DNA of 32,000 nt from Demequinaceae bacterium (GCA_965250005.1 OZ252279.1:1530001-1562000), one strand, 5' to 3'. Counted from the stretch's first letter, positions 1-32,000 are shown. Notes: generated by a model from the letters alone, not told the origin. Numbers and translations are program-made.

Positions 1-603
1 CCCTATTTGGAGCTCATCGCGGGCGCGAACGGCATTGCGGACCCACTGGACGACCGGGTGGTTGAGGCCTACTGGATCGGCAATGGGTTACTCGATCGAG
101 TGGGCGCCACGTTGATGGGTAACTCCATGGAGGATCGCTTCAAGCGGCGCGCGGGGCCAGCCTGGAAAAGGCTGATCGAGGCGGTGCCTGCGGGTGCGGT
201 GCCACATCACTCGTTTCACGTTTTTGGCGTCTATCCCTGGCTTGGATTGCTGCGCGAGGGTGGACGGGCAGAGCCCCTCAAGGTACTTGATCAATGCCGG
301 ATTCGCTGGGGACAAGTGATCGAGATCATGGGCGACCGTGCGCTGGTGCGTTCGCGTCCGCTCGCGTGGGACGGACGTCAGTTGACCGTGGGACCTGCAA
401 AGTTGGAGAAGGCAGTGCTGGGAATGGGTGGACACAGTCTGGCCGGGATGCCCGCGCCCGGCGACTGGGTGTCGCTGCATTGGGATTGGGTGTGCGAGCG
501 CATCAACGCGGTGCAACTCATCAACTTGCGCGATTACACGATGAGCCAGCTCGCCTGCATCAATTCCCTGGCCTTCTCGGCGCCCGCGACAGTGCTTTCG
601 TAA
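1..603 (+). CDS. Conserved hypothetical protein, 5'-truncated at window edge (DUF6390-like from memory; C-terminal half resembles a HypC/HupF-type fold)
   Basis: Frame is open from base 1 (ORF track 7..603), stop TAA 601-603, coding-like third-position GC. 'QCRIRWGQV...GDWVSLHWDWVCERIN' resembles the HypC pattern C-x-G-x-P-G-Q ... G-x-W-V-L-V-H-x-G-F. Family name not verified. Confidence 0.55.
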   Translation, partial: PYLELIAGANGIADPLDDRVVEAYWIGNGLLDRVGATLMGNSMEDRFKRRAGPAWKRLIEAVPAGAVPHHSFHVFGVYPWLGLLREGGRAEPLKVLDQCRIRWGQVIEIMGDRALVRSRPLAWDGRQLTVGPAKLEKAVLGMGGHSLAGMPAPGDWVSLHWDWVCERINAVQLINLRDYTMSQLACINSLAFSAPATVLS

Positions 604-628
604 ACGGATCACAACCTAAGGAGCAACC

Positions 629-919
629 ATGCATGACCCTCATGAAGCCCTCAGCACCGCGGCGGTGGTGGGCACGAGCATGCTCGCGATTGGCGGCGTC
701 GGAGCAGTCCTGCGCTACGCCACCGCCAAGGGTGTCAGGATCCCAGTCCTGCTTGCAGGATCGACCGGCGCTGGTCTTCTTGTCGCGCACGGCCTCGAAG
801 CGCCGATACTCGGAGCGGAAATTTTCTCCGTCGCGGGCCTCGCGATAGTAGCCTCATCCGCGGTCGCGCTCACTTGGTTGTCTCTCCCCTCGCGTAGATT
901 GAGCCGCGCGGGTGCGTAA
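629..919 (+). CDS. Small hydrophobic membrane protein (hypothetical)
   Basis: ATG preceded by AAGGAG with a 5-nt spacer. 96 aa with hydrophobic stretches compatible with 2-3 TM helices. Coding-like GC3. No family recognised. Confidence 0.6.
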   Translation: MHDPHEALSTAAVVGTSMLAIGGVGAVLRYATAKGVRIPVLLAGSTGAGLLVAHGLEAPILGAEIFSVAGLAIVASSAVALTWLSLPSRRLSRAGA

Positions 920-943
920 CCGCTACGTGGGCGGGTGACGAAA

Positions 944-987
944 GCGCGCCGGGCAAGCAAAAAGGCCCGGCTCCTGCGCGCCGGGCC
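944..987. terminator. Candidate bidirectional terminator region between convergent genes
   Basis: 11-nt direct repeat GCGCGCCGGGC (944-954 and 976-986) flanks GCCCGGC (965-971), which can base-pair with either copy. It lies between the stops at 919 (+) and 1006 (-). Short stems, no clear U-tract. Confidence 0.3.
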
Positions 988-1005
988 CCTCGCTAGAAAG
1001 TTGCG

Positions 1006-1551
1006 CTAGATGAACAGCGTCTGCGCGTCTACTGACAGATCCATGAAGTCGGCCGCCGTGATGATGTCTTCGACGTCATCGCGCAGGTCGTTCATGCCAA
1101 GCCCCTGCATGTCGGCACTCATCTGGCAGCCCCACAATCGTCCACCTGCGGCCGTGATCTGATCGAGGAAGTCTGGGACGGGCGGGATACCTAGGTCCGA
1201 AATAGACTTCTCCATCATCTTGGTTGCCATGGGCTGCATGCCCGGCCAACCCGCCATCCATTGAGGGAAGCGGATGTCTCCCACAGGGAGATGCATCGCG
1301 GTGTTGCCCACGGGCGTGAACTTGAGGTTGTGCTGCCTCTTCTTGTGAATGAGGTCGAAGCCCCAGAAGGTGAAGAAGATCTCGACGTCGATGCCCTCGA
1401 CCAGTGCGGCGTTACCGAGCACCAGGCCCGGGTACGCCATGTCCAAGTTGCCCTTGGAGCAGATGAGAACGAGTTTGCGGTCGCCCCCGTCGTCTCCGAA
1501 GTCAGGGACAATCGTCTTGGTCTTCGGCTTGCTTGCTGTTGCAGTTGCCAT
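1006..1551 (-). CDS. DsrE/DsrF/DsrH-like (DsrE2-type) sulfur-relay family protein
   Basis: Start moved to the internal ATG at 1551, preceded by GAGGAAACC; the ORF-track extension to 1704 overlaps the upstream gene. 'LVLICSKGNLDMAYPGLVLGNAA...EIFFTFWGFDL' and 'LWGCQMS' match the DsrE-like family pattern as I remember it. Confidence 0.8.
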   Translation of the reverse strand: MATATASKPKTKTIVPDFGDDGGDRKLVLICSKGNLDMAYPGLVLGNAALVEGIDVEIFFTFWGFDLIHKKRQHNLKFTPVGNTAMHLPVGDIRFPQWMAGWPGMQPMATKMMEKSISDLGIPPVPDFLDQITAAGGRLWGCQMSADMQGLGMNDLRDDVEDIITAADFMDLSVDAQTLFI

Positions 1552-1567
1552 GGTTTCCTCTCGTGGC

Positions 1568-1882
1568 TCAGACGCAGCCGGCTGGCTTGGGCAGTCCTGC
1601 GACGTACGCCATCTTCTTGGCGGGCTTCTTGGGGAACAGTTCAAACTGGAGCTTGACGGGGAAGCCGCCAACGGTGTTGACGCGACGTGTGGTGGCGGTC
1701 GCACCCTGGGCCTTGTAGTCGTCGCGCAGGAAGTGAATTAGGTCCCACGCCTGCTCGTTCAACTCGATGCCGATCTGTGAGGCGAGTTCAGCGCCCAGCT
1801 CGTCGTCCCATTCGTCGTACTCGGTGAGGAACCCCTCATCGTCTACGTGGACCTCGCGGCCCTTGAGTGTTGTCGTGGCCAT
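1568..1882 (-). CDS. TusE/DsrC/DsvC-family sulfur-relay protein (single-Cys, TusE-like)
   Basis: 104 aa ending 'GLPKPAGCV', the hallmark flexible C-terminal arm with a penultimate-region Cys. This is the only Cys in the protein, so the second DsrC Cys is absent. GAAAGGA RBS upstream of the ATG. Confidence 0.85.
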   Translation of the reverse strand: MATTTLKGREVHVDDEGFLTEYDEWDDELGAELASQIGIELNEQAWDLIHFLRDDYKAQGATATTRRVNTVGGFPVKLQFELFPKKPAKKMAYVAGLPKPAGCV

Positions 1883-1895
1883 GATGTGTCCTTTC

Positions 1896-3161
1896 TCAGG
1901 CCGGGGTGGATTCTTTGGACTTTGCCCGTGTGGGTTGCCGCTTGCCCTTCATGGACATGTGTGGAGACATAGGGATGTAGCGCCCTGGGAGCAACAGCGC
2001 CCAATACGCGAACCGGAAGGCGAGCTTGCCCACGTGGTTTAACCACGTCTCCTTGAGCAACTTCATGGGGCCGATGCCAGCAATGGGAAAGCTCCCAGGA
2101 AGGGGCTCGGTCTCGTAGTTGAAGTCGATGAGCATTCCCTTGCGGTCACCAGACTCGATGAAGCAGGTTGCGTGGCCGTCGAAACCTTCGGTCATAGCGC
2201 GCCCGTTGACGTGATCCACAAAGTTGTCGGGGAAAAGGTCAAGCTGGAAGTGCGCGACGGCCCCCGCCTTCGAGGTGGGGATGTTGTTGGCGTCGCCGAT
2301 CGCGAAGATGTTGTCGTGCTTGGTGGAGAGCAGAGTGTGCTTGTCGACTGGCACGTAGTTGAGGTCGTCGCCTAGTCCCGACTTGGCCAGAAAGTCCGCT
2401 CCCATGTTGAGCGGGATGGTGACAAGCAGGTCGAACGGAACCTCGCGTTCGTCGTACGAGACGAGCGATTTCCTGCCCTCGTCTATGCCCTCGATCATGT
2501 AGTCAGACTCGAGGGCGATTTTGCGATCGCCGAGCATGTCGCCGAGAGCGGCCGCGGCCACAGGCTTGGTAAATGCGCCGGGCAGCGGAGTCACATATGT
2601 GAGCTCGACCTGGCCGCGCATACCTCTCTTGGTGAAGTAGTCGTCCGCGAGGAACACAAACTCGAGCGGTGCGACAGGGCACTTGATCGGCATCTCGGTT
2701 ACGTGCACCACGACCCGGCCGCCCTTGAACCCGGCAAGCTTGTCGCGAAGGGCAACGGCGTCGTCGTACGTGTAGAAAGACTGGATGCTTTCGTGCCAGA
2801 GTTTCCCGTCCATGCCGGGAGTCTGGTCGGGGCGAGGACTCGTTCCAGTGGCAATCACTAGGTAGTCGTAGGCGAGAACATCGCCGTTGTCGAGCACCAC
2901 CTGGTTGCTTTCGGCCTGCACTAGGTCGACCGCGGCGTGGACCAGTTCGACACCTTTGGGGATGAAGCGCTTGGTTGCCTTCTTGAGCTGCTTCTCTTCA
3001 TATGTTCCGAATGGAAGGAAGAGGTACCCGGGCTGGTAATAGTGGGTGGCGCTGGGGTCAACAACTGTGATTGACCACTCGCTACGGGGCAGCTTCTTGC
3101 GCAACTTGTTGACGGCGATGGTGCCCGCTGTTCCTGCGCCGAGGACCACTAGATTCCTCAT
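1896..3161 (-). CDS. sqr: Sulfide:quinone oxidoreductase-like NAD(P)/FAD-dependent oxidoreductase
   Basis: Start set at ATG 3161 with an AAGGAG RBS. Rossmann motif 'NLVVLGAGTAGT' at the N-terminus, 'PIKCPVAPLEF' Cys motif and 'FAIGDA' second dinucleotide motif. First gene of an operon with the TusE-like and DsrE-like genes. The SQR subtype cannot be assigned by eye. Confidence 0.8.
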   Translation of the reverse strand: MRNLVVLGAGTAGTIAVNKLRKKLPRSEWSITVVDPSATHYYQPGYLFLPFGTYEEKQLKKATKRFIPKGVELVHAAVDLVQAESNQVVLDNGDVLAYDYLVIATGTSPRPDQTPGMDGKLWHESIQSFYTYDDAVALRDKLAGFKGGRVVVHVTEMPIKCPVAPLEFVFLADDYFTKRGMRGQVELTYVTPLPGAFTKPVAAAALGDMLGDRKIALESDYMIEGIDEGRKSLVSYDEREVPFDLLVTIPLNMGADFLAKSGLGDDLNYVPVDKHTLLSTKHDNIFAIGDANNIPTSKAGAVAHFQLDLFPDNFVDHVNGRAMTEGFDGHATCFIESGDRKGMLIDFNYETEPLPGSFPIAGIGPMKLLKETWLNHVGKLAFRFAYWALLLPGRYIPMSPHMSMKGKRQPTRAKSKESTPA

Positions 3162-3189
3162 GATGAACTCCTTTGCCAGTGTCACCCTG

Positions 3190-3205
3190 ATACCCTCCAG
3201 GGTAT
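3190..3205. promoter_or_regulatory. Palindrome ATACC-CTCCAG-GGTAT, candidate CsoR/CstR-type operator over the sqr promoter
   Basis: Perfect 5-bp arms with a 6-bp spacer, 29 bp upstream of the sqr ATG. On the minus strand it directly follows an A/T-rich -10-like 'CAATATACA'. The TACC...GGTA core resembles operators of the CsoR/CstR (DUF156) repressor family. Confidence 0.45.
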
Positions 3206-3474
3206 GTATATTGAGCATGCCCGCTGAGGGACTTTCGTCCCGTGGGTCTGGATCCCGGCGTTGGGATTCGCCTTGCCGGACGGCGTGGGTCGGAGAAGGA
3301 ACTACAACCCACGCCGTGGGACCAGCGCGGTACCGGTCATCGGTACTGGCAAGACCGGCAACGCCGAAGCGATTCAACTGCTTCGACCCGAACAAGAGTG
3401 ACGGCGGCACCTGGCGCCGGCCCTTAGTGCGAATCTATGGCCGTCGCCGGGACCTGAGAGGGGACTTACGGCCT

Positions 3475-3490
3475 ATACCGGTAGGGGTAT
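3475..3490. promoter_or_regulatory. Second palindrome ATACC-GGTAGG-GGTAT (same arms and spacing)
   Basis: Same ATACC-N6-GGTAT architecture, centre 285 bp from the first copy, inside an otherwise unassigned gap. It overlaps the ATG of the weak ORF 3489..3737. Confidence 0.4.
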
Positions 3491-3697
3491 GAATGCAGTT
3501 GCGCGAGAACTCTTCTACCGTAGGACACGTGGCGGCCGAGGTCCAAAGCTTGGGTCGGCGGGTGACGACGCGGATTTCACGCTCGGAACGGAAGAACGTC
3601 TCACTGGCGCCGAACTCGCCGCGGCACTGCGGGCAATCGCCATGGCGCGTGTCCCGCACTATTTGTCGTGGATCGCGGTCCCCGAGCCCGGAAACAC

Positions 3698-3730
3698 GAG
3701 AGGGGCGTCCGGTTGGCGGACGCCCCTCTC
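3698..3730 (-). terminator. Stem-loop terminator downstream of the LppM-like gene
   Basis: Perfect 14-bp GC-rich stem GAGAGGGGCGTCCG / CGGACGCCCCTCTC with a 5-nt loop. It lies 16 nt after the minus-strand stop at 3746 and is followed on the minus strand by GTGTTTCC. Confidence 0.7.
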
Positions 3731-3745
3731 GCTGTGAACCAACTG

Positions 3746-4663
3746 CTATTCGTCGGCGTCCTCCGTCGGCTCGTCAGCGTCGGCTGCCTTCGCCTTCGCC
3801 TTGGCCTTCGGCTTGGCCTTCGGCTTGGCTGGCGCTTCGGGTGCTGGCGCCGGAGTGTTCTTGCCTCGGTTTGCGACCAAGAAGCCGATTAGGCCCGCGA
3901 GAGCGACTCCGAGGACTCCAAGAACCACCCAGATCCACGCGGGAATTGAGCCGGAGTCAGCGCCGTCAGCCGCGGGCTCAGTGTCTTCAACGGGTGTTGC
4001 TGACGGTTCGGGGGATGGAGTGACTGACGCGACGGGCTCGGGTTCCGGCTCGGGCTCCGGCTCCGGCTCCGGCTCCGGCTCGGGCTCCGGCTCCGGCTCG
4101 GGGGCCGGTGGAACAGCCATACCTCGCGCGTATGGAGCGTCGGTTTCGGTGAGCATGTTCCACGTGACGGTGTTGCCGCTCACGGAACCGTTCGATTCAA
4201 GCACGGGACCAGGGAACGTGACCTTGAGAATCGCCTGTCCGCCCTCGTCGCGAGCGAGATTCATTGTGGTCTCGTCAAGGTCATCAGGGTCGACGCCGTT
4301 AACTATGAACTGGTCGCCGCCGACACGCTCAATCTGCAACTCCCACGCCTCATCTGCCACGCCAGCGAAACTCGCGAGAGGCTCGTTCGCCAGCGTGAGC
4401 CTGCCGCCGTCCCAGCCCGCCTCGCCAAGGTCAGAGGTTGTGCCACCGCTGAACTGGGCTGCGATGTTCGCGATATCGAGCCCTAACTCGGTGTAGTCCG
4501 CCACTCCAGTTTCGTCGATCTTCACTTGCGTGGACGCCAGAATAATAGTTCCGTCGACCGTGTTGTCCTCTTGAAGGACGTAGGTGGCGTCCTGGCGAAG
4601 GCATCCTGTAAGGGCCAGAGCTGCGACGGCCGCAACAGCCACGAGCCTGAGAGTTCGAGACAT
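3746..4663 (-). CDS. LppM-family (DUF3153) lipoprotein with (EP)n spacer, C-terminal TM helix and Lys/Ala/Pro tail
   Basis: Start set at ATG 4663 (AAAGGAG RBS). Signal peptide plus lipobox 'ALALTGC', 'GNTVTWN' motif, a run of about 12 EP dipeptides, TM helix '[24 protein letters not shown]', then a [14 protein letters not shown] tail. Confidence 0.8.
3786..3827. repeat. Imperfect hexanucleotide tandem repeat (GCCTTS/GGCTTG x7) encoding the KA/KP tail
   Basis: Seven consecutive 6-nt units read directly from the sequence, inside the LppM-like CDS. Confidence 0.8.
4035..4100. repeat. Hexanucleotide tandem repeat (GGCTCS x11) encoding the (EP)n spacer
   Basis: Eleven consecutive 6-nt units (GGCTCG/GGCTCC, one GGTTCC) read directly. 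The reverse complement GAGCCN gives Glu-Pro. Confidence 0.9.
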
Positions 4664-4727
4664 CGTTATCTCCTTTGTGGTGGTATTACCCCAAAGTACT
4701 CCGGGCGGCGCTCGAGCGCGAGGACAA

Positions 4728-5945
4728 CTAATTGGGCGCGTCGGCCCCTTCGTGGACATCGTCGCGTATTCCGGTCCGGAGAATGGGAAATATCGCGAAG
4801 GCGACGACGGCCACGAGAATGGCAGCGCCCCCGGCGAGCGTCAGTCCTGCACGGGCGTTCGTGGATTCAATTAGGTACCCTGCGGCCCAGGCTCCGGCCG
4901 CGACGCCTGTCCCGATGCCGATTCGCAACCACGCCATACCCTCAGTCAACTGGTCGGACTTCACCGCGCGCTGGATGATGTTGTCCGTTGACGTGATGGT
5001 CGGGGCGATCACAGCTCCGGCGAAGAATCCGACCACCGAGAACAACACCAGGTTGGGCATGCTCGTCATGGTCGAGAAGCCAACGGCGACAAGGGTCGAG
5101 CCAATGACGAGCCTCAAACGCAGCGGCGTTTTCCATTCACGGGATCCGTAGACGAGCCCGCCAAAAAACGAGCCGAGTGCGAGTACGCCCAAGACCAGTC
5201 CGGCCTTGTCCTTGGCGCCAAGCTCCTCGGCAAACGCGATGGTCGATATGTCGATTGCGCCGAACATGAGACCCAGCGCGGCGGCGACGAGGGCAACGGC
5301 CCACACCACGGGCGGAATCCTCCACCCAAGTCCCGTGCCACCGGTATCGCGGCGCGCAGGTGGCTCCGTACTGCGCTGGGGGAGCAGGATCGTCATCCCG
5401 ATAAGCATTCCGGCGGACGAGACCACTAAACCGAGTGGGGCGTAGACCACGGTGGCGAGGATGGTCGCAAGCGCGGGCCCGGCGATGAACAGCACTTCGT
5501 CCAGTGCCCCCTCGAGCGAGAAGGCCGTGTGAATGTCCTTGTCGGACTTGAGAATGTACGACCATCGAGCGCGCGTGAGCGAACCTAGCGGCCCGGAAAA
5601 CGCCGCCAGAACAGCGCCGAGAACCAACCACGCCTCGGACCCATGATTCATCGCCGTGGTGATGGCGAGGCTGACTCCGAGCAGATGAACGATGGTCAAC
5701 GGCCACATCGCTGCGCGCTGGCCCACTCGGTCGGACCATCGGGCGGTGGGGACCGTTTGAAGAGCCCAGGCCACGGTGCTGATGGCCGCGACGCGCCCGG
5801 CCATTTCGTAAGAGTTGTACTGGATCTGAACCATCAAGATCAAGCTGATGTTGAACATCGAAATAGGCAGCCGCGACAGAAGCCCGGCGGAGGCAAATGC
5901 TTTGGCGCCGGGCTTTCTTAAGAGTTTGAAATAGATATCCAACAC
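4728..5945 (-). CDS. MFS transporter
   Basis: 405 aa with about 12 hydrophobic segments. The MFS-like loop 'RWSDRVGQR' follows TM2. GTG start at 5945 (TTG at 5942 is also possible). Confidence 0.8.
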
Positions 5946-6023
5946 CAGCTCATGATCTCACCCTGCGCCCACAGGCGTGAACGTACTGGACACCGCTACC
6001 AAATGTGCCGCGCTTCTAGCGCG

Positions 6024-6071
6024 GACGACAGCGGGGCTGGGCCGCTTGTGCGGCCCAGCCCCGCTGTCGTC
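6024..6071 (-). terminator. Long GC-rich stem-loop downstream of the second LppM-like gene
   Basis: GACGACAGCGGGGCTGGGCCGC / GCGGCCCAGCCCCGCTGTCGTC, a 22-bp perfect stem with a 4-nt loop, 9 nt after the minus-strand stop at 6080. No U-tract. Confidence 0.6.
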
Positions 6072-6079
6072 CGGTGCGC

Positions 6080-6718
6080 TTACTCTTCTGCTGCGCTCTT
6101 CGACTTGCGGTCCTGGAGCACGAGGAACGCGCCACCGCCACCAAGCACAATCAGGGCGAGGGCGATCCAGACCCAGCTAGGAATGCCTCCGCCTGCAGCG
6201 CCGCCGCCGATGGCGGAACCAGTGGCGGACATGTCGTACTGGCCGTCGGCGATGTTCCACGTCACGGTGTTTCCGCTCAGCGTGCCGTTGTGATCGGAAA
6301 CCGTTCCTGGGAACGTGATACTAATCCACGCTTCGACGCCGTCGAATGCGAACTCGTCCTCGCTACCGAGCGAGCCGGTCACCACATAATCGTCGCCGTC
6401 GCGAACGACGGAAAACTGCTCTTCGTCCGGCAGACTGCTCAGTGGCTCGTCCTTGAACGTAATTCGGGTGCCGACATAGCCGTCCTGCTTGTAGTCGGTG
6501 ACGACGGCGCTACCGAACTCCTCTCCAGGGTTTCCTCCACCTGTGAGGTCGTCAAGATTGCCATCCTCAGCGAATTCCTCGAGGAACGCGTAGACGATCT
6601 CACCGTTTACAGTTCCGTCCTCGTTCAGCGTGTACGCCTGCGTTACGCGGAAGCAGCCGCTGAGTGTCAAGGCGAGCACGATGGCCCCCGTGATGTAGCC
6701 CAGTGTCTTTTTCGTCAT
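6080..6718 (-). CDS. LppM-family (DUF3153) lipoprotein, paralog
   Basis: GAAAGG RBS, lipobox 'LTLSGC', 'GNTVTWN' motif, Gly-rich linker, C-terminal TM 'IPSWVWIALALIVLGGGGAFLV' and a charged tail. Same architecture as 3746..4663. Confidence 0.8.
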   Translation of the reverse strand: MTKKTLGYITGAIVLALTLSGCFRVTQAYTLNEDGTVNGEIVYAFLEEFAEDGNLDDLTGGGNPGEEFGSAVVTDYKQDGYVGTRITFKDEPLSSLPDEEQFSVVRDGDDYVVTGSLGSEDEFAFDGVEAWISITFPGTVSDHNGTLSGNTVTWNIADGQYDMSATGSAIGGGAAGGGIPSWVWIALALIVLGGGGAFLVLQDRKSKSAAEE

Positions 6719-6752
6719 GCTCTACCTTTCGTCGAGCGCGCGATGCGCTGCC

Positions 6753-6758
6753 AGTATA
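6753..6758 (-). promoter_or_regulatory. -10-like hexamer TATACT upstream of the second LppM-like gene
   Basis: The minus strand reads GGGTATACTGGCAGC... about 35 nt upstream of the ATG at 6718. Sequence pattern only. Confidence 0.3.
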
Positions 6759-6856
6759 CCCATCGTGGCACGGCATCGTTCCTGCGCAAGTGGTCGCGGC
6801 CAACACTCAGAAGATTCCCAGGAGAACTCGCACGCCCTCACGCGGACCGCCGCAAA

Positions 6857-7792
6857 CTAGAAGTGCAACCGAAACTCAGCCCAGTATTGGCGCTTGCGAG
6901 GATCTCTCTCGTAGCCCTTGACCTTGCGCTCGTTGTCGCAGAGATAGAGAAAGAAGCCGCCGAGCGTTCCGCCACCTGCGATCCACCAGCACAAACCTTC
7001 GCTGAACCAACCATCGTCGCCGGACGACGGCGAGCCGCCGGATCCGGAGTCAAGCGACGAACCGGAATCTGAGATGGAACCCGGCTCAGTTGTGGTGCTC
7101 GCCGCCAGGTCGCTGTAGGCGAACATCGTCGAGAACTCGCTGTCGAGATCCCAACTGACCGTGAACGGATTGACCTCGGTTCCGCTTGTACTCGTGATCT
7201 TGCTGGGCATATTCACGTGGAATTCGCGTAGCTGGTCGGGATAGCCCATCCCGAACTTGTTGAGGTCGAACGACAGTCCGGAAGTGGTTTGGCCCCACTC
7301 CAGGCCGCCTTCCTCGGCCAGCCCCAGGCCCGCGAGAATCGCCTCCAACTCTGGTGGGTTGGCGAAGTGCACCGTGGAGGTCACGCCGGCGAAATTCCCA
7401 TCGACGAAGACTTCGGACGATTCGAAGCCGAGGCCAAGGTAGTACTGAATGCAGCGCCCCCAATAGCCCTCTGCATCGCCAAAGGACGAGAGGCTGGAAT
7501 CTCCAGAAACGACGGTGTCCCACAGGTCCTTCTGTCCACCTTCGATGCGCGTGAGAGAGCCTGACCCGTCCTCCTCGAAGCGGACGTAGTCCAGGATCTT
7601 CACGCACTTCGCCATGTCTGTGAAGACGTACTCGGGTGCGCACCCCTCGAGGCCGAGGGTGAAGTCCATTCCGGCGAGGTAGTCGTCGTCGTTCGGGACT
7701 GCCATGCCGGAGAGCGTGAGGGCAGCGCCGCCCGCGAGGAACAGCGAGGAAAGTGCCTTTTTCAACACGCGGTCAACTGTGACATAGATCAC
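6857..7792 (-). CDS. Secreted, C-terminally anchored hypothetical protein (possible distant LppM-like paralog)
   Basis: N-terminal signal-like 'KKALSSLFLAGGAALTLSGMA' with no lipobox Cys. 'NPFTVSWDLD' echoes the 'GNTVTWN' motif. Ser/Gly-rich linker, TM 'LCWWIAGGGTLGGFFLYL' and a basic tail. Start uncertain (GTG 7792 or GTG 7768). Confidence 0.6.
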   Translation of the reverse strand: MIYVTVDRVLKKALSSLFLAGGAALTLSGMAVPNDDDYLAGMDFTLGLEGCAPEYVFTDMAKCVKILDYVRFEEDGSGSLTRIEGGQKDLWDTVVSGDSSLSSFGDAEGYWGRCIQYYLGLGFESSEVFVDGNFAGVTSTVHFANPPELEAILAGLGLAEEGGLEWGQTTSGLSFDLNKFGMGYPDQLREFHVNMPSKITSTSGTEVNPFTVSWDLDSEFSTMFAYSDLAASTTTEPGSISDSGSSLDSGSGGSPSSGDDGWFSEGLCWWIAGGGTLGGFFLYLCDNERKVKGYERDPRKRQYWAEFRLHF

Positions 7793-7808
7793 TATTGCGC
7801 GCCAGAGC

Positions 7809-9479
<1,671 letters not shown>

Positions 9480-9603
9480 GCGACCACTCTGGCACCCTGG
9501 GCTTGAGCAGCCAAGTCGTGCCGCTGTCACACGCCCCGAGCACCGCAGACCTGGCCCGGCAATTCTGCGTCTAGCACGCAGTCAGCGTGGCTAGTCTTGG
9601 AGG

Positions 9604-10455
9604 GTGGTTGCGAAGCGCAAGACGTCGCCCCCGTCAACGGACGCCGACGGGGATCGCCGTGTCGCGCGTACATCGCGCAAAAGGAACGCCAAGCCAGCGC
9701 GAGTTGCCGCGCTCATCGTCGCGGCGGACCAGGCCCGGCGGATCTCGGCCACGGTTCGTGGCGCGCTCGCGATACCCGCCGTCGACTTGGTGCTGGTGAT
9801 CGATGACGGCTCAACAGACAACACCCAAGAACTTGCGCGCATGGCTGGAGCAGTGGTGGTGAGACATTCGCATCACCGGGGACGCGCCGCGGCACTGGAG
9901 ACAGGAGTCTCGGTGGCGGGGATGCGCGACGAGCCAGGCAGAATGGGCCGTCACCTTCTGATTCTCGACGGTGGCCTAGGCAACTCCGCCGTTGGAGCAG
10001 CGCCACTTGTGCCGCCTGTAGTCGCGGGTGTCACGGACCTTGCGATCGCACTTACGGATCCGGCGAGTACGGGCCGCTCACCGGGGATGGCGGCGGCTCT
10101 AGCGCGCAAAGCGATCGAGCGCGCGTCAGGCTGGAAGCCGTCACAGCCGCTTTCGCGCATCCGGTGTATCTCACGAGAAGCACTTGAGGCGGCGTTGCCC
10201 CTATCGCGTGGCTCGGGACTCGACCCGGGGATGACACTTGACGTGCTGCTGTCGGGCCACACCGCAACCGAAGTGGAGTGCGACATTCGAGTGAAGCCGC
10301 CAGCCGCGGGCCTGCGTACACCGGTCATGCGATCGAGTCGGTACCGTGACGTGTTGGTCGCCATCAATGCACGCCGAATCCGCAGTGGATTCGAGGCGAC
10401 TCAGAGTGCCGTGGACGGGCGCATTTTGCGCCGCAAGTTGGAGGAGGACGAGTGA
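9604..10455 (+). CDS. Glycosyltransferase family 2-like protein
   Basis: 'VLVIDDGSTDNT' GT-A motif. Its stop overlaps the pheA start (GTGA). The 5' end is uncertain because GTG 9604 abuts the GGAGG. Confidence 0.6.
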   Translation: MVAKRKTSPPSTDADGDRRVARTSRKRNAKPARVAALIVAADQARRISATVRGALAIPAVDLVLVIDDGSTDNTQELARMAGAVVVRHSHHRGRAAALETGVSVAGMRDEPGRMGRHLLILDGGLGNSAVGAAPLVPPVVAGVTDLAIALTDPASTGRSPGMAAALARKAIERASGWKPSQPLSRIRCISREALEAALPLSRGSGLDPGMTLDVLLSGHTATEVECDIRVKPPAAGLRTPVMRSSRYRDVLVAINARRIRSGFEATQSAVDGRILRRKLEEDE

Positions 10456-11402
10456 CGAAGCTCCGCTACGCCTACTTGGGCCCCGAGGGGACGTTCACGG
10501 AGCAGGCGCTCAAGCGCATGGTGAGCGCAGACGATGCGGAGATGGTGCCCGTTGTCGACGTTCTCTCCGCCCTCGGTGCCGTCCGGTCGGGCGAAGCTGA
10601 CTATGCCGTCGTCGCCATTGAGAACACTGTTGAAGGAGGCGTGACGGCGACGCTTGACACGCTCGCGCTGGGATCGCCTTTGGTCATTCTGGGCGAGATT
10701 GTTCTTCCCGTGTCCTTCGAGTTGGTCGCGCGAGACGGCACCGTGGAGACCGACATCAAGGCCATCTCCACGCACTCGCACGCGTGGGCGCAGTGCCGCC
10801 AGTGGCTCAACGAGAATTTTCCGCACGCGGTGCACGTGCCCGCAACGTCCAATGCCGCAGCGCCCATGATTCTCGCCGATGAGGCCCACTCGGTTGACCA
10901 AGTCGGATTCGAGGCTGCGCTGGCGCCCCCGGGGGTGGGGGCTCGTCTTGGGCTGAGCGTCCTGCGCGAAGGCATTGCGGACAATGTCCACGCGATGACC
11001 AGGTTTGTTCGCGTCGGAAAGCCGGAAGCCGTCCCGTCCCCCACCGGCGCCGACAAGACGACCTTGGTGGTGCACCTGCCGACGGACCGCGCGGGTGCTC
11101 TCTTGGAGATGCTCGAGCAGTTCGCCGCGCGCGGAGTCAACCTCTCCCGGATTGAGTCGCGGCCCATCAGCGACCGTCCCGGAGAGTACTCGTTCTCGAT
11201 CGACGCGCTTGGACACGTCGCCGAGGAGAGGGTCGCCGAAGTCCTGATCGGGCTCAGGCGAACGTGCCCGCGCGTGCTATTCCTTGGGTCATACCCGTCA
11301 AACAGAGGCGCTGAGGCCACAGCCATTGACCGCGGAACAGCAGACTCCGATTTTGCCTCTGCTCGCCAGTGGGTGTCGGGGCTACGCGAAGGCCAGCACT
11401 AG
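10452..11402 (+). CDS. pheA: Prephenate dehydratase
   Basis: 'YLGPEGTFTEQA' N-terminus, 'T(R)F' region and ACT-domain 'LSRIESRPI'. GGAGGAGGA RBS; GTG start overlaps the upstream stop. Confidence 0.9.
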   Translation: MTKLRYAYLGPEGTFTEQALKRMVSADDAEMVPVVDVLSALGAVRSGEADYAVVAIENTVEGGVTATLDTLALGSPLVILGEIVLPVSFELVARDGTVETDIKAISTHSHAWAQCRQWLNENFPHAVHVPATSNAAAPMILADEAHSVDQVGFEAALAPPGVGARLGLSVLREGIADNVHAMTRFVRVGKPEAVPSPTGADKTTLVVHLPTDRAGALLEMLEQFAARGVNLSRIESRPISDRPGEYSFSIDALGHVAEERVAEVLIGLRRTCPRVLFLGSYPSNRGAEATAIDRGTADSDFASARQWVSGLREGQH

Positions 11403-12550
11403 CGGCGACGGGTTCTGGGTTCGATGAGAGTTCGCACGGTAAGTACGCTTGGATCGATCCGTGCTCGAACGTGGCTGGCACGGCCAAGCGCCTCGCCATC
11501 GACTTGAACCCGCTGCGGTGCCTCCACTCGGATGTCCACACTGCTGCCGCGCGCGTGGTCAATACGACCTGCGCGCCAGGCCTTAGGCAGAGTTGGCGCG
11601 TTGATGCCAGCTCCCTTCATCCATACCTCGCCAAAGAGTTCCGCCCATCCGGCGATGCCAGCGCGCGAGTCGATCGTCGCAAAGTCGAGAGCCCCATCGT
11701 TGATGCGGGCATCTGGCAGAAGTGTCATCCCGCCGGGTAAGCGGCCGCAGTTGGCGGCGAGCACGCTCCGCATCTGCCCAATTACCGGGTCAGAATCATC
11801 CACACTGACGCTCGCGCGCATCCGCTTGGCGCCCATAAATGGCAACGCGGCGAAGAAGTATGCACCCCATCCCAGGCGAGATTTAAGTTTGTCGTCAGCG
11901 CCGGCGACCATTTCCGCGTCAATGCCGATGCCCGCGAACACCAGAAAGAGATGGTCTTCCTCTTCGCCCTCCTCGTTGCCGACCGAAAGCCATCCCACGT
12001 CGACCTTCGAGTCCATGCCGTCGATCGCGGCGCGAATGGCGGCGGGAATGTCATTTGAGGGGATGTCAAGATTGAGCGCGAGCAGGTTCCCCGTACCGGT
12101 CGGAATGATCCCTAGTGGAACCCCCTTTCCGATTGCTGCCTCCCCCACCGCCCGAACTGTGCCGTCGCCGCCAACTGCGACCAGGACGTCAGCCCCGGCC
12201 TCGACGGCCTCGCGGGCCAATGCGGTTCCAGAATCGTGTGGAGTTGTGTAGAGCCAAACGGGCTCAGGAAGGTAGCGCATCGAGCACGCGCGATACGCTG
12301 CCTCCCTGACTTCGGCAACGCCAGCTTTGGTGGGGTTCGCAATGAAGGCGAATCGCTCGGAGCCTGGTCGTTCCTTCGCGAAGGCGGCAAGAGTCTCCGC
12401 GGGAATCTCTCGGATGAGCAGTGCGCGGCGCAGTAGCGGAGGGACGGCGGATGGCTCACGTTTTCCCAATTGTCGAATGGTGCTGGCTACCATCCAGACC
12501 GTAGTTGACGCGAGGACGAACGCCGCGACGCCAAGGATGTCCCAGACCAT
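11399..12550 (-). CDS. Diacylglycerol kinase-family lipid kinase with N-terminal TM helix
   Basis: 'VAVGGDGTV' and 'GIIPTGTGNLLA' motifs of the DAGK catalytic domain. Confidence 0.85.
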   Translation of the reverse strand: MVWDILGVAAFVLASTTVWMVASTIRQLGKREPSAVPPLLRRALLIREIPAETLAAFAKERPGSERFAFIANPTKAGVAEVREAAYRACSMRYLPEPVWLYTTPHDSGTALAREAVEAGADVLVAVGGDGTVRAVGEAAIGKGVPLGIIPTGTGNLLALNLDIPSNDIPAAIRAAIDGMDSKVDVGWLSVGNEEGEEEDHLFLVFAGIGIDAEMVAGADDKLKSRLGWGAYFFAALPFMGAKRMRASVSVDDSDPVIGQMRSVLAANCGRLPGGMTLLPDARINDGALDFATIDSRAGIAGWAELFGEVWMKGAGINAPTLPKAWRAGRIDHARGSSVDIRVEAPQRVQVDGEALGRASHVRARIDPSVLTVRTLIEPRTRRR

Positions 12551-12556
12551 GGTTCG

Positions 12557-12562
12557 AGCCTA
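12557..12562 (-). promoter_or_regulatory. -10 hexamer TAGGCT placed for a leaderless lipid-kinase mRNA
   Basis: The minus strand reads TAGGCT-CGAACC-ATG: a TANNNT hexamer, 6 nt, then the start codon, with no SD. Confidence 0.4.
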
Positions 12563-12574
12563 CGTTGGCGCGGC

Positions 12575-12580
12575 TAGAGT
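12575..12580 (+). promoter_or_regulatory. -10 hexamer TAGAGT placed for a leaderless serS mRNA
   Basis: The plus strand reads TAGAGT-GGCACC-ATG: a TANNNT hexamer, 6 nt, then the start codon, with no SD. Confidence 0.4.
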
Positions 12581-12586
12581 GGCACC

Positions 12587-13858
12587 ATGATCGACCTAAA
12601 AGTCTTGCGCTCGGAGCCGGATCTCGTACGTGAGAGCCAGCGATCCCGGGGCGAAGACGAGAGCGTCGTGGACTTGGCGCTCGCTGCCGATTCGGAGCAT
12701 CGCGCTGCCTTGACAGAGTTCGAGGCGAAGCGCGCGGAGCAGAAACTGCTCGGCAAGACGGTCGCGCAAGCCAAGGGCGACGACAAAGCTGTCGCGCTCG
12801 ATCAGGCCAAGGCGCTGGCCGCCCAAGTGAAGGCACTCGAGTCGACGGCGAACGCAGCGGCGGAGCGCGCAGTCGAGTCGTCTCGTGCGCTGTCGAACAT
12901 CGTCGCTCCGGGAGTCCCGTCCGGCGGGGAAGCGGACTTTTTGACACTCCGCGAAGTCGGAACGCCTCGCGACTTCGCGGGTGATGGGGTTGCGGTGCGC
13001 GACCACCTCGAAATCGCGGAGGGGCTGGCAGCAATCGATATGGAGCGCGGCGCCAAGGTAAGCGGCGCCCGGTTCTACTTCCTCACGGGAATCGGCGCGC
13101 GCCTCGAACTCGCCATTCTCACCGCCGCGATGGACACGGCCCGTGAGGCGGGTTTCACACCGATGGTCACGCCCACGCTGGTAAAGCCGGAGGTCATGGC
13201 TGGAACAGGGTTCCTCGGCGAGCACGCCGACGAGGTCTATCACCTGGAGGAGGACGACCTCTACTTGACGGGGACATCTGAAGTGGCGCTCGCCGGTTAC
13301 CACGCCAACGAAATCCTTGATCTGGGCGATGGCCCGTTGCGCTACGCGGGCTGGTCGACGTGCTACCGGCGCGAGGCCGGCTCCTACGGCAAGGACACCC
13401 GGGGCATCATCCGCGTGCATCAATTCCAGAAGATCGAGATGTTCTCGTTCTGCGCCGCGGTGGACGCCGTCGCTGAACACAACAAGTTTCTCGCACTCGA
13501 GGAGCAGATGCTCGGCAATCTCGAACTTCCCTACCGCGTGATCGAGACCGCGGCAGGTGATCTTGGCTCGAGCGCCGCTCGCAAGTATGACTGCGAAGCG
13601 TGGCTGCCCAGCCAGCAGCGGTTTATGGAGGTCACATCGACGTCGAACTGCACTACTTTCCAGGCGCGACGCCTCGGAATTCGCGAGCGCGGTGAAGCGG
13701 GCATGGAGCCTGTCGCCACCGTGAACGGCACCATAGGCACCACGCGCTGGATAGTCGCGTTGCTCGAGAACCATCAACAGGCCGACGGTTCGGTGCATGT
13801 TCCCGAGGCTCTGCGCCCCTACCTCGGAGGTCTCGAGCGCCTCGATCCCGTGAACTAG
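12587..13858 (+). CDS. serS: Serine--tRNA ligase
   Basis: 'MIDLKVLR' N-terminus, coiled-coil arm, and class II core motifs ('[10 protein letters not shown]', '[11 protein letters not shown]', 'TVNGT'). Confidence 0.95.
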
Positions 13859-14018
13859 TCGGAGCGGATCATGGGGCACGCTTCCGAGTCCGCCAAAGTC
13901 GCCGCGAATCACCAGGCCGCCAGGACCGGCGGCGGCGGTCGCCCGTCGATTCACGGAGAGTTGGCGCGAATTCGTGAACGCGCTGGCGGGACGAACTACT
14001 AGAGATAGAGTCAGTTTG

Positions 14019-14927
14019 ATGAACTCCGACGGCACCGAGGACAATCGCGGCGCCGACGTGTCCCGGTCGCCGGAGCCCGACGCGGCCACGATGACACCGC
14101 CACTGGATCCCGATTCGTGGCGCATGCTCGGCCTTGACATCGACGGAACGCTCATGCACTGGGGTGGCGACATATCACCTGACGTCGTGCGCGCTGTCGA
14201 GCAAGTCCGCATGTGCCGCAACCACGTGATTCTTGCGACTGGCCGGAATATAATTGCCACGATGCCGGTCGCCGAGACCCTCGGAATTCGCCGCGGCTGG
14301 GCAGTCTGCTCGAACGGGGCAGTAACCATCAAACTGAACCCAGCCTCTCCCGGCGGCTACGACATTACTGAGAAAGTCACGTTCAACCCGCGGGCCGCCC
14401 TGGAACTCATCCGCGACCAACTTCCGGACGCCCTCTATGCGGTCGAAGATTTGGGAGTGGGATTCCGCGTTAGTGAGAATTTCCCGATGGGAGAGCTAGC
14501 GGGCAGGCAACGAGTTGTGCGCTTTGAGGAGTTGTGCGAGTCCGAGGCAACACGCGTCGTGATCCGTGCCCCCGGCAAGGAAGTGTCGCACTTCGACGAG
14601 CTGGTCGCCCAGATTGGATTGAGCGAAGTGACCTATGCGGTGGGCTACTCTGCCTGGCTCGACCTCACTCCGCCCGGGGTCTCCAAGGCATCTGCGCTGG
14701 AGATGCTGCGACGGCAATTGGGCGTCTACCCGGACCACACGGTCGCCGTTGGCGACGGGATGAATGACATTGAGATGTTGAAGTGGGCGGGCCACTCCAC
14801 GGCCATGGGGAACGCCGGCGAGCCGGTCAGGGCGGCTGCTATGGACGTGACGGGAACGGTGGAACAGGACGGCGTGATGAGCGTGCTGACAGACCTGATC
14901 GACCCCGACCGCCTGGCTGTGATGTGA
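14019..14927 (+). CDS. Cof-type HAD-IIB family hydrolase
   Basis: 'GLDIDGTL' motif I and 'GDGMNDIEMLKWAG' motif IV. Start set at ATG 14019 because the codons from 13974 to 14018 are rare (AGA, GAT, AGT, TTG). ATG 14091 is also possible. Confidence 0.8.
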   Translation: MNSDGTEDNRGADVSRSPEPDAATMTPPLDPDSWRMLGLDIDGTLMHWGGDISPDVVRAVEQVRMCRNHVILATGRNIIATMPVAETLGIRRGWAVCSNGAVTIKLNPASPGGYDITEKVTFNPRAALELIRDQLPDALYAVEDLGVGFRVSENFPMGELAGRQRVVRFEELCESEATRVVIRAPGKEVSHFDELVAQIGLSEVTYAVGYSAWLDLTPPGVSKASALEMLRRQLGVYPDHTVAVGDGMNDIEMLKWAGHSTAMGNAGEPVRAAAMDVTGTVEQDGVMSVLTDLIDPDRLAVM

Positions 14928-16174
14928 GCGTTCTTCCGCCTGGCTCGCGCCGCCGCGTAGGCACGCTCGCTGCGTCCCAGCTAGTTGGCGGGATCGGGAT
15001 GGCGTCCGGGCTCGCGGTCGGTGCGTTGCTCGCCGAGAGCATTACTGGCAGAGCGGCGTTGTCGGGCCTACCGCAAACTGCGAACGTGCTTGGCGCGGCC
15101 CTCCTTGCTGTACCGCTCGCACGCCTTGCCGGTCGCGCGGGCCGCCGTACGGCTCTGCTCGCAGGCTTTGCGATCGCCGCTCTGGGTGGGGCAACGGCAC
15201 TTGTCGCGGCGATGATCGGATCGTTCCCACTTCTGATAGTTGGCACGGCGATGGCGGGCGGCGGGTCTGCGGCGGGGTTTCAGGCACGTTTCGCGGCGAC
15301 CGACGGCGTCGAGCCGTCCGGCCACGGCCGAGTACTGGCGCTCGTAGTCTGGACAACGACGGTCGGCGCGATTCTTGGGCCCAACCTGATCGAGCGCGGC
15401 GCGAACCTAGCCGAACGATTGTCAATCCCCGATCTTGCTGGCCCCTGGATAATTGCGACAGTTGCACTGTTTGCTGCCGCGCTGGTAATTGCCTTTGGGC
15501 TCAAGCGCGACCGTCCTATTGACGCGCCACCGAAGGCGGCGCCTATCGCCGACGTGGTGCGCAGCATCGCCCAACATCCGGAGGGACTGATCGGGATCGT
15601 GTCGATCGCTACCGGGCACGTCGTCATGGTCGGAATCATGGCGATGACCGCGGTTCACCTCAACGGCAACGGCTCTAGCCTTCAGATTGTGGGGCTGGTG
15701 ATCAGCGTTCACGTGGCGGGCATGTTCGCACTGAGCCCGTTCTTCGGGTGGGCCGCCGACAAGTGGGGACCGATCAGGGTGATCGTCGGCGGGGCGATCA
15801 CGCTCATGGGCGGAGCGCTTCTCACGGCGGCCGGAGGGGTGCTCGACGACGCATTCCGGCATGCGGAGGCGGAGAGGGTGGTGGGAATTGGGCTACTCCT
15901 CATCGGCCTTGGCTGGTCAGCCGGACTTATCGCCGGGTCAACGATGGTCGCCCGCGCGTCTCATGCCGAGGATGCCGGAGTGACGCCAACCGACATTCAG
16001 GGGGCGTCGGACCTGGTGATGGGGCTGGCGGGCGCAATTGCGGGTGGGCTGTCAGGCGTCGTGCTGTCGGCCATTGGCTACTCCGGGCTGTCGATCGCCG
16101 GCGCATTGCTTGTGATTCCGTTACTCGTGCTCCTTGCCACGCGCGGTCGCGCTATTCTCCAACAAGTGGCATGA
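14924..16174 (+). CDS. MFS transporter
   Basis: Polytopic and hydrophobic throughout. GTG 14924 overlaps the HAD stop (ATGTGA), suggesting translational coupling. The ORF-track 5' extension lies inside the HAD gene. Confidence 0.75.
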   Translation: MSVLPPGSRRRVGTLAASQLVGGIGMASGLAVGALLAESITGRAALSGLPQTANVLGAALLAVPLARLAGRAGRRTALLAGFAIAALGGATALVAAMIGSFPLLIVGTAMAGGGSAAGFQARFAATDGVEPSGHGRVLALVVWTTTVGAILGPNLIERGANLAERLSIPDLAGPWIIATVALFAAALVIAFGLKRDRPIDAPPKAAPIADVVRSIAQHPEGLIGIVSIATGHVVMVGIMAMTAVHLNGNGSSLQIVGLVISVHVAGMFALSPFFGWAADKWGPIRVIVGGAITLMGGALLTAAGGVLDDAFRHAEAERVVGIGLLLIGLGWSAGLIAGSTMVARASHAEDAGVTPTDIQGASDLVMGLAGAIAGGLSGVVLSAIGYSGLSIAGALLVIPLLVLLATRGRAILQQVA

Positions 16175-16202
16175 ATCTCGAACTAGAAGGACGGTACGCG
16201 AC

Positions 16203-17435
16203 ATGAATTGGATCGAGGACCCCGCGCACCACCGATGGCTCGAGGCAGAGACGGACCGGCTCTTCGACTTTGGCGTCGCATCTAGGGATCCGCTCGGCGG
16301 TTTCGGCTGGCTGTCGGAAGACGGCGCACTGGACGCGTCTCATGACACCGAACTGTGGATCACCTGCCGCATGACGCACGTGTACGCGCTCGGTGACTTG
16401 ATGGGACGGCCCGAGGCCGCGAGTCTGGTTGACCACGGCATCGCCGCGCTAAATGGCAGGTTGCGCGACGAGAAGAATGGCGGATGGTTCGCGGCGGTTA
16501 ACGCCGATGGCCCTACGGTGACCGACAAGGAAGCGTACGGGCACGTGTTCGTGGTGCTCGCGGCTTCCTCCGCAGCCGCCGCAGGACGCCCGGGAGCGCG
16601 CGAGCTCCTGTTCGACGCGCTAAAAGTTGTGGACGCCCGATTCTGGGACGACCAAGCAGGGATGAGTCGCGAATCGTTTAGCGAAGATTGGTCTGTAGAA
16701 GAGCAGTATCGGGGCATTAACTCGAATATGCACCTTGTCGAGGCGTACATAGCCGCTGCAGACGTGACTGGCAACCCGGACCTCCTGAAACGAGCGCTCC
16801 GTATCACGGACCGCGCCATCCACGAAAACGCGCGCAACAATAACTGGCGGCTGCCCGAGCACTTCACGGCTACCTGGCAGCCTGATCTCGAATACAACAA
16901 GGACGACCCCGCGCATAGGTTCCGCCCCTATGGCGCGACCATTGGGCATTGGTTCGAGTGGGCTCGCCTCTCGGTTCAGCTCGCCGCATCTATTGAGCAA
17001 GCGGGAATGGCGGCGCCCGAGTGGATGATTCCGGATGCGCGCGCGCTATTCGACGCCGCCGTCAAGGAAGGCTGGAACGTGGATGGAGCGCCAGGGTTTG
17101 TCTGCACCGTCGATTGGAGCGGAAAGCCGGTGGTCCGCGTGCGCTTCCACTGGGTGATCGCAGAAGCCATCGCCGCTGCTGCAGCGCTATTCTCGCGCAC
17201 CGGCACTGAGGAGTACTCAGAGAATTACCGTAGTTGGTGGCAGTTTGTGGGCGCACACCATCTAGATCGTGTGGGTGGATCCTGGTGGCATGAACTCGGG
17301 CCAGACAACACCGTGTCCCGAACGGTATGGACAGGGAAGGTCGACACCTATCACGCTCTCCAGTCGACACTCTTTGCGCGACTGCCGCTCAACCCTGCGC
17401 TTGCGCCCTCGCTCGCCGCAGGGAACTTGCGGTAG
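16203..17435 (+). CDS. AGE-family (N-acylglucosamine 2-epimerase-like) epimerase/isomerase
   Basis: Start at ATG 16203 (GAAGGA upstream). Segments 'GGFGWLSEDG', 'NMHLVEAY', 'GHWFEWARL' and 'GGSWWHEL' are typical of the (alpha/alpha)6-barrel AGE family as I recall it. Confidence 0.7.
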   Translation: MNWIEDPAHHRWLEAETDRLFDFGVASRDPLGGFGWLSEDGALDASHDTELWITCRMTHVYALGDLMGRPEAASLVDHGIAALNGRLRDEKNGGWFAAVNADGPTVTDKEAYGHVFVVLAASSAAAAGRPGARELLFDALKVVDARFWDDQAGMSRESFSEDWSVEEQYRGINSNMHLVEAYIAAADVTGNPDLLKRALRITDRAIHENARNNNWRLPEHFTATWQPDLEYNKDDPAHRFRPYGATIGHWFEWARLSVQLAASIEQAGMAAPEWMIPDARALFDAAVKEGWNVDGAPGFVCTVDWSGKPVVRVRFHWVIAEAIAAAAALFSRTGTEEYSENYRSWWQFVGAHHLDRVGGSWWHELGPDNTVSRTVWTGKVDTYHALQSTLFARLPLNPALAPSLAAGNLR

Positions 17436-17444
17436 CTCGCGCCG

Positions 17445-18410
17445 TCATTCGACGGTAAGAATCAGTTTTCCGAATACTCTGCCCGACTCGAGTTCTGTAT
17501 GAGCTCGCGAGGCCTCGGCCAGCGGGTAGGTGCCATGGACAATGGGCCGCACCTCAGAAGGGATCAGCGGCCACACGTTCTGACGCGTCGCAGCCACAAT
17601 GGCCGCTTTCTCTGCGAATGGGCGTGCTCGGAGCGTATTGCTCAGGACGGTGCCCCCCTTGCGCATGAGCATTCCCAGGTCAAGGTTTGCGGTGGAGCCG
17701 CCTTGGAGGCCGATAATCACGAGTCGGCCATGCTGGGTCAGTGTCTCTAGGTTGCGCTCCAGATACGCTGCGCCGACGACGTCGAGAATGACGTCGGCTC
17801 CTCCCAAGTCGGAAACCACGGGCACGAAGTTCTCGGTCTCGTAGTCGACCGCGACATCCGCGCCCAGGTTCGCGCACCGCGCTGTCCGCTCGGGGCCGCG
17901 GGCGGTCGCGACAACGGTCATGCCGATCGCCTTTCCAATTTGTATCGCCGTGGTTCCGATTCCGCCGCTTCCACCGTGAACTAGCAACGTTTCGCCGCTC
18001 TTCGCCCTAGCCGCAGCGAGGTTTGACCACACCGTGCATGCCGCCTCAACCAAGCCGCCCGCCTCCACAAGCGGAACGCCTTTGGGCGCGGGTATTACGA
18101 GCTCCTCGGGGGCGGCAAAGAGTGATGCGTAGCCGCCTCCGGTCAACAGCGCGCAAACCTCGTCCCCAGCCGCGTACTCGAGGACTTCGGCACCGACGGC
18201 CACCACGGTCCCGCTCGCCTCTAGTCCTGGCCACTCGGGCGCACCCTCTGGCGCTGGATACTTTCCCTCACGCTGGAGGATGTCAGCTCGGTTGATTCCG
18301 GCGCCACTCGTCCTCACCAATACCTCGCGCGGACCGGGAATTGGGTCGATCCTCTCCTGAATCTCGAACACCCCAGGTCCACCGAAACTGGACAAAGTGA
18401 CAACCTTCAC
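17445..18410 (-). CDS. NAD(P)H:quinone oxidoreductase (MDR superfamily)
   Basis: 'GINRADILQREGKYP' and the cofactor loop 'LVHGGSGGIGTTAIQ'. Confidence 0.85.
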   Translation of the reverse strand: MKVVTLSSFGGPGVFEIQERIDPIPGPREVLVRTSGAGINRADILQREGKYPAPEGAPEWPGLEASGTVVAVGAEVLEYAAGDEVCALLTGGGYASLFAAPEELVIPAPKGVPLVEAGGLVEAACTVWSNLAAARAKSGETLLVHGGSGGIGTTAIQIGKAIGMTVVATARGPERTARCANLGADVAVDYETENFVPVVSDLGGADVILDVVGAAYLERNLETLTQHGRLVIIGLQGGSTANLDLGMLMRKGGTVLSNTLRARPFAEKAAIVAATRQNVWPLIPSEVRPIVHGTYPLAEASRAHTELESGRVFGKLILTVE

Positions 18411-18587
18411 AGAATTACCCCCGAATGTTCCGTCATGACCGGCATGTCCCAGCGTCTCATGTGTAAGGAGATATGCAGTTTGTGCTCATGAATGTTGGCA
18501 ATGAGGCCGATAAGTTGGGGTACGAGAGGTGTGTTTTCCGTTCACATCCGGTCGGTAGCGTGCCGACAGAGGCAAGAGAGAGGTCTC

Positions 18588-21500
18588 ATGCTCCAACGTT
18601 TGGGAGTTCGCGGAAAGATTCTTGCGGTTGTCGCCGTGCCGATTCTGGTGCTGGTGTTCGCGGCAGGCGCCGTCACCTTTTCTGCTGCCCGCCAACTGGA
18701 CGCTTCGCAGAACGTTGCGCAATTGTTGGGCGTCATTCGCCAGGCACACGACCTTGTCGACAACTTGCAGGCCGAACGTGACGCGGCTACCAACTACACC
18801 GGTATCTACCGCGAGACACTGGAGCAGCGTGAGACCGCGTGGTTGGGCACGGACCAGGCATTCTTAGACATCCTCCAGGCAGCGCTCGATGCGCCGGCTG
18901 CGGCGCAAGGAAGCGCGCAACAGGCGTCCTCGGAAGTCGCACAGCTCCTTCAGTTTCGGTTTGATGAGAATGGCGTTTTGGTCTCACGTGTGGGTGCCGA
19001 AACCGAGGTGACGGGCGGTATCTACCCGCTCCGCGCTGTCGACACGCAAGAGCGAGTTCAGGACGGCACCATCGCATCGAATTTCCCCACCTGGCCTTCG
19101 GTTGGCGAGGTGGAAGCGGTCGCCTCGAACTACGCGAGCCTCCGCATCGAAATCGCGGCGATTCTCGAGTCTCTCCCTGCCGGCACGGGCCTCGAGGACG
19201 CGATCGAGGTCCTCTTGTTCGCGACTGCGCTCGAAGCCACCTCCACTGATGCATTTCTTAAGGACTCACGGCTACTCGAGGAAGCGGTAGCGGGCACGAT
19301 TCTCGCGGTCAACCAGGCCGCACTCGTATTTGTGGTGCAAGAAGGCCGAATGAGTCCACGCGACGAGAACGCCAACGTGCTCGCCCTCACTGGTGCGGCC
19401 AGCAGCGCGCTCGATGGGATCGGGGAGATCCGCGCGACCCTCTTGGACCCTTCAACGAACTCGGGGAAGGTCGCTGGCTGGTATACCGCTGTGGTGGAGG
19501 ACTTGATTGATCTTTCGTATGAGGTAAGCACGATCACAGCCGATCGACAACTTTCTCTCATGCTGGTCGCGTACGCGGACTCGGACACCCTGATCGAGAG
19601 AATTCAAGTCGAGAAGTTTACTCTTGAAGGTATCATCCGACGCGGAGAGTTCGGCTTTGGCGAAGCGCAAGCGACCAACCGCCTCATAGTCCGAACGGAC
19701 CTCGCGCTGGTCACCGCGCAAGAGAGTGCCGCTACTGTAGAAGTGTTGCCGGCCGTCCCCAGTTTTGGCGCGTCGTTCGACCCTACGAGCACTGACGTCA
19801 AGTCGTTTGAGTTTGTGCGTAACCGCTTGTCAACGGGCCAGGACTCAATCGCCAAGATCGAGCGAGTCTCCAACTGGCCCTTGCGCGTCAGTCAAGAATT
19901 GGCGGTTTTGGCACCGCTCCGCGATGATGCATTCCGCAAAGGGCGCGCGCAGTCTGATGAAGCAACAGCAGCGACCCTCCTGCAAACGATCCTCACCTCG
20001 GTTATCGCCGCCGTCGTGGTTGTGGGCTCACTGTTCATCGCCCTCCTGATTTCTCGTCGAATAGTCGGACCGCTACGACGACTGACCACCACGGCTACCG
20101 CAGTGCGCCAGGAGTTGCCGCGTCTAGTCGAGCGCGTCGCGCTACCGGGCCAGACGGTTGACGTGTCGGAAGTGCAGATTCCGGTGGAGTCTGCGGACGA
20201 GATTGGCAGACTTGCCGAGGCGTTCAACGCAGTTAACGCCGCCACGCTTTCGATCGCCGGCGAGCAGGCTGCGCTGCGTGGATCGATCTCAGAAATGTTC
20301 GTCAACGTGGCTCGTCGCGACCAGGTGCTCCTGAACCGGCAGCTGGCCTCAATTGATGAGATGGAACGTACCCAGGACGACGCGGAAACGCTCACCCGGC
20401 TATTTGCGCTGGACCACCTTGCGACCCGGATGCGCCGAAACTCCGAGTCGCTGCTCGTGCTCGCGGGGATTGACACCGGCCGACGCATGCGTCGCGCCAT
20501 GCCGCTTTCGGACGTTATTCGCACCGCTTCTTCTGAGATCGAACTCTATGAGCGTATTCAACTCGAACTTGACGCCGACCCCGCCATGGTTGGTCACTCA
20601 TCGCTGACTGCTGCGCACCTCTTCGCGGAGTTGCTCGAAAACGCGACGGTCTTTTCTGACCCGGGAACGCCTGTTGTCGTCCGCACCATTGAGCGCGACG
20701 GAAACTTCATTGTCGAAGTTATCGACCGTGGCATCGGCATGGGAACCGAAGAGCTTCAGGAAGCAAATCAGCGCGTGCTCTCGACTGCAGCTTCGGAAAT
20801 CCTCGGTGCGCAACGGCTTGGGCTATTTGTGGTTGGGCGCATTGCGCGACGCATTGGCGCGCGCGTCGAGATCCAGAGTAAAGAAGGCGAAGGCACAACG
20901 ACCACTGTCATCATGCCGGTCAGCCTCTTCGATATCGACGCGGAAGTGGACACAAAGCGCACGTCCGAGAGCACAGTTGATGAGAACGTGCACGCTCCTG
21001 CAGCGCTTGTGGAGCACCGCCTCGACGATCAGGTCTTGGACGTTCTCGAAGAGTCCTCGCCGTACCAGGAGCCCCAAGAGACAGTTGAACCCGACCCAAT
21101 CGAGGTTGCACCGTTTGCGGACGTTGGCGTTGCCAACGCAGACGGAGGCGGGGGCGAACGGATTCCGGTAGAGGAAATCACCATCGACCAAATGCCTACT
21201 GAGGCCACCGTCACTACTCAGGATATCAACCATCTCATCGAGGCTGATGCCATTCTCGCGCCGACGAGTAGCGAGGTTGACCTCGCCTCCCTCACGGGTG
21301 GAGTCACGGAAACGGGCCTCCCCGCTCGTCGTCGTGGCGGGCCTGCGGATACCGAAGCACAGCCAGAAACCTCGAGCATTCTCGGACTCCCTGCGCGCCC
21401 GACCACCGGCCAGATGGACGAGATATCCTCGGGCGATGCACCCTCGGGATTCGTACCGCAAGTGAGCGCAAGCGAAGTCGCACCTCAGACAGCCGAACAG

Positions 21501-21686
21501 CGTGCATCGATGTTCCGCGGGTTCCAAGGCCGTCGAGAAGAGGGCGAAGAAGGCGAAGAGGTTATACTCGACCCAGATGCAGAGTCGCTCGGCCAGGCTG
21601 CGCGACGCGGAGCCGTCGCTCCCGATTCGATTCCTGCGCTTGAGGAAGAAGACTCGGCGAGCATCGAACGAGGGACGCATGACTGA
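18588..21686 (+). CDS. cvnA: Conservon CvnA-type membrane sensor kinase-like protein with a long acidic C-terminal tail
   Basis: Start at ATG 18588 (AGAGAGAGG upstream). TM1 'ILAVVAVPILVLVFAAGAV', a large extracytoplasmic region, TM2 'VIAAVVVVGSLFIALLI' and a HAMP-like 'RRIVGPLRRL...LAEAFN'. Family signature 'LDHLATRMRRNSESLLVL'. ATPase boxes 'ELLENA', 'DRGIGM' and 'LGLFVV'. About 250 aa of acidic tail ending with 'GLPARRR' and 'RASMFRGFQGRRE'. Confidence 0.85.
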   Translation: MLQRLGVRGKILAVVAVPILVLVFAAGAVTFSAARQLDASQNVAQLLGVIRQAHDLVDNLQAERDAATNYTGIYRETLEQRETAWLGTDQAFLDILQAALDAPAAAQGSAQQASSEVAQLLQFRFDENGVLVSRVGAETEVTGGIYPLRAVDTQERVQDGTIASNFPTWPSVGEVEAVASNYASLRIEIAAILESLPAGTGLEDAIEVLLFATALEATSTDAFLKDSRLLEEAVAGTILAVNQAALVFVVQEGRMSPRDENANVLALTGAASSALDGIGEIRATLLDPSTNSGKVAGWYTAVVEDLIDLSYEVSTITADRQLSLMLVAYADSDTLIERIQVEKFTLEGIIRRGEFGFGEAQATNRLIVRTDLALVTAQESAATVEVLPAVPSFGASFDPTSTDVKSFEFVRNRLSTGQDSIAKIERVSNWPLRVSQELAVLAPLRDDAFRKGRAQSDEATAATLLQTILTSVIAAVVVVGSLFIALLISRRIVGPLRRLTTTATAVRQELPRLVERVALPGQTVDVSEVQIPVESADEIGRLAEAFNAVNAATLSIAGEQAALRGSISEMFVNVARRDQVLLNRQLASIDEMERTQDDAETLTRLFALDHLATRMRRNSESLLVLAGIDTGRRMRRAMPLSDVIRTASSEIELYERIQLELDADPAMVGHSSLTAAHLFAELLENATVFSDPGTPVVVRTIERDGNFIVEVIDRGIGMGTEELQEANQRVLSTAASEILGAQRLGLFVVGRIARRIGARVEIQSKEGEGTTTTVIMPVSLFDIDAEVDTKRTSESTVDENVHAPAALVEHRLDDQVLDVLEESSPYQEPQETVEPDPIEVAPFADVGVANADGGGGERIPVEEITIDQMPTEATVTTQDINHLIEADAILAPTSSEVDLASLTGGVTETGLPARRRGGPADTEAQPETSSILGLPARPTTGQMDEISSGDAPSGFVPQVSASEVAPQTAEQRASMFRGFQGRREEGEEGEEVILDPDAESLGQAARRGAVAPDSIPALEEEDSASIERGTHD

Positions 21687-23034
21687 AGACTTCCGGGCCC
21701 ACCAGGACCCCGCCATTAGTGCCGGGTATCAGCACGAAGAACTGGCGGGGCTTGACGACGAGGAGTCGCGGCCGGATGGCTCTGTCGAGGATCTGGCGGT
21801 ACCGGGTTTTGCGCCTGATGACGACAACAACGCGGCGCTAAGTGCGTCGAACGTCATTGATGATGCTCCGCACAAAGCGAAGCGGGACAATGCCCGCCCA
21901 ATCCTTCAAGGTGAGGCAGTTTCACTAACCACCGAAACACATGGGCAGGGGGCGCCTGGAGGCACCCCGAGCATGGATGCGTTACTGGCGGATGTGTTGC
22001 CGAGCAAAGATCCCAAGGCTCGCAGAAGCATCTTCGGTCGGCGTAAAGAGTCGGTTTCCGATCTCGAGGTTTCCGGAAGTCAAGTAGTTGACTTCCCGAG
22101 TCTTGGCGGGCTTGACGCACCAGCGTCGCCCGCCGCAAGCGCCCCGTTCGACCTCCCACCGCCTGCTCCCGAGGCTTTCCTCGACGCGACTTCGGCCCAA
22201 GACGGATTTGGCGCTGCCGCTGCCGCCGCCTTCGGCGCGTTGCCTGAGCCACCCGCAGACGTTGACGAGTACGACTTTGATGAGGATGCACTAGCCTTAG
22301 GTGGTTTCGCGCCTGTGGTGGACGCGTATGGCGCGGCTCCTGAACTTGACGCCGCACCCGCCGTGGACGCGTTCGCCGCTCCGGCCGAAGGTTTCGCTAC
22401 GCCTGACCCGTTTGCGGTTGTCCCCGAGTTTTCACTTGAGCCAGATTCAGAACCAGAAGCGACCGGTGGGTTCGTTGCACCCGACGGACTTGCGCCGGAG
22501 CTTAGTTTTGGCGACAACACTGGAACTCCATCCGAACTCGAAGCGCAGGCGCCTGATTTCCCGCCACCGGGTATGCCTGCCCCCGCTTTCGGAACGGCAC
22601 CCGCGCAATTCGTGGATCCCACCGATTGGGAGTCGGCTGGCCAAAGTGCGCTTCAGAGCGCAGTAGTCGAGCCCGATTACATCGGATACAGTCCCGAAGC
22701 CTTTTCTGAACTTCCACCGCCGCCAGTAATGATCGAGGATCCACAGGACGTTGAAGCAGAAGTCACTACTTCGGCGTTCTCTGAACTGAGTTCGCTCGCC
22801 GGCACTCGTCCGAAGGTAGAGCGCACTCGTGTGGGCCTGACTAAGCGAGCCGCGGTCGAGGTCCAGGAACGCAAGCCACTCGATGACGGCTCGATTACCC
22901 CGGCAGCGCGCGACGCGGACGCGACACGCAGCCGATTCTCAAGTTTCTATTCAGGCACCGCACGCGCCAAAGTCGACGCGGCGGAGTTTGAGCAGAAAGT
23001 CCATGGCGGCTCGTCAGGCGAGGCAATGCCATGA
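21679..23034 (+). CDS. Acidic, Pro/Ala-rich, probably disordered protein inserted in the conservon (hypothetical)
   Basis: ATG 21679 overlaps the cvnA stop by 8 nt (ATGACTGA). 451 aa with no hydrophobic core segments. Repeated aromatic-acidic mini-motifs ('DAFAAPAEGFATPDPFAVVPEF'). The C-terminus 'VGLTKRAAV...ATRSRFSSFYSGTARAK' echoes the CvnA tail motifs. Ends 54 nt before the cvnB start. Confidence 0.65.
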   Translation: MTEDFRAHQDPAISAGYQHEELAGLDDEESRPDGSVEDLAVPGFAPDDDNNAALSASNVIDDAPHKAKRDNARPILQGEAVSLTTETHGQGAPGGTPSMDALLADVLPSKDPKARRSIFGRRKESVSDLEVSGSQVVDFPSLGGLDAPASPAASAPFDLPPPAPEAFLDATSAQDGFGAAAAAAFGALPEPPADVDEYDFDEDALALGGFAPVVDAYGAAPELDAAPAVDAFAAPAEGFATPDPFAVVPEFSLEPDSEPEATGGFVAPDGLAPELSFGDNTGTPSELEAQAPDFPPPGMPAPAFGTAPAQFVDPTDWESAGQSALQSAVVEPDYIGYSPEAFSELPPPPVMIEDPQDVEAEVTTSAFSELSSLAGTRPKVERTRVGLTKRAAVEVQERKPLDDGSITPAARDADATRSRFSSFYSGTARAKVDAAEFEQKVHGGSSGEAMP

Positions 23035-23088
23035 CCACTATCCGGAGTGAAGCCCGCTCCTCTCAAGGAGCCTAACTATGGAGGACCA

Positions 23089-23535
23089 GTGACAGCGATC
23101 AGCACCGAAGCCACCAACTTTGGTTGGCTTCTGGACAATTTTGTCCAGACCGTCCCTGGCACGCGCCACACCCTGGTCGTCTCTGCCGACGGCCTGCTCA
23201 TGGCGATGTCAAAGAACCTCGACCGCACAGGGGGCGACACCCTCGCAGCCGTCGTCTCCGGCATGTCGAGCTTGACGCGCGGAGCCGCGCGCCAACTCAA
23301 TGCCGGCGAAGTGCGTCAATCGATCATCGAGATGGACGAACTGTTCCTCTTCTTGATGAGCGTGTCCAACGGCTCCGTGCTGGCGGTGGCTGCTGACTCG
23401 ACGTGTGACGTCGGGCTCGTGGGCTACGAAATGACGCTGCTCGTGACGCGAACTGAAAGCGCGCTCACCCCGCAGCTCATTACTGAAATGCGCCAGTACC
23501 TGCCGACCGACGGCAAGACCAGAGACAACTCGTAG
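23089..23535 (+). CDS. cvnB: Roadblock/LC7-domain protein (conservon CvnB)
   Basis: 'FGWLLDNFVQTVPGTRHTLVVSADGLLMA' is the Roadblock/MglB-like signature. Start set at GTG 23089, preceded by GGAGGA; GTG 23047 (ORF track) lacks an RBS. Confidence 0.8.
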   Translation: MTAISTEATNFGWLLDNFVQTVPGTRHTLVVSADGLLMAMSKNLDRTGGDTLAAVVSGMSSLTRGAARQLNAGEVRQSIIEMDELFLFLMSVSNGSVLAVAADSTCDVGLVGYEMTLLVTRTESALTPQLITEMRQYLPTDGKTRDNS

Positions 23536-23544
23536 GAGCACGAC

Positions 23545-23946
23545 ATGAGCGAAGATGAATTTGCGCCGTCGGAACTCGACAACGACGATGACGCCTACAC
23601 GGTCCGCCCATACGCGGTCACGGGCGGGCGCGTCGTAGGAGATGCCGACGGCCTCGCGGTTGAAGCCTTGGTCGAAACGATGGATCCCGACCGAAGTCTG
23701 AAGGGGCTGACCCCTGAGAAGAAGAAGATTCTGCAGCTTGCCGCAGAGGACTTCATATCCGTCGCTGAGCTTTCGGCGCACTGCAAGCTTCCGCTTGGAG
23801 TGGTTCGCGTGCTAGTTGCGGAGTTGGCAGAACATGAGTACCTAAGAATCCACACCAACGGTCCCGCCGGTCAGTATGACGACGAGACTGGCGGTATCAC
23901 CCTAAGTCTGTTGGAGAGTGTTCTCGATGGCATCGCAGCCCTCTAG
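23545..23946 (+). CDS. cvnC: DUF742-domain protein (conservon CvnC)
   Basis: 'VRPYAVTGGR' motif and a C-terminal wHTH-like 'ISVAELSAHCKLPLGVVRVLVAELAEHEYL'. TAGGAG RBS. Confidence 0.8.
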   Translation: MSEDEFAPSELDNDDDAYTVRPYAVTGGRVVGDADGLAVEALVETMDPDRSLKGLTPEKKKILQLAAEDFISVAELSAHCKLPLGVVRVLVAELAEHEYLRIHTNGPAGQYDDETGGITLSLLESVLDGIAAL

Positions 23947-24523
23947 CGCCACGGTTGACGACAAGGCGCATTTTGCCCCCACGGTAGTCAAGATTGTGAT
24001 CGCGGGTGGATTTGCCGTAGGCAAGACCACCTTTATCGGTTCCATCTCTGACATCGATCCGCTCAACACTGAAGCGGCCATGACCGAGCATTCGGTTGGA
24101 GTCGATGATGCTGGCGGTATTTCCGACCGCAAGACACACACGACGGTAGCGATGGACTTCGGTCGCATCGCCCTTCCAGGCTCCTTGTGGCTGTACCTGT
24201 TCGGGACCCCCGGCCAGGATCGCTTCCTGTTCATGTGGGACGACCTAGTGCGGGGCGCCATCGGCGCTCTTGTTCTGGTCGATACCGAGCGGCTTGATCA
24301 GTGCTTCCCGGCCGTGGACTACTTTGAGGGTCGGGGAATCCCGTTCATCGTTGCGGTCAATTGCTTCGACGGCGTTGCGCGTCACCAACTGGACGACGTT
24401 CGCGAGGCCCTTGGCCTCAACGAAAAGATTCCGGTGATGTACACCGATGCACGCGAGCGGGCAGCCACCAAGCAGGCCCTCATCGCCGTGGTCCAGCTCG
24501 CTATGGAACGCTTGAAGGAGTAG
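23927..24523 (+). CDS. cvnD: Small Ras-like GTPase (conservon CvnD)
   Basis: P-loop 'GGFAVGKTT', switch II 'FGTPGQDRF' and 'VAVNCFD' in place of NKxD. ATG 23927 is preceded by GGAGAG and overlaps cvnC by 20 nt. GTG 23918 is an alternative start. Confidence 0.85.
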   Translation: MASQPSSATVDDKAHFAPTVVKIVIAGGFAVGKTTFIGSISDIDPLNTEAAMTEHSVGVDDAGGISDRKTHTTVAMDFGRIALPGSLWLYLFGTPGQDRFLFMWDDLVRGAIGALVLVDTERLDQCFPAVDYFEGRGIPFIVAVNCFDGVARHQLDDVREALGLNEKIPVMYTDARERAATKQALIAVVQLAMERLKE

Positions 24524-24541
24524 GCGAGTCTTGCGCATTTT

Positions 24542-24573
24542 CCCCGGTTCACGCCCAGGTGCGTGACCCGGGG
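24542..24573 (+). terminator. Stem-loop after cvnD
   Basis: CCCCGGTTCACGC / GCGTGACCCGGGG: a 13-bp stem with one mismatch and a 6-nt loop, 19 nt after the cvnD stop. No U-tract. Confidence 0.45.
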
Positions 24574-24585
24574 TGAACGCGCGGC

Positions 24586-24591
24586 TACGCT
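24586..24591 (+). promoter_or_regulatory. -10 hexamer TACGCT placed for a leaderless PIN-protein mRNA
   Basis: TACGCT-GGTTCGC-GTG: a TANNNT hexamer 7 nt upstream of GTG 24599, with no SD. Confidence 0.35.
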
Positions 24592-24598
24592 GGTTCGC

Positions 24599-26416
24599 GT
24601 GATCTACATTGACGGCTCTGCACTCTGCCGCTTCCTTCCGGGAGTGCGTCACTCGGACGAGTGGGCGGTGTGGGCAGCTGAGCACGCGAGCAACCTTGTG
24701 ACGACTCAGCTGGGCTTCACCGAATTGCGACAGGCCGCCGAGTTGTACCCGCGCGCTTGGCTTGATGAAGTTCAAGAGATTGTAGAGTCGGTGCGCTCGA
24801 GTGTGTCCGCGGTTCGGTTTAGCGACGACACGGTTGAGCTTTCGTCACATGCCACCGCGGTTCTCAAGCCGTTTGCGGCGCTTCACATCGGTGCGGCGGT
24901 GTCGAACGATGACATTAACGCAATCGCGACTTACGATCCCACGTTGGCTCACGTCGGTGAGATTTATGAATTGAAGGTGATCTCTCCCGGGCTTGAGGAC
25001 AACTGGCACCATCGGTTCTCCGGTCCACCCGAGGGCTGGAAGGCCGTCGAGCTCGGCGCGCCATATGATCCGGGTGCCGAGTTTGAATTGGCTCCCGAAG
25101 TTGCCGTTGTCGCCGAATCCGAATCCGAGGTCCCTGAAGCCCTTGTGGTCACCGGCGAGGCCGTAGATGGCGAAACGCCTGACAAGCCGGAGTTGGAGGT
25201 AGTCGAGAGGCCCGATGGCGTTCCCTTGACTGGAAGTGACCGCGAGACCGTTGTTGTCGGCTCTGGGGGGTCAGAGAGCCTGGTGGACGAGGACTCAGGG
25301 CTGGAGCCACCGGAGGCCGATCCGGCCGCTGAGACCGAACTCGACCGTGCTCTCCGGGAGGCGGAGGCAGCAGCCGCTGCTGTCGGCGATTCGAGTACCG
25401 ACGACGTTGGTGATCACGGCAACGAGTTTGAACTCGGTGACACTGAAGCGCCGGAATTCGAGTCCCTCGCTTCTGGCGAAGAGGAGATCGCGACGCCGGC
25501 GGCCGACGCAGGATCGAACGAATCCGCAGCGGATGACACCAGCAGCGACCCGGGCGTGAGCGAAGAGGTCGGCAGCCACGGACTGGCTGAGGTCAAAGTT
25601 GAGCCGAGCGCGCCTGCTGTGAGCGGTCCGGAGTGGGAGGTGGGCAAGGCCAGGAGCCGTGAAGAGGTCATAGCGAGCATTGGCGTTTATGCACCTCGTG
25701 TGCAGGCGTGGGGTGAGGACGCGCAGGCGGGGCCGTCAGTTCGGCATGTCGAGGCAAGCGAGCCGGTTGAAGGGGTCACAGCCTTCGCTGGTGGCCCAGG
25801 CGAAACCGACGAGGTCGAAGCCCCTGCTGCGCCGCCGGCACCGTACGCGATTGATTCTCAGGATCAAGAGATTTTCTCCTCGGGCGCGCTCACACCTGGC
25901 TTCGTGGAGCCGCCTGACGAGGCCCCCGCGGCCGCGGTCAGTCCTGGGTACGACGAATCGGTGCCCGCACTCGAGCCGACTAGCGCCGAGCAGGCCTCGA
26001 GGCCTCCAGCGATGCCCATTCACTGGAACTTGGACCTTGACGAACCGGAGAACTACCATCCGCCGACGTTCGAGACCGATGACGCGTCGCCGCTACCGGG
26101 TGCCACGCGCGAGCCAACTCCGACCCGCTACTCAGATTCCGGTCCGATTCTGGGCGAGTCGATTATCGTGCCCGGGCTGGAACCAGAGGCTATTGACCCG
26201 GCCCTTCCCGTCGCTCTGGACGCAGGCCTGACGTCACTGCCGGAGGCCCCGAAACCCAAGAAGCGTGGAGGACGTCTTGGGCGCAAGGAGAAAAAGCCCA
26301 AGGCGTCGAAGCGGAGCGGAAAAAGGCGAGCCGTCGCTGATCCGGTACAGACCGACGCGAGTACAGAGACCGGAGGCTGGGACCTCGACGACGTGGTTGA
26401 CTTGGGCAAGGGTTAA
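24599..26416 (+). CDS. PIN-domain protein fused to a ~470-aa acidic low-complexity tail ending in a Lys/Arg cluster
   Basis: From GTG 24599 the N-terminus reads '(M)IYIDGSAL...TTQLGFTEL...LKPFAALHIGAAV...ATYDPTLA', the VapC/PIN layout. ORF-track start 24563 lies inside the preceding hairpin. The remainder is E/D/P/A-rich and ends 'KPKKRGGRLGRKEKKPKASKRSGKRR...WDLDDVVDLGKG'. Confidence 0.7.
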   Translation: MIYIDGSALCRFLPGVRHSDEWAVWAAEHASNLVTTQLGFTELRQAAELYPRAWLDEVQEIVESVRSSVSAVRFSDDTVELSSHATAVLKPFAALHIGAAVSNDDINAIATYDPTLAHVGEIYELKVISPGLEDNWHHRFSGPPEGWKAVELGAPYDPGAEFELAPEVAVVAESESEVPEALVVTGEAVDGETPDKPELEVVERPDGVPLTGSDRETVVVGSGGSESLVDEDSGLEPPEADPAAETELDRALREAEAAAAAVGDSSTDDVGDHGNEFELGDTEAPEFESLASGEEEIATPAADAGSNESAADDTSSDPGVSEEVGSHGLAEVKVEPSAPAVSGPEWEVGKARSREEVIASIGVYAPRVQAWGEDAQAGPSVRHVEASEPVEGVTAFAGGPGETDEVEAPAAPPAPYAIDSQDQEIFSSGALTPGFVEPPDEAPAAAVSPGYDESVPALEPTSAEQASRPPAMPIHWNLDLDEPENYHPPTFETDDASPLPGATREPTPTRYSDSGPILGESIIVPGLEPEAIDPALPVALDAGLTSLPEAPKPKKRGGRLGRKEKKPKASKRSGKRRAVADPVQTDASTETGGWDLDDVVDLGKG

Positions 26417-26444
26417 CGCGTCGACTTGCACGATGGCTTGACCA

Positions 26445-26532
26445 GGAGAGTTGACCGAGCGGCCGAAGGTGACAGTCTTGAAAACTGTTGAGGCGTAACC
26501 CGTCTCCGTGGGTTCGAATCCCACACTCTCCG
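26445..26532 (+). tRNA. tRNA-Ser (anticodon TGA)
   Basis: Hand-folded. Acceptor GGAGAGT/ACTCTCC, anticodon stem ACAGT/ACTGT with loop CT-TGA-AA, long variable arm, T-arm GTGGG-TTCGAAT-CCCAC, discriminator G. 88 nt; CCA not encoded. Confidence 0.9.
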
Positions 26533-26550
26533 CAATGAGCGCCTAGCGCG

Positions 26551-26931
26551 CTAGCAGCAGCAAGTGGTGTTGCAGTCGCAGCGCACGTCGAGAATTGCGG
26601 CAATTTCGCGAACCCGCGGGATCACCAGTCGATACTGGACTCGCGCCCCTTCCCGTCGCGGAACGACGAGCCCCGCTTTTTCCAGGCGCTTGAGGTGGTG
26701 GCTCACCGTCGGTTCGGTCAGTGTCACCAACGGCGCGATTTTGCGAGTTGTGAGTTCACGATCAGCGCGACCGGCCAGGATCGAGACGATAGACAGGCGT
26801 GCGGGGTCTGAGAGCGCCTTGAGCGAGGCGGCGACACGTTCCGACTCTTCCGCGCTGAAGCGTTCCTGTTCGCCGAGAGGTGGGCAGCACAATTCGAAGT
26901 CGACTGGCTTGACCTCTACCTCGATTCGCAT
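26551..26931 (-). CDS. ArsR/SmtB-family transcriptional regulator with Cys-rich N- and C-terminal extensions
   Basis: Start at ATG 26931 (GGGAGGA RBS, 8-nt spacer). wHTH core 'LKALSDPARLSIVSIL...TEPTVSHHLKRLEKAGLV'. All 7 Cys lie outside the core: 'ELCCPPL' near the N-terminus and 'RCDCNTTCCC' at the C-terminus. Confidence 0.85.
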   Translation of the reverse strand: MRIEVEVKPVDFELCCPPLGEQERFSAEESERVAASLKALSDPARLSIVSILAGRADRELTTRKIAPLVTLTEPTVSHHLKRLEKAGLVVPRREGARVQYRLVIPRVREIAAILDVRCDCNTTCCC

Positions 26932-26962
26932 GGGCTCGATCCTCCCACACGCTTTGACAGAT

Positions 26963-26993
26963 GTCGAATGTACGGGCATCCTGGTAATTCGAC
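26963..26993. promoter_or_regulatory. Inverted repeat GTCGAAT-N17-ATTCGAC in the ArsR / micro-ORF divergent intergenic region
   Basis: Perfect 7-bp arms (26963-26969 and 26987-26993). A TTGACA hexamer sits at 26954-26959 just upstream on the plus strand. Candidate operator; function inferred only. Confidence 0.3.
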
Positions 26994-27014
26994 GGATATC
27001 GAAAGGAGGCGTTC

Positions 27015-27071
27015 ATGACATTCACCGACATTGGAGATGACGAAGGTTGCTGCTCCGGCTGCTGCTGCTAG
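27015..27071 (+). CDS. 18-codon cysteine-rich micro-ORF, MTFTDIGDDEGCCSGCCC
   Basis: GAAAGGAGG, 5-nt spacer, ATG, 18 codons with 5 Cys in the last 7, then TAG. A strong intrinsic terminator starts 6 nt after the stop. Divergent from the ArsR gene, 83 bp between start codons. Too short for the ORF track. Confidence 0.5.
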   Translation: MTFTDIGDDEGCCSGCCC

Positions 27072-27076
27072 GCGCG

Positions 27077-27121
27077 AGGAGGACGCCAACACAGCGCGCG
27101 GTGTTGGCGTCCTCCTTCTTT
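27077..27121 (+). terminator. Intrinsic terminator after the micro-ORF
   Basis: 16-bp perfect stem AGGAGGACGCCAACAC / GTGTTGGCGTCCTCCT with an 8-nt loop, followed by TCTTT. Confidence 0.8.
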
Positions 27122-27133
27122 GCCCGGTAGCCT
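27104..27133 (+). promoter_or_regulatory. Candidate promoter of tRNA-Ser(GCT): TTGGCG-N18-TAGCCT
   Basis: -35-like TTGGCG (27104-27109, inside the terminator's 3' arm) and -10 TAGCCT (27128-27133), 15 nt upstream of the mature tRNA 5' end. Confidence 0.35.
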
Positions 27134-27148
27134 GATGTCCCGTTGCCG

Positions 27149-27243
27149 GGAGACGTCGCATAGTCCGGCCTAGTGCGCGGTCCTGCTAAGACCGTGAGGG
27201 GTTTATAGCTCCTCCGTGGGTTCAAATCCCACCGTCTCCGCCA
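27149..27243 (+). tRNA. tRNA-Ser (anticodon GCT), CCA encoded
   Basis: Hand-folded. Acceptor GGAGACG/CGTCTCC, anticodon stem CGGTC/GACCG with loop CT-GCT-AA, long variable arm, T-arm GTGGG-TTCAAAT-CCCAC, discriminator G, then CCA. Confidence 0.9.
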
Positions 27244-27251
27244 CACGCAAG

Positions 27252-27286
27252 TGCTGCACTCCTGGGTCACTCCCAGGAGTGCAGCA
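27252..27286 (+). other. Perfect 15-bp stem-loop between tRNA-Ser and tRNA-Arg (terminator or processing element)
   Basis: TGCTGCACTCCTGGG-tcact-CCCAGGAGTGCAGCA. No U-tract. It is followed by TATACT (27290-27295), a -10-like hexamer 21 nt upstream of tRNA-Arg. Confidence 0.5.
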
Positions 27287-27316
27287 GGCTATACTCGTGA
27301 CTCGGCCAGTGGCCGC

Positions 27317-27389
27317 GCGCCCGTAGCTCAACGGATAGAGCATCTGATTACGGATCAGAAGGTTGGGGGTTCGAATCCCTTCGGGCGCA
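27317..27389 (+). tRNA. tRNA-Arg (anticodon ACG)
   Basis: Hand-folded. Acceptor GCGCCCG/CGGGCGC, D-arm GCTC-AACGGATA-GAGC, anticodon stem TCTGA/TCAGA with loop TT-ACG-GA, T-arm GGGGG-TTCGAAT-CCCTT (two G-U pairs), discriminator A. 73 nt. Confidence 0.9.
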
Positions 27390-27397
27390 CATGCCGG

Positions 27398-27425
27398 GGT
27401 CCTGCCGTTGGGCGGGACCTTTTCT
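27398..27425 (+). terminator. Intrinsic terminator after tRNA-Arg, shared with the convergent gene end
   Basis: GGTCCTGCC-gttg-GGCGGGACC (one G-U pair) followed by TTTTCT. It overlaps the minus-strand stop at 27424-27426. Confidence 0.7.
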
Positions 27426-28542
27426 AGTCTTCGGACACGCCGGTCCGTTCTGGAATCAAGACGGGCTCGCCGTCTTCTCCAAGATCGATTCGTCTGGACT
27501 CGCCGCGGCTGTCGACCACGATGGATGCGGCCACTGCACGGCCAGCGGGACCGAGCCTGATCGTCAGCGTGCCGCTGTCGACGTTTCGTAGCGACTCCGT
27601 GATGCGAGCCGTGAGGAGCTTCATTGCCGTTCGAGTAGGAAGGCCTCCGCCACGGTCATCGAGCAGAGTTACCTCGACGCCGCGGGCGCGGGCCTCTGCG
27701 GTGGCAGCGACGATTTCAGGAATCTGCAGCCCGCGCGCCCGCACACTATCGCGCAATGTCGCCTCGGCTAGGAGGTAGTCAATTCGGTCGTCGGCGTGAG
27801 TGGTCCGCGACTTGGCAATGCGACTCAAGAGGGGCGTCGCGAACTCGGCAAGCTCTTCTACCCGCTGCCGCCGAATCTCATGTTCCGCGTCTGCGCTAGC
27901 CGTCGCTGCCGCGAGTTCGATGGATCGAATGTTCAAATCGTTGATTCGACTGGACGTACGCGTGAGCGCCTTGGTGAACAACGTGGCCACCAGCAGGATC
28001 CCGGCGTGTGTCTGAAGGGCGAGCAACGCCCCCGAGAGACTGCGCCCCACCGAGACGGACCACGCGACATGGACCAGTGCGAGACCGACGAAGCCGAGCC
28101 ACGCGACCAAAATCCGTCCTCGAAGCGCAACAAAGAAGAGTAGCCATGTGTTCGAGCCAATGTGCCAGCTTTCGCGGCCGATATCGCCGACGTCAGGGAG
28201 TTGCCAAGAGATCAGCGCCGTGCTTACGAGAACGGCGGCGAGTAGGCCGAGAGTCCATCGTCCCGGGAGCGGATCTTTGTGAGGGAGCACGATGAGGACA
28301 GCTGCCCCATTGACCACCAACATGGCGACGATGCTCGGGTACGGTGACTTCACGGCGTCGAGCGTCGAGACGGTGAAGGTTGCATTGACGAGCATGTACA
28401 GCGTGAGAACCATGCGAGAACCGGACTTGCCGATGCCCAGCAGTGTGCTGACATCCGTGCTTCGAGCGTCATGCGCGACGGTGCGTGAATTGGCGCGCGG
28501 CGTCGTGGATTCCGCTAACTTCAGATTTCCTGGAGTGCTCAT
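27424..28542 (-). CDS. Polytopic membrane protein with a cytoplasmic C-terminal domain; third gene of the two-component operon (hypothetical)
   Basis: ATG 28542 overlaps the kinase stop (ATGA). About 6 hydrophobic segments, then a charged helical stretch 'AEHEIRRQRVEELAEF' and an alpha/beta-like C-terminus. I did not recognise a phosphoacceptor His box or G1/G2 ATP-binding boxes. Confidence 0.65.
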   Translation of the reverse strand: MSTPGNLKLAESTTPRANSRTVAHDARSTDVSTLLGIGKSGSRMVLTLYMLVNATFTVSTLDAVKSPYPSIVAMLVVNGAAVLIVLPHKDPLPGRWTLGLLAAVLVSTALISWQLPDVGDIGRESWHIGSNTWLLFFVALRGRILVAWLGFVGLALVHVAWSVSVGRSLSGALLALQTHAGILLVATLFTKALTRTSSRINDLNIRSIELAAATASADAEHEIRRQRVEELAEFATPLLSRIAKSRTTHADDRIDYLLAEATLRDSVRARGLQIPEIVAATAEARARGVEVTLLDDRGGGLPTRTAMKLLTARITESLRNVDSGTLTIRLGPAGRAVAASIVVDSRGESRRIDLGEDGEPVLIPERTGVSED

Positions 28543-29717
28543 GAGTTCCTCATCCACGTGAGAGTGACGGTTGTTCCGCGTCCTGGCCTCGAGTCGAGCG
28601 CCGCGCTCCCGCCTGTTAGCAGTTCCATCCGTTCGAATATGCTGACGCGGATACCGAGTCTGCGCTCGGCGACGGCCTTGGGATTGAAGCCGCGGCCAGT
28701 GTCCTGGATGGTGGCGCGAAGCGTGTTGTCGGTCAGGTTGACTGTGACGACCCGGTGAACGAAGCCGTCACCATCGCCTCCGTGGATGAGGCTATTTCGC
28801 ACCGCCTCTGCGATTGCCTCACTGAACGCCTCGACTACATCGGCCGGGATCGAGTTTGTTCCTACGGATGAGTGCCAGAACGCGACCTGCGAGGCGTGGT
28901 CAGTTACAGCGGCCCGCAGTGCGGTAATGGTCTCGCTCGGCGTGTAGTCGGGCACATCGTCCGTCCGAACGGTCAGCGTGGCGACGCTTGCCAACGCGGA
29001 AACTGCCTGCTCGGCAACCCGCGGACTGTGGTCTTCGCGACCGGCGACCAGAAGCACGGACATGATGTCGTCGTGGACGATCGCGTTTATTCGTGACTGC
29101 TCCCGCTGGCGGGTGCGCTTGCTCGCCTCGATCGACGCGTGAGCCCGGGCCCGAGCCGCCACCAAGTCCTGTTGTTCGGCTGCGCCCACCAGCGCCAGCG
29201 CAACGCCGATGAGAATCCCCGAGAATAATGTGGCTCCCACCCCGTTAAGCACAGCGGCCTTCACCTCGTGATCGGTAGCTCCGATTTCTACAACCGCCAC
29301 GAGGGGACCCTGGATGATTGCGTAGAGCCAAACTAGGCGATGCCTCCAAACGACTGCCGCAAGTGTGCCGTGCACCGCAGTCACGCCTTGGAGCCACGGA
29401 TCGTCCATGGCCACTTCAACGGTGAGGAAGGGAACCCACAGCAACTGCACCGAAACGAAGCCAATCACGATGGCCGCCGCGAACCGGTTGAGGATGGTCT
29501 CCGGGAGCGTCCACGCGAGCACGATTAGGGAGGCTGGAAGCACGATTCCAAATGCCACAGCGATCAACCCAAATACGGCGTCGAGGTTGTTGAGCTGAGA
29601 CAGGATCTTGCCGGCTAGGATCCCACCGAACACGATTGCGCCGATACCGACGGCCATGTACAACGTCCGCTGGACGCGTTCCCTGGCAGCATGCACGTCT
29701 GCCGCCGGCGCGCTCAC
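28539..29717 (-). CDS. Membrane sensor histidine kinase (HisKA_3 / NarL-partner type)
   Basis: About 5-6 TM segments. H-box 'RINAIVHDDIMSVL', N-box 'EAVRNSLIHG', G1 'DTGRGF', G2 'LGIRVS', and the end 'GRGTTVTLTW'. GTG start overlaps the regulator stop (GTGA). Confidence 0.85.
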   Translation of the reverse strand: MSAPAADVHAARERVQRTLYMAVGIGAIVFGGILAGKILSQLNNLDAVFGLIAVAFGIVLPASLIVLAWTLPETILNRFAAAIVIGFVSVQLLWVPFLTVEVAMDDPWLQGVTAVHGTLAAVVWRHRLVWLYAIIQGPLVAVVEIGATDHEVKAAVLNGVGATLFSGILIGVALALVGAAEQQDLVAARARAHASIEASKRTRQREQSRINAIVHDDIMSVLLVAGREDHSPRVAEQAVSALASVATLTVRTDDVPDYTPSETITALRAAVTDHASQVAFWHSSVGTNSIPADVVEAFSEAIAEAVRNSLIHGGDGDGFVHRVVTVNLTDNTLRATIQDTGRGFNPKAVAERRLGIRVSIFERMELLTGGSAALDSRPGRGTTVTLTWMRNS

Positions 29718-30355
29718 TGGGGGCCCTCCAACAAACCGTCTTCTATCGCTCGCACGTAGAGGTCAACGCGTGAATGCGCGGGACGCCCCGCCTCCGCATA
29801 CTTGCGGCGGATGCGTGTGACGTAGTCGGCAATGGTTTCTCGTGAGAGTCCCATGCGCTGCGCGACGGAGGTGGCCGTCTCGCCCGATGCGTATAGGCCG
29901 AGTACCTCCTGCTCGCGCGGGCTCAGTTTGGCGTCCTCGAGATCTGATGCGGCGTCAATTGCCGCGGCCCAATCGGCGCCAAAGACCTCACCGCCATTTG
30001 CGGCAGTGCGGACGGCATCGAGCAATGTCTCAGGCGCTGCGGACTTGCGGATAAGTCCAAGTGCGCCCGAACGTGCGGCCTGTTGGATTAGCCGGCGATC
30101 CTCCGCGCCGGTGTAAACGAGCACTTCCGCGCCGAGGGCGTGAATTGCCGCCACGTTCTCCTCGGGCGAGGACCCGTCGTTCAGGCGCAAATCGAGGACT
30201 ACGAGGTCGAGTTTGTTTGCGAACGACGAGAGTTCCTCGACGGTCTCTGCCAATCTCGCCAAATCCAGGTCTGGCGCGGTGGCAATGAGGTCCTGAAACC
30301 CGCGGGAGATCAGCGCGTGATCCTCTACCAGCGCGATCTTCTTGTGTTCGCCCAT
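29714..30355 (-). CDS. LuxR/NarL-family response regulator
   Basis: Receiver 'IALVEDH...LVVLDLRLNDG' and C-terminal HTH 'LSPREQEVLGLYASGETATSVAQRMGLSRETIADYVTRIRRKY'. GAGGA RBS. Confidence 0.9.
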   Translation of the reverse strand: MGEHKKIALVEDHALISRGFQDLIATAPDLDLARLAETVEELSSFANKLDLVVLDLRLNDGSSPEENVAAIHALGAEVLVYTGAEDRRLIQQAARSGALGLIRKSAAPETLLDAVRTAANGGEVFGADWAAAIDAASDLEDAKLSPREQEVLGLYASGETATSVAQRMGLSRETIADYVTRIRRKYAEAGRPAHSRVDLYVRAIEDGLLEGPQ

Positions 30356-30540
30356 AGTCGTCCTCGATTCGTCCTTCTACACGCTACCGTTGGCGGTCGG
30401 CAACCGCTCGGGTTTCGGCGCCCCTTTTTGTGGCGGTGGATGTGGGATTCGTCGCCGGTCGCCCCGCGGCGCGCGATATGTTCGCTTGGCGCTAGCCTGG
30501 TGCCAAGGACTCTTCCCGACTAACTGCCCCGGAGATGCTC

Positions 30541-30987
30541 ATGCGATTGCCCAAGCCCCTTGGTGGCGTGGTTGCCGGCGCGCTCGCCCTCGCTAGTTGC
30601 GCGCCCCCACCCTCGGTGGACTTGCTGGTACCAGGTGACTGCTTTGACTACTCGGAACTCACCGAGGGGATCGTCGGGATTCCTCCCGTCGACTGTTCAG
30701 TCCCGCACGAAGCCGAGGTCTACCTGATTTTTGACCTCGAGGGTGTCAGTGAGGCCGACTACCTTGACGAATACGACGAGGACGATATCAACAGGCTCTC
30801 CCAGGACGCGTGCCTTGCCGCGTTCCCCGATTACGTCGGTATCGATTACTGGGAGTCTGAGTATTACTACCTGTGGTTGTCGCCCACGCCGGAGGGCTGG
30901 GCGGAGGGAGAAAGGGAAGTAGTCTGCTTCCTCGTTCCCGAACTTGGAGTGATGCTTACGGAATCACTCCAAGGGGCAGCGGGCTAG
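30541..30987 (+). CDS. Septum-formation-family lipoprotein
   Basis: ATG 30541 has GGAG 6 nt upstream; ATG 30535 is an alternative. Signal peptide plus lipobox 'LALASC'. 'GDCF' and 'DCSVPHEAEVY' match the Cys/His pattern I associate with the septum-formation domain family. Confidence 0.7.
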   Translation: MRLPKPLGGVVAGALALASCAPPPSVDLLVPGDCFDYSELTEGIVGIPPVDCSVPHEAEVYLIFDLEGVSEADYLDEYDEDDINRLSQDACLAAFPDYVGIDYWESEYYYLWLSPTPEGWAEGEREVVCFLVPELGVMLTESLQGAAG

Positions 30988-30990
30988 CGC

Positions 30991-31602
30991 CTAGTCCACG
31001 AACGTGACGGTGCCCGCAACAAATGAACCGACCATGCTGGCGTCGCGATAGACGACGCATACGCCTTCCATTTCACCGAAGTTCCACGAGCCCGCAGTAG
31101 GGACCCACGCAACCCAACGCACGCCGTTGTTCCAGTCGTTCGGCTGGAACATCGATTCGACGTCGAAGCCGGGCTGCACTACGCCGCCGCAGTACCCCAT
31201 GAGCTCAGTGGTGACTTGGTCCCGGCCCGGGAACGCGTCACCAGAGAATGAGTAGGACGCTACGACCTCGGCACGATGAGGCACGGAACACGGTAGGGCG
31301 TTGACCTGCGCAACGGAACCGTCTCCCGGAATGTTCTCGAGACACATTCCTGGGTCTGCCTGGATAGCGTTGATCAGCTCGCCGTTAGCGTCGGTAATGG
31401 TGAGGGTTGCCGTTCCCGTGGACCGGCCCCAACTGACTCCGACCACCCCGACGAGCATTAGCAGCAGGCTAACGGCACCGAGAGCGATCCAAACCTTGGA
31501 GTACGACGTGCGGGGCGGTGCGTCTGGCTGCCGTCCCGGAGCCCGGTAGGGCTCGGGATAGACGCTCTCGCGCGAAGGTGGGCTCTGGCCGTCGAAACTC
31601 AT
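30991..31602 (-). CDS. Septum-formation-family membrane-anchored protein
   Basis: Pro-rich cytoplasmic N-terminus, TM 'VWIALGAVSLLLMLVGVVGV', then 'GMCLE' and 'PCSVPHRAEVV' motifs paralogous to the neighbouring gene. The ATG overlaps the upstream stop (ATGA). Confidence 0.7.
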   Translation of the reverse strand: MSFDGQSPPSRESVYPEPYRAPGRQPDAPPRTSYSKVWIALGAVSLLLMLVGVVGVSWGRSTGTATLTITDANGELINAIQADPGMCLENIPGDGSVAQVNALPCSVPHRAEVVASYSFSGDAFPGRDQVTTELMGYCGGVVQPGFDVESMFQPNDWNNGVRWVAWVPTAGSWNFGEMEGVCVVYRDASMVGSFVAGTVTFVD

Positions 31603-32000
31603 GTCTCCACGGTACCGGTGCCGTCAGCGATGTCCACCACGACAGGTGCGTGATCCGAGGCGCCCTTTCCCTTTCGCTCGTCCCGGTCGATGGACGCCGC
31701 GATCGCACGGGGGGATAGAGCAGGGGAGGCGTACGCGAAATCGATACGCATCCCCTCTGCACGGGGAAAGCGGAGTTGCTTGTAGTCCCAGAACGTGTAC
31801 GTATGATCCTCGGGAAGGTAGCGGCGTGTGAGCTCCTCGAACCCCGCCTTCTCAAAGTCGTGGAACGCCGCGCGCGCCTCGGCGGTCACATGAGTCTGGG
31901 CTTCGGAGTCTTCAACGCTCCACATGTCCGCATCGCGCGGCGCCACATTCCAGTCGCCGACGAGCGCCACGGCCTCACCCGCGTCCGCCCACTCGCCAGC
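31599..32000 (-). CDS. xthA: Exodeoxyribonuclease III / AP endonuclease, N-terminus outside the window
   Basis: The frame stays open to base 32000. C-terminal motifs 'VGDWNVAPRD', 'RIDFAYAS' and 'SDHAPVVVD' are typical of the ExoIII/EEP family. Confidence 0.85.
   Translation of the reverse strand, partial: AGEWADAGEAVALVGDWNVAPRDADMWSVEDSEAQTHVTAEARAAFHDFEKAGFEELTRRYLPEDHTYTFWDYKQLRFPRAEGMRIDFAYASPALSPRAIAASIDRDERKGKGASDHAPVVVDIADGTGTVET

Follow-up and report, generated by a model that had tools for sequence, protein, structure and literature searches.

A conserved, unannotated micro-gene divergent from an ArsR-family repressor encodes a predicted cysteine-pair peptide, most likely a small binder of arsenite or other thiol-seeking metals

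In a 32,000-nucleotide stretch of DNA from a Demequinaceae bacterium (GCA_965250005.1 OZ252279.1:1530001-1562000), referred to here as the window, a very short open reading frame lies at positions 27015-27071 (+). Translation of 27000-27071 gives RKEAF-MTFTDIGDDEGCCSGCCC followed by a stop, with the ATG at 27015-27017 and the TAG at 27069-27071. The ORF has 18 sense codons, with five Cys in the last seven residues, and its product would be TFTDIGDDEGCCSGCCC (+/- Met). A Shine-Dalgarno (SD) sequence, GAAAGGAGG, which includes AAGGAGG, lies at 27001-27009, and 5 nt (27010-27014) separate it from the ATG. These features agree with a preliminary description of the region as a complete miniature gene, although that description placed the start of the feature at 27015, which is the ATG, so the SD lies just outside its range. 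Downstream there is an intrinsic-terminator-type hairpin at 27077-27116 (+), with a GC-rich, 16-bp perfect stem (arms 27077-27092 and 27101-27116) and an 8-nt loop. It starts 5 nt after the stop, not 6 as previously described, and the tail, which had been called T-rich, is only TCTTTG, which is weakly T-rich. A generic promoter and terminator scan found nothing in 26300-27600. However, its criteria (at least 5 T in the tail and at least 9 of 12 promoter matches) are stricter than actinobacterial signals, and we used folding and comparison instead.

On the opposite strand, 26551-26931 (-) encodes a 126-aa ArsR/SmtB-family protein (MRIEV...CCC), which scores 46.9 bits on Pfam HTH_5 (PF01022, cutoff 22) and 73.2 bits on NCBIfam NF033788 (cutoff 55). 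It has an N-terminal Cys15-Cys16 (LCCPPLG) and a C-terminal Cys cluster (RCDCNTTCCC), and it lacks the alpha-3 CVC motif. It scores below the cutoff of its best equivalog model, that of the Rv2640c family (NF041413, 81.5 bits against 155). Its own SD, GGGAGGA on the minus strand at 26940-26946, lies 8 nt before its ATG, and a protein in the collection that we searched starts at this same ATG.

The spacer between the two start codons is 83 bp. It contains a consensus -35 hexamer, TTGACA, at 26954-26959 (+), and a -10-like hexamer, CATCCT, 17 nt later at 26977-26982 (+), which is inferred from sequence and comparison. The -10 region is bracketed by a putative ArsR operator, the inverted repeat GTCGAAT-N17-ATTCGAC at 26963-26993, which has no mismatches and is unique in the window. 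A third operator-like half-site, ATATCGAAA, is fused to the Shine-Dalgarno at 26996-27009 (+). The whole module lies between tRNA-Ser(TGA) at 26445-26533 and tRNA-Ser(GCT) at 27149-27243, which is followed by tRNA-Arg(ACG) at 27317-27390. The tRNA-Ser(GCT) gene has a separate inferred promoter at 27104-27133 (+), consisting of TTGGCG, 18 nt and TAGCCT, with the -35 inside the 3' arm of the hairpin. This marks the end of the micro-ORF unit. Rfam, searched with permissive thresholds, gave only the three tRNAs. Minus-strand ORFs of 81-82 aa that overlap the region were rejected because they overlap the tRNA gene and the arsR start.

To determine whether the ORF is conserved, we compared the surroundings of related regulators. 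The regulator has few close relatives; twelve proteins are 58-100% identical and the next are at 48% or lower. The close clade shares an invariant N-terminal LCCPPLG and a C-terminal LDVxCxC. DNA was retrieved for these relatives and for 80 more distant homologues from species-representative genomes, and individual loci are denoted below by L and a number. All 11 distinct close loci examined, with ArsR proteins 58-100% identical, carry an SD-led micro-ORF at the same distance from the same promoter. These are MTFTDIGDDEGCCSGCCC in the window, MTFT[ND]IGDDGGCCSGGGCC in L081 and L082, MTFTRFDGGCCGGCC in L001, MGSIGPGDGCCGGCGCGCC in L002, MDGGGCCGTGCC in L003 and L085, MDGGGCCGGGCC in L089 (these last two peptides are summarized by MDGGGCCG[TG]GCC), MDRCSSPGGCCGGGCCGG in L004, MDAFHIDDGCCGGGCCGCC in L087 and MTSMCDCTGGCCGGGCCGGGCCS in L088. 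The ORFs are 12-23 codons long and end in G-C-C-G(2-3)-C-C. Interestingly, the N-terminal halves diverge beyond recognition, while the start, the frame, the Gly-spaced Cys pairs and a stop 0-2 codons after the last pair are all kept. More distant Actinomycetota have the same kind of gene in the same slot, 12-25 codons long and with two to four CC pairs: MTFCCEAEAVEALETCCPTETSCC in Nanopelagicales, MSCCEDCCDNCQEDCC and MDCCDDCSDCCCEGCC in Nocardioidaceae, and MACQSDCKDCCGEECCGDTCC in a Propionibacteriales metagenome-assembled genome. Every locus that carries the ORF is a metagenome-assembled genome or a metagenome contig.

The variation between these loci is of the kind expected for coding sequence. 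Within four alignable groups, 22 of 37 variable sites fall at third codon positions (binomial p = 0.001). L003 and L085 differ by three synonymous changes and no replacements, length differences are in frame, and only one Cys is lost, in L056. Loss of the frame or of the Cys codons beside orthologous regulators had been proposed in the preliminary description as grounds for refutation, and the ORF passes this test. We also ran an unbiased scan of all the retrieved DNA plus the window, 493 kb on both strands, for SD-led ORFs of 8-45 codons with at least 4 Cys and at least 2 CC pairs. This returned 23 hits, of which 21 are free-standing micro-ORFs beside ArsR homologues and two are the C-terminal ends of an ArsR and a CadI protein. 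There were no others, including elsewhere in the window. A metagenome scan with the back-translated N-terminus MTFT[DN]IGDD gave two hits, both chance matches inside unrelated long genes. As the preliminary description anticipated, gene callers miss the ORF, and in one contig a spurious overlapping frame was called instead. We conclude that this is a genuine protein-coding micro-gene family, although that the peptide is made remains an inference from sequence comparison.

The control region is also conserved. The upstream alignment of the close clade has an invariant TTTGACA, TCGAA/TCTAA half-sites on both sides of the -10-like hexamer, in which the A at position 2 and the T at position 6 are kept, and a nearly invariant string, ATCGAAAGGAGG, at the Shine-Dalgarno. 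This promoter/operator, TTGACA-N4-TC[GT]AA, was searched for as the compound motif TTGACANNNNTCKAA, which occurs exactly once in 42 of 90 loci, always just upstream of the arsR start. The gene it drives varies between loci. In addition to the micro-ORF, it may be ArsD (L014; 106.6 bits for ArsD against a cutoff of 90), ArsI/CadI glyoxalase-type enzymes (L029, L037, L046, L059, L062, L069, L073, L074, L077 and L080; 197 bits for full-length ArsI/CadI against a cutoff of 116), FAD-dependent oxidoreductases with weak ArsO similarity (L017, L018, L053 and L061), or arsR itself, where the motif lies on the arsR strand (L031, L034, L043, L063 and L068). The micro-ORF therefore occupies the effector slot of an ars-type regulon, which supports the earlier suggestion that this is the position of an ArsR-regulated effector. 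That ArsR binds these repeats and represses the promoter is inferred from this architecture and from the general behaviour of the ArsR/SmtB family.

A strong hairpin follows the stop in the 10 full-length close loci (-22 to -46 kcal/mol), with different sequences and a compensatory change in L081; L082 is cut by its contig end. In the window and its relatives the unit is monocistronic. The hairpin is followed by tRNA genes with their own conserved promoter, by an independent PadR unit with its own palindromic operator, or by a convergent gene. The tRNA promoter arrangement, TTGGCG/TTGGCA-18 nt-TAGTCT, is seen in L002, L004, L087, L088 and L089.

Several chemistries had been listed in the preliminary description, namely Cu(I), Cd, Zn and As(III) binding and persulfide or redox chemistry. 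Of these, the evidence favours As(III)/Sb(III) over Zn/Cu or persulfide. The closest solved structures to the regulator are both As(III)-responsive repressors, 6J0E from Corynebacterium glutamicum (E = 1.5e-11) and 6J05 from Acidithiobacillus ferrooxidans (E = 3.9e-11). The C-terminal Cys cluster aligns on the AfArsR NCCHGTRDC segment, which holds the Cys95/96/102 site, and Cys15-Cys16 appears to correspond to the N-terminal pair used by CgArsR. In three loci the micro-ORF lies inside ars-type operons: ArsO-like, micro-ORF, MIP channel and LMW-PTP arsenate-reductase-like in L025; ArsI/CadI and micro-ORF in L028; and permease, ArsE-type thioredoxin (103 bits, cutoff 62), micro-ORF and MFS in L064. 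In L030 and L042 the micro-ORF and hairpin precede an arsenate-reductase-like gene. However, no ars pump, reductase or ArsD lies in the window, so the arsenic link for this clade rests on sister loci and on regulator similarity, and Cd, Pb, Hg or Cu cannot be excluded.

The peptide motif also matches the extreme C-terminus of the ten tailed ArsD proteins in the retrieved loci (L023, L024, L027, L033, L034, L036, L038, L043, L044 and L079), which end in GGCCGG[TS]GCC, GGCCGGGCC or a near variant, each directly before the stop. The ArsD family model stops before this tail. In R773 ArsD the tail carries the pairs Cys112-113 and Cys119-120, which were implicated in metalloid sensing (PMC4562236). 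CC-containing tails also end most of the ArsI/CadI and ArsO-like proteins driven by this promoter, 12 of 14, for example VCCGAAGTSACC and GGCCS. The vicinal-cysteine tail therefore behaves as a modular appendage of these loci, and the micro-ORF is its free-standing form. That said, the CC-G-G-CC motif is low in complexity, and the resemblance to the ArsD tail could be convergence. None of the 90 loci has both ArsD and a micro-ORF.

Our preferred explanation, which we hold with moderate confidence, is a two-gene metal(loid) module. In this model the ArsR-family repressor binds the inverted repeat that brackets the -10 region of a strong TTGACA promoter, and the third half-site abutting the ribosome-binding site, and so keeps the micro-ORF, and probably arsR itself, silent. 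When As(III), or possibly Sb(III) or another thiol-seeking metal, binds the cysteines of the repressor (Cys15/Cys16 plus the C-terminal cluster), the repressor leaves the DNA. A short monocistronic mRNA is then made, translated from a near-ideal Shine-Dalgarno and terminated at the hairpin. The product would be an acidic 18-residue peptide whose C-terminal CC-x2-CCC supplies the three thiolates that As(III) needs, and which would act as an inducible intracellular buffer or as a hand-off carrier for the metalloid. One peptide binds at most one or two As(III), so stoichiometric buffering would need very high expression. The anatomy of the gene, its conservation as a coding sequence, its fixed link to this ArsR clade and promoter/operator, and its occurrence inside ars-type operons are supported directly by the comparisons above, whereas repression by ArsR, the inducer, translation and metal binding are inferred, there being no transcript, ribosome-profiling or peptide evidence for any member.

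The strongest alternative, although we consider it unlikely, is that the architecture is as above but the peptide is a mini-metallothionein for Cd(II), Pb(II), Hg(II), Cu(I) or Zn(II), and the regulator is a CmtR/SmtB-like metal sensor. The window and its closest relatives have no ars genes beside the module, the best NCBIfam equivalog is the Rv2640c family, whose neighbour in other genomes is the ArsI/CadI heavy-metal enzyme, and CmtR, CadC and SmtB also appear among the solved relatives. Divergent ArsR/SmtB-metallothionein pairs are established (smtB-smtA; PMC4353254 and PMC8790569), and acidic Cys-rich versions such as MSCCEDCCDNCQEDCC look phytochelatin-like. However, the two best solved matches are As(III) sensors, with Cys positions that appear to correspond to the As(III) sites of CgArsR (Cys15/16) and AfArsR (C-terminal), and the sister loci carry ArsD, arsenate-reductase-like, ArsE-type thioredoxin and MIP genes. 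The peptide copies the ArsD tail, has no His, and its paired Cys fit three-coordinate metalloids.

Two further possibilities appear improbable. The ORF could be a regulatory leader with a functionless peptide, in which ribosomes stall at the Cys codons when cysteine or charged tRNA-Cys is scarce, for example when arsenic drains thiols, and so change the formation of the adjacent hairpin and control downstream expression. Runs of Cys codons do lie at the 3' end of a short ORF, 5 nt from a stable hairpin, and polycysteine short ORFs act as cysteine-responsive attenuators in mycobacteria (10.1101/834739). However, there is nothing to attenuate in the window clade or in Nanopelagicales, the ORF is linked to ArsR and ars genes and not to cysteine metabolism, and it also occurs as an internal or last gene of operons (L025, L028 and L064). 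Gly spacing and the placement of the stop 0-2 codons after the last CC are conserved, which stalling does not need, and no alternative antiterminator pairing is conserved. For loci where the ORF heads an operon (L030 and L042) a regulatory contribution cannot be excluded. Equally doubtful is that the peptide is a regulatory partner of ArsR rather than a sink, capturing As(III) and passing it to, or competing for it with, the Cys tail of the repressor, thus tuning the induction threshold as a feedback loop. The pairing of this ArsR clade with the micro-ORF is strict, the two often have no other cargo, ArsR itself carries a similar Cys tail, and the C-terminal Cys pairs of ArsD were linked to a regulatory role (PMC4562236). 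But there is no direct evidence for this, and in other loci the micro-ORF travels with enzymes and transporters inside operons, which fits a general carrier or buffer better. A RiPP precursor was rejected because there are no maturation genes nearby, the neighbours being tRNAs, ArsR, a PIN-like protein and histidine-kinase-like genes. Finally, a chance ORF or purely RNA-level element is very unlikely: the ORF is very short, lies beside a promoter/operator that is itself conserved and matches no known protein family, but variation is biased to third positions, length changes are in frame, the Cys-pair C-terminus, SD and stop are kept across orders while N-terminal sequences are unrelated, the 493-kb scan gave no background hits, and Rfam finds nothing in the region beyond the tRNAs.

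Arsenic-resistance loci are among the best-studied bacterial detoxification systems. A 2025 paper states that no gene for intracellular sequestration has been found within the ars operon (PMC12093948). A conserved, ArsR-controlled micro-gene for a vicinal-dithiol peptide would add such a component. It would also show that the Cys-pair tails seen on ArsD, ArsI/CadI, ArsO-like and ArsR proteins are a portable functional module, and would give a minimal natural As(III)-binding tag of 12-18 residues, with a matched repressor and operator, for biosensing and bioremediation. It is a clear case of a functional gene that lies below every annotation length threshold, and its presence in streamlined freshwater Nanopelagicales suggests ecological relevance. 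In the literature that we searched there was no description of ArsR-linked Cys-pair micro-ORFs, although peptides this short could not be searched for among protein database entries. A more far-reaching hypothesis, which we regard as about as likely as not, is that a widespread family of ribosomally made 12-25-residue polythiol peptides has been missed by all gene callers. These 'gene-encoded phytochelatins' would be free-standing ArsD-type tails and the missing intracellular sequestration or carrier arm of actinobacterial arsenic resistance. In lineages such as Nanopelagicales and the Demequinaceae-like clade of the window, ArsR plus the peptide would be a complete, self-contained two-gene metalloid response, and the peptides would be the smallest gene-encoded metal(loid)-binding products known.

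The module can be compared with several known systems. The polycysteine short ORFs of mycobacteria (10.1101/834739) are likewise unannotated short ORFs in Actinomycetota with consecutive Cys codons at the 3' end, next to stable RNA structure. However, they are leaderless, head operons of cysteine metabolism, and act by unmasking the SD of the next gene. The ORF described here has a conserved SD 5 nt upstream, with the -35 and -10 placed for a 5' UTR of about 25-30 nt, and it is ArsR-linked and monocistronic, or else internal to ars operons. Phytochelatins and small fungal metallothioneins are probably comparable as short acidic polythiol peptides that bind As(III), Cd or Cu, and variants such as MSCCEDCCDNCQEDCC resemble (Glu-Cys)n. 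Phytochelatins, though, appear to be made enzymatically from glutathione and not on ribosomes, the fungal metallothioneins seem to have about 25 residues with CxC motifs, and neither is likely to be ArsR-controlled.

In chemistry the peptide resembles the C-terminal tail of the arsenic metallochaperone ArsD, with which it shares the motif G-C-C-G-G-x-G-C-C followed by the stop, paired vicinal cysteines of the form CC-x(3-5)-CC at the very end of the chain, an ars context and ArsR control, the last of these inferred here. In ArsD the tail is appended to a 97-position thioredoxin-like domain carrying the Cys12/13/18 transfer site (NF033727), a model to which the peptides have no hit and a domain that an 18-aa product cannot hold. 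Here the tail is a separate gene with its own SD and, in this window, its own promoter and terminator; for so short a motif, homology and convergence cannot be told apart. In architecture and logic the module works like the cyanobacterial smtB-smtA and AzuR-NmtA loci, where an ArsR/SmtB-family repressor is transcribed divergently from a small Cys-rich metal-binding polypeptide, the operator lies in the shared control region, and derepression by the bound metal is the proposed logic (PMC4353254, PMC8790569). SmtA-type proteins are about 55 aa, have a zinc-finger-like fold with Cys9His2 clusters and match Pfam Metallothio_Pro. The peptides here are 12-25 aa, have no His, consist of vicinal CC pairs and sit in an arsenic-type context, and neither this peptide (padded to 23 aa) nor five relatives gave a Pfam or NCBIfam hit. 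The module is therefore not a member of that metallothionein family, its product being three to four times shorter.

The hairpin that follows the micro-ORF appears to have a second role. Its 3′ arm contains TTGGCG, and exactly 18 nucleotides later comes TAGCCT (TAGTCT in relatives), about 15 nucleotides before the tRNA-Ser(GCT) gene; together these elements span positions 27104-27133 of the window. The arrangement is also found in L002, L004, L087, L088 and L089, five of the loci that host relatives of the ArsR regulator. The terminator therefore doubles as the -35 of a conserved, inferred tRNA promoter, which explains why this arm of the hairpin is sequence-conserved. In L001, L003 and L085, the tRNA genes are replaced as the downstream neighbour by a PadR-family regulator, which follows the micro-ORF unit about 130-160 nucleotides downstream of the micro-ORF stop. 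This regulator is preceded by a near-perfect palindrome, e.g. TATACCCGGTATATATACTGGGTATA in L001, and in L085 it is followed by an ABC transporter (ABC_tran, FtsX).

The window hosts a number of further genes. A protein of about 620-670 amino acids, encoded at 24563-26416 (+) in the window, has only a weak PIN-domain match at its N-terminus and no NCBIfam family; it is syntenic with the tRNA-Ser/ArsR/micro-ORF block in several relatives (L001-L003, L088 and L089). Positions 18492-24523 of the window hold what looks like a conservon-like cluster, consisting of a NIT/HAMP sensor histidine kinase, an unassigned 510-aa ORF, a Roadblock/LC7 protein and an ATP_bind_1 GTPase-like protein, although this appears to be unrelated to the micro-ORF. 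On the other side, at 27424-28557 (-) and 28539-29717 (-), a 377-aa protein with no family match is paired with a HATPase_c protein. The syntenic pair in L089 (positions 1-2066) is annotated as HATPase_c plus DUF8320. In the window, a LuxR-type response regulator follows at 29714-30355.

The micro-ORF locus of L088 is a convenient illustration of how such loci come to be mis-annotated. Here the automated gene call, at 1895-2092 (-), is a 65-aa ORF in a different frame, which overlaps the real 23-codon micro-ORF. In the Nanopelagicales loci (L005-L009 and L056), these streamlined freshwater bacteria keep an ArsR plus a 24-25-codon micro-ORF with three CC pairs (MTFCCEAEAVEALETCCPTETSCC) as a stand-alone pair, flanked by unrelated genes. 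One genome (L056) has replaced one Cys with Asp.

Interestingly, cysteine pairs are not confined to the micro-ORF. The ArsI/CadI-type and ArsO-like enzymes that are driven by the same operator nearly always end in CC-containing tails, e.g. VCCGAAGTSACC, VCCGSGVGDDLSKSCC and GGCCS, each immediately before the stop. This is seen at the C-termini of the first divergent gene in L017, L018, L037, L059, L061, L062, L069, L073, L074, L077, L080, L025 and L028. It is a modular cysteine-pair appendage that is shared with ArsD and ArsR, and to our knowledge it has not been discussed as a general feature.

The ArsR of the window is encoded at 26551-26931 (-). It scores below the cutoff of the Rv2640c family. 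It combines an N-terminal Cys15-Cys16 that is probably like that of CgArsR with a C-terminal Cys cluster like that of AfArsR, and it lacks the classical alpha-3 CVC, which may represent a hybrid or new sensing-site arrangement.
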